Below are positions 1 to 64,000 of a stretch of DNA of 64,000 bases, piece by piece. How positions within the stretch are numbered: the stretch's first letter is position 1; each line of letters starts with the position of its first letter. A program made the translations under genes and the position numbers. Below the pieces are notes generated by a model that was not told the DNA's origin, did not search any database, and worked only from the letters and a program-made list of their open reading frames with translations. The stretch lies in IMG/VR virus record IMGVR_UViG_3300015607_004069, positions 1 through 64,000 of that record; one strand, given 5' to 3'. This stretch comes from a virus (lineage: Duplodnaviria > Caudoviricetes).

Positions 1-3000
1 GCTGCCAATAAGGCATCCGACAATTTCAACACTGCTAATTATCGCGTGTTTGGTTCTCAAATTCAGATCACCGCAGAGGCATATCGAACAGCAGCCGCTT
101 TTGGATTGATGGGTGATGAAGTCATACAGGCTTATAAGGCTTTGGGTGCACAGAGGCTGACCAATAATATCAATGACTTTAAGAAATTGTCTTTTGAAGC
201 ATTGGCCTTTTCACGTTCTACTGGAATGACTATTGAATCTACCGTTGGCTTACAGAAATCATTGATGGCTACCACTGGTTCTATAGATCAGACTAGTCAA
301 TATATGGCTAAAATAATCACTCATATGAAAGATTTTGGCCTTTCAACTTCAGAAGTTAATGGATTGGTAACTCAGCATGCCAGTAAAATTTTAGAATTGC
401 GCAGCGTCTATGGCTCTTTGACTGCTTCTATTACTGAGGCGCAAATACGTTTGGCTGCAATAGCCAAGGATTTGGGTGCTCCTGAGCAATTAGTCCAGAG
501 GGTCGGCACTGCTTTACAGAATCTTGAACCGATGCAGGCCGATTTAGTGGCAGGGTGGGCGGGTTATACTGGTGCCTTGATTACTGCTGAAGACAGAATG
601 AATCTGTTTGCCGCCATAACTCGGACATATTTCGATGAAGTCTTGAACGCGACGCAAGAGGGCACTAAAGATAGGCAGATTGCGGTGGCTCTGTTTACGG
701 GTAGGTTCGGCGAACTAGGCAAGACTGCTGCGCAAGTGGGCGACCAAATCAAAGCGCAGAAGATGACAATGGCCGATTTTGATGCTATGTTGAGGAAGTC
801 GGCTGACAGCGCAAAGAAGGCAGCTAATGCTGAAATGACATTTTGGGAAGAACTGAAGAACGCAAGTGATACTATACCTCGTCAGCTAGCGTTGCTTTCC
901 GAGCAAGTCCAGAATATTTTTAGAACGATCTGGACGGCAATTGCTCCCGGTGTCCTGATTATAGTCAAAGCTATAGGCATGGTAGTCTGGGTAATCAACG
1001 CAGTAGTTAGCGCACTAGTGACTTTACTTGATTACCTTGGGCCTGTTGGTACTGCCATAAAGGCCGTCCTTGGTGTGGTTCTGACTCTTGGAGTGGCCGC
1101 TCTTGCTTTAGGTAAAGTATTTGCTCTTGTGGCTGTCGGATTGACAAAGCTCGTTGTTGGTATTGGTGCTTTACTAAGTAGAATTCCGCTATTAGCTTCT
1201 GGCATTACCTCTATAGGGGTCGCTTTTGTTAATGCTCTTCGTGCTTTGTTACCGGTGGTTCCTGCTCTCCTTGGGCTAGGAGTGCTTTTTGCTGGCATCG
1301 GCATCGCTGCGTGGGGTCTGTCATCTGCTATTGAGAAATTGTCAGCGGTTGGCATGAGCAGCATTATTTATCTTGGACTGATGACTGCAGCTTTGATTGG
1401 GCTGGGAGTTGCCTTTGCCTACATCGGTAAGATAGCCACTGCTGGTGCGCCTGGCTTGCTTGCCATGGGTATCGCTTTTGCCGGTATCGGGGCAGCAGCC
1501 TTTGGTATAAGTGCTCTGATCACGACAATCGCTGGCAATTGGCAGTCTGCCATCGCTACAGGGTTCTTGCTGGCGACGGTGATTGGAGTGGTTACGACAG
1601 CTATCATTGCTTTGGCTACTGTGGGTACAGTAGCTGCTCCTCCACTGTTTTTATTAGGTGCAGCTCTGGCAGTCGTGGGCGGTGCAGCCTATTTAATCGG
1701 TCTTGGCATAAGCCAAATGATAACAGCGCTGAGCGGGTTGTCTGTCAAATCGACAGCTGTTTTGGTCGTTGTAGCTGTCAGTTTGGGTGTCGCCGGGTCG
1801 CTATTGGTTGCTGCTGGTGTGCCATTGCGCAGAGCGGCATTTGACATCATGGTTGCTGGAGCGATGTTATTAGTAGCCGGTACAACCTTGGCTATGGCGG
1901 CTATTCCATTTGCTGTCGGCTCTGCTGGTATGGGTGCCTCTGCTGTTGTGCTATTAGCCGGTTCTATAGCTCTTGCTGCTGCAGCTGCAATCCTTAAGCC
2001 AGCAACTACTATATTAAATTCTGTGCTTCCGGAATTGTATAAGGCTAGTTTGAAACTGACCGTCGCTTCGGCTCAATTTAAGGCCTCAATGGATCTGAAG
2101 TTCTTAGCTTCTGCGGCTATTCTGCTGGGTTCTTCTGCTGCTATCTTGGCTAGTTCGTTATTGTTAGCTGTAGGTGGTCCACTGTTGATAGTCGGAGCCA
2201 TGGCGTTGTTGTCCGCAGTGCAGTTGCTTGTGATTGCCGCTCCATTGTTGGAGAAATCACTGAATATTATTCAGAAACCGGCGCTGAGGCTGACGATTAC
2301 TGCTGCTTCTATAATGACTGGCGCTGGTATATTATTGGGTGCTGGTGCTATCCTTTTAGCATCGTCTGTCACTGTTGGTTTGGCAGCAGCTGTACTGCTT
2401 ATATCTGGCGTTGCTCTGATGGCTGCGTCAGTTCTGATTGGTCTAGCCGCTGGCATTCTGAATGTTTCTGGCGGTCTGATGTTGGCCGCTGGTGCACTTC
2501 TTACTGCTGGCTCGGCTGCTCTGGTGGCATCGGCTATTCCTATTGGTGTTGCAGCTATTGCCATTGGCATTGCTGGTCTTGCTATCTGGTTGGCATCAAA
2601 GCCATTGCAATGGGGTGCTGAGAATCTGAATGAAGCCAGTCAGAATTTCGCCAATGCTGGTAACGGATTATTGATAGCTGGCCCACTCTTATCTGCTGGC
2701 ATTAAGGCGATTGATGAAGGAACAGACGGTATAACCAGAATCGGGTTGTCACTCTGGTTAGGTTCTAAATCGTTTGGTAAGGGTGCGACTGAGCTATATG
2801 CTGCTGTCATGCCTATTGCTTCTGCTGCCCAGATGTTGGCTAGTGGTCTGAATAGCATCGATGTCGCATTGGCCAGACCTTATGGTGATCTGTTTAATTC
2901 ATTCTCCGCGAGCCTTGGTCAGGCCAGTGAACCTATGCTGGCCATGCTTGATGACGTGTCGGTCAGGATGGCATCTTATGCTTCTGAGATTGAGTCTACT

Positions 3001-3342
3001 GCCACTAGGATTTCAGGATCGTTCAACAAGGTCAACGCTAATGATGATCTGAATGCTTCTTCAACTAGGCCGTTAGCAAGGGATAGAGCGGCCATATTGT
3101 CTCCTGAGTCTGTGTCTTCTGCTGCTGAATCAGACAAGAAGATGAGGTTACTGGAGAAGCAGTGCGAGTTGCTTTCTGGTATCGCTGTGACTCTAGTAGA
3201 ATTGACCAAGAATGGTATTGCTGCCAATCCGGGTGATGGTAACGCTGCACTGATTGATGTGATGGAGGAAGTTCGCGATGCTTTGTTAAGCAGAAATATA
3301 CATAGCGACACTCAGGCTGCTCATATGACGGATTGGAGTTGA
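1..3342 (+). CDS. Tail tape measure protein (5' end lies upstream of the window)
   Basis: Frame is open from base 1; over 1100 aa, Ala/Leu/Gly-rich helical and strongly hydrophobic repeats; directly precedes baseplate genes. Confidence 0.85.
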   Translation, partial: AANKASDNFNTANYRVFGSQIQITAEAYRTAAAFGLMGDEVIQAYKALGAQRLTNNINDFKKLSFEALAFSRSTGMTIESTVGLQKSLMATTGSIDQTSQYMAKIITHMKDFGLSTSEVNGLVTQHASKILELRSVYGSLTASITEAQIRLAAIAKDLGAPEQLVQRVGTALQNLEPMQADLVAGWAGYTGALITAEDRMNLFAAITRTYFDEVLNATQEGTKDRQIAVALFTGRFGELGKTAAQVGDQIKAQKMTMADFDAMLRKSADSAKKAANAEMTFWEELKNASDTIPRQLALLSEQVQNIFRTIWTAIAPGVLIIVKAIGMVVWVINAVVSALVTLLDYLGPVGTAIKAVLGVVLTLGVAALALGKVFALVAVGLTKLVVGIGALLSRIPLLASGITSIGVAFVNALRALLPVVPALLGLGVLFAGIGIAAWGLSSAIEKLSAVGMSSIIYLGLMTAALIGLGVAFAYIGKIATAGAPGLLAMGIAFAGIGAAAFGISALITTIAGNWQSAIATGFLLATVIGVVTTAIIALATVGTVAAPPLFLLGAALAVVGGAAYLIGLGISQMITALSGLSVKSTAVLVVVAVSLGVAGSLLVAAGVPLRRAAFDIMVAGAMLLVAGTTLAMAAIPFAVGSAGMGASAVVLLAGSIALAAAAAILKPATTILNSVLPELYKASLKLTVASAQFKASMDLKFLASAAILLGSSAAILASSLLLAVGGPLLIVGAMALLSAVQLLVIAAPLLEKSLNIIQKPALRLTITAASIMTGAGILLGAGAILLASSVTVGLAAAVLLISGVALMAASVLIGLAAGILNVSGGLMLAAGALLTAGSAALVASAIPIGVAAIAIGIAGLAIWLASKPLQWGAENLNEASQNFANAGNGLLIAGPLLSAGIKAIDEGTDGITRIGLSLWLGSKSFGKGATELYAAVMPIASAAQMLASGLNSIDVALARPYGDLFNSFSASLGQASEPMLAMLDDVSVRMASYASEIESTATRISGSFNKVNANDDLNASSTRPLARDRAAILSPESVSSAAESDKKMRLLEKQCELLSGIAVTLVELTKNGIAANPGDGNAALIDVMEEVRDALLSRNIHSDTQAAHMTDWS

Positions 3343-3343
3343 A

Positions 3344-3970
3344 ATGGAGTATACTAAATACGATCGTAAGATAGCGAGTGCCAGTGTCTCTTTGGCATAC
3401 TCTAGTAATATGGTGGCATTTGGCCCGAACCGGATAGAATTTCAGTTTCCACCTCGTGTTAAGTCAGATAGTAGAACTGGCGAATGGACGGCAGTGGCTG
3501 TGGACGGCGGAAAAACCAATAATGCTCAAATGGAAGAACCTCTCTTTACTTATCAAGGTGGTAATCCGCGTAAAATCCAAATGGAATGGGACTATTTGGT
3601 GACCGATGGTGAAATAAACGCATTTAATCAGGGCGGTCTGGCATGGACAGTTGATCGAATTACTAGGAATCTAACGACTTTGAGGAGATACGCTGCCAAC
3701 GTCGATCAAAATGTGAAACAAAATGCTGTTTTCGATCAGCTCCTTATAAAATTAATTCTTTATGATATTGGTGGTAGGGAAAGTATGTCTTACAGGTCTG
3801 ATGGAGTAACAATTAGTTATGACGATGGATTGTTTATCGGTAATGACAGGACTTTTCCATTGAAGACCACTGTTGCTATGACACTTTATTCGTGGCCTAT
3901 AGTTGGCGCTCAAGGTAAAGGCTCTTTTGTTGCAAATGGCCAAGTCAGAACCTTTGCAGATTGGTACTAG
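3344..3970 (+). CDS. Tail tube initiator / baseplate hub-like protein
   Basis: Lies between TMP and gp53-like gene; FQFPP..I/V.D.R...W and EEPL.TY.GG.PR pattern resembles contractile-tail tube-initiator proteins. Confidence 0.5.
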   Translation: MEYTKYDRKIASASVSLAYSSNMVAFGPNRIEFQFPPRVKSDSRTGEWTAVAVDGGKTNNAQMEEPLFTYQGGNPRKIQMEWDYLVTDGEINAFNQGGLAWTVDRITRNLTTLRRYAANVDQNVKQNAVFDQLLIKLILYDIGGRESMSYRSDGVTISYDDGLFIGNDRTFPLKTTVAMTLYSWPIVGAQGKGSFVANGQVRTFADWY

Positions 3971-3972
3971 GC

Positions 3973-4290
3973 ATGGATAACATTCCTTTCGATCGATTTA
4001 ACGAAAATACGCCTATTATCGTAGACGGCATTAAAACATATGGCCTATGGAATCCGCCTCCCTTTTTAGATCCGTCTTATAAGATCCCTGATGATCAAAT
4101 TAGTACGTTTTATGTCGATTCTTCCACTGAAGGCAGGCCTGATATTATTGCGTCAATAGTATATGGAAGTAGCTATCTAGATTGGGTCATTATATATTTT
4201 AACAATGTCATTAACCCTTTGAACTGGCCGAAAGCAGGCACTACGGTATTGTATCCCAGTAATGCACTAGTGGCCAAGTTCATTACATGA
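3973..4290 (+). CDS. Baseplate wedge subunit, gp53/LysM-like
   Basis: GRPDIIASIVYGSSYLDWVIIYFNNVINPL is the gp53/LysM-like signature; ATG 3973 preferred over TTG 3961. Confidence 0.8.
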   Translation: MDNIPFDRFNENTPIIVDGIKTYGLWNPPPFLDPSYKIPDDQISTFYVDSSTEGRPDIIASIVYGSSYLDWVIIYFNNVINPLNWPKAGTTVLYPSNALVAKFIT

Positions 4291-4291
4291 G

Positions 4292-6379
4292 TTGAACATG
4301 ATTGAGTCAGAAGTTTTACATGAGCATGAACATGATAAGAAATATTATGGTGTATATCTAGCTAAGGTCGTTGATACAAATGATCCATTGAATGTTAATA
4401 GAATAAGAATAATTTGTCCTGATCTTCATGATTCTAATATCGATCAGAGCATGGCCCAATGGGCTACTTATCTGCCCTTTACCGGGTCGCCTAGAGCGGG
4501 AATGTGGTCTGCGCCTGTCAAGGATGACATAGTCGCCATTTTATTCTTTCATGGTAATCCGAATAATCCTGTGTGGCTGGGTGTTGTCCATCCTACTTTG
4601 CGTAGACATTATCCGATATTTTCACAACATCAGCCAGCACAATTGGCTCTGAACGAGAATGAAGATCCTGACAACAGTAGGCCTGATAGTGATGATTTAC
4701 CATATCTGCCTCGCGATGGCAGGCCGATGGGTGTCGGAATAGCTGATCCTTATGGCAATACGTTATGGATGAGCGGTGTTGGCTTCTTTCCTAGCCAGCA
4801 TAAGGAACGCCCTGCGCCTGTCGGTTCTGACCCAATATCTGGTTTTGAATTCAAGCAATTAAGTGACAACCCAGAAGTCAATGCGCCAGATATGAAGTTC
4901 ATGGCTAGTCTGACAAAATACGGCATGTATACTCTGATGTCTGATTGTGGTTATGAATGGAAGAATAGTGGCGAATACGGTGAGATAGAAGGCGACTATC
5001 TTCTAGATGATCAATTTGAGATTAATAGAGCGAAATATATCAGGAAATTGTTTACTCAGAATCAGACAAGCGGTAGAGATCAGCGACGCTGGCAGGCTGG
5101 CACCAGATACGGTCACATGTTTCTGATGTCTGATGTCGGCTGGGCGCAACCCGGTCCTATGCAATCGAAATCCAGACAGAATGAATATGGCGATCCGAAA
5201 TACCTGTCCAAAGAGACGGTCAGGGATGAGCGATGGATCAAGGTCAGGACTAAGGGAGGGATGCTACGCCAGATGTCTGATGTCGGTCTTGATCCCAATT
5301 TTGACGAGTACATCAAAAGGCTTCCTGATGAGGACATCAACGCTGATTCTGATGCTGATGCCATCTGGAGTGGTCGTGGCGATGCCCGTTTCATCAGAGA
5401 CGTTACCAGATATGGTTTCAAATTCGTCCTGTCAGATGTCGGAGCGGATAAGATAGAGCCGGAAAAGAAGGAAAATCCCAGAGGACAGGGCGTTCTGATC
5501 AAGGGTAGGCGAACAGGAGCCAGTCGGGTCAATAATAGCAAAGAAGGTAAGCCAGTCGGTTTCTACTTCGAAATTCAGGAAGGCAATGATTTTAATAGGA
5601 TGTCTATCGGAACCCCTCTTGGTTCGTTGATTGAATTATCTGATAATTATGAGTATGTCGGTTTGACGGTTGGTGGCGGATACGGCCAAGCCACCAGATG
5701 GGAAGGCACTAAGAATAACGAGTTTACTAGACAGTCTTTAGTTGACATTAATCCCGGTCTAGTCGGCAATATGCTTTTCATGGATAATGAAAATAAGTTC
5801 ATTATGCTTAGATCTAGAAGTGGTGTCGGTCCAGTTCCTGATAACAATACCGTCATCAATGATGATGTCGGTTCCTTCAGAGCCGGTTTCGAGGTTCGCG
5901 ATGGCGATGGTGAGGATGGAGCATGGGTCGAGTTAAATGACTCTGACAATCGTGGTATTTGGATGTCTCGTAAGTATAAGAGTCTGATGCTTCGATCTGG
6001 CAGTGCTTCGGGTAGTCCTACCAAGATGCTGATTGTCATGAATGACGAAGACAACAAGATTTCAATTTTCAATGGCGATCCTAAAGGCAAGATTGAGATT
6101 TATTCTGCTGGCGATTTGCAGGCACGAATAGATGGTGATATGAACGTGGTGGCTCGGAATATCAATATGACCGCTATCGAATCTATTAAACTTAATGGCG
6201 GCGGAAGCATTGTTGAGATTAATAATCAGGGAATGATGACACCCGGCGATATGATGGCTAAGGTTATTCGAGCTGATTTGAAAGACCCGAAGCCGGGTGG
6301 TGTTGCGCCTGATCTTCCTGAGATTGATGAGCCACCTCAGACTATCAGTCCTTCTGATAGGGGTAAAAGATATAACTAG
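4292..6379 (+). CDS. Baseplate central spike/hub, gp5/VgrG-like
   Basis: N-terminal OB-fold motif YLAKVVDTNDPLNVNRIRIICP...P..DD.V...F..G.P..PVWLG; beta-strand repeats; no lysozyme domain recognised. Confidence 0.85.
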   Translation: MNMIESEVLHEHEHDKKYYGVYLAKVVDTNDPLNVNRIRIICPDLHDSNIDQSMAQWATYLPFTGSPRAGMWSAPVKDDIVAILFFHGNPNNPVWLGVVHPTLRRHYPIFSQHQPAQLALNENEDPDNSRPDSDDLPYLPRDGRPMGVGIADPYGNTLWMSGVGFFPSQHKERPAPVGSDPISGFEFKQLSDNPEVNAPDMKFMASLTKYGMYTLMSDCGYEWKNSGEYGEIEGDYLLDDQFEINRAKYIRKLFTQNQTSGRDQRRWQAGTRYGHMFLMSDVGWAQPGPMQSKSRQNEYGDPKYLSKETVRDERWIKVRTKGGMLRQMSDVGLDPNFDEYIKRLPDEDINADSDADAIWSGRGDARFIRDVTRYGFKFVLSDVGADKIEPEKKENPRGQGVLIKGRRTGASRVNNSKEGKPVGFYFEIQEGNDFNRMSIGTPLGSLIELSDNYEYVGLTVGGGYGQATRWEGTKNNEFTRQSLVDINPGLVGNMLFMDNENKFIMLRSRSGVGPVPDNNTVINDDVGSFRAGFEVRDGDGEDGAWVELNDSDNRGIWMSRKYKSLMLRSGSASGSPTKMLIVMNDEDNKISIFNGDPKGKIEIYSAGDLQARIDGDMNVVARNINMTAIESIKLNGGGSIVEINNQGMMTPGDMMAKVIRADLKDPKPGGVAPDLPEIDEPPQTISPSDRGKRYN

Positions 6380-6430
6380 GAGGACTGTGTCATTAACTTA
6401 CAAGCGCCGACTGGTTTATATGAACGTGAG

Positions 6431-7099
6431 TTGCCATCGACTGATGATGATTCACGCTCTGTGACGTATTCTTGCAGTAAGCCTATTTCTCCAAGACCAG
6501 AATTATTATATTCGCAGATTCCTGATGCTTTGTTACGTGGTCGGAACCCTGTTGAGACGCTTTCTGATCGTATGGCTGACATGTCTGATATCATTAGCAG
6601 TTCTGCTGCTGGCAGGCCTACTATTCTCGCCTTGTCTCAGCCGCTTTATGCTCCCGGAGACATTCTTGAATTTGATTCGAATAATACAGAAACAGTAGTG
6701 CAGCAGCAGTCCGATTTGGTTATCAGGCACGATCTTTATCTGGCCGATCTTGACTCTATCGGATTGGACTCCGCCCCTCTGGTTCTTGAAATTAAGGCTA
6801 TTTACACGAATCAGATGGAGGCACTGGCGGATGCCCAGAGGCGTTTAAAGGACACTAAAATCAGTATTGATACGACTCAGCGATATATCAATGAGTCCAA
6901 TAAGGTGTTGAATACGATAGAGAAGGCTTTGGAAATCTCTAATTCGTCGATCTTACTATCTTCAAAAGAGATAGTTTCTGCCAAATTGGAAAGTTATAGG
7001 GCAACAATGGCTGAACTATTTGCGACTATGGAATCAGTCAACAATAACATCAACACGATCTCTGATAGCATCAGGGATCTATCGACTCTGGTGAGATAA
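6431..7099 (+). CDS. Hypothetical coiled-coil protein (start uncertain)
   Basis: 222-aa ORF in the baseplate operon, heptad-rich C-half, stop overlaps the gp25 start. Confidence 0.55.
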   Translation: MPSTDDDSRSVTYSCSKPISPRPELLYSQIPDALLRGRNPVETLSDRMADMSDIISSSAAGRPTILALSQPLYAPGDILEFDSNNTETVVQQQSDLVIRHDLYLADLDSIGLDSAPLVLEIKAIYTNQMEALADAQRRLKDTKISIDTTQRYINESNKVLNTIEKALEISNSSILLSSKEIVSAKLESYRATMAELFATMESVNNNINTISDSIRDLSTLVR

Positions 7100-7524
7100 T
7101 GTTACAAAAGCCGATAAAAAGACTATATTATGGCTGGAATAATCCGTTTCTTGGCGGTCAGCAGGGGATAATGTCTACTCAGTTCGATGAGGAGATAGTA
7201 AAAAACGACATTGTTCGATTATTGTTGACTGTTCCCGGAGAACGTGTCTTTCGCCCTCGATTCGGGACTCGTTTGAGGGCTATTGTATTTGATATGCTGG
7301 ACGCTTCTGATCTGATCATTATAAGAAATGAAATATTGACTGCGATTTCGGAGAATGACGAGCGAGTTAATGTTGTTAATCTGGAATTGGTTATGAATGA
7401 TAGCGAGTCCAGATTGGATGTCAAGCTAGTTTTTAATTTAAATGGGAATCCGTCAGTAAATTACTTTGTTGGTCTTGGTATTGGAACGTCTTCTATTACG
7501 ACTCTTCAGGAGAATGCAACATAA
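7099..7524 (+). CDS. Baseplate wedge subunit gp25 (GPW/gp25 family)
   Basis: LLLTVPGERVFRPRFGTRL...F...I..AI...D.RV signature. Confidence 0.92.
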   Translation: MLQKPIKRLYYGWNNPFLGGQQGIMSTQFDEEIVKNDIVRLLLTVPGERVFRPRFGTRLRAIVFDMLDASDLIIIRNEILTAISENDERVNVVNLELVMNDSESRLDVKLVFNLNGNPSVNYFVGLGIGTSSITTLQENAT

Positions 7525-9119
7525 TGTCTACTGTAACAATGTCGGTTCCGACTGATATTAATGAATTTGCTGTGCAATTGCCAGATGCAGAATTGCGTAA
7601 GATTGATTTCTCTGCTCTATCTTATCAGAGAGCGATTAGAGCCATAACTGAATATGTTAAGACATATTATCCAGATCGTTTCAATGACTTTGTGGCAAGC
7701 AACGGATTCATTGTCTGGATGGAGCTTGTAGCCAATGAGGTTGGCAAGCTTTCTCTGAGGCAAGATATTATAGCCGGTGAGTCGTTTCTAGTGACAGCCC
7801 GAAGTGATCGCGCTGTTGATAACCATATCGCTCTTATTGGCCAGACACGTCGTAGACAGACCTCTGCTACTGTCAATATAGAAGTGTCCTTGAATAATGT
7901 GACCAACAACGATGTCAGAATCCCAGCTGGTACTTCATTCACTATTATTGGTGCTGATCGTGACAATGTGACTTATGAGATCTTCAGAGTGCCGGGCGAT
8001 TTCGTTAATGACATAACTATACCATCTGGCAAGCGTGGAATTATAGCATATGGCATAGAGGGCAGGTTTGCTGCTCCTTTTTCTTATGTCAGCCCCGGTG
8101 GGCCGAATCAGATTATTTCTATTAATGAACCGGCTATGTTGGAACAGCCCATTTTCGTGTCTGTGAAGACTGGTGATCAGACGGAGGATTGGCAGGTCGT
8201 CAACAAGCCTATTGAGTTATATAGTCCGAATGATAAGGTGGTTGAGGTCTATTTCACTGGCGATATAGCCTATTTCAAGTTCGGTGATAATGTCCATGGT
8301 CAGGCTCTGTCTACTGGCCAGACGGTGACTATCAGATATCGGGTAGGGGGTGGCTCTAGGGGTAGGATCAGCACTGGAAAGATTGATGAAGTTCGCCCTG
8401 TATCCCCTTCCAATGTCAGTGCGGCTGTTTCTTTGCGCTTCAGGAATATAGGGCCTAGTTCTGGCGGCATAGACAAGGAGACGGCTCAGGAAGCCAAGAA
8501 AAGGGTTCCCAAAACGTTCGCGATGCATGGGAATATCGTTACCGATCAGGACTATATTAATGCGGCGGCGTTCTTCTCCCATCCCTACTATGGAACTATT
8601 CTGAGAGCATCGTATGCTATCAGATCGCATCTGAATGGTAATACTATTATTTTATATGTATTGGCTTCTGGGCCTGATGGATCTCCTTCTATAGCAAACC
8701 CGGCCTTGAAACAGGCTTTGCAGACCTATTTGAAGCAGTATAATACCATGGAAGAGGTGGAGATATCGGATGGTGCTTTGAAGGCTGTCGATGTTAGTGT
8801 TATTATTGGAGCCGATCGTAATTTTGATGCTTCTGTGATCCAAGACAATGTAGAGGCGGCGATTAATAATTTCTTTGATTTGTCTAATTGGTCAATGGGT
8901 CAACCTCTTTATATTTCTCATCTATATCAGACTATTCAGAATGTTGATGGTGTACAGCATGTGGAATTGTTAAGTCCTAATACGAATTTTGTGAAGGCTA
9001 TTCCGAATGCGGAAGGGACGGAGGGTACAGCCGGGGCTAACGGCGGTTTTTCCGTTTACCCGTACGAGTTGATTGTTTTGGGGACGAAGAAGGTAGTGGT
9101 GTACTACGATCAGAGATAG
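7524..9119 (+). CDS. Baseplate wedge subunit gp6 / baseplate J-like
   Basis: IDFSALSY...YYPDRFNDF, FGDNVHG, YRVGGG..G, GGIDKET, IVTDQDY motifs; follows gp25. Confidence 0.9.
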   Translation: MSTVTMSVPTDINEFAVQLPDAELRKIDFSALSYQRAIRAITEYVKTYYPDRFNDFVASNGFIVWMELVANEVGKLSLRQDIIAGESFLVTARSDRAVDNHIALIGQTRRRQTSATVNIEVSLNNVTNNDVRIPAGTSFTIIGADRDNVTYEIFRVPGDFVNDITIPSGKRGIIAYGIEGRFAAPFSYVSPGGPNQIISINEPAMLEQPIFVSVKTGDQTEDWQVVNKPIELYSPNDKVVEVYFTGDIAYFKFGDNVHGQALSTGQTVTIRYRVGGGSRGRISTGKIDEVRPVSPSNVSAAVSLRFRNIGPSSGGIDKETAQEAKKRVPKTFAMHGNIVTDQDYINAAAFFSHPYYGTILRASYAIRSHLNGNTIILYVLASGPDGSPSIANPALKQALQTYLKQYNTMEEVEISDGALKAVDVSVIIGADRNFDASVIQDNVEAAINNFFDLSNWSMGQPLYISHLYQTIQNVDGVQHVELLSPNTNFVKAIPNAEGTEGTAGANGGFSVYPYELIVLGTKKVVVYYDQR

Positions 9120-9477
9120 CGTCTGAGAATGCTTGAATGTCAGAGATAACCATGTCTTTCGGGTCTATTCTGGTATCCAGATAGTATATCTCTAGAACTA
9201 TGGAATCCTGAAGGGCTTTGAAGCCGTGTTTTATGCCTTTTGGCACTTGGACTTGCGCATCGCCTTTGGTTAGGAAATGCTCGGTCAGTTTGTCAGGGCG
9301 ACTAGGATCGCCACAGCAGAGCATTATTTCGCCGGAAATGACTTTGAACAGATTGTGTTTGTCATTGTGGTGGTGGATTGATGAAAATTCACCTTTGGCA
9401 ATGTTGAGTAGTATGACTTCCACTGAATCTGATCTGAAGACGGTCTGGCTCGTTCCCCAATTCTTGCAAGTCATCAT
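9037..9477 (-). CDS. Cupin-domain protein
   Basis: K.WG, SSIHHH..K.N.F.VISG and VPKGIKHGF.A..DS...EIY cupin motifs; 3' end overlaps the convergent baseplate gene. Confidence 0.75.
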   Translation of the reverse strand: MMTCKNWGTSQTVFRSDSVEVILLNIAKGEFSSIHHHNDKHNLFKVISGEIMLCCGDPSRPDKLTEHFLTKGDAQVQVPKGIKHGFKALQDSIVLEIYYLDTRIDPKDMVISDIQAFSDAISDRSTPLPSSSPKQSTRTGKRKNRR

Positions 9478-10031
9478 GGGTTCTGTAGTCCTAGTCTGTA
9501 CATTGATGTGCCGGGCGAATAGACTGCATTTATTGAACTAGTTCCAAGTGGTGGCATTGGATAAGTTGGCAATGTTGAGTCGTCCCAGTCTATGTATCCT
9601 TCTTCATGCTTGCATAATATTCTTGATATGAAGTTTGCGACTTTGATTGGAGTGATGTACATGGATTCGATACCGGCAGCGTCGATTTCTCCATTAAGAC
9701 CCTGACCGGATCTGATTGCCATGACTGCATCGCTGATGTTTGTGTGTTTGGTGTCGCCTAGGTACATTCTATTAACGCCTAGGACAAATAAGTTCCATCG
9801 AACTGTGCATTTTCCAGTTCTGGGGTCGTAGGCGTGGACTGTGGGACTTATTTCTACTTTGTCGATCAGTTGTGGGATCTGACTGATGGCGGTTGCTACG
9901 TTGATAGCGTCCACTGGTTCGTATAGATCGTTATCTTGATCTTGGAAGCTTTGCAGTATCAGCCTTCTTGCTAGATTTGCGTTTGCTGCTCTTTTGAGGC
10001 GTTCTTTGAGGGCGTTGGATATCGCTGGCAT
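9474..10031 (-). CDS. Hypothetical protein
   Basis: 185-aa ORF, ATGA-type overlap with the cupin gene. Confidence 0.65.
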   Translation of the reverse strand: MPAISNALKERLKRAANANLARRLILQSFQDQDNDLYEPVDAINVATAISQIPQLIDKVEISPTVHAYDPRTGKCTVRWNLFVLGVNRMYLGDTKHTNISDAVMAIRSGQGLNGEIDAAGIESMYITPIKVANFISRILCKHEEGYIDWDDSTLPTYPMPPLGTSSINAVYSPGTSMYRLGLQNP

Positions 10032-10275
10032 TTGATCGTGTCCTATTTGTCCACTCGGTAAATAACATATCTTCTGTATGTCTGATCCCTATTAATAGTT
10101 TTGATAGATTGCCTGTCCAATTCGTATGGACAACTAGTTGGCCTGATTCGTCAACGGCAACGATAGCGTGAGTATGGATTTTTGCTTCGGCGAGCACTTG
10201 CGCTGATTTAACTAGAGCGACTTGAGTGTCGTTAGCAAATGTGTTAGTGCCGTCAGCGTTTGGAGTGCTGGTCAT
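9931..10275 (-). CDS. Hypothetical protein
   Basis: ORF track 9931-10308; ATG at 10275 avoids overlap with the divergent gene. Confidence 0.5.
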   Translation of the reverse strand: MTSTPNADGTNTFANDTQVALVKSAQVLAEAKIHTHAIVAVDESGQLVVHTNWTGNLSKLLIGIRHTEDMLFTEWTNRTRSNASDIQRPQRTPQKSSKRKSSKKADTAKLPRSR

Positions 10276-10315
10276 GAAGTTAGCCTCGGTTCCGGAAGAG
10301 CTGGTCAATAAAGTT

Positions 10316-10951
10316 ATGCAGCGTTCGCTTAGATCATTTCAACGAAATAATCATCCACTAAAAATAAATAACTCGACTGATATTAGAAAGACTTATCACT
10401 ATCAGAATTATACTGCCTTTGCTAGAAAGGCAGACATGATAGCCAAAGATGCTAAGTGGCCTGAAGTCGTGATGTTGGCGTTTGTAGATTATTGTTCTTT
10501 TCAGGTGGTTAAGAGAAAGCTGATTCGTAATGGCATTGGCTCATTACTGCAGGATGCCTTTCTGGCCGAATGCAAGATGAAATTTGAACGTGCCAGAGCC
10601 GAATTGGTATCATCTAAAGCCGCGATAATGAAATCTATAGCCAACTTGCATAAAGAGCATATGAACAGCAAAATCAAAGGATTACCACTGGACAGGTATC
10701 TAACCTCGCCAGCAGTTGGATTGGCCAATATTACTAAATTGTGCAGAAATGGTGGAATTGATGAATTGACTATAGCATGTCATAAAGTATGTAGGTTTGC
10801 TGTTAGAACGGTGCGAAGCAGAGATGCTATTCAAGCAAAGATGCTGCCCAGCGAGCAAATTCTAGATTCGGCTGTCTCAAAAGCGAAACAGCGACTAGGC
10901 CAGCAACTACTTATTGAGTTGTTTGGTGACCAACTTTACACAGGAGCATGA
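10316..10951 (+). CDS. Hypothetical protein
   Basis: ORF track 10226-10951, ATG 10316 preferred; ATGA-coupled to nrdJ. Confidence 0.6.
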   Translation: MQRSLRSFQRNNHPLKINNSTDIRKTYHYQNYTAFARKADMIAKDAKWPEVVMLAFVDYCSFQVVKRKLIRNGIGSLLQDAFLAECKMKFERARAELVSSKAAIMKSIANLHKEHMNSKIKGLPLDRYLTSPAVGLANITKLCRNGGIDELTIACHKVCRFAVRTVRSRDAIQAKMLPSEQILDSAVSKAKQRLGQQLLIELFGDQLYTGA

Positions 10952-13900
10952 GCGTGCGGATTCAACGACGTTTTACCGATACTGCCGTCAAACCAGTAGA
11001 TAGCATCAAATACGAAATCAGAAAAAGCAAAGGACAGAATGCGGAAGTGCCGCATTGGTGGTCACAGGTAGCCACTGATATTCTGGCTTCGAAATATTTC
11101 AGGAAGCGTGGTGTTCCTAATAAAGTAGTTCATCTGACAAATCAGGAAATACGAGAAAAATTTCCACACATTCAAAACGATCTGGCACTTGATTCACTAC
11201 CATACAAATTCAGACCGAGCAAGCCAGCACCAGATGCCGTTTTTGCTGGCGAGTCGAGCATTAAACAAGTAGCTCACAGGCTGGCCGGATTCTGGACTTT
11301 CAGTGGCTTGATGAACAATTATTTTGAATCGAATGAACAGGCGAACATTTTCTATGATGAAGTCTATCATACTATTGTTTTCCAGATAGCCGCTCCTAAC
11401 AGTCCGCAATGGTTCAACTCTGGTTTATGGTGGGCCTATGGCATAACTGGACCGGCGCAAGGTCATAGTTACACCGACCCGGATGGTGAAGTTCATAAAT
11501 CAACCGATGCCTACTCAAGGCCTGCTCTTTCCGCCTGCTTTATTCAGAGCGTCAATGACGATCTCGTCAACCCCAATGGTATCATGGACTTATGGGTTAG
11601 AGAAGCCAGAGTGTTCAAATACGGCGGTGGCTCCGGAACGAATTTCAGCAAGATCAGAGCAAAGAATGAAAAGCTCTCTGGCGGCGGGTCATCCGGTGGT
11701 CTGATGTCCTTTCTGAAGATCGGTGATCGTGTAGGAGGATCAATCAAATCTGGCTCTACCACACGACGCGCGGCTAAGATGGTCATTCTGAATTCTGACC
11801 ATCCGGATATTGAAGAGTTCGTGTCTTGGAAGGTGCATGAAGAACAGAAAGTAGCCGCCCTTGTTACTGGCAGTAAAGCCATAAAGTCAGCTACTCACGG
11901 AATCATGGATGCTTGTAATGGCAACTATGAGGCCGATAAGAACCCAAAGCTGAAGAAGGCAATTCTGAAGGCACGAGAACTTAATGTCCCAGACAATTAC
12001 ATCTTCCGAGCTATTGAGTTAGCCAAGAACGGGTATAAATCGTCAGAGGTCGAGATAGAGGTTCTTGATACACAATGGGAAGGCGAGGCATACGCTACAG
12101 TTAGCGGACAGAACAGCAATAACTCTGTTCGTGTTACCAATGAGTTCATGCAGGCTGTAGCAGATGATTCAAAATGGAATCTGATTGAACGAACCACTAA
12201 TAAACCAGTCAAATCGATCAGTGCCAAGAAGCTATGGCGGAGCATTGGCTATTCCGCATGGGCCTGTGCTGATCCCGGTCTTCAGTTCGATACGACTATC
12301 AATGATTGGCATACTTGTCCCAATGACGAGCCGATTAATGCTAGCAACCCATGCAGCGAGTATATGTTCATTGATGACACGGCATGCAATCTGGCATCGA
12401 TTAATCTGGTAGCCGTTGGCGATCCCCGCAATGGCTGGTCAGAATATTGTAAATCCTATGAGCAGGCCATTCAGATCTGGACGATAGTCCTTGATATCTC
12501 GGTGGGTAGTGCTCAATACCCAAGCGATCTGATAGCCAAGAAATCATGGCAATATAGAACCCTTGGTCTTGGGTATGCCAATCTCGGTGCATTGTTGATG
12601 CGGCTTGGTATTCCCTATGATAGCGAACGGGCATGCACTACGGCATCAGCTTTAACGGCCATTATGCAGTACGCCAGCTATCTGATGTCCCATGATATAG
12701 CAGCGAGATTGGGTGCGTTTCCGCAGTATACCAATAACGCCAAGTCGATGATCAGGGTAATAAAGAACCATTTGGCTATGGTCGATACAGGTCATCGCTC
12801 ATTTGAAGGCCTGTCTATAGAACCAAAGCCAATCAATTTCAGTCACATCAATACTGAATTGGCAGAATATGTCATAAGCCTTTCCGAGCGGTTGGAATCT
12901 GTCGATCCTCATGTTGGTTTCCGCAATGCTCAAGTGACCGTGATTGCTCCTACTGGAACTATCGGGCTGGTGATGGATTGCGACACTACGGGTATAGAAC
13001 CAGATTATGCTCTTGTAAAGTTCAAGACTCTAGCTGGCGGTGGGAGCTTCCTGATTATCAATGAATCTGTACCACCGGCATTGAAGAACTTGGGCTACAG
13101 CGAAGCTCAGATAGCCGACATCACCAAATACTGTCTAGGCACACGTGCGTTCGACCATCATAAATTGAACCGTGATAAGATGCTGCTATTAGGAATAACC
13201 CATGCTTCCTGTGTAGCATTGACAAATTCACTGCCTAGCCTGTATGACATTGAATATTTAAATCTCGGTCTGCTGGATGATGAATCGAGGAAGGCATGCA
13301 ATCTGAATGAGAATTCAAGACCAAAAGATTTCTTTGCCTTATTTGGTTTGACTACCAATGAGGATATTAGAAACGCAAATGCTCACATCTGTGGGACCTC
13401 TACTATTGAGGGCGCGCCGCATTTGAAAGAGAGCGATTATCCGATATTCGATTGTGCCAACAAGTGCGGCAGAAACGGCAAGAGATTTATCAGGCCTTTG
13501 GCTCACGTTGATATGATGGCCGCTGTTCAGCCATTGATCAGCGGGGCTATCTCCAAGACGATAAACATGCCTTCTGATGCCACTGTAGAAGATGTCCTGA
13601 ATGCTTATTATTATTCATGGCGAAAGATGATTAAAGCTGTTGCTCTCTATCGTGATAATAGCAAGCTTAGTCAGCCCTTGCAGTCTGGTGATTTGATTAG
13701 CGTGGTTGATGATGCTGCAATGGAAGTGGCAAAAGAGATCAAGAGGCATGTTGCTGTGCGACGCAATGTGCCATGGAGACGGTCAGGTTACACTCAGAAG
13801 GTCAGGTTTGGCGGTCATACTCTCTATGTCACTACCGGAGAGTATGAGGATGGTCAGCTTGGTGAGGTCTTTTTGACTATGGCCAAGGAAGGGTCTGCTT

Positions 13901-14394
13901 TCCGTGGCTTGCTGAATGCATTTGCCGTGGCGGTGAGCATTGGCTTGCAGCATGGTGTTCCTCTTGATGAGTTCTGTAAGGCCTATCTATTCAATAAGTT
14001 CGAGCCTAATGGTGTTGTTCAAGGTCATGACAAGATCAAGATGACATCATCTATGGTTGATTTTATCTTCCGTGATCTGGCGATTGCTTATCTCGGTCAG
14101 CACGATTTGGCTCATACTAACAAGATCACTATCAAGGATCTGGAAGTTGATGCCCTGCCTAAGACCGATTCTGATCATGAGATAGACTTCGGTATTCAGA
14201 TCAGTGCGAATGGGAATGGAAAGCACCATAATAACAATAACAACGGGGCGACTTTGGCGACTCTGCCCGTAAATCGAATTAGAATGCCGGGTTATGAAGG
14301 CGAGGCATGTCCTGATTGTCATTCCTTGACAATGGTTAGGAATGGGACATGCCTGAAATGTGCCAAATGTGGTGCTACTTCTGGATGTAGCTAG
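10948..14394 (+). CDS. nrdJ: Class II (adenosylcobalamin-dependent) ribonucleotide reductase with TSCPD domain
   Basis: [44 protein letters not shown]; TSCPD-like GEYEDG.LGEVF region; C-terminal CPDC...CLKC.KCG zinc ribbon. Confidence 0.95.
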
Positions 14395-14459
14395 TATTTT
14401 GCAGTCATTCCGACTCGTACGTATTGACAGTTCAACGCTGTCAATACGGAGTCGGTTTG

Positions 14460-15140
14460 ATGAGTCCTAGTTTCAATATGTTGGCTCTTAACAACAGTTT
14501 TCCGGGCATCATGTCTGATGTTGAGATTCTTAAGAATGTAAAAATGGAGCCGTTTTTCTGTGGAGTTGGTTATAAGGCCGTCATTGATGAACTGGCTGTC
14601 TCTTATGGATGGAACGATCTTCCTAGCAAGATTCAGTTCATAGAGGGTAAAAAGGCCGTTTCCCACGGTCTGACGAGTTATGGCTATGATCTGACTTTGG
14701 CCCCGCGATTTAAAGTTTTTACCAATGTCCATGAGCCAACGGCCATCATTGATCCGCTCAATTTCAAGACGAGCATTTTTGTCGATCAGGAAAGCGAATA
14801 CTGCATTATTCCGCCGAACAGTTTCGCCTTAGCGGAATCAGTAGAAAAGATCACGATGCCAGAAGACTGTATGGCTATTTGCATGGGCAAGAGCACGTAT
14901 GCACGTTGTGGTATTTTCTTAGGCATTACTCCTATTGAGCCGGGTTGGGTAGGAACTGTTACTATAGAGATTAGCAATACTACACCGTTACCTGCTAAGG
15001 TCTATGCCAATATGGGCATTGCTCAACTGATATTCTTTAACAATCAATGTGGTTGTGCTATTTCTTATTCGACTAAAAAGGGCAAGTATCAATCCCAGAG
15101 CGGGATAACTCTACCTCGGTCAGGTATTGAATCTGTATGA
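14460..15140 (+). CDS. dcd: dCTP deaminase
   Basis: [61 protein letters not shown]; start uncertain (14424-14511). Confidence 0.95.
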
Positions 15141-15185
15141 TCGGGGTTGTCTTAACAGATGAGAGAATAAGGCCACTCAGACGTT

Positions 15186-18122
15186 ATGATATTTAATATC
15201 GTTGATAACTTGGATGTTTTTGTCACTCAGGCACCAGCGAATCATCTGGCTGCTATAAACAAGTATTTCACCGTTTCCTTAATAGATTGTGGCAAGAGAT
15301 ATTTTGGTCATACCAACCAGTCTCCGGTCGTCAATTTCTTTGATTTTAACAAGGGCAGAATCAATTTACAGTTGCTGCCTGATTTGATTAAATTCTGTGA
15401 TAAATCTGGTTTTCCTTATCAGATTGTTGATTCTCGTCCAGAATGGCCACATCAGTCTTTGACAGCAGATCAAATTGGTCCGGATTTTCTAGCTGGAATT
15501 GCATTAGAAAGCTATCAGCTAAGATGCATTCGTGCTGCCTGCGATGCGGATTTTGGAATTATAGATGCAGTGACTGGTAGCGGTAAATGTATCGTTGGAG
15601 AATCAAAAGTTGTTGTCAATGGAGTAGAATGTGAAATAGATCAATTGTTTTTAGGTGTTGAGCCAGAGCAGATAGTAGATGTTTCCAAAAGAAAGCTTTA
15701 TGTTTTTGGGCCAAATGGTCACTTAAAGATAAATGCTCTTTATAAAACTGGTAGACGTAGGATATTAAAATTGACGACTGAAAATGGTGCTGAGTTGAGA
15801 GGGGTTCATGAACATCGGATTTATACTAAACGAGGCTGGGTTCAATTAAAGGATTTGAAGAATGATGATGAAACCCAAATTCACCCAGAGCTATGCATTG
15901 GAAATAGGAATAAAGCCGTATATTACAAGAAGAATGTGGAAGAGAGCGGGCAAGAGACGTGGGCAGATGAGAGCAGCCCCATTTGTCAGTTCGTTGTGTG
16001 CATTGTGCGAGAACAGATTCGAGAAGTCTCTGAGAACATTCATTCACGGAGTAGAGCATTTCAAAAAGCCGCTTTGCCAGAGATGTACATCGTCTCAAGC
16101 TACGAAAGAAAATGTTGCGGCGAATCGGCACAAACATCGGAAGAATTGGGATCGCTTTGTTGCCATTTCGAGAGCCGCGAATCCGATGAAGAACAAAGAG
16201 ACAGTAGAGAAAGTCTTGCAAACTTGCAGTCAGAGGTATGGTGTCAGAGTAGCGGCCAATGTACCATGGGCAGACAGGTCTATGGCGAAAATGAAAGAAT
16301 TGCAAACGAAAAAGATGAACGGTACTTTGCCAAATTCGGTGATGGTAATAAAGAAATTCAGAAAAACAATGGCTGCGAAATCAGCAGAAGAGATAGCAGC
16401 GATAAAAACCGCCAAACTGCAGACGTGGCACAAGAATCACCAGACAGCGGATGCTATAGACGAGTTATATGCGCGAGTTCACAGAATTCGAACCAAGCAT
16501 GTGGATACGAGATTTGGAGTTCTGGCTTACCAGAGCCAATTAGAATTGAAATTCATAAGACTATGCGAAGACTTGAGTCAAGTTCAAATGATTACAAGAG
16601 GTCCGACTATCAACCTAAAAAATTCGTGGTACTTGTCAGACTTTTTAGTGAAGACAAAGACCAAACAGATGATAGTAGAGATAAAATCGAAGTTTTTATT
16701 CATTCAGAAGAAAATGAGTGTCTTGTTGAAGAAGAAAGCGGCAATGAGGTACGCGAGAATACAAAATATGGAGTATCATTTGCTGATTTGCTCAAAATCA
16801 GCAGAAATGGCTTCTGTGATGGCGAAAATTGGTCTAGAGTAAGGAGTATTGAAAATGATGGGGTTGAATACTGTTATGATTTTCAATTGGCCGATCCATC
16901 ACATGCTTATTGGACAAATGGAATATTGTCTCATAACACTGAAATGATGGCCGCTATCTGTAAAATGAATCCCGGTTGCAATACGGTGATTCTGTCGGAA
17001 CAGCGAGTCGTTATCGAGCAGATTTCTGAACGTTTACAGCTTCGTGATGTGAAAGACGTTGGTCTGTTTTATTCTGGTAAATCGCCAGACGGGCAGTCGA
17101 TTGTCATTGCCTCGGTTCAGTCATCTACTAAGATTAATAAGACCAATGTTGAAAAGCCGATTCAGTCGTCTTATAAGACGGTTGATGCTTATGTGAAAGC
17201 GTTGACTAAGTATGAATCGATGATGACTGGATTCAAGAATAGAAATATCAGGGCAGAAGAATTACGGGACATTATAAAGCAAGCCGACATGCTTTTGGTT
17301 GATGAGTGTGATCTGGCTGTGAGTTCCATGTATCGGTCGATACTGAGAATATTTTTTAAAGGCCGTAAGCGATATGGCTTCACTGGATCTGTCTTTGATA
17401 AAGACAAGAAGCTGCAATCGATGAAAATGCGGTCGTATCTTGGACCGATTATCGCTAGGGCTTCCAGAGAGGAAGTGCTGGCCGCTGGTCGAATAAATGA
17501 TGTAAGATACACCATGATTGTCTTCACTGGTGCTCCAGAGGAAGTTCATGATTCATCTATGCTTAATATTGCCATAGATGAAAAATTGACGGCCAATATC
17601 AAGTACCACAAGTTATTGAATGGTCTTTGTGATTTTCATGTGGATGAAAAAACGTTGATTCTGGTAGAAAGCAAAAAGCTAGGTGCTGCTCTTGAAGAAT
17701 ATATTCCAAATTCGGTTTTCATCTGTGGCGATACTAGCTCTAAGGCTAGAAATGCTGCTGTGGAGAAGTTCAGAACTGGTGAAATCAAGATTCTGATTGG
17801 CGGTAAGATTCTTAAGAGGGGATTTGATTTGAAAGGCGGTTTCGACAACATTATCTTGTCTACTGGTGGAAAATTAAGTTCTGATTTTAGACAGAGGCTG
17901 GGAAGAGGATATAGGCGAAGTGCGCGTGGATATACTAGAATATATGATTTCATGTTTCGAGTTAATAAATATCTTTATAGTCATTCTCGTGAGAGATTGA
18001 AGACAATAGTCAAGCTTGGTATAAAGACTGTTGTGATATACCCAAATGGATTCAAAATAGATGGCGCAGACCTCGTCAAACGCAATTTCAACGTTGGTAA
18101 AAACTGGCGACAAACCAGTTAA
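15186..18122 (+). CDS. uvsW: UvsW-like superfamily 2 helicase precursor containing an intein in Walker A
   Basis: After removing aa 135-584: TGSGK/T Walker A, LLVDECD, GFTGS, RQRLGRGYR helicase motifs. Confidence 0.85.
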   Translation: MIFNIVDNLDVFVTQAPANHLAAINKYFTVSLIDCGKRYFGHTNQSPVVNFFDFNKGRINLQLLPDLIKFCDKSGFPYQIVDSRPEWPHQSLTADQIGPDFLAGIALESYQLRCIRAACDADFGIIDAVTGSGKCIVGESKVVVNGVECEIDQLFLGVEPEQIVDVSKRKLYVFGPNGHLKINALYKTGRRRILKLTTENGAELRGVHEHRIYTKRGWVQLKDLKNDDETQIHPELCIGNRNKAVYYKKNVEESGQETWADESSPICQFVVCIVREQIREVSENIHSRSRAFQKAALPEMYIVSSYERKCCGESAQTSEELGSLCCHFESRESDEEQRDSRESLANLQSEVWCQSSGQCTMGRQVYGENERIANEKDERYFAKFGDGNKEIQKNNGCEISRRDSSDKNRQTADVAQESPDSGCYRRVICASSQNSNQACGYEIWSSGLPEPIRIEIHKTMRRLESSSNDYKRSDYQPKKFVVLVRLFSEDKDQTDDSRDKIEVFIHSEENECLVEEESGNEVRENTKYGVSFADLLKISRNGFCDGENWSRVRSIENDGVEYCYDFQLADPSHAYWTNGILSHNTEMMAAICKMNPGCNTVILSEQRVVIEQISERLQLRDVKDVGLFYSGKSPDGQSIVIASVQSSTKINKTNVEKPIQSSYKTVDAYVKALTKYESMMTGFKNRNIRAEELRDIIKQADMLLVDECDLAVSSMYRSILRIFFKGRKRYGFTGSVFDKDKKLQSMKMRSYLGPIIARASREEVLAAGRINDVRYTMIVFTGAPEEVHDSSMLNIAIDEKLTANIKYHKLLNGLCDFHVDEKTLILVESKKLGAALEEYIPNSVFICGDTSSKARNAAVEKFRTGEIKILIGGKILKRGFDLKGGFDNIILSTGGKLSSDFRQRLGRGYRRSARGYTRIYDFMFRVNKYLYSHSRERLKTIVKLGIKTVVIYPNGFKIDGADLVKRNFNVGKNWRQTS
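15588..16937 (+). mobile_element. Intein (450 aa) in helicase P-loop, with an out-of-frame endonuclease gene in its insertion slot
   Basis: Starts CIVGESKV after GSGK; block B-like GVHEHRIYT..GW..LKDL; ends YCYDFQLADPSHAYWTNGILSHN followed by Thr(+1). Confidence 0.92.
15862..16842 (+). CDS. Putative homing endonuclease (Zn-finger, helical DNA-binding repeats, C-terminal PD-(D/E)xK/TnsA-N-like domain) in the +1 frame inside the intein
   Basis: 326 aa; CALC...CQRC; NPMKNKETVEK..QT...RYGV; YQSQLELKF...YLSDFLV...IVEIKS...KKKAA..YA....EY nuclease pattern; AAGGA upstream of the ATG. Confidence 0.8.
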   Translation: MMMKPKFTQSYALEIGIKPYITRRMWKRAGKRRGQMRAAPFVSSLCALCENRFEKSLRTFIHGVEHFKKPLCQRCTSSQATKENVAANRHKHRKNWDRFVAISRAANPMKNKETVEKVLQTCSQRYGVRVAANVPWADRSMAKMKELQTKKMNGTLPNSVMVIKKFRKTMAAKSAEEIAAIKTAKLQTWHKNHQTADAIDELYARVHRIRTKHVDTRFGVLAYQSQLELKFIRLCEDLSQVQMITRGPTINLKNSWYLSDFLVKTKTKQMIVEIKSKFLFIQKKMSVLLKKKAAMRYARIQNMEYHLLICSKSAEMASVMAKIGLE

Positions 18123-21100
18123 GCCAAAGGTTATGTATTTTGTCAATGAAAAAGTCGAATACGCCTTAACAAAATACATCTGGTCTGGCTGTACTGACGT
18201 GGCATTGCGTGATATGGTTATGTCGAACGCATCAGAGCTTATCAGGCAAGTCATTAAGAAACAGGGTCTGGCTGAGATCTATCCCGGAAAAGAAGAGTCG
18301 TCCTTAGGCGATCTGCACCAGATAGCTTGGTGCGTTTGTCCTAACACTATTATTATAACCAAATCCGGCATACAGCCGATGTATGAGATGTTTTGCCCAT
18401 CAATATATCATATTAGTGGTGGCGGTGTGGTGCCGATTAGTGATAGTCAGCGTAATGGTGAAGAACCCGTTGTGTGTCCCGGAAAGGCTGTCGATGTTTT
18501 CGGTTATCATGGGCTAAAATCGACAACTGACTTTTATCTCAATTTGCATAATCAGCCTGTTCGAAAAGTAACGTCAAAATACGGATACAATCTGATCTGC
18601 AGTTTGGACCATCCACACCGGGTTTTGACTAAATCTGGAATCAAGAGCATTCCGACCAAGAAGTTGAAAATTGGTGATTTGGTTGGCGTTCAATATAATC
18701 AACAGTGTTTTGGTAATCAGGATGATATAAACTTCGTTCCGAAGACTACTGGCGGCACCACTAAAGATTGGAATCCTCCAACCAAATGGACTCCTGATCT
18801 TGCATATATTGTTGGGCTGTTAATTTCAGAAGGATCACTGGAAAAGTATAGGACTGTCATTTATAATGCAGATCAGGCGGTCATTGATAGATTGCAAAAT
18901 AACTCTGTCGGCCTTGAATTCAAGTATGATGCAAGCAATATATCTAGCACGACTCATTGTCGTCGATTTGCTGAGTTCCTTGAATACATTGGTTTGCATC
19001 AGGGAATGCATTCTAGTACCAAGATGATACCGCAATGTATGTTGAAATGTTCTAAGGAAATTATTGTCGAGATGCTGAGAGGTATGTTCGATGGCGATGG
19101 ACATTCTAACAAGAATATCGGTGTAGTCGGATACTCGTCATCGTCTCCGGAATTGATAGAAGTTCTTCGGGTTTTGTTGCTTAATTTTGGCATCGTCTCG
19201 AAGACTTCTTATAGCGAACGCGGATTATGTCCGAATCCTAAGGGTGGTATGTCTGAGAGACTGCCAGAATACCAACTGCTGTTGTCGTCTGAAGACTCTG
19301 CTAAATTCTACCAATCTATTGGGTTTGGTATTCCTTATAAGCAGGTAAAGGCGAAGAGCTTAACATCGCAACCATGGTTATTGATTGACAAAATAACAAC
19401 AAAACACTTGCAAGATGTTCTGAGGGATGTCAGTCCTGCCACTATTCGCAGAGTCACAGGATTTAAGAAGCGAAACCTTGTTAAAGGCAAGCAAATGCGA
19501 CTGAACACATTTGCTCATGTAGTTATAACTCTTGAGTTAAACCAGACCGATAGGTTTTTGGCTAATAGATTATCTGAGTATATTGGTAATACTGATGACT
19601 CAAGTAAGATGATCTGGTTGCCAGTCGAGGATATCGAAGAGCGTGAAAATCAATTAGTAGTTGATATTGAAGTGCCAGATAGTGGAACTTTCACTGCCAA
19701 TGGTATTGTGACATCAAATTGCCAAATTGAACGTGTGCTTTACAAATTCAGATCCTACCCGCATTGTCGTGTCTGTTTTAATCCAGATAGACCGCCAGAT
19801 TCCTTGCTCTACTGTCAGGATGATAATGAATATGGCATTGTTATGATTGAAGAGCTGCTGGAAAATGGCATTAGCAAATGCCCTAATTGTGGAGCTGTAT
19901 TGAGTAATGACTATTGTATCGAGCCAGAGACAGGGATTTATGGTGGTTCACCTACCGTTCTTTATCGTGGTCCGTCCAAATTGTTTAACATGTGGTGTGT
20001 CAGCCCTGAGACTATGCTGTTAACCAGCAATGGTATTGATACAATTGGAGACGTAGTTAGTTATTCTAATGCTTATCCGCCTAAAGTTTATGGTCCGTGT
20101 GGATTGCAGCCTGTTAATGGTGTACTATCCAAACCAGAAACAGCAACTAGAATCATCAAGACTCTGCTCGGATACGAGATCGAATGTTCTCCAGAGCATG
20201 GATTATATAAGCTTGAAAATGGAATTCCGACTAGAGTCGAGGCAGATACGTTAAAAGCAGGTGACTTGCTTGGAATTCAGTTTAACCAGCAGTTATTTCA
20301 AAATCTTGACTCATTAAAAGACCTGCCAAAATATGACACATGGAATCGGCCAGATTTAATGACAGATGAACTGGCTTATATTGTCGGTCTGTTTGTGGCG
20401 GAGGGATCATATTCCTATGGTAAATTGGTAATATATAATATTGATCGTGACGTGATCGATACTTTGGTGAAGAATACTTTAGGTCTAAATTTTATCCACG
20501 AGCCGCAATTTCAAAGAGTGTCGTTGTGCAATGTTGAATTTATTGATTTTATGATCAAATTCGGATTCCCTGAACGGACTGAAGCCACAACAAAGATGAT
20601 TCCGCGACGTATGCTTTTGTGTTCTAGAGAATTGATAGCAGCATGCTTACGTGGGATGTTTGATGGCGATGGGCACTCTATTAAGCACAATGGTTGTGTC
20701 GGCTATACGTCTACTTCTAAGAAGCTGACAGCTCAAGTGCGAATGTTATTGTTAAATTTTGGTATCTTGACCAAAATAAGCTATGATAAACGAAAAATTA
20801 GAAAGTTTATTAAGAAGAAAACTGGTAGAATGTATGTGAGTAAGTTAGCGGAGGCTGCTCAGCTTTTGCTTTCGGCTTCTGATTCAAAGAGATTTTATGA
20901 AAAAATCGGATTTGGTATCGATAGAAAAGCAGTCAATGTCGATGGTCTGACTGAGAATAACAAGGAATTTCATTATTGCTTTAATGACCACTTTAGAGCA
21001 TTGTATGCGAGATATGGATGTGGTTCCCTCGGCTATGATTCGATTAGACGAGCCATCAGGACCAATCATTGTACTGTCAAATCGGCAATCGCCGCTTTGG

Positions 21101-21720
21101 AATCGTGGAGCGAACATGGGACTGATGCTGACGTTGTGGCTATTAAACAGAGAATTGATGAGATCACACGTTCACAGAACAATATCAAATGGTTGCCGAT
21201 CAAATCAATCAAAGATGGTTCCAGCAAACTAGTTGAAATCAGTATAGATCATGAAAGCCATGCGTATATTGCCAATGGCATATGGTCATCGAATAGCCAG
21301 ATTAGCAAGACAGTTATTTTAGCTCACATCAAAAAGGATTCGCGTGATCGTGTCAAAAAAGGTTTTTCGATTTATCGTAGCCATTTGAGACATAAAAGTG
21401 CGAGAAAACATCGTAGCAATATTACTGACAAGTCAGTTATTGAACAATTTGTGGAAGATGTCCGATTGGCGGTTAAACATGACAGTCGGTTTGACCAGTT
21501 ACCTGACTGTTTACTGGCTCTGGCTATGAATGATTCCAATCCTTATATGAACATCACTAATAAGTTAACCGATCTTTCTGGTCTGCCTCGTCAGACTATT
21601 AAATCATTTATGATGACGATTAAAAATATGTCTGGATCTTTTGTTTTGCCCACTGAGATATCAAAAATGCCGTCTTGGATGACCGAACATCAGCATCAGG
21701 AGAATGAAGATGCAGAATAA
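18061..21720 (+). CDS. Probable gp55-like late sigma factor precursor with two inteins (spliced product about 323 aa)
   Basis: Spliced extein MYFVNEKVEYAL..Y...DLHQIAW/CQIERVLYKF...KLFNMW/SQISKTVILAHIKKD resembles sigma70 region 2 / T4 gp55; lies just upstream of the terminase genes. Confidence 0.6.
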   Translation: MAQTSSNAISTLVKTGDKPVKPKVMYFVNEKVEYALTKYIWSGCTDVALRDMVMSNASELIRQVIKKQGLAEIYPGKEESSLGDLHQIAWCVCPNTIIITKSGIQPMYEMFCPSIYHISGGGVVPISDSQRNGEEPVVCPGKAVDVFGYHGLKSTTDFYLNLHNQPVRKVTSKYGYNLICSLDHPHRVLTKSGIKSIPTKKLKIGDLVGVQYNQQCFGNQDDINFVPKTTGGTTKDWNPPTKWTPDLAYIVGLLISEGSLEKYRTVIYNADQAVIDRLQNNSVGLEFKYDASNISSTTHCRRFAEFLEYIGLHQGMHSSTKMIPQCMLKCSKEIIVEMLRGMFDGDGHSNKNIGVVGYSSSSPELIEVLRVLLLNFGIVSKTSYSERGLCPNPKGGMSERLPEYQLLLSSEDSAKFYQSIGFGIPYKQVKAKSLTSQPWLLIDKITTKHLQDVLRDVSPATIRRVTGFKKRNLVKGKQMRLNTFAHVVITLELNQTDRFLANRLSEYIGNTDDSSKMIWLPVEDIEERENQLVVDIEVPDSGTFTANGIVTSNCQIERVLYKFRSYPHCRVCFNPDRPPDSLLYCQDDNEYGIVMIEELLENGISKCPNCGAVLSNDYCIEPETGIYGGSPTVLYRGPSKLFNMWCVSPETMLLTSNGIDTIGDVVSYSNAYPPKVYGPCGLQPVNGVLSKPETATRIIKTLLGYEIECSPEHGLYKLENGIPTRVEADTLKAGDLLGIQFNQQLFQNLDSLKDLPKYDTWNRPDLMTDELAYIVGLFVAEGSYSYGKLVIYNIDRDVIDTLVKNTLGLNFIHEPQFQRVSLCNVEFIDFMIKFGFPERTEATTKMIPRRMLLCSRELIAACLRGMFDGDGHSIKHNGCVGYTSTSKKLTAQVRMLLLNFGILTKISYDKRKIRKFIKKKTGRMYVSKLAEAAQLLLSASDSKRFYEKIGFGIDRKAVNVDGLTENNKEFHYCFNDHFRALYARYGCGSLGYDSIRRAIRTNHCTVKSAIAALESWSEHGTDADVVAIKQRIDEITRSQNNIKWLPIKSIKDGSSKLVEISIDHESHAYIANGIWSSNSQISKTVILAHIKKDSRDRVKKGFSIYRSHLRHKSARKHRSNITDKSVIEQFVEDVRLAVKHDSRFDQLPDCLLALAMNDSNPYMNITNKLTDLSGLPRQTIKSFMMTIKNMSGSFVLPTEISKMPSWMTEHQHQENEDAE
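18331..19719 (+). mobile_element. Intein 1 (463 aa) with LAGLIDADG homing endonuclease
   Basis: CVCPNT start; CSLDHPH block B; LAYIVGLLISEGS and MLRGMFDGDG; ends VVDIEVPDSGTFTANGIVTSN + Cys. Confidence 0.92.
19996..21294 (+). mobile_element. Intein 2 (433 aa) with LAGLIDADG homing endonuclease
   Basis: CVSPET start; ECSPEHGL block B; LAYIVGLFVAEGS and CLRGMFDGDG; ends SHAYIANGIWSSN + Ser. Confidence 0.92.
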
Positions 21721-22324
21721 ATGTGTGAAATGCGAGAGTGTCGAATTTAATCAGGAATGTTATTTGTGCAGAGCCGCCCAGATGATCGTTGAGAATAATG
21801 AAGTTTCAGATGAAAATATATGTCTTATGTTGACTGAAGCTATTGTCAAATCAATCAAGGAAAGATTAAATCGACGTACCAGAAAGACTATCGGACCAAG
21901 ACAGCCAAAACCGGAAATGAAAGGCGTAGTCAAGAAGAGCGGTAATAATGATCCGACTGTGGGCAGAGGAGACTTCGCTAGCGGCACTGTGGCCAAGGAA
22001 AAACAGAATCAGGATCAAGCAGACGATTATCTCGCGAAGACCATGGCAGAACAGAGACGAATTATAAAACACAAATACCATAAGCTTGATGAGAACCTGT
22101 CTGATCCTCGCGTCGTCAGTCTGCTGAATGAAATCTGTACCACAGGAACAGGTTATGCTGATCAAGACGTGATAGATAAAGTGGGCAATACCATTGATAA
22201 TCTAGCTGATGTCAATGACGGCATAATCACCCATAAGGATGTCAAATTCCAATGGGATCAGGAGAAGGCTAATGGCTGGCGAGAACTCATTAAGCAAACC
22301 AAATCAGTCCCTAGTGACAGATAA
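21704..22324 (+). CDS. Hypothetical protein with N-terminal CxxC..CxxC
   Basis: 206-aa ORF, AGGAG RBS, overlaps the preceding stop. Confidence 0.65.
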   Translation: MKMQNKCVKCESVEFNQECYLCRAAQMIVENNEVSDENICLMLTEAIVKSIKERLNRRTRKTIGPRQPKPEMKGVVKKSGNNDPTVGRGDFASGTVAKEKQNQDQADDYLAKTMAEQRRIIKHKYHKLDENLSDPRVVSLLNEICTTGTGYADQDVIDKVGNTIDNLADVNDGIITHKDVKFQWDQEKANGWRELIKQTKSVPSDR

Positions 22325-22760
22325 TCAATCACCAGCTGATAATCGATCAGCCAATTTGGCTGATATTGGCACTGCTTTTATACTGAAGACCGTTCATGAC
22401 TATGATACGCATGGCGCACGACTGCTTGAGTTATGGAAGAGAGAGCACGAAGAATTGGATGATATTATCAGTGAATTGAAGGATATAGCCGGGTTGAATG
22501 GTGTAGAAAATTCAATGGGTCAGGTGGATAGAGGCATGCCAGTTATGGAAGCCTTATCTCAGACCCTTAAAACTAGAACAGAGCACAGTGGTGTATTGCA
22601 AAAACACCTAGAATCACGAACGAAATTCATAGCTGCATTGAAAGCTGCGTCCTCGGTCGTGATCAATGTTGATAATAACGGGGTTGACAAATCTGGCATT
22701 GATGTTGAATTGCAAGATATTCTTAATAACTCTGATACTCACAACTATGATGAGGATTAA
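22272..22760 (+). CDS. Putative terminase small subunit
   Basis: Helical protein of about 160 aa immediately upstream of TerL; AGGAG before ATG 22272; assignment by position only. Confidence 0.45.
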   Translation: MAGENSLSKPNQSLVTDNQSPADNRSANLADIGTAFILKTVHDYDTHGARLLELWKREHEELDDIISELKDIAGLNGVENSMGQVDRGMPVMEALSQTLKTRTEHSGVLQKHLESRTKFIAALKAASSVVINVDNNGVDKSGIDVELQDILNNSDTHNYDED

Positions 22761-22762
22761 CT

Positions 22763-24664
22763 GTGGCTAGACTGACTTCCACACAGAGGGCAATTGTAGA
22801 GAGATGTAGGAATGATCCTATTTTCTTTATTGACAATTTTATGAAGGTCAAGCACCCTAAGGCTGGTCTGCTTCCGTTTAAGACTTGGGGATATCAGCAG
22901 AGAATTGTAAAAGCTACCAGAAAACACAGATTTAACATAACTCAGAAGCCTCGTCAGGCTGGTGTGTCGAAGATAGCAGGCGCTCTGTGCCTGCATACTG
23001 GCTTATTCAGTACGCATGCTAAAGTCTTAATTGTGTCTAGAAAAGACGATGATGCTATGGACTTCTTGTCCGATAATGTCAAGATTCCGTTTTTTAATTT
23101 GCCAGAATGGATGCAAGCGATCTGGGGTGAGCCAAAAAACAATGAGCATGAGTTAGAATTCAAGAGCAATGGTTCTCAAATTAGGTCTTTGACTTCTAAT
23201 CCGAATGTTTTGCGTTCACACGCCAGTACATTCAATGTGATTGATGAGGCCGCTCACATTCAGGGCATGGGCAACCTCTGGGCTTCAGGCTGGTCTACGT
23301 TGCAGCATGGTGGTCGTGTCTTGGCTATTTCGACCACTAATGGTATAGGTGACTGGTTTTGGGCTACCTGTACTGAAGCTGAAGCCGGTATCAATGTATT
23401 CAATCTGATTAAGATTGATTGGACAGAAATGACATGGGCTATTGAATTCAAAGACAATATCACAAATAAGATGGTCCGTATCGCTCCTACGGATGGCATC
23501 AGAAAATGTGTGACTAAGGAAGAGATTGAGAAATATGGTGAGTACTGGTCGCCATGGCTGGAAGAACAATATAAGGGTCTAGTGGAGAAGGGTGAACCTT
23601 GGAAGTTCGAGCAGGAAGTACTGGCACGGTTTGTTGGATCTGGTCGCACTATTATCGATAAGATGGCGATAGCCAATGCTAAATTGAATATCGCTGATGA
23701 ATACGAAAAAGTAACCTCTAATGCGACTGTCTTCTATATCAGGGGCAATCAGGAAGAGGAATTTTCCTTTGATATTGATGAGCCGAAGCAGGGCCTGTAC
23801 ATCTGGGAGCATCCGCCAGAGGGCGATGGTGTATCTAATTATGTCATCGGGGTTGATTTTGCAACTGGTAAGGGAAATGACTACCATGGTCTTCAGGTAT
23901 TAAATTCTGATACTAGAAGCCAAGCAGCCGAATTGATGATCAGGAATAAACCTCATGAATTTCTGCGTATGCTGGTGTGGTTGGCGATTTATTATAAGAT
24001 GGCGTTGATAGTTCCGGAGCGAAATAACGGTGGCGATCCGTTGATTGATAATCTGCTGTATGATTGGGGCTATACTAATATCTGGCGTGAAATCAAGCCG
24101 AATACCAATCCTAGGTCAAAGAATAAAGAGGTGTCTTATGGTAAGCATGGCTTCTTTACTAGTGAGACATCTAAGGCGACTATCGTTCGTGCTCTGAATC
24201 AGAATATAACAGCAGATGAGAATACTTTTAAGGTCTATAGCAGGCGTTTGATTGAGCAGTTTGAAATATTTATTAGGCGCAAGGACAAGTCTGGTAGAGA
24301 TACTGGCCAGATCGGTGCCGAAGCCGGACCCGGAAATTTTGATGATTTGGTTATGGCCTTTGGTCTGGGCTTGATTGGTTGTCGTGATGCCATGCCAATT
24401 GATAAGGAGATAATGCAGATCTGGAGGTCTGACAGGCTCCCATCGCAGAGTGCAATTGGTGTTATCAATAAGCCTAATAATGGTCAGAGTATGAGGACTC
24501 AAATATCTAAGCTGTCCGATTTGACCAAGTCTTATTTGCCTGCGCTGGTTGGTGAGCAGTCAAATGACTATGACCCTAGTGAAGATATATTGAGTAGCGT
24601 ACTTAAATCGGTGGGCGAACTGAATGTTCCAGCTGTTGTGGCCCCTAAGCATCGCTTTAAATAG
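22763..24664 (+). CDS. terL: Terminase large subunit (T4 gp17-like)
   Basis: DPIFFIDNF, KPRQAGVS Walker A, VIDEAAH Walker B, ISTTNG, IGVDFATG and DDLVMA nuclease motifs. Confidence 0.95.
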   Translation: MARLTSTQRAIVERCRNDPIFFIDNFMKVKHPKAGLLPFKTWGYQQRIVKATRKHRFNITQKPRQAGVSKIAGALCLHTGLFSTHAKVLIVSRKDDDAMDFLSDNVKIPFFNLPEWMQAIWGEPKNNEHELEFKSNGSQIRSLTSNPNVLRSHASTFNVIDEAAHIQGMGNLWASGWSTLQHGGRVLAISTTNGIGDWFWATCTEAEAGINVFNLIKIDWTEMTWAIEFKDNITNKMVRIAPTDGIRKCVTKEEIEKYGEYWSPWLEEQYKGLVEKGEPWKFEQEVLARFVGSGRTIIDKMAIANAKLNIADEYEKVTSNATVFYIRGNQEEEFSFDIDEPKQGLYIWEHPPEGDGVSNYVIGVDFATGKGNDYHGLQVLNSDTRSQAAELMIRNKPHEFLRMLVWLAIYYKMALIVPERNNGGDPLIDNLLYDWGYTNIWREIKPNTNPRSKNKEVSYGKHGFFTSETSKATIVRALNQNITADENTFKVYSRRLIEQFEIFIRRKDKSGRDTGQIGAEAGPGNFDDLVMAFGLGLIGCRDAMPIDKEIMQIWRSDRLPSQSAIGVINKPNNGQSMRTQISKLSDLTKSYLPALVGEQSNDYDPSEDILSSVLKSVGELNVPAVVAPKHRFK

Positions 24665-24673
24665 GGCGTTGAA

Positions 24674-26632
24674 ATGAGTTTCAATTGGGCAATGTGGGAT
24701 AGAATACGTCTTCTCAATAAGACGCATAGACTATATCAGAATGATAGGACTATTCAGGATCAGACATCTCTTTCTACTATAGGAAGAGATTTAGGAATAA
24801 ACAATCTTCGGCGTTCACAGCTATCCGCTGACAGTCTATTTGCCACTCAGACAAACCGGTTTGCACGATATCGCGATTATGAGATGATGGACCATGGCGA
24901 ATTAGCCTTGGCTTTAGATATCCATGCTCAGGAATCATGCATTACCGATCCTGAGACTGGTCACTCGTTGATAATCAAAGCATCTAGTTCAGTAGTAAAA
25001 AAGGAACTGGAAGAACTCTTTTTTAACACTTTGAATTGGGATAGTGTTGCCTATGCAGCTGCTAGATACCTATGCAAATATGGCGACAACCCTTTCGAAA
25101 TCATACCGACAGTAGAGCGTGATGGTGTGGCGGCAATTAAACACATTGAAGTCAGAGAGTTCACCAGACTAGAAACACGCAATGGCGATCTGATTGGTTT
25201 CTTCTATAGCCCAGAATTGGCTACCAACCAGCCAGTTTTTATGCATCCATGGCGTATGGTTCATATGCGTCTTGATTGTCTGGAGAAGGACTTCAAGCCA
25301 TATGGTATGTCTATTATCGACAGATCACGATCAGACGCTAAGCGTGTGCGCCTGGTATCGGAAGGTGCTATAATCTATCGATTGACACGAGCCACAGAAC
25401 GCAAGAAATTCAAGATTCCTATCGGAAACATTCCAGCCAAGGAAATACCAGAATATTTGAACGTCATTGCTAGAGCCTATAAACGGAAACGCATCTTCGA
25501 TCCTAGAACCGGCACTTTCGATGAGAAATACTCTCCGCTGATTCAGGAAGATGATTTCTTTCTGCCGCAACGGCCAGATGGTCAAGGCATTGACATTGAT
25601 AATCTGCCGGGCGGAGCCAATCTCGATAAAATCGATGATTTGGAATACTTCAAGAAGCAGATGATTGCCCCTACGAATATTCCTCCTGCGATGCTAGGAG
25701 TAGGTGAAGGTGCTGGCCAGCCAACCAAGGAACCATTGTATTCTATTTCTTATCATTTTGCCAGATCTATTGAGCGAGTACAAAGAGCTATAGCCCTTGG
25801 ACTAAAGAAAATAGCTATTGTTCACTTACTATTGCGCGGTTACTCTATAAATGATGTCAAAAATGTCGATCTGTATCTGCCTATTGGGTCTGCCATTGAA
25901 GAATTATATAGGATGGAAACATGGCAGACTCGCGTCAGTGTGATGGCTGATTTGAAGGATCTAGAGTGGTTTCCTAAGGAATGGATTGTTACGAAGTTCA
26001 CTGATCTAACACCAGATGAGATCATTGAATTGAATGAAATGATCAAGATGATGGGTGCAGATCCTGCAGCCGTCAGTGATGGATCTGGTGGTGGCGGTGG
26101 AGGCGGTGGTGGTCTACCTGATATTGGTGATCCTGAAGATGCTTTAGCTGATGTTGAGAATTTAGATCAGTTGGGTAATGATTTAGATGCTGCGGGCGAC
26201 GAAGGTTTGGATAATGCACCTGCTGAAATGGCTGCGATTGAAGAGGACGTAAGGCAGCAGTCTAGGATGCGGAAGAAACGTCAGATGCTTAAGATTCTAA
26301 GCGAATGGCATATGAAAAAGGTCAGCAACAGGACTCTGGCCAGCGGATATAATTACATGAATTGCGCCGGTGAATTCAGACTTATTACTGAGTCTAAACG
26401 CACCAGCGACGGAGAATACAAGCTGCTTTCCGAGTCGGTAGTTTCTGAAATAGATAATCGTTCCTTCGGATATAACAATGATGAGATTAAAATGATCACC
26501 AAAGTTGCTACTATTTTGTATAGGAATAACAAAAAGCAAGTCCCCGGTGCTTTAGTGACAGAATCTGTTGATATTGCCGCCTTGAATGAAGTAATTGCAG
26601 GCGATAAGATATTAATTAAATCAAATATATAA
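24674..26632 (+). CDS. Portal protein (T4 gp20-like)
   Basis: RYRDYEMMD, KYGDNPF, PYGMSII, IIYRLTRA.ER..F.I.IGN.P, EDDFFLP.R, LPGGANL..IDD.EYF. Confidence 0.93.
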   Translation: MSFNWAMWDRIRLLNKTHRLYQNDRTIQDQTSLSTIGRDLGINNLRRSQLSADSLFATQTNRFARYRDYEMMDHGELALALDIHAQESCITDPETGHSLIIKASSSVVKKELEELFFNTLNWDSVAYAAARYLCKYGDNPFEIIPTVERDGVAAIKHIEVREFTRLETRNGDLIGFFYSPELATNQPVFMHPWRMVHMRLDCLEKDFKPYGMSIIDRSRSDAKRVRLVSEGAIIYRLTRATERKKFKIPIGNIPAKEIPEYLNVIARAYKRKRIFDPRTGTFDEKYSPLIQEDDFFLPQRPDGQGIDIDNLPGGANLDKIDDLEYFKKQMIAPTNIPPAMLGVGEGAGQPTKEPLYSISYHFARSIERVQRAIALGLKKIAIVHLLLRGYSINDVKNVDLYLPIGSAIEELYRMETWQTRVSVMADLKDLEWFPKEWIVTKFTDLTPDEIIELNEMIKMMGADPAAVSDGSGGGGGGGGGLPDIGDPEDALADVENLDQLGNDLDAAGDEGLDNAPAEMAAIEEDVRQQSRMRKKRQMLKILSEWHMKKVSNRTLASGYNYMNCAGEFRLITESKRTSDGEYKLLSESVVSEIDNRSFGYNNDEIKMITKVATILYRNNKKQVPGALVTESVDIAALNEVIAGDKILIKSNI

Positions 26633-26635
26633 ATA
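26628..26635 (+). promoter_or_regulatory. T4-type late promoter TATAAATA
   Basis: Exact T4 late consensus upstream of the scaffold-like gene, followed by a small GCCGTA/TACGGC hairpin. Confidence 0.55.
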
Positions 26636-26727
26636 TTCAGGCCGTATTTGGGCTACGGCACCTGCGCGTGGTGAAGTCAACCATATCGCGAAGCACAAAG
26701 CAGCCCTATCAAACGAAAGACTGGACC

Positions 26728-29229
26728 ATGGCTAAGACAACCGCAACTACAATGGATAGCAGAAAATATCTGACTATCGTCAATAATTCACCTTTTGCTA
26801 TTGCACGAGTAGTAACAGAATCATTCAAAGCACAGACTGGCCTGAAGGATGTAATGCCGGTCGGTTTCGATGGCAACCGTTTGATGGTTGAAGATACCAA
26901 ACGTGGCATCCACTATGCTGTCAATTTCGCTCCAAAACGTGGCGACTATGTTATCGAGTCCTACGAACCATTAAATCTGATGAATGGTGATCGCTCGGAA
27001 ACCTACACAGCCAATTGCTTGAGCCTTGTAGAATCCTTGCTTGCCGACAAGCAGGATCAGAACAAGATCAGCGAATCGTTCTACAGAATCGCTGGTAACC
27101 GATATTCTCGAAAATCAATTCCTAGCCACGGCATCGTGAAAACACGTGATGGTGTTGTGCATAAGATCGCTGTTTTTGAAGAAATTCAGAAACGCAAGAA
27201 AACAGCACTGGCTGAAAGCATCGGCAGAGCATACAAGGCCGGTTCAAAGATCCTCAATGAGGATTCGACTGCCGCAATTGGTAATGTCAAGTTTGCACTG
27301 CATCGCTACCGTGCACGTTGCATGAGAACCATCGCTGAAAGTGCCAGCAAGGATGCTGGTTTCAATAATGTTGTGGCCCATATTGCCAATCAGGTGAATA
27401 ACCACGACCTTGCCAAGGGCGTGTCTATCGCCAAGAACTTCCTGCGAGAATTTCAGGAATTTTCCACGCTGGACAAGGCCAAGTTTACCAACCTGATTGA
27501 AGAATCCTGTGCGGCTTCCGGCATCCTGAATGATGACCTCATTCGCGACACTGCGGAACTGATGTGGCGAACCAATATTGGTGTAAATAGCAAAGCAATC
27601 GTCAAGGAATGGCGAATTGCTGCTCAGAATTCCGGCAATACGACATTGCTGGAAAACGTCTCGATTCTTGCCGATACACCCAATGGTCTTGATCACTACG
27701 ATCAATTCATCAATGCCATATTCTGTGAGGGCGTGACAGGGCCAAACCAGATTCAGGCTGGTGCCTATAAGACTGCATTGCAGGCTTTGTTGAATGTGCC
27801 TACCATCAGTGGTGAGCCAGCAATGAAGAATCATATTGTCGATCTGATGGAAAGATTGACAAGAACCGGTGACCAGCATGCGATTCTGGAAGCCGAAGAA
27901 GTGCTGGCTAATGCCAACAGCGAGGCACAAGGTGCTGGCATTAATCTAGAAAATTTCGATGCCGTCAACGACATAGTTGACATGCCTGATCTGTCGCCAG
28001 AAGCGGAAGAGAATAAAGAGAAGGCTGGTAGTGGTAACGTAGTATTCAATATTAACATCAGTGGAGACGGTAAGTCTGTCGATGTTAATAATGAAGATGC
28101 TCTTCAAGACGCTACTCCTCCAGCGCCTCCGGCTCCTCCAGCCCCTGAGAATGCCATTGGCGACACTGGCGGCATGCCAACCCCATCTCCCGGCAGCATG
28201 TCTGGTGGTGGTCCCGGCCAACAAGCCGGTCAGGTCACCTTCGAAAGCTATAATCAGTATGCTAATGTGCTAACTGAACACGTTGGCAGACCTCCAATGT
28301 TCTTTGGGCACGATTATGGTGTCAGTCCGCTGTCTTATGAAGACACTGTAGCAGCTACTGCAGTGTTGAAGGGCATACTGGCTGAGAGCCTTGATAGCGA
28401 TGCGAACTTGACTGCTCTGGCTATCAGTGCGATCACCAAGTCGAATTTTGTAATCCCCAAAAATCGACTTGAAGAAGCCGCCAAGAGTGTGGTAGATAGC
28501 TTTGTGGCTTCAAATCGCAGCGTGTTAGAAGAAGATCAGTACAAATTCCCACGCATTAAGAAGACTGGCCTGAAGAGGAGTTCAATTAAAGCCGAGAAAG
28601 AAGCGGCTTCAGAAGCATCGCCTGCCAAGTCTGATACTGTGGATGAGTCCTACGTCTACACGCATCATGACGGTACAGCCGTCCTGATCGAAGGCAATAA
28701 CTCACAGTATTTTGTCAGCAATCTGTCTGGTACTATCAAGGAACCGGTTCCGACTAATGTGGTGAGCAGCATGCTCTTCGCTGTGAAGGCTAGCGATTCC
28801 GGCGATCCCAAGATTTTCGAAGATTGGGTTGGCCAAGGTATCGATCAGTTCTTGCTGGATGAGTCAGCCACCATTGTGACTGTTGATGAAGACGGCACAG
28901 TCTCGGTCGATCAATCTGATGACGACACTGGTGAGACGATCAATATCGCCGAAATCAAGCCAGTTGTTGATGATCACTGTATGACTGCCAGTGGATCTGA
29001 TGATGGTTTTGGTGGTGATAGTGAGTTTCCTGAAAATGAAGGATTCGATGATTTCTCTACGGAGGAAACAGTTGATACTGAAACTGCCGCTACTGATGCG
29101 ATAGACAGTGTTGACAATGAGAATGAAGTCGAACCTGAAGGCATGGAAACAGACGGAGACAATGATGAAGATGATGAAGATGAAGACGATGAACCATCGA
29201 AGGGTGGCATGCCATTTGACAAAGAGTAA
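26728..29229 (+). CDS. Large acidic prohead core/scaffold-like protein
   Basis: Follows portal; many xxE(S) motifs, Pro-rich linker, strongly acidic C-terminus; ATG 26728 has GGA RBS (track start 26668). Confidence 0.5.
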   Translation: MAKTTATTMDSRKYLTIVNNSPFAIARVVTESFKAQTGLKDVMPVGFDGNRLMVEDTKRGIHYAVNFAPKRGDYVIESYEPLNLMNGDRSETYTANCLSLVESLLADKQDQNKISESFYRIAGNRYSRKSIPSHGIVKTRDGVVHKIAVFEEIQKRKKTALAESIGRAYKAGSKILNEDSTAAIGNVKFALHRYRARCMRTIAESASKDAGFNNVVAHIANQVNNHDLAKGVSIAKNFLREFQEFSTLDKAKFTNLIEESCAASGILNDDLIRDTAELMWRTNIGVNSKAIVKEWRIAAQNSGNTTLLENVSILADTPNGLDHYDQFINAIFCEGVTGPNQIQAGAYKTALQALLNVPTISGEPAMKNHIVDLMERLTRTGDQHAILEAEEVLANANSEAQGAGINLENFDAVNDIVDMPDLSPEAEENKEKAGSGNVVFNINISGDGKSVDVNNEDALQDATPPAPPAPPAPENAIGDTGGMPTPSPGSMSGGGPGQQAGQVTFESYNQYANVLTEHVGRPPMFFGHDYGVSPLSYEDTVAATAVLKGILAESLDSDANLTALAISAITKSNFVIPKNRLEEAAKSVVDSFVASNRSVLEEDQYKFPRIKKTGLKRSSIKAEKEAASEASPAKSDTVDESYVYTHHDGTAVLIEGNNSQYFVSNLSGTIKEPVPTNVVSSMLFAVKASDSGDPKIFEDWVGQGIDQFLLDESATIVTVDEDGTVSVDQSDDDTGETINIAEIKPVVDDHCMTASGSDDGFGGDSEFPENEGFDDFSTEETVDTETAATDAIDSVDNENEVEPEGMETDGDNDEDDEDEDDEPSKGGMPFDKE

Positions 29230-29232
29230 TCA

Positions 29233-29514
29233 ATGTCGATTCTGAATCAGATAAATGATTCTATAACTGACCTGCTCGCCAGAAGAAACGTTTCTTCTGG
29301 CGGTGCTGTATCACCACATAATGCCATTGAGTATTTTGGTGGTATAATGGTTCCAATGTTGCCCTATGAACCAGATCCAGTTACTTTTCGTGAGCAATAT
29401 TATTATAATTCGACTCTAAATATGTTATTCACTAAAGCTGGCACTGCTGACAATGCAAAAGTCTGTAAAACAAGAGTATTCTGGGCAAGAGCAAGGACTA
29501 GACAAAGTCTATAG
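29233..29514 (+). CDS. Hypothetical protein
   Basis: 93-aa ORF 3 nt after the previous stop. Confidence 0.6.
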   Translation: MSILNQINDSITDLLARRNVSSGGAVSPHNAIEYFGGIMVPMLPYEPDPVTFREQYYYNSTLNMLFTKAGTADNAKVCKTRVFWARARTRQSL

Positions 29515-30124
29515 TGACGCTGTCAAATCAAGGACAGTCATCAGAGCCATTCTGGCTAATACTTCTAGCCATGTCGATTTTGCTGATTTTGGTCAAGTCA
29601 GGAAATGGATTTGGGAAAATCGATTTGTCTATACTATGTTAGATATGGCATATGTATCGAAAATTCCTAAGGATCGATTGAGGAATATTATTTATGGTGT
29701 AGGGCTTGCTTATCCTAGGGCTGTTGTCAGCGGGCGTGCGCTGATGAAAATCGTACAGCCAGCCGATTTTCCTTCATTTCCAGTGACGACTGAATGGCTG
29801 ACATACGCTTTAAATAAGTATACTAAAGGTGCTATCGCTAATATTCTGAATGTGAATTATCTCAATTTCATTAAAATATTGAAGAGCAATGGATTGAAGG
29901 TAGGAATAAAGCCAGAGGCTATCTCAGAGATTCAATTTAGGCAAATGCTGCTGGAGACTAATTCGCTCATGCGCAATAGAAAGTCTGATTTAGCTGCTAA
30001 ATACGGTATCGTCTTAGTCAACAAGAAGTCAAAGAGTAAAAAGCATGTTGTTAGACATGAGAAAATTTCAGCGTTTATTTCAAAGCCTAAAAATCATAGC
30101 TGTGAGACTGGAAAGGGCAAATGA
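29453..30124 (+). CDS. Hypothetical basic protein
   Basis: 223-aa ORF in the operon. Confidence 0.6.
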   Translation: MQKSVKQEYSGQEQGLDKVYSDAVKSRTVIRAILANTSSHVDFADFGQVRKWIWENRFVYTMLDMAYVSKIPKDRLRNIIYGVGLAYPRAVVSGRALMKIVQPADFPSFPVTTEWLTYALNKYTKGAIANILNVNYLNFIKILKSNGLKVGIKPEAISEIQFRQMLLETNSLMRNRKSDLAAKYGIVLVNKKSKSKKHVVRHEKISAFISKPKNHSCETGKGK

Positions 30125-31082
30125 TATAGTCGATCAGATTACTCCGATTATAACTACGACTCGACAGCACCAGATCACGATAAGAAGTAAGACCGGTAGC
30201 GTGTTTTGTGTGAAGGAAAAACAGAGCTATGATCTCCTTAATTCTGATGTTACTATCCAGTCGGATACACTAACATACGATGAGTTCATTAGACATAACG
30301 ATTTAGAAAGATTTCTAATATACGAACGATTCATTTTCAAGGCTGCACAAATAGGATGTAACCGCACTAGTGATGAACTGGCTTTAGATCGAGTGGTTTC
30401 CAAGGATTATTATTTGCACCATAAGCAAGATAAAGCAGTTGTTTTAGATGGTCTAAATGTCAAATGCGGCAATATCACTTTAGACCACCACTTTAAAAAC
30501 ACGAAGAGAGTACGTCGGCTGGTGTTCGATAAGATAATGCACCATAACAATGTGGTCAACAGATATGATTTGGCTAAGCCGGGAAGAGCGATATATTTAA
30601 GAATAATAAAGCATATTATGGAAGTGGGGCCGATCTCTTATAGATCGGTCTGGAATATTTTAGGATGGGCCGATTATAAGCTGGTCATTTCTAGGGCGAT
30701 AAAGTCATTAAGGAACTATATCATGGCAAATGGTAATATCAATGATCATTTGACTATTCATGATTATTCCAATTTCGCTCAGCCTGTCGCTGAAACCATG
30801 GCTCATTTATTGGGTTTCGGCTATGTCAGCCATTTCAATTATCAGCCCAGATTGGCTTTTTCCAAGTCAGAGAGCACTGTCCATCTTAATCTTGCTCTTC
30901 TAGCTAATCAGGAAGATATTCGACTATTTCTGGAATCGAATGTGATGGAAGCGGTTGTTATAACGTTTAGAAAGAAGGAATTTATGGATGCCGCTATTGC
31001 TACTGGAAGGTACCTTGTCAGTGGGATCGACCTGCGAGGAGTACAGAATTATGTATATGTAAAATTAAAGTCCCTGAACTAA
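30045..31082 (+). CDS. Hypothetical protein
   Basis: 345-aa ORF, no recognised motif. Confidence 0.65.
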   Translation: MLLDMRKFQRLFQSLKIIAVRLERANDIVDQITPIITTTRQHQITIRSKTGSVFCVKEKQSYDLLNSDVTIQSDTLTYDEFIRHNDLERFLIYERFIFKAAQIGCNRTSDELALDRVVSKDYYLHHKQDKAVVLDGLNVKCGNITLDHHFKNTKRVRRLVFDKIMHHNNVVNRYDLAKPGRAIYLRIIKHIMEVGPISYRSVWNILGWADYKLVISRAIKSLRNYIMANGNINDHLTIHDYSNFAQPVAETMAHLLGFGYVSHFNYQPRLAFSKSESTVHLNLALLANQEDIRLFLESNVMEAVVITFRKKEFMDAAIATGRYLVSGIDLRGVQNYVYVKLKSLN

Positions 31083-31108
31083 ATATATCTAGGACTCTAT
31101 GAGGAATA

Positions 31109-33502
31109 ATGATGGCACTTTCGGCTTTGCCTGATCCAAATTCGATGCAAGATGGACAGACTGTAGATATCATTGGACCAGATGGTATAGTGAGATCATT
31201 TGTATTTGATTTACAGACCAAATCATTTACTCTGAGAGACAGCCAGCTTTTTGTCCCCACAAAGCATGGCGATACACACATATCAACTGACCCTATTCCC
31301 TTGGCTACTTGCGACACTCCCGGCCTGATGGCCGCAAATGACAAATGCCGCTTGGAAGCATTAAGCCAGTTGAGAGTCGGCGTTTTAGGATATACAGGGG
31401 CTGGTAATCCGAATGATGGCGGGTGGCTGCAGGACGATATCATTCTAGCTGCTGGTGGCAATGGATTTTTGAATATTGAACGTGTTGGTAACGTCATCAG
31501 ATTTACAGTTCAACCGCCTTTGCCCTTTGCTTGTAATTGTGAAAGCTGCGCTGAATTGTTCTGGATTTTCGATGAGACAGAGCCATACTCAATCAGACCG
31601 CCAACATGTAGTGGCAAGTTGCCCGGTATAAATGCCTACGGTGATGTCAAGTTCTATATCATGCCAGAATCGACTATAGTCGATCCGGCTAACCCATCTC
31701 AGGTGCTGAACACGAAGGGTAATTACCCTTCTCTTGTATTCAAGAGATACAATAATTCACTGACTACCGGTCTGGCATCTTTCGAGCTTGTCCTGCAACG
31801 CGACAGCATTAACAGGACACAGGCTCAAGTAGGATGGTCGTTCTTGCCTGGCGCTGATGGCGATGTTGAATGCGTCTGGTATACTGGTAAAGACGATGAC
31901 GGCAACCTACTGAGGTTTTCTTTCGATCCCAAGAAAGAACCCGGCATGCTTGGCGGTCTGATGTCCAATGGTCATTTGATCACCAAACGGATGGCTATCG
32001 TTACCGGTTATGTTACTACTACGCCGCAGAATAACGTCTATTATTGTAAAATGTGGGATGTTTTAAACGCCACAACTATTGGCGATGAATTCACAGCGAC
32101 CAATATATGGGATTATGTTGATAACGGCACTGGAACGTTTGTGCCGGTGATGGATTCGATGGAAGCCAATCTGTTGAAGGTTGGTACGCTTATCGACATT
32201 TGGATGTTTGAAATTAGCCAATCCTCCGATGGTCCACAATATCGGTACTTTATCAATAAAGAGCCGATGCTGACAGCTGATGATGTCTGGGCACCAGTAG
32301 GAAATGTCCAATTTGGTGATACAGTTGATGCCAGAGCAGAAGTCGCTATGACGGATGCCACTGGCCAAGAGGAAACGACGGCTTTTGAGGCAGATGTTGA
32401 TTTCGATGGGTTTGAGAATAGCATCTGGGGTCTAGCCAATGAACAGGATATTAAATTCTACTCTAACTCTGGTCAGATTGAAACATATATCGGCAGAAGA
32501 GCAAACATCGATACTGCCATCAAGGCTCTGAAAGTAGTAAAAGACGAGTATAGCACAGTTGGTACTACTAACCGACATCAGAAGCCGGTGTTTCTGTGGA
32601 ACAGAATCGATCTCCGGGCATCAGCCTACGCTGTGATCGACATGGGCTTCCCAGCAGATATGGAATTTGAGGATTTTCCGCTTCTGGATTTGTGCTGGGG
32701 TCCACATGAATCATGCTCTGATCAGTATGCCGAGGTCATTAGGTCACGCGATAACGCTCTGAGCCTTGACGGGGTCGATTACAACAGTATTCCTCGTGTG
32801 GGGCAGTGGCAGTGTGTCTATCCTCCGGAAAGAGCCGGTCTGACATTCAACCAAGCCGATAAGTCGATGGAGTATGTGCCTAGTTCCGGGGTCAAACCAA
32901 CCATCTATTCCAATGCCGGTAATAGTATGGTGTCTGGTGATATTCTATCCTTGGTACAGCGTGATTTTACTACCAACGCAGTTCGCATTTTGCCGTTCAA
33001 GACAGGTGACGTATATGGAATGAGAGTCATCAGTGGTATTCTGGGCATGGATACGCTCTATCAGAGCAACGGTCCCGGCGATTTGGATGACTATGTGAGG
33101 GGTTTTCAGGCCGGATATGTCGTGAGCCAGACGTATACCCAAGACGGGCTTTGGGACGGCTCCGGGACGGCTCCGGAGGCTAACATATCAGGCTTCTCAA
33201 TATTGGGAGGGTCTGCAGGGACCGGTACGGAACGCTGGAACCGTTTGGAAATAATGTTCAAGAATAATAGACTGTGGTTATGGTGGAATGGTCTTCTAAT
33301 CCCACCTTCGACTCAGCTGTCGGCTCTTTTGCCTGTGCCTGTACAGATTACGAGCCAGTATTATCCATTTAATCCAGCCTACGATCTGGGCAAATTCTTT
33401 CTGAGAATGTGGCCGGGCATGATCTTACGACGTGTCCAGCTTATGACACAAAATTCCAGAGCTAATGAATACCAGAATGGGCAGGTTCTTTTAGGCAACT
33501 AG
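31109..33502 (+). CDS. Putative virion structural/fibre-associated protein
   Basis: 797 aa, beta-rich; LATCDTPGLMAANDK fibre-type motif; preceded by CTAAATA and GAGGA. Confidence 0.55.
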   Translation: MMALSALPDPNSMQDGQTVDIIGPDGIVRSFVFDLQTKSFTLRDSQLFVPTKHGDTHISTDPIPLATCDTPGLMAANDKCRLEALSQLRVGVLGYTGAGNPNDGGWLQDDIILAAGGNGFLNIERVGNVIRFTVQPPLPFACNCESCAELFWIFDETEPYSIRPPTCSGKLPGINAYGDVKFYIMPESTIVDPANPSQVLNTKGNYPSLVFKRYNNSLTTGLASFELVLQRDSINRTQAQVGWSFLPGADGDVECVWYTGKDDDGNLLRFSFDPKKEPGMLGGLMSNGHLITKRMAIVTGYVTTTPQNNVYYCKMWDVLNATTIGDEFTATNIWDYVDNGTGTFVPVMDSMEANLLKVGTLIDIWMFEISQSSDGPQYRYFINKEPMLTADDVWAPVGNVQFGDTVDARAEVAMTDATGQEETTAFEADVDFDGFENSIWGLANEQDIKFYSNSGQIETYIGRRANIDTAIKALKVVKDEYSTVGTTNRHQKPVFLWNRIDLRASAYAVIDMGFPADMEFEDFPLLDLCWGPHESCSDQYAEVIRSRDNALSLDGVDYNSIPRVGQWQCVYPPERAGLTFNQADKSMEYVPSSGVKPTIYSNAGNSMVSGDILSLVQRDFTTNAVRILPFKTGDVYGMRVISGILGMDTLYQSNGPGDLDDYVRGFQAGYVVSQTYTQDGLWDGSGTAPEANISGFSILGGSAGTGTERWNRLEIMFKNNRLWLWWNGLLIPPSTQLSALLPVPVQITSQYYPFNPAYDLGKFFLRMWPGMILRRVQLMTQNSRANEYQNGQVLLGN

Positions 33503-33750
33503 AGCTGATCTTCTTCGATCAGCTCCTTTTCTAATGCATCCATAGACTTTATGATGCTGTATTTCTCTGTCAATCGAATAATCTTCATAATGGCTATTTT
33601 ATTCACTAGGTTGGAGCTTACTTTTCTTGATTGTTCTATGGCTTCATGATTTGTATTGCATAGTCCTGCAAAGTGAATAGTTAAGGCTTTTTTATTGGCC
33701 ATGGCATAGCAGATTAAGAATTTAGTCCGCTGTTGTATTTGTGATGACAT
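33499..33750 (-). CDS. Hypothetical protein
   Basis: 83-aa ORF directly downstream of tmk. Confidence 0.6.
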   Translation of the reverse strand: MSSQIQQRTKFLICYAMANKKALTIHFAGLCNTNHEAIEQSRKVSSNLVNKIAIMKIIRLTEKYSIIKSMDALEKELIEEDQL

Positions 33751-33752
33751 GA

Positions 33753-34490
33753 CTAGCCCATTAGATCGATGATTGCCTTTGCGTTCCTTAATACTTCGAA
33801 TGGCTGTTTGACTAGCAGTATTCTCTTAAATGTCTTTCTGATGTACGGCACGACGACAGTGTCGATCAGTTCAAGCTCTGATACGGAACACATGTCGGGG
33901 CCACAGACGTGGGTGTCTTCTATGTTGACCATCACCCCATAAGGTACCATGGCCTTGAATAAGGCCTTGTACATACGTCTGATGGTAACGCGATTATCAA
34001 AGTGATCAACAGCTGATTGCTTGTCCCTGTTCAATAGACGTTCTGAAATTATGTTGTTTGGTGGTGTATCCAACAGAATCAATGTCATATCGATATCGGC
34101 GATATGTTTGGCGGTTAATTTGCATATCGTCTCAAATAGTTCTTTTATCTCAGTTATGTTCTCATTCTTTGTGTGAGCGAAGAACGGTCCGGTGATAGGT
34201 GATATTCTATCGGAGATAATGCACTGAACTGGTATTTCGTCTAGTTTGGCTGTGAAGTTGGTATAATCTGCAATGGGAATCAACTGTTCAGTCAGCCAGT
34301 CCAATCCGCCATTGCTCTTGACTAGATTCCGTAGTTGTTCGCCGACTTCGAATGCGCCGGGGTGTTGGAATACTGTATTTTGGATATCATAGCTTTGAAT
34401 TAATATTCTGGAAATACCATGGCATAGGGTTGTCTTACCAGAAAAATCAGTGCCTTCTACTACTAGCCAATTCTTTTTAGTCGTGTTCAT
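33753..34490 (-). CDS. tmk: Thymidylate (dTMP) kinase
   Basis: VVEGTDFSGKTT P-loop, HPG...GEQLR, IISDR, LILLD motifs; ATG 34490 preferred over TTG 34511. Confidence 0.8.
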   Translation of the reverse strand: MNTTKKNWLVVEGTDFSGKTTLCHGISRILIQSYDIQNTVFQHPGAFEVGEQLRNLVKSNGGLDWLTEQLIPIADYTNFTAKLDEIPVQCIISDRISPITGPFFAHTKNENITEIKELFETICKLTAKHIADIDMTLILLDTPPNNIISERLLNRDKQSAVDHFDNRVTIRRMYKALFKAMVPYGVMVNIEDTHVCGPDMCSVSELELIDTVVVPYIRKTFKRILLVKQPFEVLRNAKAIIDLMG

Positions 34491-34566
34491 TGGTGTGCTC
34501 GTGAAATCCAATTGATACTAGATAAATTTACATACGTTCTAAGTGTTCTTAAGACCATAACTCATG

Positions 34567-36153
34567 CTATTTTGGACGTATAAAAACGAAACGCTTTTTA
34601 GCGGAACCATATACTTTATGATAGTTGAATTTTAAGGCGAATTCAGATTCAGTAAGCTTAAGATTGATAGCTTTATTATACAAGGTCTTTTTATGCATTA
34701 CCCATCCATCTTCAGAAACATACCAATAATCAGGCTGGCAAATACCATCTTCTTTGAAATTACAGGCTAAATAGGTAATACCATGGTGATTAAAAGTAGT
34801 ATCACAATAAGTTAACACTGCTTTATAGTATTCTGGTAACCGTTTAATGCAACGAGCTACGAACCAGCTGGCAAAATGTTTCTTTTGATAACTCGGATGA
34901 ATACAGAGACGTGATAATTCACGAAATTGCGATTGCTTTAAATCGTTTATAGTGACATTTTGACGTGCTGGCGGTGAGAAGACACATACGGCAATTAAAC
35001 TAGAGCCAATATAGGCTCCGTAGGCTATTCCGCCTCGTCCTGCATTAGCTAAATAGTGATATTTTGATAACAATAGTTTATAATCATTTGGAGGACAATC
35101 AGTTATAGTAACATCTTTAAATTCGAATTGGATTTGATCTAATGAACTTAGGCCAAGCCAATACTTTAGAAGATCGACGACTCTATTATAGTTGGAAAAC
35201 TCATGTTCCCAGATTGCTTTTAATTCGAATCCTGGTACTTGGGCAATATATGCGGCTTTGGCTTGATCGGCAATGCGTTTATGTTTCTGAGAGTGAATCC
35301 AATCGCCTTGGCATTCAATTAATAAATCAGGTTTGTCAGCCCTAGGAATTCTACAATCAAATGACCAAGGTCCGATTAGACAGGCCGGATCACAATCGAC
35401 AAAATATGGAACTTTTAGATCATCTAATATTGAATATAGAATGCGTTGAATACTGGATACACGTGGCTGGCGAGCGGCGCTGGCTGATAATTTAGCTAAG
35501 TATGCCATGCTCTTTTGTATAGTGGCCATTTTGGCTTTGAAATCAGCTGTCGATTTCGAAGCCAAAACTTTGGCACGGTAGTCAGGATCTGCCCAGAGTG
35601 CCTTGCTGCGTTCGGAGCGTAGCTTGAGGTCGTTTTCCGATAATGACAATGAACCAGATGCCCATTTTTCTTTTAGCATTGCGCTCAGATTAGCGCGATG
35701 ATTATCGTCACGAATGGCTGTTAGTGTTTTATTTCTGTATTCTTGATCTGCCCAGCGTTTTTTAGCTGATGATCTATCTATTTCTAGTCGGTCGGCATTA
35801 TGCTTCTTACCACGCAAGGCATCGCTTATTTTTTGTGATTTTCTAGCTTTTGATTTTTGGTCTGGCGGATTGCGCTTTATGGCGGCAAGACGCAGTGACT
35901 CCCTGTATTCGTCGTCCTGCCATTTGGTTTTGATGGCACAAGATCGGCATTTATATGGTTGATAGGTTCTGTTAGGGATTCGTTTCAATGTGGCGGTGCT
36001 GCCACAGGCGCAGATTACATCAGTTGGATAGGCTTTTGATGGCATAGGTTTGTATTGATTATGATACAGATTATATTTCTTTTGAGCGCGGATTTTTTGG
36101 AATGACGTACATGTCATGTTCAGAACCCCATTCCAGTTCCATGAAGATAGCAT
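34567..36153 (-). CDS. Fusion of Zn-finger/helical repeats, Vsr/DUF559-like endonuclease and Mom/GNAT-like domain (Hef-like homing endonuclease or DNA modifier)
   Basis: CACG...CRSC; W.D.EYR repeats; FDCRI...LLIECQGDWIH...D..K...IWEHE; KYHYL, ELSRLC, ASWFVARC, VLTYCD...HHG..Y.A.NF. Confidence 0.75.
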   Translation of the reverse strand: MLSSWNWNGVLNMTCTSFQKIRAQKKYNLYHNQYKPMPSKAYPTDVICACGSTATLKRIPNRTYQPYKCRSCAIKTKWQDDEYRESLRLAAIKRNPPDQKSKARKSQKISDALRGKKHNADRLEIDRSSAKKRWADQEYRNKTLTAIRDDNHRANLSAMLKEKWASGSLSLSENDLKLRSERSKALWADPDYRAKVLASKSTADFKAKMATIQKSMAYLAKLSASAARQPRVSSIQRILYSILDDLKVPYFVDCDPACLIGPWSFDCRIPRADKPDLLIECQGDWIHSQKHKRIADQAKAAYIAQVPGFELKAIWEHEFSNYNRVVDLLKYWLGLSSLDQIQFEFKDVTITDCPPNDYKLLLSKYHYLANAGRGGIAYGAYIGSSLIAVCVFSPPARQNVTINDLKQSQFRELSRLCIHPSYQKKHFASWFVARCIKRLPEYYKAVLTYCDTTFNHHGITYLACNFKEDGICQPDYWYVSEDGWVMHKKTLYNKAINLKLTESEFALKFNYHKVYGSAKKRFVFIRPK

Positions 36154-36445
36154 CTCCTTGTAATTCTATGAGATGGTCTAATAATTTCTGGGCGTTCTTT
36201 ATGGCTGTAGTGACATTGGCCATTTTGGCTATTTGATTCTTAGTTTTCTTTAACTTGGATAGTTCTTTTTTGATCTTTTGCAGATCGGTCTGCATCTTTC
36301 TAGTCTTCCAGACTGCATGGCCTGATGTGACGTAATATTTTGCAGGATCAAAGACTCCTAGTCCTAAACTGGATAGGTCGATTTTATTAATATAGTCTGA
36401 TATTTCTATGCGAATTTTATCTGATTTTGTTTTTTCAGGCTTCAT
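36071..36445 (-). CDS. Hypothetical basic protein
   Basis: 124-aa ORF with GAGGA RBS. Confidence 0.6.
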   Translation of the reverse strand: MKPEKTKSDKIRIEISDYINKIDLSSLGLGVFDPAKYYVTSGHAVWKTRKMQTDLQKIKKELSKLKKTKNQIAKMANVTTAIKNAQKLLDHLIELQGDAIFMELEWGSEHDMYVIPKNPRSKEI

Positions 36446-36446
36446 A

Positions 36447-36489
36447 CTTTTTGTCCTCGACCTATTTTAGTTAGATCGAGGACAAAAAG
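36447..36489. promoter_or_regulatory. 14-bp perfect inverted repeat (terminator or RBS-occluding hairpin)
   Basis: CTTTTTGTCCTCGA (36447-36460) / TCGAGGACAAAAAG (36476-36489); covers the RBS of the gene starting at 36445. Confidence 0.65.
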
Positions 36490-36505
36490 AGCTTAACGAT
36501 TAATA

Positions 36506-37531
36506 TTATATGACCTTCATGTTCTTCAGCACGTCAGTGGCTTCCGACAGGCTCATGGTATTAGCTACCATTGTGCCGTATTTGTGGTTGCTCAGCTTGG
36601 ATGTCTGATTGATTTTGGTCGCTGCATCAGCGAATTCTTCAGCCAGTACACGGTTGGCAAACAGGTATTTGCCTTCCAAGAACAGAGGAAGTCTGGCTTT
36701 GAGATTGGGGACCTCGTAGCTGCCTCGTACAATAGTGCCGTTGCCTTCAGCGATGATGCTGATGTTGACCTTCTTGGCACGACCGATTGATTTCAGTTCC
36801 TCAGCGATCATGAGTGCACGATATGGTTCTTTGACAGCAATTCGTTCGTTGGCACTTTCGACGACGAATCGGACGTTTGTCTCTTTGGGTGGGTTTGGCA
36901 GGCGAGAGAATTCGTTATCGATTGCTTCTCGAACGCCTTCTGACAGCACTTTATAGTTGGAACGCAGTTCTGCGATACCACCGGCGACCGCTGATTCCTT
37001 GACCACGGAGCCGAGATTGTTCGACAGGTTCCAGCTGTATGGCTTGTCAGCCCATCGTGTATCGACCTTGTCTTTCAGATCGATATCCTTGTCGGTCTTT
37101 TCCATGCCCTTGTTGCTAGGGGTGCTATGGCCGGGTTCGCCATCAGTGATTTCGCCATCGGAGTTGCATTCTGCCTGTTGGCCGATTGGCTCGCCGTGCT
37201 TTTCGACATCGTCGGGACCGGGCTGGCTGTTGTCGTAATAATGGCCGAGATCATCGTCCATGACGCTATCATCGTCATTGGTGTCCATGCCTACAGCCTT
37301 GGCTTCGTGTATCACCCATCCAGTGGTGTGACGGCCCGAAACCGGTTCGAAGGCACAGAGCTTGCTGCTATCGAGAGCATCTTCAAAGAGTGTCTTCGGC
37401 ACAACTAGGCTCTTTTTGGCCAGATAACCATTGAACTGGCTATAGTTGATGAAATTATTCTTTTGTGCGTAGTCCTCAACCAATCTGATCGTTTCAGTCA
37501 AATTGTTGATTTGTCTTGGTCGTGCAGTCAT
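36506..37531 (-). CDS. Hypothetical protein, possibly a head/internal virion protein
   Basis: 341 aa, acidic middle, repeated xxE motifs. Confidence 0.6.
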   Translation of the reverse strand: MTARPRQINNLTETIRLVEDYAQKNNFINYSQFNGYLAKKSLVVPKTLFEDALDSSKLCAFEPVSGRHTTGWVIHEAKAVGMDTNDDDSVMDDDLGHYYDNSQPGPDDVEKHGEPIGQQAECNSDGEITDGEPGHSTPSNKGMEKTDKDIDLKDKVDTRWADKPYSWNLSNNLGSVVKESAVAGGIAELRSNYKVLSEGVREAIDNEFSRLPNPPKETNVRFVVESANERIAVKEPYRALMIAEELKSIGRAKKVNISIIAEGNGTIVRGSYEVPNLKARLPLFLEGKYLFANRVLAEEFADAATKINQTSKLSNHKYGTMVANTMSLSEATDVLKNMKVI

Positions 37532-37576
37532 GGTATTGACCTTCGTCGATGTTATAGGAAACTACAGGTATATTTG

Positions 37577-38083
37577 TCAAAGACCTGTGATATTGTCTAA
37601 TGACAAGGCCTTATGAAGCCATGCTTCATGTGGTATTTTACTCGCCAAATCTTTGTATTTATTAGGTATCCATTCTACAATAGTAATATGTCCTATAGTG
37701 GACGAATAGCAGATTTCATTTTCTTCCTGAATTCTCTTTATATCATTCTGATTATTTAAGCCACGAAGAACTCGACGCATCGGCAGAGTCAATGCCGGTG
37801 TCGATCCGACATCTTTGATTAGGTCGCTTATCTTGTTGAGAATGGATGGGTGAGCCGAATTTGGATGTGTCTTTATGATGAATTCTAGTAATGATTTTTG
37901 GTCTAACTTGGGTAATAGTGTTGATAATGCGGCTACTATTCTCTTACATCCATTGCTCCCTTTGATTTCGGCGGCATAGTCGAGATATAATTTATAGTCA
38001 TACTCGGCGAGCCATGATTTGAACTGGCCGTCATTGCCGATAAAACAGAGATGTGAATCGCTTATGATTGCTGCCATGGACAA
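37577..38083 (-). CDS. Hypothetical protein
   Basis: 168-aa ORF overlapping the end of the fibre gene. Confidence 0.6.
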   Translation of the reverse strand: MSMAAIISDSHLCFIGNDGQFKSWLAEYDYKLYLDYAAEIKGSNGCKRIVAALSTLLPKLDQKSLLEFIIKTHPNSAHPSILNKISDLIKDVGSTPALTLPMRRVLRGLNNQNDIKRIQEENEICYSSTIGHITIVEWIPNKYKDLASKIPHEAWLHKALSLDNITGL

Positions 38084-39915
38084 AGTAGACCGGTTCTCAT
38101 AATGCTGATCATCATATCTAAGTTAGTTGCGTGACCTTTATAAAGATCATAAATATTGTCATTCAGTCTACTCAACACAATATCCTTTATAGAATCGTCA
38201 TATGTTATAATGCTATCGCTACAGTCCAGCATGGTGTTAATGCCTACAATCGGCAACGCAAAGCACTGTCCCGGTGTCAGAGATGAGCCAAAAGATAACA
38301 GATTAATGTATTGTCGCTCTGACAATTTGAATACTGCAAATGTCTGGATGCCAGTAGAGATGACAGCTAGCCAATCTGGTTTGCCAAAAGTACAGGCATC
38401 GGAAAGAATGGAGAAGTCATCCTTTGTGATGACTCCTAACTGCTGATTGTTGATGCGAGTGAGGCCAACTATCAATTCGCCTTGCTCACTGCTATAGCGA
38501 TCATTTAGGCCGATTAAAATAGGTCCGCCATCATGTGAAATAGTAGTGGAGAATTTTTCGTACTGATTTCTGACCGTTTCACTGTCCGTGTTTGGTGCAA
38601 ACCCAGCTATATTGATTGTCTTGTCTAGCGAACCATGCTTGTACTGGATCGTTAATTCGGCATGGTGGCCTGCTGAACCGGTAATAGGATACTTCAGGTA
38701 AGTAAGCCTGTATAGGCCAGATTGTGGCACTATGCTTGCTTTTGGATTGGTTGGTGTTATTGAGACTTTTAGATCGGTCAGCGGCGTATGAGAACTGAAT
38801 GATTCGGCAGCTGCAGGATCTAGTTCAATATTCATGAATCCTTGTGGTACTGGCGGCGGTGGCGATGTTCCGGCAGCAGCTGCAGCTGCCTTTTCTTCAT
38901 TGATTGTTTGTTGTTTGATGCATTCGTATAGAGCACAACATAATGCGTCCTTGCTTAATGTGTATATCTGATCCATCATTTCTAGCCATGCTCTGGCGAT
39001 GTCGGCAGTGCCTGCTCTGATCCTTTCGGCTTCGAGATAATATTTCGTTTGGATGGCTGAAATGATGGGGAAGATGTCAATATAATAGAGTTTTTGACCA
39101 GCAGGAGGACCATCTATGCTCTGGACTGTGCATGCTTTCAGATCGCTGGTTATGACGGAGTCGGAAGCTTGACCGCTGAGAGCGATAACCCAGCTGCTTG
39201 TACTACGTTCCACATCAATGGAACTAGGTGCTATTTCATCATCTCCGATGGCTCCGCGATAGGCTATTAATTTTGTCTTGCCACTTGACATGAGTTTAGT
39301 CTCAATGTCTACTATGGCCATTCCTGATTTTTCTATATTCGATATATCATATAGATCTTCGAAGACGCTGGCTCCACAACTGCTGCGACCGGGAAGGCCG
39401 GGTGGTCCTTTAGGGCCTGTTTCGACTTTTTGACCATCTGGTCCTTTATTGCCTTTTGGGCCTTTATTGCCTTTTGATCCTTTGAGCGATAGACTATTAC
39501 GTCGAAGAAGCTCTAGAGCCAGCTTCTGTGGATCGATAGTGATGTCGATGATTGCTGTATTCTTGTCAACTTTCAGGTTCATTTCAACATTGGGCATGCC
39601 GGTCGCTGGATTGCTGAAATTACTGGTCGTCCGTACGTTTATAAAATCGTCTCCTCCTATGCTCAGATAGCCTGATGAGAAGACTAGATCACAATGCTCG
39701 CTGGTTAGTGTTGTTTCAAAAGGATCGGATTTTATATTAAGCAATTTGAGGTAGTCTTCACTACTCATAGCCCCATCTGATGATGGGGTGGCTAAGGCCA
39801 GTCGAACATTACTTGGCAGTTTTTTCCAACTCATAGTTTGAGCATCATACATATAGAACATGTCTGTAGATGCTTCGAAGATTGTCTTGTCAGATGGATT
39901 CGATGGAAACGTCAT
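38062..39915 (-). CDS. Collagen-repeat fibre-like virion protein
   Basis: GSKGNKGPKGNKGPDG and GPKGPPGLPG Gly-X-Y repeats; FPSNP and LATPSSDGAMSSED N-terminal motifs. Confidence 0.7.
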   Translation of the reverse strand: MTFPSNPSDKTIFEASTDMFYMYDAQTMSWKKLPSNVRLALATPSSDGAMSSEDYLKLLNIKSDPFETTLTSEHCDLVFSSGYLSIGGDDFINVRTTSNFSNPATGMPNVEMNLKVDKNTAIIDITIDPQKLALELLRRNSLSLKGSKGNKGPKGNKGPDGQKVETGPKGPPGLPGRSSCGASVFEDLYDISNIEKSGMAIVDIETKLMSSGKTKLIAYRGAIGDDEIAPSSIDVERSTSSWVIALSGQASDSVITSDLKACTVQSIDGPPAGQKLYYIDIFPIISAIQTKYYLEAERIRAGTADIARAWLEMMDQIYTLSKDALCCALYECIKQQTINEEKAAAAAAGTSPPPPVPQGFMNIELDPAAAESFSSHTPLTDLKVSITPTNPKASIVPQSGLYRLTYLKYPITGSAGHHAELTIQYKHGSLDKTINIAGFAPNTDSETVRNQYEKFSTTISHDGGPILIGLNDRYSSEQGELIVGLTRINNQQLGVITKDDFSILSDACTFGKPDWLAVISTGIQTFAVFKLSERQYINLLSFGSSLTPGQCFALPIVGINTMLDCSDSIITYDDSIKDIVLSRLNDNIYDLYKGHATNLDMMISIMRTGLLCPWQQS

Positions 39916-39926
39916 TTCATATCCTG

Positions 39927-40553
39927 TCAGAGAATCTGTATTATTTTCAGATCAGGCCTGTTTGCAAAATATAGCGCAGTTATTCTTTCATAGAAGTACG
40001 CAGGGCCGCGAGACGGGTCCATATTATGGTACATCATAGGCAAAAGAGCACCATATTTGTTATCAAAGTGATGAAAGCATTTTCTCCAGAAGGCGAGCCA
40101 GTCGTGCATTGTCTGTTTGCACATGATCATATCATTGGCCCATAGAGTGGGCTTGTCGTCATTAAATTCCAATCCACTGAATTCTTTTAATTCATCGAGC
40201 AGTTTTTTCATATCCGGATGCACATTGATAGTGTGCGTGTACCAGTTGCTGGGACAGGTCCATGGTGCGTGGACTTCATTCGGTTTTATATTACAGAGAT
40301 CTATATATTTTGATAGGTCTGCTAGTCTTGTGCTAATTTTGGGATATTTATTGTTCCATCGGGCATTGACTATTCCGGTAACATCGCTGATTTCGAAATC
40401 ACATAGGAACGCTCGGCATTCACCATATAGGTTACTATTGTGCTTCGTGCCTATGTGCAGGTTGTTCAGATATACCTTATAATAATCATGGCCGACATCG
40501 GCTATCCAGAGTAACTCCGGGTTATGTGATAGAACGTAAATGGTTTTGGTCAT
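39927..40553 (-). CDS. Putative glycosyltransferase-related protein (DUF4422-like)
   Basis: IYVLSH, YGE.R, ANDMIM.K......W, R..AYFYER pattern; clustered with GTs. Confidence 0.5.
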   Translation of the reverse strand: MTKTIYVLSHNPELLWIADVGHDYYKVYLNNLHIGTKHNSNLYGECRAFLCDFEISDVTGIVNARWNNKYPKISTRLADLSKYIDLCNIKPNEVHAPWTCPSNWYTHTINVHPDMKKLLDELKEFSGLEFNDDKPTLWANDMIMCKQTMHDWLAFWRKCFHHFDNKYGALLPMMYHNMDPSRGPAYFYERITALYFANRPDLKIIQIL

Positions 40554-41134
40554 AGTTTAAATCTTTGTCTGAATGATTCTATCGGACCCCAGAAACGGTC
40601 ATTGACAAATGTATTTATTGATTCTCTTGAACCTGTGAACGCTTTTGAGTGTCTGATGTCGATGTTTGGTATTTGACTATTATATGTCTTACCTGCTGGT
40701 TCGGCGATCACTGTATTTGTTTCAGCTATTTTCATGGAAATAGCTGCTCTCAATAGTTCCTTGTGGCCGCTTAATTGACTCAGGTGGAGTGATGGATAAC
40801 CATTTAGCCCAGCATTGAAGAAACCGGCAGGAATGGCTGTCAATAGGTTGGTGTTGTAATAGAGTTCAGGGCCATCTGGTCTGTCATTGAAATGTGAGTG
40901 AGTATAGAGTACATCATGCTCAGCAAGATAGATTAGATCGCTGTGGGCCTGATCTATGCCGCTCAGGATATTTTGATACATTAGGCGATGTGATCGTTCT
41001 GATTGTTTGACTGATATGACGACCATTTCGAAATTTAATTTGTTAGAAGCAGCACTCAGTTCACTCAGAGCTGTCCTTAGAATCCATGGATTGCAATAAC
41101 CATCGCTATAATAAACTATTGTTGCTGTTTGCAT
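40550..41134 (-). CDS. GT-A fold glycosyltransferase-like protein
   Basis: QNILSGI..A.SD.IYLAEHDVLY..SHF (DxD-like) and NIDIRH motifs. Confidence 0.6.
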   Translation of the reverse strand: MQTATIVYYSDGYCNPWILRTALSELSAASNKLNFEMVVISVKQSERSHRLMYQNILSGIDQAHSDLIYLAEHDVLYTHSHFNDRPDGPELYYNTNLLTAIPAGFFNAGLNGYPSLHLSQLSGHKELLRAAISMKIAETNTVIAEPAGKTYNSQIPNIDIRHSKAFTGSRESINTFVNDRFWGPIESFRQRFKL

Positions 41135-41946
41135 TCTTCTTGTGCTCTATGGACGATTTCGTCTATTAGTGCACTATTTACTGGTGTAGACGATTTCATG
41201 TGTGAAATCATATCGACTGGTGACAGGTTGAGTTCAGTGGTGCCTATGATGGCATTGCGAATTCTGTCTTCGTAGGTGTTATCATAAGGTACTTGTTCGC
41301 GAACGGAATGATGCCACCATTCCAGCCATGGTAGACATATACATTTTCGGCCATGTTGGCGATATTTTTCATGAATATATCCTTCTTCACCTCCGAAGCC
41401 TCTAAATAATGGATTGAATCCGAGCCATGCTTCTTTCAGGCATGAGAATAAACCAAGTCCATGGGATACGATTTCATAAGGCTCTGTCATGGTTTTGACA
41501 AAATCGGATTGGGTGAATACACCTAACATAGCTGAACTCCATACGGGCGACCACATGTCCGACTTGTTTATCAGATTGTTGTAGGCCATGGGTCCTTGAT
41601 AGAGGTTCTTCGTAGCTGGGTTTTCTCTGTAGAATTGTTTTAGGCGTGATATACTGTGAGGAGCTAATAATATGTGGCAGTCGATCACTAAAACCGCATT
41701 TCCTCTTGCTATATGAAAAATGTGGTTGCGTGGTTGGGCTGTGCTGTTGTGTGATGTGTATTCGACGTATCTTGTATTTGGTAGGTCTTTGATAAAGTCT
41801 TCTAATTTCTTGTCTTCTTTATTGGCGACTACGAGCAATTCGACGTTGGTCATATCATGATAATATCGTAGGGCTTGTATGGTCATACAAGCCCTTGCGT
41901 AGTCTTCGTATACGGCCATTCCAATGGTGAGTTCGAATTTCGCCAT
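41116..41946 (-). CDS. Glycosyltransferase family 2
   Basis: LTIGMAVYED, ELLVV.N, RN..F..A.G..VLVIDCH, GF...FRGFGGEEGY. Confidence 0.8.
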   Translation of the reverse strand: MAKFELTIGMAVYEDYARACMTIQALRYYHDMTNVELLVVANKEDKKLEDFIKDLPNTRYVEYTSHNSTAQPRNHIFHIARGNAVLVIDCHILLAPHSISRLKQFYRENPATKNLYQGPMAYNNLINKSDMWSPVWSSAMLGVFTQSDFVKTMTEPYEIVSHGLGLFSCLKEAWLGFNPLFRGFGGEEGYIHEKYRQHGRKCICLPWLEWWHHSVREQVPYDNTYEDRIRNAIIGTTELNLSPVDMISHMKSSTPVNSALIDEIVHRAQEECKQQQ

Positions 41947-41949
41947 AGA

Positions 41950-43608
41950 TTAATCTGATGTAGGCGGTGGTGGTAATGGTGGTGGCGGTGGTGGTACTGG
42001 TGGCGGAGGCGGTGGAACAGGCGGTGGAACAGGTGGAGGAACAGGTGGAGGAACAGGTGGAGGAACAGGTGGTGGAACAGGCGGTGGAACAGGTGGAGGA
42101 ACAGGAGTGAATGGTGGTGGAGGGACTGGTATAAATGGAGGTGGCGGCGGCGGTACCACAGTTGTTGTCGGTACAGGAGGCGGCGGCGGAAACGGCGGTG
42201 GAAAAGGCGGAAACGGCGGTGGAAAAGGCGGAAACGGCGGAAAAGGCGGTGGCACTGGTGGCGGCGGCACCGGTGGCGGTGGTGGAAACGGTGGAAAAGG
42301 CGGTGGCGGCACCGGTGGCGGGAACGGTGGAAAAGGTGGAAACGGTGGAAACGGCGGTGGTACCGGTGGTGGTACCGGTGGTGTTGGTGGCACTGGTGGT
42401 GGAAACGGTGGAAAAGGTGGTACCGGTGGAAACGGTGGAAAAGGTGGTGGCACCGGTGGCGGCAATGGTATTGGCGGTATTGGTGGTGGCGGTACTGGAG
42501 GCACTGGCGGTGGCGGCACTGGAGGCACTGCTGGTGCTTTTGGTTCATCGCCGCAGCTTATACTAGCCGAACATGCAAACAGCTCATTGGCTATGTTGCC
42601 CAGATTTTGTCTTGCTTGGGCATCAATATTGTTGATATATTCGCGTAACGCTGTATTCCAAGAATCTGTCAGCTGATTCAGCTTGTCATAATAGAAATTG
42701 ACTACGCTAGTAATATAAACTGACAGGCGTACGGCTGATATTGTTGTGACACCACCATCTGTACCATCTGGTAGTCTAAGGACAAAACAGTCAATTGGCA
42801 ATGAGTCGTTGATTGGTCTTACCAATTGCCAATCTTTAATGGTTGTGTTTTTTGCGTTTGAGTATATTATTGATCTGATGAGTGGTGTAGTGTTCCCAAA
42901 TTGTGCTGGTGTGTTGATGTCGGGTAGGGTGACAGTGCCTATGATGGCTTGAATGCTGCATCCGTCTGATGTGGTTTTCAGGTCCAGAAGTGATGTCTTA
43001 TGAAGACCGTCCAGAGTTTGAATCTCTATTTCTTCTATGGGTGATTCTGTGGTGGTGTCTTCGCCTTGATCACCCTGTAGTCCGACTGGTGTCAGATACA
43101 TTCCGCTGCGTCCTGCTGGTCCGTCTTCTCCTTGATCGCCGTCTTCTCCCTTTGGAGCCGGAATCTGATAGCATGCTGTATTTAGAAAGAGGTCGCTTAC
43201 CCTGATTGTCATACCGGATGTTCCGGCATTATCCTGAATCTGGATGGGGTTTCTAGCGCAGTTTTCTCCTGTGGACGATTTGGCGATTGTGGTCGTGCTA
43301 CAGTCGATAGTCAGACTGTTTGATCTTAGAACGATGTTGCCTGAAATAGCACCAGTTGGATTACTACCGCTTTGATTTAATAGCGATTGGCTGGTTAGTA
43401 ATCCGAAGCCACCGGGGTGGGATGGCAAGCCGTCAATGAGGGCTTTATCTATTGATTTGAGCAATCCACTAGTGGTTTCCGTAGCTGCGCCTATTTGCTG
43501 GACTGCACCTGTCCATTGCCATGTTCTAGTTTCTAGATTGTATACCCAGCGATTGCGCAGGGCATCGATAAACTCTTGTTTGTCAAATGGGTTGGTAGGC
43601 AGTGGCAT
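41950..43608 (-). CDS. Collagen-containing fibre-like protein with about 195-aa proline-rich C-terminus
   Basis: KGEDGDQGEDGPAG collagen motif; LPTNP and AATETTSGLL..IDK N-terminal motifs; PPPV/PPF repeats. Confidence 0.75.
   Translation of the reverse strand: MPLPTNPFDKQEFIDALRNRWVYNLETRTWQWTGAVQQIGAATETTSGLLKSIDKALIDGLPSHPGGFGLLTSQSLLNQSGSNPTGAISGNIVLRSNSLTIDCSTTTIAKSSTGENCARNPIQIQDNAGTSGMTIRVSDLFLNTACYQIPAPKGEDGDQGEDGPAGRSGMYLTPVGLQGDQGEDTTTESPIEEIEIQTLDGLHKTSLLDLKTTSDGCSIQAIIGTVTLPDINTPAQFGNTTPLIRSIIYSNAKNTTIKDWQLVRPINDSLPIDCFVLRLPDGTDGGVTTISAVRLSVYITSVVNFYYDKLNQLTDSWNTALREYINNIDAQARQNLGNIANELFACSASISCGDEPKAPAVPPVPPPPVPPVPPPPIPPIPLPPPVPPPFPPFPPVPPFPPFPPPVPPTPPVPPPVPPPFPPFPPFPPFPPPVPPPPFPPFPPPPPVPPPPVPPPFPPFPPFPPPFPPFPPPFPPPPPVPTTTVVPPPPPPFIPVPPPPFTPVPPPVPPPVPPPVPPPVPPPVPPPVPPPVPPPPPPVPPPPPPLPPPPTSD
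41956..42540 (-). repeat. Low-complexity 9-12 bp tandem repeats encoding PPPV/PPF
   Basis: Repeated GGTGGAGGAACA and GGCGGAAAC/GGTGGAAAA units on the + strand. Confidence 0.9.
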
Positions 43609-43636
43609 AGATAGGCAATCGCAACTTGGTTATTCA

Positions 43637-43954
43637 TTATATATTATTCTTGCTGCAATTGATGCATTTGGTGCAGTCTGGCATGATGTCCAGTCTTTCA
43701 ATCGGAATCGGTTCTAGGCAGCTATCGCAGATACCATAGGTGCCTGCTTCGATCATAGCTAGCGTTTTGTCAATTTGAGAGATGTGACTATATGTATGTG
43801 AAGCTACTGCTGCTGCATCATTTAGAGCATCGGCATTTTGCATAGCATCTATATCATGCATGCTGTCCAGTGCTCCAGTGATTCTAGCTCTTTCATTGAG
43901 CAGCTTGGTCTTCAGTTTCTGAAGATCAATACGTTTGACTTTAGTTCTTGCCAT
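43637..43954 (-). CDS. DksA/TraR-family C4 zinc-finger protein
   Basis: Coiled coil followed by IDKTLAMIEAGTYGICDSCLEPIPIERL..MP....CINC. Confidence 0.9.
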   Translation of the reverse strand: MARTKVKRIDLQKLKTKLLNERARITGALDSMHDIDAMQNADALNDAAAVASHTYSHISQIDKTLAMIEAGTYGICDSCLEPIPIERLDIMPDCTKCINCSKNNI

Positions 43955-44015
43955 ATCTTGGGTCCTAGTTTACATTGTAGGTTTTTTGCAAATTTTCTGC
44001 ATCATAAGGTGCGCT

Positions 44016-45080
44016 ATGTCCAAGTGCTTTATAATACCGCCGTTCGTTTTAAAGAACATGATCGATTACAATATCGAGAACGGTATAGATCATAGCCACT
44101 TTAGCGCGACCTTGAATGATACAGACAAGATCAGAAAGAACTTTGAAGAATCACAAAACACACTAGCCGCGAAACGAGTAGCGGCTACTATGTTCATGAT
44201 GCCTAAAAGAACTCTCATGCGTGCTATATACAATGCAAACAATGGACTGATATTACCGGGTGTTCTGGCGCGTAGTGAAGGCCAGAAGGAAGTAGAAGAC
44301 CCAGCGATTAATGAATTGTATGATTTGACCGGCCAAGTTTATTCATTTTTTCGTGACTTGTGGGCAAGACACTCTATCGATGATAGAGGTATGATAATCG
44401 AGGCTTCTGCCCATTATGGTATAATGTATGATAATGCATTCTGGGAGAATGGTCGGTTAGGGGCCGGTGATGGTGATGGCATACATTTCGGGCGATTTAC
44501 CAGCGATCTGACGGTTATTGCTCACGAACTGATGCATGGCATAACACAGCTGGAAGCTGGTATAATTTATAGCGGCGAAACCGGCGCTGTCAATGAATCC
44601 ATCAGCGATGCTTTTGGGATTTCCATCGACCACTACGTCAATCGTTCAATATTTCAGAATGCCAATTGGGTTATTGGATCTAAAATTATAAAGCCTGAAG
44701 CGAAACTGAACGCTAGAGGCATTCGTGATATTCGTGAACCCGGAACTGCCTTCAATGATCCAAGAATGGGCAAAGATGCTCAGCCTGCACATTATAAGCA
44801 TTATATTAAGGCCAGTGCTACCGATGAAGTCCACTTGAACTCTGGAATCCTTAATAAAGCGTTCTATCTGGTATGTGAGCAACTACAAGAGCCATCATGG
44901 TCATTACCTATTAGAATATGGTATCGAGCACTATGCGAATATGCTGGTAAGGATACCCATTTCAAAAGTTGGGCGAGCATGACTTGTCAAGCTGCTATTG
45001 ATTTATATGGGGCTGGTGGAAATGAATATAAGGCAGTCAAAAGGGCATGGAATGCCGTTGGCATCACTACTGAAGTGTAG
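44016..45080 (+). CDS. Protealysin-like M4 (thermolysin family) metalloprotease
   Basis: Propeptide CFIIPPFVL; YDNAFW, GDGDG, HELMH, NESISD, VHLNSGI.NKAFYL; no signal peptide; TAAGGT RBS before ATG 44016. Confidence 0.93.
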   Translation: MSKCFIIPPFVLKNMIDYNIENGIDHSHFSATLNDTDKIRKNFEESQNTLAAKRVAATMFMMPKRTLMRAIYNANNGLILPGVLARSEGQKEVEDPAINELYDLTGQVYSFFRDLWARHSIDDRGMIIEASAHYGIMYDNAFWENGRLGAGDGDGIHFGRFTSDLTVIAHELMHGITQLEAGIIYSGETGAVNESISDAFGISIDHYVNRSIFQNANWVIGSKIIKPEAKLNARGIRDIREPGTAFNDPRMGKDAQPAHYKHYIKASATDEVHLNSGILNKAFYLVCEQLQEPSWSLPIRIWYRALCEYAGKDTHFKSWASMTCQAAIDLYGAGGNEYKAVKRAWNAVGITTEV

Positions 45081-45089
45081 GGGTGGAAC

Positions 45090-45356
45090 ATGGTGATAAA
45101 TATCACTCGACAAGGCGGGTTTACTAATATAGCTAAGAGTACACGCATTGACACTGATTTATTATCGCCTGTAAAAGCCAGATCAATCAAAGAAGAATTG
45201 TCTAAACTGGTTTCGAACATAAGCCAGTCATGTAATGACAATTCATGTGACAGGTTCACCTATAAAATCAGCTTCGATGATTTGCAGGGCCATCACCAGA
45301 TTATTAAGAATGAATCTAGTATCATTTCATTGCTGGAAGCTATAACCACGGTCTGA
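45090..45356 (+). CDS. Emfourin-like protealysin inhibitor
   Basis: 88 aa right after the protease; I.ITRQGGF..I....IDT..L and DRFTYKI motifs. Confidence 0.8.
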   Translation: MVINITRQGGFTNIAKSTRIDTDLLSPVKARSIKEELSKLVSNISQSCNDNSCDRFTYKISFDDLQGHHQIIKNESSIISLLEAITTV

Positions 45357-46053
45357 CCGGTCGTGATGTGTAGTTTAAATAGTGCTTGGCACAACCATGG
45401 TGATTTAATCCTGTAAGAATATCGCGAGTCTTACCAAGCAAATCGACCGTCGTCAGATTGTGTTTTTTAATCAAATAGTTCAACCACGGCTGATCGCGAT
45501 AGTTGCTGTACTGTAAATGATCTAGCCAGTCGTTGTTAAAGGCAGCTATTTTATCGGAGCTAGCCCTGTAAATGAAACTAGCATCATATAGACCGGTCTG
45601 GGCCTGATAGCCATAGTCTAGGAGCATTTTAGTGCATTTTATGCCAGTGGCATTATCTATGAGTTTATTGATGACTAGTTCTCTCAGTTCGTCATAGGCA
45701 CAATGGCGATGAAAATGTCTATGTAAAGCAATGTCACAGTCTGTCGGGTTCAACAGTGGATCGGCGACCAGCCGCATTCCTCCGTCTATCCATATGCTGT
45801 GTTTGTGAGGGATATAGTTTGGTAATGTGATTTTGATTCTTCGGCTTGTCTTTTTGCTGTCGTTGTCGGCCTGAATTCTAATGATTTTCCATGGATGGAT
45901 TGGTTTTAGTGGTAAATCTGTAATGCATATGAAATCGGCATCTAGTGGTATTGATGGACTCATTAGTTCATCGGCTCTTTTAATAATAGCTGTATATACT
46001 ACGAGATCGCGGGATGCCAACTTTGTAATCGATCTTGATAATTCATCAAGCAT
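45340..46053 (-). CDS. DUF616 (TOD1/MUCI70-like) glycosyltransferase-like protein
   Basis: VVYTAI, DFICITD, SR..KI, SIWIDG, H..R.CAYDE, RDQ motifs. Confidence 0.75.
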   Translation of the reverse strand: MLDELSRSITKLASRDLVVYTAIIKRADELMSPSIPLDADFICITDLPLKPIHPWKIIRIQADNDSKKTSRRIKITLPNYIPHKHSIWIDGGMRLVADPLLNPTDCDIALHRHFHRHCAYDELRELVINKLIDNATGIKCTKMLLDYGYQAQTGLYDASFIYRASSDKIAAFNNDWLDHLQYSNYRDQPWLNYLIKKHNLTTVDLLGKTRDILTGLNHHGCAKHYLNYTSRPVRPWL

Positions 46054-46091
46054 TGATTGGCAAATATCCTATGGGTTTTTGGAGCTAGATT

Positions 46092-46919
46092 ATGTCTGAG
46101 TCATTATTATCTAACATCGGTGTTAAGCTGACACTAAATCAATTAGATAATCCGTTAGACGCAATATCTTTGGCCAGCCAAAGCAATATCAAATTAACTG
46201 AATCTTATTTACAATTTGACAGGGCCATTTGCGAAGGCAATATAGCCGATGCCATTGCCTCTGCTGATTTAATTTCTGAACAATTCAATGGAATTGAGTC
46301 TGTTTCCTATGTTGGCGGTCTGGCTGATATATTGCGTTCGGCTCTGTCTGTTGGATACAATGATAGCAATCATTTGCTTGAATCGCTACGGAAGCCGGGC
46401 CACTCTTTCTATGCCAATAACTATCTGGTGACTCAGAAGCTTCTGCCTAAAACTGGATCATATGTCGTTCTTGAATCGACAGGCAATAAAGTCAATGTCG
46501 CCTTGCTCGACGATATGGATGTGACGGCATCTTTTTCATTTGACGAAGCTTCTCAGAATTGGCACAATTTCGCTAATGAGATGCTTCTTGAAAATGATGG
46601 CCAGAAGCATACCATCCATAGTGATGGAAGACCTGATCTACGCAGAGCGAGAGTAGAATCGGGAATGTCACAGCGAGAGATGGCTGATGCTATGGGGATT
46701 GGCAAATCGACTCTGGCCAAATGGGAATTAGGCCATGCCAATCCTAGACATAATATGGTCCAAAAAGCAGCCAGCGTTGCCGGTGTCAGCCCTGAATCAT
46801 TCTTTGATGATGGCTCAGTAACTGCTTATGAAGGCAATTTGAATAGTGACTCGGAGGAGTCAGAGAAAGAAGAGCCAGTTTCGCAGCAGCACGATGATGA
46901 TGAGAACACCAATGCATAG
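46092..46919 (+). CDS. Protein with C-terminal XRE-family helix-turn-helix
   Basis: LRRARVESGMSQREMADAMGIGKSTLAKWELGHANP; acidic tail; GGAG RBS. Confidence 0.8.
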   Translation: MSESLLSNIGVKLTLNQLDNPLDAISLASQSNIKLTESYLQFDRAICEGNIADAIASADLISEQFNGIESVSYVGGLADILRSALSVGYNDSNHLLESLRKPGHSFYANNYLVTQKLLPKTGSYVVLESTGNKVNVALLDDMDVTASFSFDEASQNWHNFANEMLLENDGQKHTIHSDGRPDLRRARVESGMSQREMADAMGIGKSTLAKWELGHANPRHNMVQKAASVAGVSPESFFDDGSVTAYEGNLNSDSEESEKEEPVSQQHDDDENTNA

Positions 46920-47238
46920 TTTCGAGGACTTATTGAACGAGGTCTTTGATCCATCTCCTGCTATTAGTGGGCAGGCTGATGTCCAGCAAGTTACATCTCC
47001 CAATCAGGATGACAAACCAGATCCCAGATCTGAAAATTTACGCAAGGCGTATGAGTCTTCTCTGGCTAAAGCTAAACAAATAGAGCAGGATGCCGCTAAA
47101 ACACAGGATGTTAATAAATATAATGCCGCAGCTAACGCCAGAAAAGAAGCCGATAGCAGATATAATGCATACCAGAAATCTCTTGACCAGAAGAACTCGT
47201 CGGAAAATGTAGGCATGCCGCAAGAATTTGCGATATAG
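46912..47238 (+). CDS. Hypothetical protein
   Basis: MHSFEDLLNEVF..., low-complexity helical; overlaps the previous stop. Confidence 0.55.
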   Translation: MHSFEDLLNEVFDPSPAISGQADVQQVTSPNQDDKPDPRSENLRKAYESSLAKAKQIEQDAAKTQDVNKYNAAANARKEADSRYNAYQKSLDQKNSSENVGMPQEFAI

Positions 47239-47240
47239 AA

Positions 47241-48002
47241 TTAAAACGTCAGTTTTCCAAGCGGTCTGTTTCTTAGCCTATCCCATTCGGCTGTGTGATG
47301 CTCAGCTGCGCTATGCCATAAATTCTGACCGTTTCTCCAACGATAAGCACCAAGTGGAGCATTCAAAAATTGAAAGTCTTTAATGCCATTTTTCCAAGCA
47401 CGAAGCCAGAGGTCGCAATCAGCTAACGCTTTGAACCATGGGTCAAACAAACCGATTTGATCATGTATAGAGCGATCCCATAATGGAAAGTGTCCACAGC
47501 TGACTAGATCGGCATCCGGGTTATAATGAGTAGCATTGTTAGCTGTGCCTCTAATTTCTGACCAGTGATTGATGTTTTCTCCTATGACATACCAGTCACT
47601 GAAACAAATTTTCGATTTGGTTTGTTCTAATGTTCTGATGGCTTCGTCAAAGTAATTCGGGGCATTCAGGTCGTCGGTATTGCAGTTGGTCAGATATTTA
47701 GTAGATGTCCTGTTGATGATGTGATTCCATGCTCCATAGACGGTGCAGAAATCTATGACTTCATAGTGAAAATTGTCATATCCGGCGAACGATTCGCAGA
47801 TCAGATTATCGGTCGGATCAGGGCTTTGTGCATTGACGCAATAAATTAACAGCTGACCACGTTTGTAGGCGTTTGTTTCGAATAGGTTAGTTAGTCTTGC
47901 TCTGAGCCATCGTGATGAATTGTAGATTGAAACCATCGCTGTCACTTTAAGGTCGGACATTTTCTTTTGCCTTTTGGGAACAATGATAACTCGTCTCTTC
48001 AT
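47241..48002 (-). CDS. Glycosyltransferase family 2
   Basis: VTAMVSIYN, VYGAWN, YLTNCNTDD, IGLFD..F...ADCDLWLR. Confidence 0.85.
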   Translation of the reverse strand: MKRRVIIVPKRQKKMSDLKVTAMVSIYNSSRWLRARLTNLFETNAYKRGQLLIYCVNAQSPDPTDNLICESFAGYDNFHYEVIDFCTVYGAWNHIINRTSTKYLTNCNTDDLNAPNYFDEAIRTLEQTKSKICFSDWYVIGENINHWSEIRGTANNATHYNPDADLVSCGHFPLWDRSIHDQIGLFDPWFKALADCDLWLRAWKNGIKDFQFLNAPLGAYRWRNGQNLWHSAAEHHTAEWDRLRNRPLGKLTF

Positions 48003-48057
48003 TTCTTTCTCCGAATTTAAATAAGTTTGATATCGTATTTACTTACAGGCAAATTCA

Positions 48058-49188
48058 ATGAATCTCGGCAGGTTTGTTTACAAAATTGATGAAGATACTT
48101 ATTATGATTCTTTGCGCCACAAGCGGATTAATTCAGCTGCAGTCATTGAATGTCGATTATTGGCTGGTCAAGAGGCTGACGCAATAGAACGGTATCTGAT
48201 GGCTCCTAAGCCCATTCAAAAAATAACGCTTATTCCGTCCTATGAATGCAATTTAAGATGTAAAATGTGCATTATAGGGCATATGTTAAAAGCACCAACT
48301 GGTTCTGATTACGGATCTACTGATCTCAATGCCTTTGTGCGATTTATGCGTAGAATAGGAACCAATTATTGTGGGATTATCGGGGGAGAACCATTTTTAC
48401 ATCATCGTATGATCTCTGGCATAAAACAATTGATGCCAGAATCATATTTGAATATTACCACTAATGGCGTGTGGGATTACGAAGAGGTCAAGGAAGCAAT
48501 AGCAGCTTGCGGCGTATTGACTTTCAGCATTGATGGCCTGCCGGAGGATCACAATGCTGCTAGAATTCCTCTGAAAATGACAAAGGAAAAATTCGGATCT
48601 GATGAATTTGCTGTCTCCCTTCGTAATCTAGCTAAGGTCTGTAAGCATCACCCTGATGTTAATGTAGCTGTTCAGGGTAGCATGATGCATGCCGATTATG
48701 ATGAACATTATATCTGGGTCTATTTTCAAACCATGATAACGCTTGGTGTCAAATTGGAAAACATTTCTTTGTCCAATGCTGCTTCATCCAAATTCTGGAA
48801 TAATAATAAGATAAATCAGCATGGGATACACAAGACTACTAGAAAAAAGCCATGTTGTGATTTTCTTTTGGGCGGTGATTATGTAGTTTATAATAACAAG
48901 GTCTATTCGTCTTATTATAATTTAAATCAGGATCATGCCATTGGCGACCTTGACTCGTCGATTGATGAGCTGAATTCCAATCAAATGAAGTACATCAGAT
49001 CTTCTATGCCTATTTTGAGTGATCCGGTATGCATGACTGAATGTAAGGCCGTTGGAATCTGCTGGGGCATGTGTACTAACTTGACGCATGATCATATCAA
49101 TAGTGGCACTAGGCTGAGTGATATTTGTGGACGTGCCACCAAAGAAGAAGCAATGGCGGGGATTGTTGCTAATGAATTATCAAGATAG
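48058..49188 (+). CDS. Radical SAM protein with SPASM-type C-terminal domain
   Basis: CNLRCKMC, GGEPFL, ITTNG, FSIDG; C-terminal CMTECKAVGICWGMC...IC cluster. Confidence 0.9.
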   Translation: MNLGRFVYKIDEDTYYDSLRHKRINSAAVIECRLLAGQEADAIERYLMAPKPIQKITLIPSYECNLRCKMCIIGHMLKAPTGSDYGSTDLNAFVRFMRRIGTNYCGIIGGEPFLHHRMISGIKQLMPESYLNITTNGVWDYEEVKEAIAACGVLTFSIDGLPEDHNAARIPLKMTKEKFGSDEFAVSLRNLAKVCKHHPDVNVAVQGSMMHADYDEHYIWVYFQTMITLGVKLENISLSNAASSKFWNNNKINQHGIHKTTRKKPCCDFLLGGDYVVYNNKVYSSYYNLNQDHAIGDLDSSIDELNSNQMKYIRSSMPILSDPVCMTECKAVGICWGMCTNLTHDHINSGTRLSDICGRATKEEAMAGIVANELSR

Positions 49189-50257
49189 GTTGCCATATCA
49201 ACGGCAGTTACATGAAAAGTATGAGAGGTTTTTGACCTTATCTGAAATTGATAAACTCGATTACTATGCTAATCGCAGAGTGGCTATAAAATTCCTTGGT
49301 GGTCAGCATAAGGCGGTTGCTTTACGGTCTTCTGGCACTAGAGCAGCCCCTAAGATCTATGGCTGGGGGCCATATTTCAATGAGATGTACAGATTCATTT
49401 TGGACATTGTTACTAATTGTTCAGCCAGAAAGAGAGTGGCTGTTCAACTGGCCAAATCTGATTTTTCATCTGATACTTCTTTTGCATATCAGCACGATCT
49501 GTCGGATGACCACTTCATCGATACTATGCTGACCTTTTCTATTGGTAAGACAGGGATTGATAGGTCTGTTCAGAAATTGTTATCAAATGTCGATATTATT
49601 ATTGATCCGAATTTGCTGTATCTGCTGGATAGACATCTAGGGCTTGTTAAACATGTCGGCAGTGATTGCCGTTTCTTTTTTACTGGTAGTATTCTGACTG
49701 ATGAAGTCAAGGATCTAGTATCCGGCTTCAGGTGCTTTGATTGGATGAGGTCTTGGGATGGCGGTGCTACATTTTATACTTGTCAGTTCGGGAACAAACA
49801 CTGGTTGAATTTTGTGTCAGAACTGTATAGGACATACGATGGTAGATTGTTTTCTACTGATTTGTATAATGCTCACACTGTTCATTGTGACTATTTTAAT
49901 GGTGATATTGTTGAAGTTAATTCGAAGATCGGACGCTGTTTTTGTGGTTTGGACTATTATGATATCCAGTTTCAGGATCGTGGACGTTCTCTGACTGCTG
50001 TTTCACCTAATGGTCAGTTTTATTCGTATGCGGTTTTGAGGAATATCCTATTTAAGGTGAAATCGGATATAAGTTTTGATGATGTGTTTTATGATGTTTT
50101 TGATAATGAGATGGACATTGTTCTGATTGGTGACGTAGATGTTCAGGTCAAAAGCGAATATTTGAATGTATTAAGAACGATATATGATTTCAAGAGTGTT
50201 AGATACAAAGATTATTTAGACGACGGCCACAAAGTGAATCTGCTGAGGGTTAGATAA
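49172..50257 (+). CDS. Phenylacetate-CoA ligase/CapK-like adenylating enzyme
   Basis: RSSGTRAAPK (A3-like P-loop), FTGS.L, DWMRSWDGG, STDLYN, Y.NGD, CFCG; divergent. Confidence 0.6.
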   Translation: MNYQDRLPYQRQLHEKYERFLTLSEIDKLDYYANRRVAIKFLGGQHKAVALRSSGTRAAPKIYGWGPYFNEMYRFILDIVTNCSARKRVAVQLAKSDFSSDTSFAYQHDLSDDHFIDTMLTFSIGKTGIDRSVQKLLSNVDIIIDPNLLYLLDRHLGLVKHVGSDCRFFFTGSILTDEVKDLVSGFRCFDWMRSWDGGATFYTCQFGNKHWLNFVSELYRTYDGRLFSTDLYNAHTVHCDYFNGDIVEVNSKIGRCFCGLDYYDIQFQDRGRSLTAVSPNGQFYSYAVLRNILFKVKSDISFDDVFYDVFDNEMDIVLIGDVDVQVKSEYLNVLRTIYDFKSVRYKDYLDDGHKVNLLRVR

Positions 50258-50505
50258 TGGTAGCTATAATCGAACGCTCATTGCAATTAATTAGAGATTG
50301 TGAGATAGATATTGATTTAAGTAGTGATGTTCATTTGGTTGAGTTTTCCGAAATCAAGAACAGAATAGATAGCGCAATAGTCGGGTTTGTTGGAACTCAA
50401 GATCCGACTTGCTTCTGCAAGGAAGTTCCACCTATGTTTTCTAGTGCTTGTGATACTCCTCCTGATGTCACTGAGACTCCTCCTCCAGCGCCCGATTTTG
50501 GTTAA
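50257..50505 (+). CDS. Small Cys/Pro-containing protein (possible modified-peptide precursor)
   Basis: 82 aa, TAATG-coupled to the ligase; ends TCFCKEVPPMFSSACDTPPDVTETPPPAPDFG. Confidence 0.5.
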   Translation: MVAIIERSLQLIRDCEIDIDLSSDVHLVEFSEIKNRIDSAIVGFVGTQDPTCFCKEVPPMFSSACDTPPDVTETPPPAPDFG

Positions 50506-50550
50506 ACTGGTGTAAATAAAAATATAGTGTAGATGTGAAGGGGATTGCTC

Positions 50551-50859
50551 ATGCCATATGAAGTTAGAAAACAAGGCGATGGTTATAAAGTCTTTAAGAA
50601 AGGTACGCAAAAAGCGTATAGTGAAAAGCCACTGCCTAAGGCTAAGGCTGAGGCACAAATGCGAGCCATTTATGCTAACACACAGAATGAATCCAAAACC
50701 TATATGAATGATTTTGGCGCTAGAATTGATGAACTTCTGTCGGAAGAAATGCCTGATTTCATAAAAGAAAAGATCGAAAGCAAGAAGAATAAAGGCAAAA
50801 AGCCAGAAAAGAATGACAAGGAAGAATGCGATTACGGTGATGAAGATTGCGATAAGTAG
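50551..50859 (+). CDS. Small phage protein (MPY.VRK.G..YKV type)
   Basis: ATG 50551 after AAGGGG; preceded by TAAATA, followed by a terminator. Confidence 0.7.
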   Translation: MPYEVRKQGDGYKVFKKGTQKAYSEKPLPKAKAEAQMRAIYANTQNESKTYMNDFGARIDELLSEEMPDFIKEKIESKKNKGKKPEKNDKEECDYGDEDCDK

Positions 50860-50888
50860 TCATTAACTCAGTACAACGTGCACCATAT

Positions 50889-50929
50889 GAAACGAGCCGC
50901 ATCACAAATGCGGCTCGTTTCGTTTTTCT
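50889..50929 (+). terminator. Rho-independent terminator between convergent genes
   Basis: GAAACGAGCCGCAT-cacaa-ATGCGGCTCGTTTC 14-bp stem followed by GTTTTTCTT. Confidence 0.85.
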
Positions 50930-50946
50930 TGAGTATTTTATGTTTT

Positions 50947-52710
50947 TTACAGCGTCTGCCAGCTTGAGCCGTTAAAGAAATTCAATTCCGTCCCATTATA
51001 GTACATGTCACCGAATATCGGTGCTCGTCCGAGCAGAATTGTCAGGCGTGGTAGGACGTGTGTGGTGTAGAACGCCGGATCATTATCTGGTACTTTACTC
51101 TGATCAATGATCAAAGTCACGATCTTATGGCACAATGCACCACTATTTCCGTAGCGTTGGATGGCTGTGCTTGGGGTGATGCCGCCTTGTGCTTCCAAAT
51201 CGATCTGATTTCCTCTTCCCTGATCCTGTTCGGTAACATATCGATTGGTATCTGATGGTTCTACAGGGGCTGTTAGTCTTTCTGTGGAACCTACTAGAGC
51301 TTCGGCTTGGCCGCGAGTCGGAGTGTATTTGGGAACTCTGGAGATTCCGAAGCTGGAAATTCTGGTAGAGCTTGCATTGAAAGTGGTTTCTGCTGGTGAA
51401 CTGACAATGCTGTTGACGGCATCAAACAGGCCATCTATGGACCCACCAGAGACACCCCATATCGATGACAGCTGGACATGTCCTAGTCCGAAGCCCTGCA
51501 GATTGAGTTCGCTGGAAGTACCAGCGACTGATTTGAGGTTATCCAGTGAGTTTATGGCAACGACTTGACCAGCTATCATATCTCTGGTGAGATCGATGTA
51601 GGCGAATTCGATTGTGTCATTGCTGGGGTTATTCAGAGTAGTATTGTGAGTTGAGAAATAGAGCCGAATAGAGTCGGTCGTTCCAGTTCGTTCTATTTTA
51701 TTGATCCAGACCGGGTAGTACTCGCCACTAACATCGCCTGTAGGCTCATCGCTGGCTGGCGCTACTATATTGAATTCTCTGAATATGCCCTGTGGGATGG
51801 TGATGTCGTCTACCGATTTGCGATTGGCATTAGCGTCGAATGGGTAGTTAGTGCCTTCGATATATGACTGAATATCGGATTGAAGTGGTGGAACGCCGTT
51901 CCATGCTGAGCAGGTTAATAAGCCTGTACCATGAGTGATGACGCTGGTGGAGAAATCTCCGCTAGTGCCACCCGGCACCATATCGGCTGTCTCATATGTC
52001 GATGGGTTGAGGTACAGACCATCCGAGCCGGTTGTGGTATCGACTGGTTGTGCACAGGCTAGTAGGAATGACTGAACATCTGCTTGTGTCTGATCCAGTG
52101 TTTTGAAAGTGATGACACCTGATACTGTATTGATTTCAGCCGCATCGAGCACTGGGCTGTCGATAGTTGTGTCTTCCAGCGGGATGAGATCGACTACTTG
52201 ATAGGTCAGATTGCTTTCGATATCATAGTCAGCATAGACGAGGGCTGTTTCTGTTACGCTGTTGTCTTCTGCTCCGCTAAATATGAGTCGCAGTTTGCCT
52301 GTGAAGGTGTAGCTATCGCCATCTGTCGTAGCGGTGGTAGTGTTGACTCCACTTATTCTTTGAATTTTCCTGAGTCTTAAATTGTTCCACCGGGCTGGTA
52401 GGGAGATGTTTATATCCCAAATGAATCCGTATGGGATATTGACTATTTGGGTCCCAGCATTTAATTGGGCGGTTATGAGGAATGGGAATGTGGAGGCGTG
52501 TCCGACATTCAGGTAAAGGTTATCGAGTGCTTTGGCGATGATGAATATCTGATATTCCATGTCGCTCAAGGGACGATTCAGAACATCTGCATGAACCGGG
52601 TCGCCAACTACAAACCATCGTATTGTTACTGCTTGATTGGTAGTGATGGTTGAAAATATATTGCCGGGTGCAATCGACGGTACTAATGATGGATTGATGA
52701 TTACTGACAT
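50947..52710 (-). CDS. Putative virion structural protein
   Basis: 587 aa, Thr/Ser/Asp-rich beta-type; GDPV.ADVLNRPL motif typical of tail/baseplate attachment N-termini. Confidence 0.6.
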   Translation of the reverse strand: MSVIINPSLVPSIAPGNIFSTITTNQAVTIRWFVVGDPVHADVLNRPLSDMEYQIFIIAKALDNLYLNVGHASTFPFLITAQLNAGTQIVNIPYGFIWDINISLPARWNNLRLRKIQRISGVNTTTATTDGDSYTFTGKLRLIFSGAEDNSVTETALVYADYDIESNLTYQVVDLIPLEDTTIDSPVLDAAEINTVSGVITFKTLDQTQADVQSFLLACAQPVDTTTGSDGLYLNPSTYETADMVPGGTSGDFSTSVITHGTGLLTCSAWNGVPPLQSDIQSYIEGTNYPFDANANRKSVDDITIPQGIFREFNIVAPASDEPTGDVSGEYYPVWINKIERTGTTDSIRLYFSTHNTTLNNPSNDTIEFAYIDLTRDMIAGQVVAINSLDNLKSVAGTSSELNLQGFGLGHVQLSSIWGVSGGSIDGLFDAVNSIVSSPAETTFNASSTRISSFGISRVPKYTPTRGQAEALVGSTERLTAPVEPSDTNRYVTEQDQGRGNQIDLEAQGGITPSTAIQRYGNSGALCHKIVTLIIDQSKVPDNDPAFYTTHVLPRLTILLGRAPIFGDMYYNGTELNFFNGSSWQTL

Positions 52711-52824
52711 TTTGTTGGTCCTGATTTAAAGATTGCTTTCTATATATGTTTGAATATGAATGTCAAATCAGTTGAGCACTGTCTGTAAAGTTAAATAGTA
52801 GCGTTGTTTCATCGGGTGGGTTAT

Positions 52825-53922
52825 ATGGACGATTTTTATCAAAATGCCTTTAGCTCTCTAAGCACGTTCAACGATGCTCAAAACAACCTTAATGCGCTTC
52901 AGACAAACCATAAGAATGCATTGAACAATCTATGTAATGAGCTGGCTAAGGCAATCAGAGATATAATGCCAGACAAAATATCAATCGAATTATGTGGCAC
53001 CAAGCTGAAGATCTCATATTTGTCAAAATTCATATCGCTTGAGCCTGACTTAGAGAACAAACTCTGGCGAATCGAAGCATCGGGACCGCGTTTTGCAGCC
53101 AAATTCAAGCAGAAATGTGGTAATAGTTGCAATATGACCATGGCTGGGTTAAAAGATCTGGCCAAGTCGATTACTGAGTTTTTTACCGGTAACTTCAAAA
53201 CTATGAAGAAATTGATTTCTGAAACAGAAATTCATTCTTTCAGACGCAAACAACACGACACTGATTTTCCGTTTTCAGCAACTCAGAAGCTGTTGAACAA
53301 ATCTGGTAAGCCAGATGCGGTCAAGACTTCTGATAAGCCTATAGCCGGAAAAATCGAAATGCTTGGTGAACAAATGGCTGATAACAATCAATATAAGTCT
53401 GAATACGATGCAAATCAAGCTAAAGCTGCTAGCGAATATCGTAAAGACATGACTGATAGAAACACCAAGAAAAAGACTGATCGTGACGCTGCTTATGGTC
53501 GAATGAATCCTAAAAAGATCTTGGGTGAAGAAATGGCCGCTTCGGCTCAACCGGCTGATGGCCTGAAGGTTCTCAATAAGGCTATGCAGGCCACAGGTCT
53601 TCACAAGGCTCTGGCTAAGGCCAATGTGAAAAATATGCTGTCCAAAGACAGACAATCTATCGTTTTCTATGTTCCCATGGGTAATGGCCAGATTCGGCCT
53701 ATATTATCATTGTCTCTGATCAACATGATGAAGCCAAATGAGCTAGAAACGGCATTAGATAGCCTTGGCGACATTTCGAAAAATCAGGCTCCGGGCATGG
53801 GCAAGCAAGAACGTCAACGAATCAAGGACCATGAAAATGCCTTGAGGCAGGCGGCTAAGCAGTTCATCCCTCAATCTCCACAACAACCCAAGCCAATTCC
53901 ACAAGTCTTTGCTAATGTTTAA
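52825..53922 (+). CDS. Hypothetical protein
   Basis: ORF track 52804-53922, ATG 52825; repeated LGE(E/Q)MA motif; TTAAATA upstream. Confidence 0.65.
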   Translation: MDDFYQNAFSSLSTFNDAQNNLNALQTNHKNALNNLCNELAKAIRDIMPDKISIELCGTKLKISYLSKFISLEPDLENKLWRIEASGPRFAAKFKQKCGNSCNMTMAGLKDLAKSITEFFTGNFKTMKKLISETEIHSFRRKQHDTDFPFSATQKLLNKSGKPDAVKTSDKPIAGKIEMLGEQMADNNQYKSEYDANQAKAASEYRKDMTDRNTKKKTDRDAAYGRMNPKKILGEEMAASAQPADGLKVLNKAMQATGLHKALAKANVKNMLSKDRQSIVFYVPMGNGQIRPILSLSLINMMKPNELETALDSLGDISKNQAPGMGKQERQRIKDHENALRQAAKQFIPQSPQQPKPIPQVFANV

Positions 53923-54073
53923 TGACACCTTGCAGGACATTATCACTAGCGGTTATCGAGAATCACGAGTATGGGTTCTCGATAACCGAGTTTATATTAT
54001 GGTGCGTAACGCTGAAGGTGACACCAAGACATTTGAAATAATAAACAACGAATTATTTGCTATTAAAGAATAG
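53915..54073 (+). CDS. Small hypothetical protein (52 aa, not in ORF track)
   Basis: MFNDTLQDIITSGYRESRVWVLDNRVYIMVRNAEGDTKTFEIINNELFAIKE; overlaps the previous stop and fills the gap. Confidence 0.45.
   Translation: MFNDTLQDIITSGYRESRVWVLDNRVYIMVRNAEGDTKTFEIINNELFAIKE
53950..53988. other. 13-bp perfect inverted repeat (possible terminator/hairpin)
   Basis: CGGTTATCGAGAA / TTCTCGATAACCG followed by AGTTTATATT. Confidence 0.5.
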
Positions 54074-54132
54074 TCTTCTGTCGTAGTTAAAAATAGAGTT
54101 GAACCGAAACAAAAGTGACTAGAGGTATTCAC

Positions 54133-55374
54133 ATGCGAAAGCTAATGCTAGCTATTCTGCTAGGCATGGTAGCAACCACATCATTTGCTCAAACGCCCAC
54201 TACTAACCCAGCAAATCCTGTGCCTCCACAGGTGCAACCAGCCCAGATACCACCAGATGGAGTACCCAAGAGATTTAAGGAATGGTCTAACGCCTCAAGG
54301 AATTTCAGTGGCGTTGTTGTCAAGGCGAGAGTCGGTGAATCTGAAACCAAAATGCAGGAAGTTCAGATATCTTCACCGACTGAACTGAAAGTCCCAGCCG
54401 GGACGAGCCTGACAGAACTGACCATCGACTACAAAGGTCGTGCATTGTGGTTCATCTATAATGAAGGAATCACCAGCCGATCTGGTGTGCTTGATGGCCA
54501 AAATGTCTGCATCATCAGCACTGCTGGCCTTTCCAATCTGACTATACGAGTAGCCGTCATAGGTGTAGTCAATAACGACCCGGCCTTGCTAGTTGAATAC
54601 CACGTCATTATAGGAACACCGGACAATAAGCCTCCTATTGTACCCATTGTACCTGATGTCATCAAACCACCAGACGATGTGTCGCCTGATGTCAAGCCTG
54701 ATCCTCTGCCCAACCCGGTCTTTGACGATCTGGTAGACAAGCTTCAGGACGCAGCTGATCTCGATATTCAGGCAAAGAAGATAACTGGCAACACTGTTCT
54801 TGCACTTCAGACCATTTACAGCAATGCAGGCAATAAGACTAAGATGTCTATTGTCGATTTGTATAAATGGCTTGGTGAACAGTATACCACTGCAGACAAC
54901 GCAAAGGCTTTGCTTGATAGCGGTAGGAATTTGCGAACTGCTATCAATGGCGTGTTGAGTAAAGAAATCTCGCCTTTTCATGCAAAGGGTGCGAACCTGA
55001 CTGATGCTGATTGGTCCAAGGTCAAAGCCGTTCTACGTGGGCTGTCTGATGCTTTAGGTAAAATAAAGATTGAGGGCACTTTAAGTGGTACTCTCAGTGT
55101 GGTATTTGTAAGTAATAAGGATACTATCACTATTCCAGAAGCCAAGATCAGAGCTTCTCAGACTCTCAGGACTTGGTTGACGGATAATGGATTTAAGTCC
55201 GAGTTCCTTTATCTGGAAAACAAATTCGTCAAGGATAAGATGCCGAAAATTATTGAGAAGTACAAGACACCCATGGTGATGATCATCAATGATAAAGGTC
55301 AGTATAAGGCGTTTCCGATGCCGAATACTGAAGAAGAAGTCATCAAGATGATTAAAGAAAAAACCGGTAAATAA
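54133..55374 (+). CDS. Secreted/periplasmic protein with Pro-rich linkers
   Basis: MRKLMLAILLGMVATTSFA signal peptide; GAGGT RBS; PDVKPDPLPNP linker. Confidence 0.75.
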   Translation: MRKLMLAILLGMVATTSFAQTPTTNPANPVPPQVQPAQIPPDGVPKRFKEWSNASRNFSGVVVKARVGESETKMQEVQISSPTELKVPAGTSLTELTIDYKGRALWFIYNEGITSRSGVLDGQNVCIISTAGLSNLTIRVAVIGVVNNDPALLVEYHVIIGTPDNKPPIVPIVPDVIKPPDDVSPDVKPDPLPNPVFDDLVDKLQDAADLDIQAKKITGNTVLALQTIYSNAGNKTKMSIVDLYKWLGEQYTTADNAKALLDSGRNLRTAINGVLSKEISPFHAKGANLTDADWSKVKAVLRGLSDALGKIKIEGTLSGTLSVVFVSNKDTITIPEAKIRASQTLRTWLTDNGFKSEFLYLENKFVKDKMPKIIEKYKTPMVMIINDKGQYKAFPMPNTEEEVIKMIKEKTGK

Positions 55375-55406
55375 CCATCCATTTGTAACCACATAAGGTA
55401 AGAACA

Positions 55407-56282
55407 ATGCAACACGATATCATGACACCGGAAGGATATGCCGCGATTGCTCGTGAGATGGGCTGTGATCCCGCCTCAAATAACGTCATATCAGTTAATG
55501 GTCAACAGATGGCATGTGGCTGGTCCCCTCCGGACAGAGCCAAATTCCACTCTGTTCCGGTGTCGCCTCATAAAGTCCGAGATCGAGCTTCTTGGACTGA
55601 TCACTCTCTGGCCAATCACACGCCAGCTATCTATGACCAGAATCCACAAAGTTCATGTGTCGGCCATGGTGCCGCCACTGGCTTCGGGACGGCATGGAGT
55701 CTGGCTGGTTTCAAACCACAGCGATTTAGTCCATGCTTCGTGTATGGCTTAATCAATGGTGGGCGTGATAATGGTGCCAATGTTATTGATTCTCTGACAG
55801 TTCTTCGTGACTATGGAATCTGTCTCGAATCGACAGTCGGACCACGTGAAATCTGGCAGCAGCGATGGCCAGCCAATGCCAAGGTTGAAGCCAAACGGTT
55901 TAAGGGTATTGCCTTTAAACGCGTTGAGAATTATGATGGTATTGTTGATGCTATCCTAGGCAACAAGCCAGTTGTTCTTGGTGTGTTCATTGGCAATAAC
56001 TTCAATCCTGCCGCTGATGGTCGTCTGCCTCGCTGGGATCGTCGTCGCACTGGCGGTCATTGTATGGCTGTTTGCGAAGTGAAGCTGTTCCCCGGTGAGT
56101 CAGAACACCGCATTGGCTTGCCCAATTCATGGGGTACTTGGTTCGGTAAGGCTGGTTGGTGTTATGCTGGCCGGTCTTATGTTGATGAGCAGCTCGATTT
56201 CTTCGAGGCTTATGCTATTGAGGTCGTTGAGAACGACGCTAATAATCCTAATACACTTCCTGAACCTACTCAAGAAGCGTAA
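55407..56282 (+). CDS. Papain-like (C1 family) cysteine peptidase
   Basis: DQNPQSSCVGHG (Gln/Cys), GGHCM (His), NSWGTWFG..G (Asn). Confidence 0.92.
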   Translation: MQHDIMTPEGYAAIAREMGCDPASNNVISVNGQQMACGWSPPDRAKFHSVPVSPHKVRDRASWTDHSLANHTPAIYDQNPQSSCVGHGAATGFGTAWSLAGFKPQRFSPCFVYGLINGGRDNGANVIDSLTVLRDYGICLESTVGPREIWQQRWPANAKVEAKRFKGIAFKRVENYDGIVDAILGNKPVVLGVFIGNNFNPAADGRLPRWDRRRTGGHCMAVCEVKLFPGESEHRIGLPNSWGTWFGKAGWCYAGRSYVDEQLDFFEAYAIEVVENDANNPNTLPEPTQEA

Positions 56283-56325
56283 TTGAACTCTGCTTTACGA
56301 TTGTTAACTATTTGGAGTCTCACTA

Positions 56326-56799
56326 ATGGAAGTTTCCGCTATGGCATCGACCGGTCAGCTGGTTGGTGCCCCCTCTGATGTGAAGAACATCATTGAAACA
56401 ATCATGTGGCCTTTGAGCGTTCTTTCCAAGGTGACGAATTGGGAAGCCGCCAAGAATTTTCACATTGCCCTTGGTGAACTAGTCAAATCTGATGCCTTCT
56501 TGAAGGCAGTCAGCGAGCTTATTGACTTGCTGAAGAAGAACCCGAATGCTATTTCTCAGACACCTCAATTTGTAGCTGAGGTGCCGCAATCTTTCATGGG
56601 TTCTGCTGTTTTCAATGACATCTTCCGCTGGTGTGCTGATAACAACCAGCTTGTTTCGGCTATTCCTTCATGGTTGATGATGATCTTTTCCATGATTGAT
56701 TGGAAGAAGGTTCTGGAGTTGCTTACTCAGTGGTTCGACAAGACTCCACCTGCTCCGCTTCCTCCTCCGACGACTGAGCCAGTTCTGCCGCCTGTGTAG
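56326..56799 (+). CDS. Hypothetical protein with amphipathic C-terminal helix
   Basis: 157 aa, GGAG RBS, IPSWLMMIFSMIDWKKVLELL, Pro-rich tail. Confidence 0.65.
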   Translation: MEVSAMASTGQLVGAPSDVKNIIETIMWPLSVLSKVTNWEAAKNFHIALGELVKSDAFLKAVSELIDLLKKNPNAISQTPQFVAEVPQSFMGSAVFNDIFRWCADNNQLVSAIPSWLMMIFSMIDWKKVLELLTQWFDKTPPAPLPPPTTEPVLPPV

Positions 56800-56818
56800 T
56801 CTGCTCGAATTAACATTG

Positions 56819-56850
56819 TGGCCTAGCATGAAAATATGTTAGGCCATTTT
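56819..56850 (+). terminator. Possible terminator hairpin
   Basis: TGGCCTAGCAT / ATGTTAGGCCA stem followed by TTTT. Confidence 0.5.
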
Positions 56851-56878
56851 CCTAGTGACCAAGACTATCCTATAGGAG

Positions 56879-57229
56879 ATGATGATGAGAAGCCTTTTGA
56901 CGTTATTGTGCCTGTTCTGTGTTGGAATGTGTTATGCCAGTGAGGAGAATCCGGTTCCAACTGATCTGATTGTGTTTGTGGCTCAGCCAGAGGCAGTCGC
57001 TTCTGATGACTGCGCTGCTTGTCAATCTCGTCAGCAGAATGTGGCTACTAAGAATGTGGCTGCTGATAGCTGTTCGAACGGAACTTGTTCTACCAGTTCT
57101 GTTGGCAGTGTTAATATGAAGTCGGTTGGTCGTTCTGTTCGTGAGCCGAAGGTGCGCAGGGGTCTATTTGGCAGATCGTTTAGCAGGGTCCGTGGGAGTG
57201 GCTCTTGCTCAAGCGGTGGTTGCCAGTAG
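56879..57229 (+). CDS. Small secreted Cys-rich protein
   Basis: Signal peptide; CAAC, CSNGTC, RRGLFGR, CSSGGC motifs. Confidence 0.7.
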   Translation: MMMRSLLTLLCLFCVGMCYASEENPVPTDLIVFVAQPEAVASDDCAACQSRQQNVATKNVAADSCSNGTCSTSSVGSVNMKSVGRSVREPKVRRGLFGRSFSRVRGSGSCSSGGCQ

Positions 57230-57436
57230 ATCCTTGTATCGTGCGACTTGGGCGGCTATTTTTTCATAGGCGTTGATGCCGAAATGATCTTGAATGAATT
57301 GGTCCAAATCCTTTATAGGGATTTGGACCAATTCATTTACTTTATCATGGTTGCCCATTCCGCCTAAGAAGCTGATGATTGAATTTCTGATGCTTTCTAT
57401 TTCGATATTGTGATTTGGCATGATTTTTCCTGACAA
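57209..57436 (-). CDS. Hypothetical protein
   Basis: 75-aa ORF filling the gap. Confidence 0.45.
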   Translation of the reverse strand: MSGKIMPNHNIEIESIRNSIISFLGGMGNHDKVNELVQIPIKDLDQFIQDHFGINAYEKIAAQVARYKDLLATTA

Positions 57437-57583
57437 ATTGGTTTATTTGACTTTCTATTTATAGCACATTTTATACTGAATGATGAAAAATATATTAGGT
57501 GCATGAGCATCTGATTTCTGGAAGTCCGATCTGATATTGGCATAAGGCAACAGGCTGCATCAGATATTTTATAGGAGCAAATC

Positions 57584-57937
57584 ATGCCAATCACCAACCC
57601 TGCTGCTATTCAATTCAGTAATGAGAAGCTGCGAGTGGCGGCTAACTTGATAGCCCAGCTGGACAACTTCGCCGCCAGCATCCTGAATGAGTGGACGGCT
57701 CTGGGAGGCACAGCGCTGATCCCTAACACTTCTGATGTGTTGCGGGATGGGGCTAGTCCTACCGATGATGTTGGCACTGGTGGTGATGGTCGCCCTGTAG
57801 TGACTGGAGCCAAATTGAACAACATTATCAACCGCCTGACTGAACTGCGTGCCTCCAATGCTGCTAATGGTTTAGCGTTAGGTGTAGAGGGCGTTCGCGA
57901 CACGGTGTTACAGGTTGCCGTCGTAACGATGCGATAA
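57584..57937 (+). CDS. Hypothetical virion-associated protein
   Basis: 117 aa, AGGAG RBS, first gene of the LamG block. Confidence 0.7.
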   Translation: MPITNPAAIQFSNEKLRVAANLIAQLDNFAASILNEWTALGGTALIPNTSDVLRDGASPTDDVGTGGDGRPVVTGAKLNNIINRLTELRASNAANGLALGVEGVRDTVLQVAVVTMR

Positions 57938-57971
57938 TCAACGGCGATCGGAGAAGTCGGCTTTCTCTGGC

Positions 57972-58133
57972 GTGACAAAGGCTGATCTCCGGGCGGCTTT
58001 CAATGACCTTGATACTTTTCTCAATGACAATGCGGCGGCGATTAACACGGCAATCCCACAACCACTGACAACTGAACAGAAAGCCCGATTGCTGATGGAA
58101 GTCGTTCGTCGTCGTTACTTAACAGGAGCTTAA
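57972..58133 (+). pseudogene. Small or N-terminally truncated ORF (VTKADLRAAFNDLDTFLNDNAAAINTAIPQP...RRRYLTGA)
   Basis: Protein-like helical frame filling the gap and supplying the AGGAG RBS of the next gene, but with no well-placed start. Confidence 0.4.
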
Positions 58134-58136
58134 CCA

Positions 58137-58640
58137 GTGGCAACAGTCTATCGAGAAATTGATATCTGGTCTGATGTTCCCCCTGCGTCTAACTTTCCAA
58201 CGAAAGATGTATTCAGTGGTACGAACTTTCCGGTGAAGGTGCTGGCATTTGATGCTGCTACAGAGGAGACGACTTACTACTTCTTTCAAATGCCGGTCTA
58301 TGGCAGCGGGAACATTACTTGCAAGGTGCAATGGTACGGAGACACAGCGTCGAGCGGCGATACTATTTGGGGAGCTGCGCTAGCTGCGATTACGCCGAAC
58401 ACAGACACGCAAGATATTGAAACCAAGGCATTTGCTGCTGCTCAGACTGTAACAGATTCGCATTTGGGCACGACTAACCAGCGGCTTCATGAGGCTGTTA
58501 TAACAATCGGCAATCTTGATAGCGTAGCGGCTGGTGATTGGTGCTGTTTGAAGCTCTATCGTGATGCAGATGCAGGTGGCGACACGATGGCTGGTGATGC
58601 GTTGCTTGCTGGGCTGCTTCTGTCGTGGAGCGATACATAA
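58137..58640 (+). CDS. Hypothetical beta-sandwich virion protein
   Basis: 167 aa, AGGAG RBS + GTG, beta-rich. Confidence 0.7.
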   Translation: MATVYREIDIWSDVPPASNFPTKDVFSGTNFPVKVLAFDAATEETTYYFFQMPVYGSGNITCKVQWYGDTASSGDTIWGAALAAITPNTDTQDIETKAFAAAQTVTDSHLGTTNQRLHEAVITIGNLDSVAAGDWCCLKLYRDADAGGDTMAGDALLAGLLLSWSDT

Positions 58641-58641
58641 T

Positions 58642-61464
58642 ATGGCGCGAGATTTCACAGGCACAGGGTCGCAAATTGCAGTAAACTCCACAGGATCGAC
58701 TTGGGGTGCTGCAGTTAATGGTGCTTCTGCTGTTTCTATCGCAGTATGGGCCAACCTAGATGCGATTACATCAGGAGCTAACGACAATCGCCTTATGTCC
58801 GCGATTATAGGGAGTTCTCTTACCGGGTTGACCTTTGCTGTAAACGGAACGGGTGCAACGAAAGTTTTGCGTGTAGGAGGACGTAGCGTTAGTGGTGATG
58901 GGTTTCAATTTCGAGATGCTACTAGCAACTTTTCGCTCTCCGCTTGGCACCATTGCGGAGGCGTGCTTAACTTCGGTGCTGACACAATTACCCCGTATTT
59001 TAACGGGGTTGCTGAAAATAGTGGAGCGGCAACTTTTGCCAATGCAGTCTATACTAGCTCCTATATAGCCGGAGGCGACTATATAGGAGCTGCTGTTGAT
59101 GGCTCCGCGTCAGTAAATGGCAGACTCGCTGAATTAGCGATCTGGAACGTGGACATTGGGGCAGAGGGGTTTGCATTACTCGCTAAAGGCGTAAGTCCTC
59201 TCAGCATCAGACCAGAGGCACTCGTATCTTATTACCGGTTGCTAGGGGCGTATTCAACAGAGCATGACGAAATCACCGGAAGAGCGTCAACGGTTACGAA
59301 CGCCACCAAAGCAGCCCATCCACGCATCACCTACCCGCTGCGCAGCGGGTCGATTCCGATTGCGATATCCACAGCTTTGACGAATAACCTTATCAGCTAT
59401 TGGAAATTAGACGAAGCGAGTGGAACGCGATACGACTCACACGGCACTAATGATCTCGCAGACAATGGTACCGTTACTAGTGCTACAGGGAAGCTCGGAG
59501 CTGCTGGTGATTTTGAAGTTGATAATATAGAGTATTTAAGCATAGCCAGCAATAGCTCTCTTAATACTGGAGATATTGATTTTACATTTTCCGCTTGGGT
59601 AAGACTTGAGTCTAAAGGTGCTAACAGGTTTATAATTGCAAAGGATCATATAACGTCAGGCCAGAGAGAGTACGCTTTATATTATTCTAGTGTTGCGGAT
59701 AGATTCAGATTTGAATTGCATTCAGCTACAGACTCTGCTACTAACGTAACTGCGAATGCTCTAGGCTCTCCAGCTTTATCAACTTGGTATTTCATAGTCG
59801 CTTGGTACGATTCCGCAGCGGATATGATGTATATCCAAGTAAATAACGGCACTGTCAACAGCGCCGCAAAAGGCACATTGCAAGCTGGTAGTTCGGCAGA
59901 ATTTAGAATAGGCGCTAGACAATATACTGGCCTTGTCCAACCATTCGATGGGTTGATTGATGAAGTTGGTTTCTGGAAGCGTGTCCTCACCAGCGATGAG
60001 CGAACGCAGCTTTACAACAGCGGCAGTGCGCTGCCTTACCCATTTGATGGAAGTTTGCCGCCTTATACTTCGGGTTGGGCAGACTTTTATATGAGGGACA
60101 CAGGCAGCAATTTGAACAGCGGCAGCACCACAAGTACTACCGCTACGCATACTTACGCTAGTGGCAATCTAACGGCACCGCCACCTCCGACACCACTTAC
60201 CTTTACTGTGGCCAGTGGCGATCCGGTAGCCGATGGAGTTGATATAGGGGATTGGGCATCTGTCTATCCAGATGGTAATACCGTAACTCCATTCATCGGC
60301 AAAGTGATCGCAAGAACCCGCACCACGATTTCAATAGATCAGACAAATGACAAGTTTGGATCGCCTCCTACTGGTGGTACTGGAAATCGCACCTTGAAGA
60401 TCGGCGGGGCTTGGGAAGACTTTGAGCTGTGTGCCGCTGGAGGGGCACTCAATAACCAGACCGTGACGCAGTCCACACGAATTAACATCAATAACGGGGA
60501 CTACTATCCGTCTGGAGACAGAACGCTGGGATTAGTGGGCACTACGACCTACAAGGTCTGGTGGAGAGGGTATTGGCCGCTTGTTGAAGGGGAGATGGAT
60601 AACCCCTTAGCTATTACGGGACCAGCAATATATCAAAGCGCTTATAAAATAACATTCAATACCAGAAATATTATTTCAAATATTCAATTCTACTCGTTTG
60701 ATACATCTGTTTTGACTCAGACGGGAGATCATTGCGTAATTAATGACTGTGCTTTCTACACAGACGGTTCGGGTGCCACGACCAAGTTAGTCGTTCACTC
60801 TTCCACGACGAAAGTACGATTTATTTCATGCTGGTTCTACTGCTTCGGTAGTTCGGTAAATCCATTTGATATTTCTAACACGCCTCCTGATTTTATCGGA
60901 TGTGATTTTGATTGTGAGGCGGCTAATTGCATTGAAACAACTGGTGGTCTTTTTTACCGATGTCGTTTTGTACGACCGGCTTCTTACGGGATCAAAACAG
61001 CCACTGGGTCATTACAAGTTGTTCATTGCACTTTTTATAAATGCGGCTCCGATTCTATTCGATGGACTAGTACCCCAGGAGCATCCATTATCGCGAATAA
61101 TATGTTTGTGCTAAGCGGTGGGTATGACATTAATAACGCTAGCGGTGCCAGCAGCACAAGTGTCTTAATGGGCGGTAATACGTCCTACTCTGCTACCAGT
61201 GGACACACCAGCAAGATCAATGGTGCCACCAGTGGTGATCACTTTATACCTCAAAAGGTGGACAGCGTTTTTCCCTACATCGCCTCTTTGCCGGAATCCA
61301 TGGGCGCTGACTACCGCCTGAAAGGTGTTGCTAAGGCGCTAGATTCTTCCATTCCTAAAGTCGCTGGTTGGGCTGGTACCTTAGGGCCTAGAGACTCAGG
61401 CCATATTCAACGGAGAGTAAGACGAGCCATCAAGCCTCGCGGTATGAGAGGAGGCTTGGTGTAA
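58642..61464 (+). CDS. LamG/concanavalin-like (x2) plus beta-helix adhesin or fibre protein
   Basis: WHHCGGV..YFNG..GRLAELAIWN; LISYWKLDEASG..FDGLIDEVGFWKRVLT; C-terminal F..C.F repeats; ATG 58642 after GGAG. Confidence 0.8.
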   Translation: MARDFTGTGSQIAVNSTGSTWGAAVNGASAVSIAVWANLDAITSGANDNRLMSAIIGSSLTGLTFAVNGTGATKVLRVGGRSVSGDGFQFRDATSNFSLSAWHHCGGVLNFGADTITPYFNGVAENSGAATFANAVYTSSYIAGGDYIGAAVDGSASVNGRLAELAIWNVDIGAEGFALLAKGVSPLSIRPEALVSYYRLLGAYSTEHDEITGRASTVTNATKAAHPRITYPLRSGSIPIAISTALTNNLISYWKLDEASGTRYDSHGTNDLADNGTVTSATGKLGAAGDFEVDNIEYLSIASNSSLNTGDIDFTFSAWVRLESKGANRFIIAKDHITSGQREYALYYSSVADRFRFELHSATDSATNVTANALGSPALSTWYFIVAWYDSAADMMYIQVNNGTVNSAAKGTLQAGSSAEFRIGARQYTGLVQPFDGLIDEVGFWKRVLTSDERTQLYNSGSALPYPFDGSLPPYTSGWADFYMRDTGSNLNSGSTTSTTATHTYASGNLTAPPPPTPLTFTVASGDPVADGVDIGDWASVYPDGNTVTPFIGKVIARTRTTISIDQTNDKFGSPPTGGTGNRTLKIGGAWEDFELCAAGGALNNQTVTQSTRININNGDYYPSGDRTLGLVGTTTYKVWWRGYWPLVEGEMDNPLAITGPAIYQSAYKITFNTRNIISNIQFYSFDTSVLTQTGDHCVINDCAFYTDGSGATTKLVVHSSTTKVRFISCWFYCFGSSVNPFDISNTPPDFIGCDFDCEAANCIETTGGLFYRCRFVRPASYGIKTATGSLQVVHCTFYKCGSDSIRWTSTPGASIIANNMFVLSGGYDINNASGASSTSVLMGGNTSYSATSGHTSKINGATSGDHFIPQKVDSVFPYIASLPESMGADYRLKGVAKALDSSIPKVAGWAGTLGPRDSGHIQRRVRRAIKPRGMRGGLV

Positions 61465-62813
61465 TGGCGTGGACAGAGTTTTATATGACTGAATCTGGCA
61501 ACAATCTGAACAGCGGGAGTTCTTCCGACGATGTAGCTACGCTTACTTACGCCAGTGGTAATTGGGTGGTGGGTTTAGGTGTAGCTGTATTCACGGTTGC
61601 TAGCGGTAATCCATCGTCCGATGGTATTGTTGTGGGTGACTGGGTGTCCGTTTATCCTGACGGAAACACGGTGACTCCATTTATTGGTAAAGTGACAGCT
61701 AGAGACTCAACTACTATTACCGTTGATCTTCTGACGAACAAATTTGGTACCCATCCCACCGATGGAACAGGAAATCGAACTTTGAAACGTGGAGGAGCTT
61801 GGTTTAATTTGGCATTATGCGGAACAGGCGGTGCTTTGAACGGAGCCACAGCGCCTCAGGCTACCAAGATTAACCTTAAGGATGGTTATTTCGAAGAGTA
61901 CATTGACGATCGCACGTTTGGGCCTGTAGGGACAGTGGATTACCCAGTATGGTGGTCTGGTTATCTAACGACTCCTGGAGATCTAGACAATATTGAAAAC
62001 TACGCAGCAAGTAAACCAATTATTTATCAGACGCGCACCCTTACTCTTAGTGAAAGAACTATTTTTTCTAATATTATTTTTTACTTTAATAAAGCAACGA
62101 CCCCGGCTGTTATCACGGCAGCTCTTTGCGTCCTTCATGACTGTGACTTCTCTAATGACAGCTCTGGGGCATTGGTTGGGCATTCATCTACGTCTAAAGC
62201 TTGGTTTATTGGCTGCAATTTTTACAGCTACAATGAAGCTACGCTTTCCATTTCTAACACACCTCCTGATTTTCTTGGTTGTTGTTTTTACAACGGGTCT
62301 AATGGAATCGAAACAAATGGTGGCTTGTTTTATCGTTGTATCTTCAACAATCCTGTTAGTTGCGGAATTTTGACTGCTACCGGTGCCTTGACAGTCCTGC
62401 ATTGCTCTTTCTACTCCACAGGATCGGATGCGATCAAGTGGACAGGAACGCCGGGCGAATCGCTTATCGCCAATAACGTTTTTCATTCCAGTGGCGGCTA
62501 TGACATTAACAATGCTAGTGGTGCCACCAGCAACAACGTGGCCATGTTTGGCAATGTCTCGTATTCGCCAACGAGTGGACATACCAATGGTTTAGGGGCC
62601 GAATTGCCGTTCCCTCAGTTAGTTGATAGTGCTTCATCGTTTATTGACCCTGATCTTGATATATTTTGGCTTGCAGAAACCAGCAAAGCTATCGACGCAG
62701 CCATACCTTATAATCCATATGGCCCAGCCTCTCATGCTTCAGACGCTGGCGCTGCGCAGCGTGCTCCTGCTGGCGGTCGTGGATCTGCTCCTTTGTCTGG
62801 AGGTTTCGTATAA
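61464..62813 (+). CDS. Beta-helix virion protein, paralogue of the C-terminal half of the preceding gene
   Basis: Shared FYM...G.NLNSGS, GDW.SVYPDGNTVTPFIGKV, GTGNRTLK.GGAW, SGGYDINNASGA. Confidence 0.8.
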   Translation: MAWTEFYMTESGNNLNSGSSSDDVATLTYASGNWVVGLGVAVFTVASGNPSSDGIVVGDWVSVYPDGNTVTPFIGKVTARDSTTITVDLLTNKFGTHPTDGTGNRTLKRGGAWFNLALCGTGGALNGATAPQATKINLKDGYFEEYIDDRTFGPVGTVDYPVWWSGYLTTPGDLDNIENYAASKPIIYQTRTLTLSERTIFSNIIFYFNKATTPAVITAALCVLHDCDFSNDSSGALVGHSSTSKAWFIGCNFYSYNEATLSISNTPPDFLGCCFYNGSNGIETNGGLFYRCIFNNPVSCGILTATGALTVLHCSFYSTGSDAIKWTGTPGESLIANNVFHSSGGYDINNASGATSNNVAMFGNVSYSPTSGHTNGLGAELPFPQLVDSASSFIDPDLDIFWLAETSKAIDAAIPYNPYGPASHASDAGAAQRAPAGGRGSAPLSGGFV

Positions 62814-63361
62814 TGGAAGAGATTTTGGTCGGGACTACTGACCGCACTATTCTTGTTTTTATTCCCGATCCTGCCTCCACGGATGGTAGTGGGATAACAG
62901 GGTTGGCCCATTCCGCTATTACTGTTAGCTACACACGAGTGGAAACGGACAATGATGTTGCCATCACTGACGTGACTAGTTCTATGTCTGCGATAACCAA
63001 TTTGACAGATGCTCACGTAGATTGGGGTTGGAAGGAAGTGTCGGCTACTTTAGCTCCCGGCTTATATCGCTTGGACGTTGCCGATGCCTTGTTTGCTTCG
63101 GGAGCTTGGTATGTTGTCCTCTATGTGATGATTACTTCGGGATTAGCCGCAGCCATTCCTAAGGCATTTCTATTAAAAGACCCAATTGACGGCTTTGCAC
63201 CTGATGTGTTATTGCAGCGTATTCACAGTTATCTGTGGTCAAAGCGTTCTGGTCTTGATCGTACTTATCCTGATACCGTGACGTTCCGCAATTTCGCTGA
63301 TACGGCAAATCTAGGAACGATCACTTTTGATCAATATGGCAACGTTACAGGAAGTACATAG
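62813..63361 (+). CDS. Hypothetical virion protein
   Basis: 182 aa, TAATG-coupled, GGAGG RBS. Confidence 0.7.
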   Translation: MEEILVGTTDRTILVFIPDPASTDGSGITGLAHSAITVSYTRVETDNDVAITDVTSSMSAITNLTDAHVDWGWKEVSATLAPGLYRLDVADALFASGAWYVVLYVMITSGLAAAIPKAFLLKDPIDGFAPDVLLQRIHSYLWSKRSGLDRTYPDTVTFRNFADTANLGTITFDQYGNVTGST

Positions 63362-63370
63362 TAATAACCT

Positions 63371-64000
63371 ATGACAGAATTATTCTCCACTGATTATCCT
63401 GAAGCTATTGCACTAAATTGTGTAATGAACCCAACAGGGTCATTCATCTATAAAGATTCGTATGACGTTCTCTACGAATATACTTGGATCACTTTGTCGA
63501 ATGGCTCTATTCGTATGGATAGAACCATTTCTGATCCAAGATTATATGGCACCACTAGCAAGCCTGTCTTTGATGGTTCATACTATGTTCTTACTGGCAA
63601 AATAACAAAACAGACTCTGGTTTTTTCTATAAACTCAGATAAGACTTTGACCTTGACTGATTCTTCTAATATTTCAGAAACCATTGGGCCAATAAGGTAT
63701 CGCGGACCTTGCATTCCTAAGTATGTTGATAATTTCTGTTATCATATTGATAGTGCTATAGTTGATGACCTTGAATTTGATATAGAAGAAATTGGAACGA
63801 ACATTACTTCTGGTGACATCACTTCTGGTGATATTACTTCTGGTGATATTACTTCTGGTAATAGCACAGGGATTACTCCAAATCCGCCAGCTATGTTTTC
63901 GACCGTTTTAGACACTTTTTCGGCTGGCAATATCTCTAGCGATGCTGATAATGGGCCTACAAGGCGATTGCTGTCTTCGCCTTATGGTACAGCGACTATC
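63371..64000 (+). CDS. Hypothetical protein, runs off the window end (not in ORF track)
   Basis: Open frame MTELFSTDYPEAIALNC... from ATG 63371 to 64000. Confidence 0.7.
   Translation, partial: MTELFSTDYPEAIALNCVMNPTGSFIYKDSYDVLYEYTWITLSNGSIRMDRTISDPRLYGTTSKPVFDGSYYVLTGKITKQTLVFSINSDKTLTLTDSSNISETIGPIRYRGPCIPKYVDNFCYHIDSAIVDDLEFDIEEIGTNITSGDITSGDITSGDITSGNSTGITPNPPAMFSTVLDTFSAGNISSDADNGPTRRLLSSPYGTATI
63803..63862 (+). repeat. 15-bp tandem repeat x4 encoding ITSG(D/N)
   Basis: ATTACTTCTGGTGAC / ATCACTTCTGGTGAT / ATTACTTCTGGTGAT / ATTACTTCTGGTAAT. Confidence 0.9.

Follow-up and report, generated by a model that had tools for sequence, protein, structure and literature searches.

The locus described here raises the question of how a phage helicase gene can hold an intein with no endonuclease in its own frame and, over the same nucleotides, an intact nuclease gene in another frame. 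It lies within a window of 64,000 nucleotides, the whole stretch of DNA that was analysed, from the 181.7-kb genome of a wastewater phage, and all its features are on the plus strand. Quite likely, in our view, the SF2 helicase of this phage carries a mobile intein whose homing nuclease is encoded as a separate, overlapping gene. The coordinates that an initial annotation had given for the helicase, the intein and the +1-frame open reading frame (ORF) could all be retained.

The SF2 helicase ORF (15186-18122) is continuous over 978 codons and specifies 978 aa. Its N-extein (15186..15587, 134 aa; ResIII/Helicase_C, XPB/UvsW-like) ends with the Walker A motif GSGK, directly followed by the TGT codon (Cys) at 15588 that opens an intein of 450 aa (15588-16937) inside the helicase P-loop. 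The N-terminal splicing part of the intein (15588..15861) carries Cys1 in block A and a block B of the form ...EHRIYT..GW, and comprises 91 aa ahead of the nuclease start. The C-terminal splicing part (16843..16937), with blocks F and G (...YDFQ...SHAYWTNGILSHN), comprises 31 aa past the nuclease stop, a remainder that is also present in lineages L005, L007 and L014. The last intein codon is AAC (Asn, 16935-16937), and the next residue, Thr, is the +1 nucleophile and the first residue of the C-extein (16938..18122, 394 aa); a Ser takes this +1 position in L005 and L016. In the intein alignment across lineages, C1, H76, Y79, T80, G83 and W84 of the N-terminal splicing part were invariant, and so were, from block B through block F/G to the penultimate His and the terminal Asn, H76, D431, H439, H449 and N450. 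The intein-less relatives P0034 and P0035 (59-62% identity) read uninterrupted through the site (GAGK/TE, the slash marking the insertion point), so removal of the intein would restore a contiguous, conserved host protein. The intein frame of the window gave no Pfam intein match at E <= 1, and a phmmer search of the window intein against PDB returned weak matches only (E 0.03-0.6), to DnaB, VidaL and GyrA inteins, the DnaB ones being mini-inteins; the relative P0038 carries PF14890. Judged by these sequence features, the element is predicted to be a splicing-competent class 1 intein.

The +1-frame gene (15862..16842) is intact and encodes a basic protein of 326 aa. As the initial annotation had proposed, it fills the endonuclease slot: its start, ATGATGATG, follows the N-terminal splicing domain and stands 8 nt downstream of a Shine-Dalgarno-like AAGGA (15849..15853) embedded in the intein codons L-K-D, and its stop precedes the C-terminal splicing domain. 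Of the features that had been recognised in this frame, the two CxxC pairs are present, and the PD-(D/E)xK-like nuclease was borne out by alignment and by a fold match to TnsA. The former would form a zinc ribbon (C46/C49/C72/C75, ~15997-16086), helical modules being also present, and the latter corresponds to a TnsA-like domain at residues ~210-326 (16489-16839). Within this domain an E...D...ExK motif was found, with E228 (16543-16545), D260 (16639-16641), E273 (16678-16680) and K275 (16684-16686) as putative catalytic residues; in an alignment of 27 sequences D260, E273 and K275 were invariant and E228 was at least 90% conserved.

The gene belongs, by a borderline score of 27.0 bits that exactly equals the gathering cut-off of 27, to the Pfam family DUF7487 (PF24308), against which its homologues P0001-P0012 reach 37-199 bits. 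A Pfam TnsA-like N match was also obtained. An exhaustive phmmer search with the nuclease yielded 32 matches (best 1.5e-26), mostly DUF7487 proteins, the closest of them, with 32% identity, coming from a fractured locus in which gene calling had picked the nuclease up. The nuclease domain was modelled by AF2 with a pLDDT of ~95, while single-sequence AF2 of the nuclease reached a pLDDT of only 35. TnsA was the top structural match in Foldseek (E 1.4e-4, probability 1.0, 124 columns) and aligned in VIA over 117 residues (Z 9.6, rmsd 3.4), and the fold searches were headed by TnsA, VRR-NUC, Hjc, Bax1 and Can2. Homology and predicted fold thus support the assignment of the +1 gene as a real PD-(D/E)xK nuclease of DUF7487, whose cleavage activity we infer. 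No match was found in a word-based protein search, which reaches close relatives only, in blastn of the gene against phage GenBank or in single-protein scans of viral contigs, no paralogue is present in the phage's own genome, and a literature search for DUF7487 found no paper. Protein databases lack nucleases of this kind because gene callers retain only the long ORF. Free-standing DUF7487 relatives occur in phages next to further homing endonuclease genes, which, along with the position in the slot and the scattered distribution of the intein, lends indirect support to a homing function.

How the nuclease would be translated bears on whether programmed ribosomal frameshifting might fuse it to the intein as a conventional in-frame domain. 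The common strand and the +1 offset permit this in principle; a second shift back would however be required to reach the C-terminal splicing part, the stop-free host frame across the whole overlap would be left unexplained, and the nuclease has starts of its own, an SD-like AAGGA with ATG in the window, L006 and L007, and ATGATG in L014. RNA folding of the region surrounding the nuclease start, done for four lineages, gave z values of -0.40 to +0.43, that is, no significant structure at the junction and no sequestering hairpin. We regard frameshifting as very improbable. The ATGATG of L014 is a conserved start that lacks a preceding AAGGA, and the homologous start in L005 has no ATG, so that its nuclease must begin upstream. 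A scan for sigma-70 promoters and terminators found fewer promoter-like sites than in shuffled sequences, none of them positioned to serve the nuclease gene. Among the public sequencing runs listed as containing the region, none was from RNA.

The strongest evidence that the helicase frame is also in use comes from the stops that it lacks. A stop in that frame requires a T at the third position of a nuclease codon followed by AA, AG or GA. Because NNT and NNC codons always specify the same residue, a silent choice of C is enough to prevent every potential stop in the host frame, without any penalty for the nuclease. Across the nuclease gene, 0 stops were observed in the helicase frame, compared with 19.8 expected from codon shuffles and 17.5 from synonymous permutations, and 0 of 20000 permutations were stop-free. 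The nuclease contains 102 risk codons (starting with AA, AG or GA), none of which (0/102) is preceded by a T-ending codon, as against 63 of the 224 other codons; the absence of T noted in the initial annotation stood, but its count of about 77 such codons did not. Genome-wide, the shadow frame of that offset has 9.3 stops per 100 codons, and no shadow run of the genome is longer than the 327-codon +1 run in the helicase. A collagen-repeat gene contains the next longest, of ~200 codons, and this second-longest shadow ORF (41950-43608) was for that reason rejected as a second dual-coded element.

The host frame is likewise stop-free in L005, L006, L007, L014, L015 and L016, where 13-18 stops are expected in each. 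We compared pyrimidine-ending nuclease codons able and unable to create a host-frame stop, pooled over six lineages: those before risk codons were 148 C : 0 T, and those elsewhere 177 C : 364 T (p = 5e-59). Two negative controls did contain stops, namely the split-intein sibling L002, with 51 stops for 48 expected and 16 C : 51 T, and free-standing DUF7487 genes, with 29-61 stops in the corresponding frame. These results support that selection keeps the helicase frame open, far beyond chance. They also bear on the idea that translation does not continue through the host frame and that the helicase is made from two trans-spliced half-proteins, its open frame being incidental. The sibling loci L002-L004 do so, sharing both the insertion site and the frame of the nuclease; in the window, though, the N-terminal splicing part is not followed by a stop, and the lack of any stop in six lineages is something that only read-through translation would select for, which leaves trans-splicing in the window extremely improbable.

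The two frames differ in the way they evolve. Between the window and L005, the same DNA gives an amino-acid identity of 49% when translated as nuclease and of 25% when translated in the host frame; at nuclease codon positions 1, 2 and 3 the nucleotides are identical in fractions of 0.59/0.65/0.39. Between the window and L007, the differences, which outside the overlap fall at helicase position 3, shift inside it to nuclease position 3, and nuclease dN/dS is ~0.25. Population variants from other studies comprised 10 nuclease-synonymous and 5 non-synonymous changes, and 0 that create a stop. In the overlap, the intein frame has no LAGLIDADG, HNH or other Pfam domain, a Pfam search having confirmed what had been noted by eye for the first two. 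The nuclease gene region read in the helicase/intein frame (15861..16841, ~325 aa, stop-free) appears, by Pfam, PDB sequence search, conservation and composition, to be a hydrophilic linker, unconserved as protein and without a recognisable domain. Judged from the substitutions, protein-like evolution is confined to the nuclease frame, the other frame being apparently selected only for lacking stops.

The two-frame layout recurs in five further diverged lineages, with C-exteins 42-71% identical; these are the homologous inteins with nested ORFs for which a search had been suggested. Together with the avoided stops and the frame-specific substitutions, they uphold the initial proposal that both frames are kept by selection. 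Open nuclease frames of 298-373 codons are kept in 5/6 lineages. L006 has a ~17-codon deletion that removes D...ExK and leaves a stop, its host frame being still open, and L016 has lost an internal module; since the catalytic core is lost in L006, the nuclease is not maintained everywhere. The +1 ORF of the window might in the same way be a dying relic, no longer made or active, with only the helicase frame selected because a stop there kills the helicase. Such is the state of L006, the lost module of L016 points the same way, and a dN/dS of ~0.25 indicates only moderate constraint. The ORF of the window is intact, however, with its four putative catalytic residues at invariant or near-invariant positions, synonymous variants outnumber non-synonymous ones, and nuclease third positions are the least conserved at deep divergence; the open frames of the five lineages and the scattering of the element among intein-less alleles also speak against a relic, which we judge unlikely.

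Assembly or sequencing indels could in general, as in any metagenome assembly, have displaced a nuclease that is truly in frame with the intein. Against this, the frame layout is common to seven independent assemblies, and a metagenome contig obtained independently in another study covers 15400-17100, differing by 11 substitutions and 0 indels. An in-frame nuclease would moreover not account for the stop-free second frame, and we give such an artefact a practically negligible probability.

With regard to distribution, each allele with the intein groups as sister to alleles without it (97-100% support), and the C-extein of L014 is identical to that of P0036. The element looks mobile from this scatter of intein-bearing alleles among intein-less ones. 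A metagenome scan with the intein motif recovered loci with the layout, and one with the nuclease motif found no match; alignment-based scans of viral contigs yielded free-standing DUF7487 genes (L008, L009) and, apart from these, only related inteins of other layouts (L010-L013).

On the reading of a mobile intein with a separate overlapping nuclease gene, ribosomes starting at the helicase ATG would read straight through to a 978-aa precursor, composed of N-extein, N-terminal splicing part, ~325-aa disordered linker, C-terminal splicing part and C-extein, from which the intein would excise itself in cis to leave a 528-aa helicase. Ribosomes starting at the internal AAGGA-ATG would read the +1 frame and produce the 326-aa nuclease. 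The latter would most likely cut, near the GxGK/T codons, helicase alleles without the intein in co-infecting relatives, and repair of the cut allele would then insert a copy of the complete element (homing). In this scheme we infer that splicing occurs in cis, that the nuclease is translated on its own, where it cleaves, and that homing is active.

The initial annotation had implied that this architecture was undescribed, which does not hold, given prior cases from 1998 and from 2025-2026 preprints. As far as the accessible text of two preprints goes, out-of-frame or antisense intein nucleases of endonuclease VII-like, LAGLIDADG and Vsr-like types have been described (bioRxiv 10.1101/2025.01.02.630785; bioRxiv 10.64898/2026.09.14.751524), and Gorbalenya 1998 is cited for the antisense case in that of bioRxiv 10.1101/2025.01.02.630785. 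Like the type of Gosselin 2025, with an other-frame nuclease gene in the endonuclease slot, an open intein frame and an in-frame read without recognisable fold, the window was found to have its nuclease ORF in another frame in the slot, an open intein frame and, by profile and sequence searches and conservation, no in-frame domain. Theirs, however, is endonuclease VII-like in "frame 3", with others antisense, whereas the present nuclease is DUF7487/TnsA-like in +1, and the host here is an SF2 helicase P-loop with a split sibling at the same site. One earlier out-of-frame intein case differs, in the part of its source available, in residing in a bacterial chromosomal gene with another host protein and insertion site. 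In fractured genes (Dassa et al. 2009, PMC2677866), split inteins flank a free-standing Vsr-like or GIY-YIG endonuclease gene. These have N-half, endonuclease gene and C-half on one strand, mainly in phages, and the sibling loci L002-L004, whose split intein occupies the site found in the window and whose nuclease keeps its frame, are arranged exactly so. The window does not fit a fractured gene or naturally split intein, since its host gene is unbroken and the intein frame crosses the nuclease gene, and in VIA its nuclease is closer to TnsA (Z 9.6) than to I-Bth0305I (6.2) or Vsr (6.1). The catalytic domain of Tn7 TnsA (PDB 1f1z, 1t0f), the best structural match, shares the PD-(D/E)xK core; at 18% identity, however, the present nuclease lacks the TnsC-binding C-terminal domain and the transposon context, and has zinc ribbon and helical repeat modules. 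The ShiLan domain, a phage methylase insertion (PMC11855218), is similar, in the available part of that source, in being a homing insertion that reads through and hides an other-frame nuclease gene, but that nuclease is HNH and the element is not identified there as an intein. The layout itself was already described; what the present case newly adds is the family of the nuclease, the gene that hosts the intein and a sibling pair of contiguous and split forms.

As to origin, a plausible course is that a free-standing nuclease gene invaded a mini-intein out of frame, and an origin by such an invasion of an intein is also what the Gosselin 2025 authors propose. The contiguous two-frame element and the split "fractured" helicase of the sibling may further be one element in two states, the split form derived from the two-frame form, to which we assign slightly under an even chance. 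Both forms share insertion site, +1 offset and nuclease family, and at the corresponding point L002 retains a "MMK" start context as a relic. A single T in the third position of a nuclease codon would give the first host-frame stop, after which further stops would accumulate to the neutral expectation, as in the 51 observed and 48 expected of L002. This direction is favoured because the reverse would need ~50 changes without gain along the way. Alternatively, related nucleases independently invaded one intein family.

Within the T4-like environmental phages whose SF2 helicase P-loop is the setting of these elements, the locus represents statistically clean overlapping coding over six lineages, one frame selected as protein and the other for the absence of stops. 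DUF7487, an uncharacterised Pfam family, would gain a testable role, that of a homing endonuclease associated with inteins in large environmental phages. The cis form and the split form at one insertion site are a matched natural pair, which could test the origin of split inteins and could yield new split-intein reagents. If the two forms are indeed states of one element, they would represent a natural, still-sampled route from cis-splicing to trans-splicing inteins, one that is possible because the geometry puts every host-frame stop one synonymous transition away.

The window carries a gene for an SF2 helicase of 978 aa (15186-18122, + strand) with matches to Helicase_C, ResIII and phrog_16. 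Its Walker A motif is interrupted on the same strand by an intein of 450 residues, which begins at Cys 15588 after GSGK and ends in ILSHN, followed by Thr 16938. A nuclease ORF of 326 aa lies in the +1 frame (15862-16842, + strand), with AAGGA located 8 nt ahead of a triple ATG. It starts 91 residues into the intein, directly after block B (...EHRIYTKRGW), and stops 31 residues ahead of the intein end, just before blocks F and G; it thus occupies the canonical endonuclease slot, as the initial annotation had claimed.

A stop in the host (helicase and intein) frame arises only where a T-ending nuclease codon precedes one that begins with AA, AG or GA (risk codon). In the window nuclease, T directly preceded 0 of 102 risk codons and 63 of 224 other codons. 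The earlier count of about 77 K/N/D/E codons was right in that none is preceded by T, and fell short of the full number, 102. Codon shuffling predicted 19.8 host-frame stops and synonymous permutation 17.5, and by either procedure none of 20,000 trials gave zero stops. The third frame of the nuclease region contained 37 stops, and in the phage's 99 large ORFs the equivalent shadow frame had 9.3 stops for every 100 codons. No shadow run in the genome was longer than the 327-codon +1 run inside the helicase. Next came a collagen-repeat gene at 41950-43608 (- strand), each of whose shadow frames has a stop-free stretch of about 200 codons; a search of Pfam families found none for it, and triplet repeats would account for its open frames.

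We also analyzed which of the two frames resembles a known protein. The 450-residue intein frame had no Pfam match, and its sequence matches in the PDB were weak and limited to both splicing ends. The +1 product matched Pfam DUF7487 right at the cut-off as well as the TnsA-like N domain, and exhaustive phmmer against 1.84 billion representatives retrieved 32 relatives (best 1.5e-26), nearly all of them DUF7487. In an alignment of 27 sequences, D260, E273 and K275 were invariant and E228 nearly so, the signature of PD-(D/E)xK nucleases. Modelled by AlphaFold with this alignment, the product had an overall pLDDT of 77.7; residues 210-326 scored about 95, and a zinc-ribbon hairpin pair (residues 41-80) about 85. 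Tn7 TnsA, the fold that had been expected, ranked first both by Foldseek (E 1.4e-4, probability 1.0, 124 columns) and by VIA-align (Z 9.6, rmsd 3.4, 117 aligned), above VRR-NUC, Bax1, Hjc, I-Bth0305I (Z 6.2) and Vsr (Z 6.1). In other phage contigs, nuclease relatives were stand-alone genes adjoining gp13 or GIY-YIG/T5orf172 genes, as is usual for free-standing homing endonuclease genes.

Using the 978-aa product as query, we recovered helicases of 964-995 aa alignable end to end. The DNA of these relatives, together with three loci from a metagenome scan, defined six lineages (the window with L007, L005, L006, L014, which is the same as P0036, L015 and L016), between which identity was 42-71% in the C-extein and 38-50% in the nuclease. 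The search for homologous inteins with nested ORFs that had been proposed was thereby borne out: in all six, the same slot contained a +1-frame nuclease homologue, and the helicase frame lacked any stop, against 13-18 expected in each. Pooled pyrimidine-ending nuclease codons were split 148 C to 0 T before risk codons and 177 C to 364 T elsewhere (Fisher p = 5e-59). Because synonymous sites are saturated between lineages, the stop-avoidance signal has been upheld in each of them and is more than inheritance. NNT and NNC encode the same residue in every case. The +1 geometry would thus allow each potential host-frame stop to be avoided by synonymous choice within the nuclease gene, so that, from the genetic code, the overlap should come without cost to the nuclease; the 148:0 split is precisely such a synonymous choice. 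The nuclease is basic and of ordinary globular composition. In every lineage the host-frame linker was strongly hydrophilic (GRAVY about -1.0 except in L016, at -0.69), with about 57-66% disorder-promoting residues, and is probably disordered.

Frame-specific comparisons were then made at two depths. Between the window and L005, the nuclease frame was 49% identical and the same nucleotides read in the host frame 25%, close to the 16-20% obtained when ordinary exteins of similar divergence are read in their shadow frame. At nuclease codon positions 1, 2 and 3, nucleotide identity was 0.59, 0.65 and 0.39, as in a real gene. The window and L007 are 96% identical; helicase third positions took 38 of 47 differences outside the overlap, and nuclease third positions 18 of 36 inside it. 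Rough dN/dS was lower in the nuclease frame (0.25) than in the host frame (0.62). Contigs from other studies covered the overlap with no indels, which answers the concern about a frame artefact, and contained 15 distinct variants, none of which created a stop in either frame. Ten were nuclease-synonymous, most of these altering the host frame, several radically (G357S, R409C, G422R, S531P).

The best nuclease homologue, P0001, sits in three syntenic loci (L002-L004; reductase, ..., helicase, ..., NUDIX) that match the window in insertion site (GGGK|C ... SHN|T) and in the +1 offset. There the helicase is divided into a 233-aa gene that stops after the N-terminal splicing part and a 441-aa gene with a Met start ahead of the C-terminal splicing part, an arrangement known from the fractured genes of Dassa et al. 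2009 (PMC2677866). In the former host frame of this split sibling, 48 stops were expected and 51 present, without C/T bias (16 C, 51 T; p = 0.32), and free-standing DUF7487 members had 29-61 stops in the corresponding frame. At the homologous place in the +1 frame, L002 keeps the ATGATGAA start context (reading MMK), then a stop, and its nuclease now starts some codons downstream of this relic. Independent invasions may have produced the two-frame and split forms; the common site, offset and family and the MMK context suggest instead one element in two states. For such an element the direction from two-frame to split is favoured, because it needs one mutation and the reverse about 50 changes without intermediate gain.

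Related fractured genes were observed elsewhere. In L013:194-2455 a split intein, whose N-terminal splicing part is related to the window intein, fractures a helicase, and a DUF559/Vsr-like nuclease gene separates the two halves, as is classic for Dassa-type loci. In L010:2748-7192 a split intein related to that of the window fractures a DNA polymerase III alpha gene (PHP domain and IntN, a 335-aa ORF without Pfam family, IntC and polymerase); a DUF7487-like ORF lies immediately upstream (L010:1870-2637).

In a maximum-likelihood extein tree, intein-bearing alleles were interspersed with intein-less ones: the window grouped with P0034/P0035 (support 100/100), L006 with P0071 (99/92), L016 with P0064 (100/99) and the split L002 with P0040/43/44 (97/97). 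This distribution fits either spread by homing or repeated loss. The L006 nuclease (L006:3036-4054) has lost about 17 codons including D...ExK, with a stop at the junction; the remainder of its frame and the entire intein frame are still open. This suggests a recently inactivated nuclease within an intact intein, the decay stage expected of the homing cycle, and shows that the host-frame constraint is independent of the nuclease.

The window spans the initial 64 kb of an IMG/VR virus record of 181,658 bases, whose completeness is estimated at about half; gene content of the window includes a T4-type portal, baseplate genes, a class II ribonucleotide reductase and a dCTP deaminase. Near-identical copies of 15400-17100 were found in public runs of wastewater, activated-sludge and sludge metagenomes, partly also soil. 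Since they come from several studies, the phage seems widespread in engineered water systems. The next gene (18061-21720, 1219 aa) contains two LAGLIDADG inteins, each of the Pfam families LAGLIDADG_3 and Intein_splicing matching in two stretches; L007 has this gene too. The class II reductase of the sibling L002 (L002:9-3425) has a LAGLIDADG intein inside; reading the translation of the window reductase (10948-14394, 1148 aa) by eye, without a profile, revealed no intein-like stretch, and none is listed for the copy in the near-identical L007. Related phages may therefore differ gene by gene in intein content.

The initial annotation implied that the architecture was new; in kind it is already known. 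An out-of-frame endonuclease in the cyanobacterial dnaX intein is described in a preprint by Phillips, DeSimone and Gogarten (bioRxiv 10.64898/2026.09.14.751524). Gosselin 2025 (bioRxiv 10.1101/2025.01.02.630785) reports intein nuclease genes outside the intein's own frame, an endonuclease VII-like one in 'frame 3' and others antisense, and cites Gorbalenya 1998 for an antisense case. Locus L011 has a 1877-aa ORF (L011:1590-7220) whose intein contains an in-frame HNH; downstream of the intein, a 262-codon ORF nested in a different frame (L011:4970-5758) matches HNH (E 3e-5) and could represent a second element whose nuclease is out of frame. Our literature search found no paper naming DUF7487. 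What is new is this nuclease family in an intein role, together with the helicase host gene and the phage group, how deeply the layout is conserved, with a clean codon-choice signature, and the pair of contiguous and split siblings.

Follow-up and report, generated by a model that had tools for sequence, protein, structure and literature searches.

A probable sigma factor gene of an uncultured jumbo phage interrupted by two LAGLIDADG inteins

Introduction

Natural inteins have been catalogued mainly in replication, repair, nucleotide-metabolism and packaging enzymes. The described phage transcription factor closest to the protein considered here is T4 gp55 (PDB 7D7C / 7D7D chain F), a 185-aa protein with a minimal, region-2-only sigma architecture and no inteins of its own, which acts together with the sliding clamp gp45 and the co-activator gp33. 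In the searchable literature we found no natural intein in a sigma factor; the only cases were engineered split-intein sigmas, in which artificial split inteins were placed in ECF sigmas (PMC7090010, PMC8044194).

Here we describe a gene from the 64,000-nucleotide stretch of a virus record in IMG/VR that was analysed as a whole (hereafter, the window). In our assessment it probably encodes a sigma-70-superfamily initiation factor of an uncultured jumbo phage of the wider T4-like group, which has been invaded twice by related class 1 LAGLIDADG inteins.

Results

Two inteins within one open reading frame

The gene and its parts are arranged as follows (in motifs, an arrow marks the intein junction or insertion site).

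18061-21720, plus strand: whole precursor gene, 1219 aa, the sigma-like factor together with two inteins
18061-18330, plus strand: N-extein (aa 1-90), sigma region 2.1 followed by half of the region 2.2 helix, with the C-terminal end ...DLHQIAW
18331-19719, plus strand: intein 1 at site A (463 aa, aa 91-553), with Cys1, block B SLDH, two LAGLIDADG motifs, C-terminal TSN and +1 Cys554
19720-19995, plus strand: middle extein (92 aa, aa 554-645), the rest of the region 2.2 helix (CQIERVLYKF), then the zinc-ribbon insert with its Cys4 cluster, then the beginning of region 2.3 (SKLFNMW)
19765-19890, plus strand: Cys4 cluster of the zinc-ribbon insert (Cys569, Cys572, Cys607, Cys610)
19996-21294, plus strand: intein 2 at site B (433 aa, aa 646-1078), with Cys1, block B SPEH, two LAGLIDADG motifs, C-terminal SSN and +1 Ser1079
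21295-21720, plus strand: C-extein (aa 1079-1219) and stop codon, with the region 2.3/2.4 helix (SQISKTVILAHIKK) leading through a helical linker to a C-terminal HTH domain (sigma-4-like, as a lead only) and an acidic tail

The start at 18061 gives a 62-nt overlap with the end of the preceding helicase gene, and ATG 18133 (Met25) is an alternative start. The first-pass annotation, made from the sequence alone, had assigned 896 of the 1219 residues (463 + 433) to two LAGLIDADG inteins, leaving an extein of 323 aa, and comparison with intein-free homologues returns the same coordinates. PF14890 Intein_splicing (49.9 bits against a cut-off of 35.8) and PF14528 LAGLIDADG_3 (125 bits) were each matched in two stretches of the precursor, and alignment with the homologues P0002 (325 aa) and P0003 (301 aa), which are 71-79% identical to the exteins (79% for P0002), leaves gaps at exactly aa 91-553 and aa 646-1078. 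The residues expected to carry out splicing are in place, as Cys91...Asn553↓Cys554 in intein 1 and Cys646...Asn1078↓Ser1079 in intein 2, and the acidic residues are kept in both LAGLIDADG motifs of each intein, the pairs reading LISEGS / FDGDGH in one and VAEGS / FDGDGH in the other. Judged by these motifs, both elements are full-length class 1 inteins with LAGLIDADG homing endonucleases that are apparently intact.

Block B is of the form SxxH in both inteins, not TxxH, and the penultimate residue is Ser, not His. Inteins that lack a TxxH block B or a penultimate His can still splice, and loss of the penultimate His can slow splicing in some of them. With these substitutions, splicing of both inteins is plausible, though unproven. 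Intein endings among the relatives include HN, SN, TN, FN and YN, and the frequency of the last four suggests that the missing penultimate His is a family trait. The two insertion sites resemble one another, W↓(C/S)Q(I/V), and lie within one small domain; a recent duplication of one intein was rejected, since the two are only 33% identical.

The extein resembles sigma factors in predicted structure

For the three extein pieces of the window and for P0002 and P0003, searches of Pfam, PHROG and PDB sequences gave no match at a useful E-value. Among 38 intein-free relatives, seven match PF04542 Sigma70_r2 (E <= 0.1), and one of these, P0080, is the only relative to exceed the curated cut-off (26 bits against 24, E 8e-6). 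Profile comparisons with hhalign were not significant, either for the family against T4 gp55 (E 0.21) or against four E. coli sigmas (E 0.16), the segment aligned in the latter case being the expected region 2.2.

Structure prediction was more informative. AlphaFold run from only two sequences gave a useless model (pLDDT 36), and an alignment of 96 sequences was needed to obtain the model of P0002 used here (pLDDT 88.3, pTM 0.70). In structure comparison of this model T4 gp55 ranks first, followed at ranks 2-34 almost entirely by sigma factors or sigma-2 domains, among them SigB, sigma-32, pro-sigma-K, RpoS, sigma-E and SigW, with full-length sigmas aligning out to residue 299. The Foldseek list is also sigma-rich, but holds 0 rows at E <= 0.001. 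The closest cluster in the ESM Atlas is a viral one, 100% Sigma70_r2. The first reading of the extein as similar to sigma region 2 and gp55 thus finds its support in the structural ranking and in the Sigma70_r2 matches of relatives, and the extein motifs on which that reading was based are present and are the best-conserved parts of the family.

Beyond region 2, the extein carries a helical HTH domain of ~100 aa at its C-terminus. The nearest named clusters among its language-model neighbours carry Sigma70_r4 (0.87-0.90); none of the 38 relatives matches Sigma70_r4 itself, and HTH and homeodomain matches are weak. The family also keeps an EF(S/T)DSPxN motif and an acidic C-terminal tail. All four Cys of the zinc-ribbon insert are kept in every relative that has it, while 17 of the 38 aligned intein-free relatives have no Cys4 insert (15 without any insert and two, P0046 and P0081, with an unrelated, Cys-free one). 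As modelled, the extein defines a putative family of gp55-like sigmas that carry a zinc ribbon within region 2 and, at the C-terminus, an extra HTH domain.

Genomic context

The neighbourhood of the gene contains a further intein and genes for packaging:

15588-16937, plus strand: helicase intein (aa 135-584), inserted in the Walker A motif GSGK↓T of the neighbouring helicase
22763-26632, plus strand: large terminase and T4-type portal genes, found downstream of the sigma-like gene in 78 of 80 related loci

The helicase intein is real, and with it three inteins lie within about 5.7 kb, in keeping with the earlier statement that three are found within 6 kb. The order helicase-sigma-terminase-portal recurs in those same 78 loci, which come from IMG/VR jumbo phages with contigs of up to 408 kb, and the sigma-like gene is therefore a syntenic core gene of related jumbo phages. 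Among deposited phage genomes there was no nucleotide or protein match, the portal being at most 30% identical to any, and a metagenome scan for related loci returned a single distant locus. At about 88.2-88.9 kb the record also contains another sigma-like ORF, of a more ordinary type.

Adjacency to the terminase and portal genes, together with likeness to gp55, suggests that the factor may act on late genes. TATAAATA, the T4 late box, shows no enrichment, with 2 copies against an expectation of 3.2, and a search for gp45-type and beta-clamp domains on the 181 kb of the record, which is ~51% complete, gave none. A k-mer screen of upstream regions returned AT-rich words only. AAATATA is the most upstream-biased of 21 same-composition 7-mers, with 9 of its 39 copies in upstream windows, which is suggestive only; the genes downstream of its copies have no PHROG annotation, and HAAATATA shows no overall enrichment. 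TAAGATA, also considered as a promoter candidate, led nowhere.

These data bear on whether the extein could be some other protein with a sigma-2 fold: a promoter-specificity subunit of a phage multisubunit RNA polymerase, a DNA-recognition or small-terminase-like packaging protein, or a decoy that blocks host sigma binding. Phage AR9 encodes a multisubunit RNA polymerase with a promoter-specificity subunit, and since the present record is only 51% of the genome, such a polymerase could be missing from it. The sequence evidence for sigma membership is weak, and the large terminase always follows the gene at a distance of 1-2 kb. However, the 181 kb contain no Rpb1- or Rpb2-type polymerase domains, and the small ORFs between the sigma-like gene and the terminase are free to serve as small terminase subunit. 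Moreover, the best ~30 structural matches, gp55 first, are genuine sigmas that bind bacterial core polymerase, and the conserved DLxQxAW, KF and FNMW motifs align with those motifs of sigma-70 that serve in core binding and melting. On balance, we consider a non-sigma function unlikely and retain the reading as an initiation factor.

The gene might alternatively be dead or dying, its inteins no longer splicing and the phage relying on the other sigma-like gene. The non-canonical penultimate Ser and the SxxH of block B in both inteins would fit such decay, as would the existence of that second ORF. Yet the 3.66-kb frame is still open with all nucleophiles in place, every family-conserved residue is kept in exteins that remain 79% identical to intein-free P0002, endings other than HN are common among the relatives' inteins, and the gene belongs to the syntenic core. 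We regard decay as highly improbable, and a functional sigma-like gene as the better account.

The inteins interrupt the core of the predicted sigma-2 domain

Both inteins had been placed within the conserved region 2 helices, and the AlphaFold model and two site mappings agree on this. Site A maps within helix 80-95 of the model, and site B to the point where helix 178-204 begins. With hhalign and with a small E. coli sigma HMM alike, DLxQxAW pairs with DLIQEGN and FSMF↓T with FSTY↓A. Placed on E. coli sigma-70 by this alignment, site A corresponds to the N409/I410 junction, midway along the region 2.2 helix and on a surface that we take to bind the beta-prime clamp helices, and site B to the Y430/A431 junction of region 2.3, presumably within the promoter-melting aromatic cluster.

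Because site A splits the region 2.2 helix and site B region 2.3, we propose that the 1219-aa precursor cannot form a sigma-2 domain, and activity should then need both splicings. Each intein would excise itself via Cys1, the terminal Asn and the +1 Cys or Ser, giving a mature 323-aa protein predicted to consist of a sigma-2 domain, a Cys4 zinc ribbon in the region 2.2-2.3 loop and a C-terminal helix-turn-helix domain. The spliced factor would bind RNA polymerase, probably that of the host, and open promoters. Homing may explain why the inteins persist, with their endonucleases cutting the alleles of co-infecting relatives that have no intein and the elements then copying themselves into those alleles. 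That they occupy the gene's two most conserved motifs may be because targets of this kind cannot escape by mutation.

Distribution of the inteins across the family

The survey of intein-less alleles in related phages that had been suggested at the outset shows that such alleles exist: P0002 and P0003 are collinear with the window gene, and ~35 full-length family members have no intein at all. Sites A and B are used recurrently, one or both of them being occupied in at least 36 of 94 family representatives: site B alone in at least 24, site A alone in at least 7 and the two together in at least 4. At site B some relatives have mini-inteins of 132-191 aa from which the endonuclease has been lost. 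A sigma factor as host had been called highly unusual. This holds against the literature, in which no natural case was found, but does not hold in nature, where more than a third of the family's cluster representatives carry such inteins.

Patchy occupancy at the same two sites, intact endonucleases and mini-inteins together form the pattern of a homing element, not of a regulator, and by these sequence features both inteins look like ordinary selfish elements. The first-pass annotation had raised the possibility that the double intein serves as a post-translational timer or sensor for late transcription, which would require splicing to be conditional on redox state, temperature or time after infection. 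Several features are compatible with this: both inteins break helices that are critical for function, which should leave the precursor inactive; intein 1 begins Cys-Val-Cys and is followed by a +1 Cys, making a redox-sensitive disulfide possible in principle; and the penultimate His, whose absence is known to slow splicing in some inteins, is missing from both. Against it stand close relatives, with exteins 71-79% identical, that work without either intein, the patchy occupancy of both sites and the occurrence of mini-inteins without endonuclease, and the apparently intact homing endonucleases of both window inteins. Conditional splicing therefore seems quite unlikely here. It appears very unlikely that the inteins are domesticated regulators rather than passengers, with (late) sigma production splicing-dependent across the clade and the two splicings of the window gene acting as a natural AND gate that times the switching on of structural genes through its rate or its response to redox state (to which the Cys1-x-Cys3 and +1 Cys of intein 1 and the penultimate Ser of both inteins would contribute). 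We favour selfish elements as the explanation for both inteins.

Discussion

A bacterial-type sigma as intein host would extend the list of intein hosts to phage transcription initiation, with the same two sites used repeatedly across an abundant clade of uncultured jumbo phages. The gene would be the natural equivalent of the sigma switches that synthetic biology has built from split inteins, and a clean setting in which to ask whether an essential regulator is ever spliced conditionally. With their junctions defined as W↓CQIE and W↓SQ(I/V), its inteins represent two new families that could be tested as tools, while a gp55-like family with zinc ribbon and HTH bears on the evolution of T4-type late transcription.

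Like T4 gp55, the extein is phage-encoded with a highly divergent sigma-2 domain, and the window phage shares T4-type portal and terminase genes with T4. The two proteins differ in length (323 aa against 185 aa), without significant sequence or profile similarity, and the extein goes beyond the region-2-only architecture of gp55, with a Cys4 zinc ribbon separating region 2.2 from region 2.3 and an HTH domain added at the C-terminus. The window gene has two inteins where gp55 has none, and the T4 late system differs further in its TATAAATA box, which is not enriched here, and in its gp45-type clamp, which was not found on the 181 kb of the ~51%-complete record. With the two-domain factors of the sigma-70 family (ECF-like / group 3-4) the extein shares the sigma-2 fold, region 2.2-like DLxQ and KF(D/E)P motifs and a C-terminal HTH with sigma-4-like language-model features; in contrast to them, it falls below every Pfam threshold, contains a zinc-ribbon insert within region 2 and belongs to a family with an EF(S/T)DSPxN motif and an acidic C-terminal tail.

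In the engineered split-intein sigmas, as proposed here, sigma activity depends on splicing, and the logical AND of such designs is the one that two natural inteins would impose on the window gene. The window inteins are, however, natural, contiguous and endonuclease-bearing. Their closest counterparts are the class 1 LAGLIDADG inteins of phage helicase, terminase, RNR and polymerase, with which they share the Hint domain, two LAGLIDADG motifs, Cys1, a terminal Asn and a +1 Cys or Ser, as well as a location in the best-conserved motifs of an essential gene, patchy occurrence and mini-intein derivatives. What sets them apart from those inteins is a host that appears to be a sigma-type transcription factor, the presence of two related inteins at look-alike sites in one domain, and the penultimate Ser.

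Two inteins interrupt a sigma-like gene

The sigma-like precursor matches LAGLIDADG_3 twice (125 bits) and Intein_splicing in two stretches (49.9 bits against a cut-off of 35.8) in Pfam. Using its C-terminal 141 residues as the query in a word-indexed search limited to shorter proteins, we retrieved two homologues free of inteins, P0002 (325 aa) and P0003 (301 aa). In a three-way alignment they share 79% and 71% identity with the window protein, and their gaps fall precisely on residues 91-553 and 646-1078. These gaps match the intein coordinates proposed by the first-pass annotation, which are thereby borne out; the inteins account for 463 + 433 = 896 residues and the extein for 323.

18061-21720, + strand: sigma-like precursor ORF, open for 1219 codons
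18331-19719, + strand: intein 1 (aa 91-553), starting Cys-Val-Cys and ending Thr-Ser-Asn, followed by Cys554 at +1
19996-21294, + strand: intein 2 (aa 646-1078), starting Cys-Val-Ser and ending Ser-Ser-Asn, followed by Ser1079 at +1
18328-18330 and 19720-19728, + strand: the two sides of the intein 1 insertion point (site A)
19993-19995 and 21295-21303, + strand: the two sides of the intein 2 insertion point (site B)

In both inteins the two LAGLIDADG motifs retain their acidic residues, and the +1 position of intein 1, Cys554 in the window, is Thr in the intein-free alleles. The start codon of the gene may lie at 18061 or 18133. A start at 18061 overlaps the end of the helicase gene by 62 nt, the alternative ATG at 18133 (Met25) is the position where P0003 begins, and a clear Shine-Dalgarno sequence is absent at both.

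The extein as a sigma-2 domain

Neither the three pieces of the extein nor its intein-free homologues had useful hits in Pfam, PHROGs or PDB sequences. HMMER, run exhaustively against 1.84 billion cluster representatives, identified 94 relatives; seven of 38 intein-free relatives matched Sigma70_r2 in Pfam at E <= 0.1, and P0080 exceeded the curated threshold for this family (26 bits versus 24, E 8e-6, profile positions 13-68 of 71). With P0002 standing in for the spliced extein, the structure search returned, below T4 gp55, an almost unbroken run of sigma factors and sigma-2 domains (including SigB, sigma-32, pro-sigma-K, RpoS region 2, ShbA, sigma-E region 2, SigW, SigC and SigA domain 2), with the caveat that helical bundles may attain such Z through arrangement alone. 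Full-length sigmas aligned as far as residue 299. Profile-profile comparison of the family gave no significant result against gp55 alone or a set of four E. coli sigmas, and its sole hhalign segment was the expected one, pairing the family's DLxQxAWxQIExxLYKF with sigma-70 DLIQEGNIGLMKAVDKF. As leads only, the language-model cluster lying nearest the whole protein is a viral one with Sigma70_r2 at 100%, and the nearest named clusters to its C-terminal 126 residues carry Sigma70_r4. Because the structure list is one of sigmas, relatives match Sigma70_r2 and the conserved motifs agree, a sigma-2 domain is the only reasonable reading of the extein.

In the structure model, helix 80-95 contains site A (after Trp90 of P0002), and helix 178-204 has site B (after Trp182) at its beginning. 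A consistent placement came from the hhalign segment and from a small HMM of four E. coli sigmas (RpoD, RpoS, RpoH and RpoE): site A falls between the equivalents of sigma-70 N409 and I410, and site B between those of Y430 and A431, a motif-level mapping as distinct from a residue-level structural superposition. The former position is in region 2.2, at the beta-prime clamp-helix interface, and the latter in region 2.3, in the melting aromatic cluster. From this mapping, the precursor and either half-spliced intermediate should be unable to form the sigma-2 domain, so that activity should need both splicings.

Recurrent occupancy and intein movement

Domain breaks against the family HMM revealed that sites A and B are reused repeatedly across the family. 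The census units are 50%-identity clusters, so the counts are not allele frequencies, and several fragments start inside an intein.

Intein occupancy among 94 representatives
Both sites occupied: at least 4
Site A only: at least 7
Site B only: at least 24
Full-length, intein-free: about 35

The residue following the intein is always Cys at site A and always Ser at site B, where mini-inteins of 132, 154 and 191 aa also occur. The two window inteins are paralogues with 33% identity (E 3e-64), and their insertion points (↓) are alike: W↓(C/S)QI, or TGG↓(T/A)GCCA(A/G)ATT, with 10 of 12 bases in common. In a quick maximum-likelihood tree (a short search without bootstrap, and a lead only), all site A inteins grouped together (SH-aLRT 95), and three site B inteins fell inside that clade (98), a topology suggestive of one or more jumps from site to site by ectopic movement between look-alike targets. 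Patchy occupancy, intact endonucleases, degenerate mini-inteins and insertion into the two most conserved motifs of the family together form the pattern of a classical homing cycle, and nothing in our results points to a regulatory role.

Intein 1 and intein 2 are canonical in kind. Full-text literature searches, including a 2025 actinophage intein survey and jumbo-phage papers, revealed no natural sigma-factor intein; the sigma factors with inteins found there were engineered split-intein ones only. The window contributes an allele in which both recurrent sites are occupied, together with the mapping of both sites and a family-wide census.

Genomic context and candidate promoters

The gene order is class II RNR, dCTP deaminase, intein-containing helicase, sigma-like gene, two small ORFs, large terminase and T4-type portal. 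The sigma-like gene is flanked by a helicase homologue in 79 of 80 related IMG/VR loci, whose contigs reach 408 kb, and has a terminase homologue downstream in 78 of them, which makes it a core gene of this uncultured jumbo-phage clade. Deposited phage genomes contained no detectable relative, and the portal shares no more than 30% identity with those of the T4 superfamily. The helicase intein was also confirmed, in agreement with the earlier suggestion of three inteins in about 6 kb.

15588-16937, + strand: helicase intein (aa 135-584), within Walker A GSGK↓T and ending SHN↓T

This intein lacks an in-frame endonuclease domain in its middle part and is overlapped by a 326-aa ORF (15862-16842) read in a different frame.

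Neither a phage RNA polymerase nor a sliding clamp was found on the 181,658-bp IMG/VR record, estimated to be 51% complete. A second, ECF-like ORF of 227 aa (record about 88214-88900, +; loci L004 and L006, outside the window) matches Sigma70_r4 above cut-off (39 bits) and Sigma70_r2 weakly; the phage thus seems to carry two sigma-type factors. A 568-aa ORF (L005, likewise outside the window) has a weak Sigma70_r2-like match below cut-off (16 bits; record about 69889-70086, +).

A possible 'late' role for the sigma-like factor is suggested only by gene position and gp55 resemblance. TATAAATA was not enriched. AAATATA was the most upstream-biased of 21 same-composition 7-mers: the -80..-5 windows, which cover 4.8% of positions, contained 9 of its 39 copies. 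Examples precede ORFs starting at 26668, 31109 and 37531(-), genes without annotation. The following copies of (T/C/G)AAATATA, a suggestive candidate promoter element similar to the late box of T4, lie 12-74 nt upstream of predicted starts.

Window: 26623, 31081, 37575(-), 3294
Rest of record: 66988(-), 84213(-), 103687(-), 123633(-), 162429

Comparison with gp55

An insert of about 75 residues with two CxxC pairs, which in the model fits a zinc ribbon, separates YKF, at the end of region 2.2, from G..K.FNMW, where region 2.3 begins, in the window protein and in 21 of 38 aligned relatives.

Cys569, Cys572, Cys607 and Cys610, + strand: CxxC pairs of the window insert, modelled as short strands

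This insert is absent from 15 of the 38 relatives, and the other two (P0046 and P0081) have an unrelated, Cys-free one. Downstream of region 2.4 lie a helical linker and an HTH-like domain, which matches homeodomain and IclR-HTH weakly; beyond them are an EF(S/T)DSPxN motif conserved across the family and an acidic tail modelled with low confidence. In the family alignment, the C-terminal 25 aa (about 21640-21717) include a variable linker between motif and tail. By analogy, the tail may bind a partner, its position being comparable to that of the clamp-binding tail of gp55. Since gp55 lacks the putative zinc-ribbon insert, the helical linker, the HTH-like domain, the EF(S/T)DSPxN motif and the acidic tail found here, we file the window protein as a sigma-70-superfamily factor that would work like gp55, and not as a member of the gp55 family.
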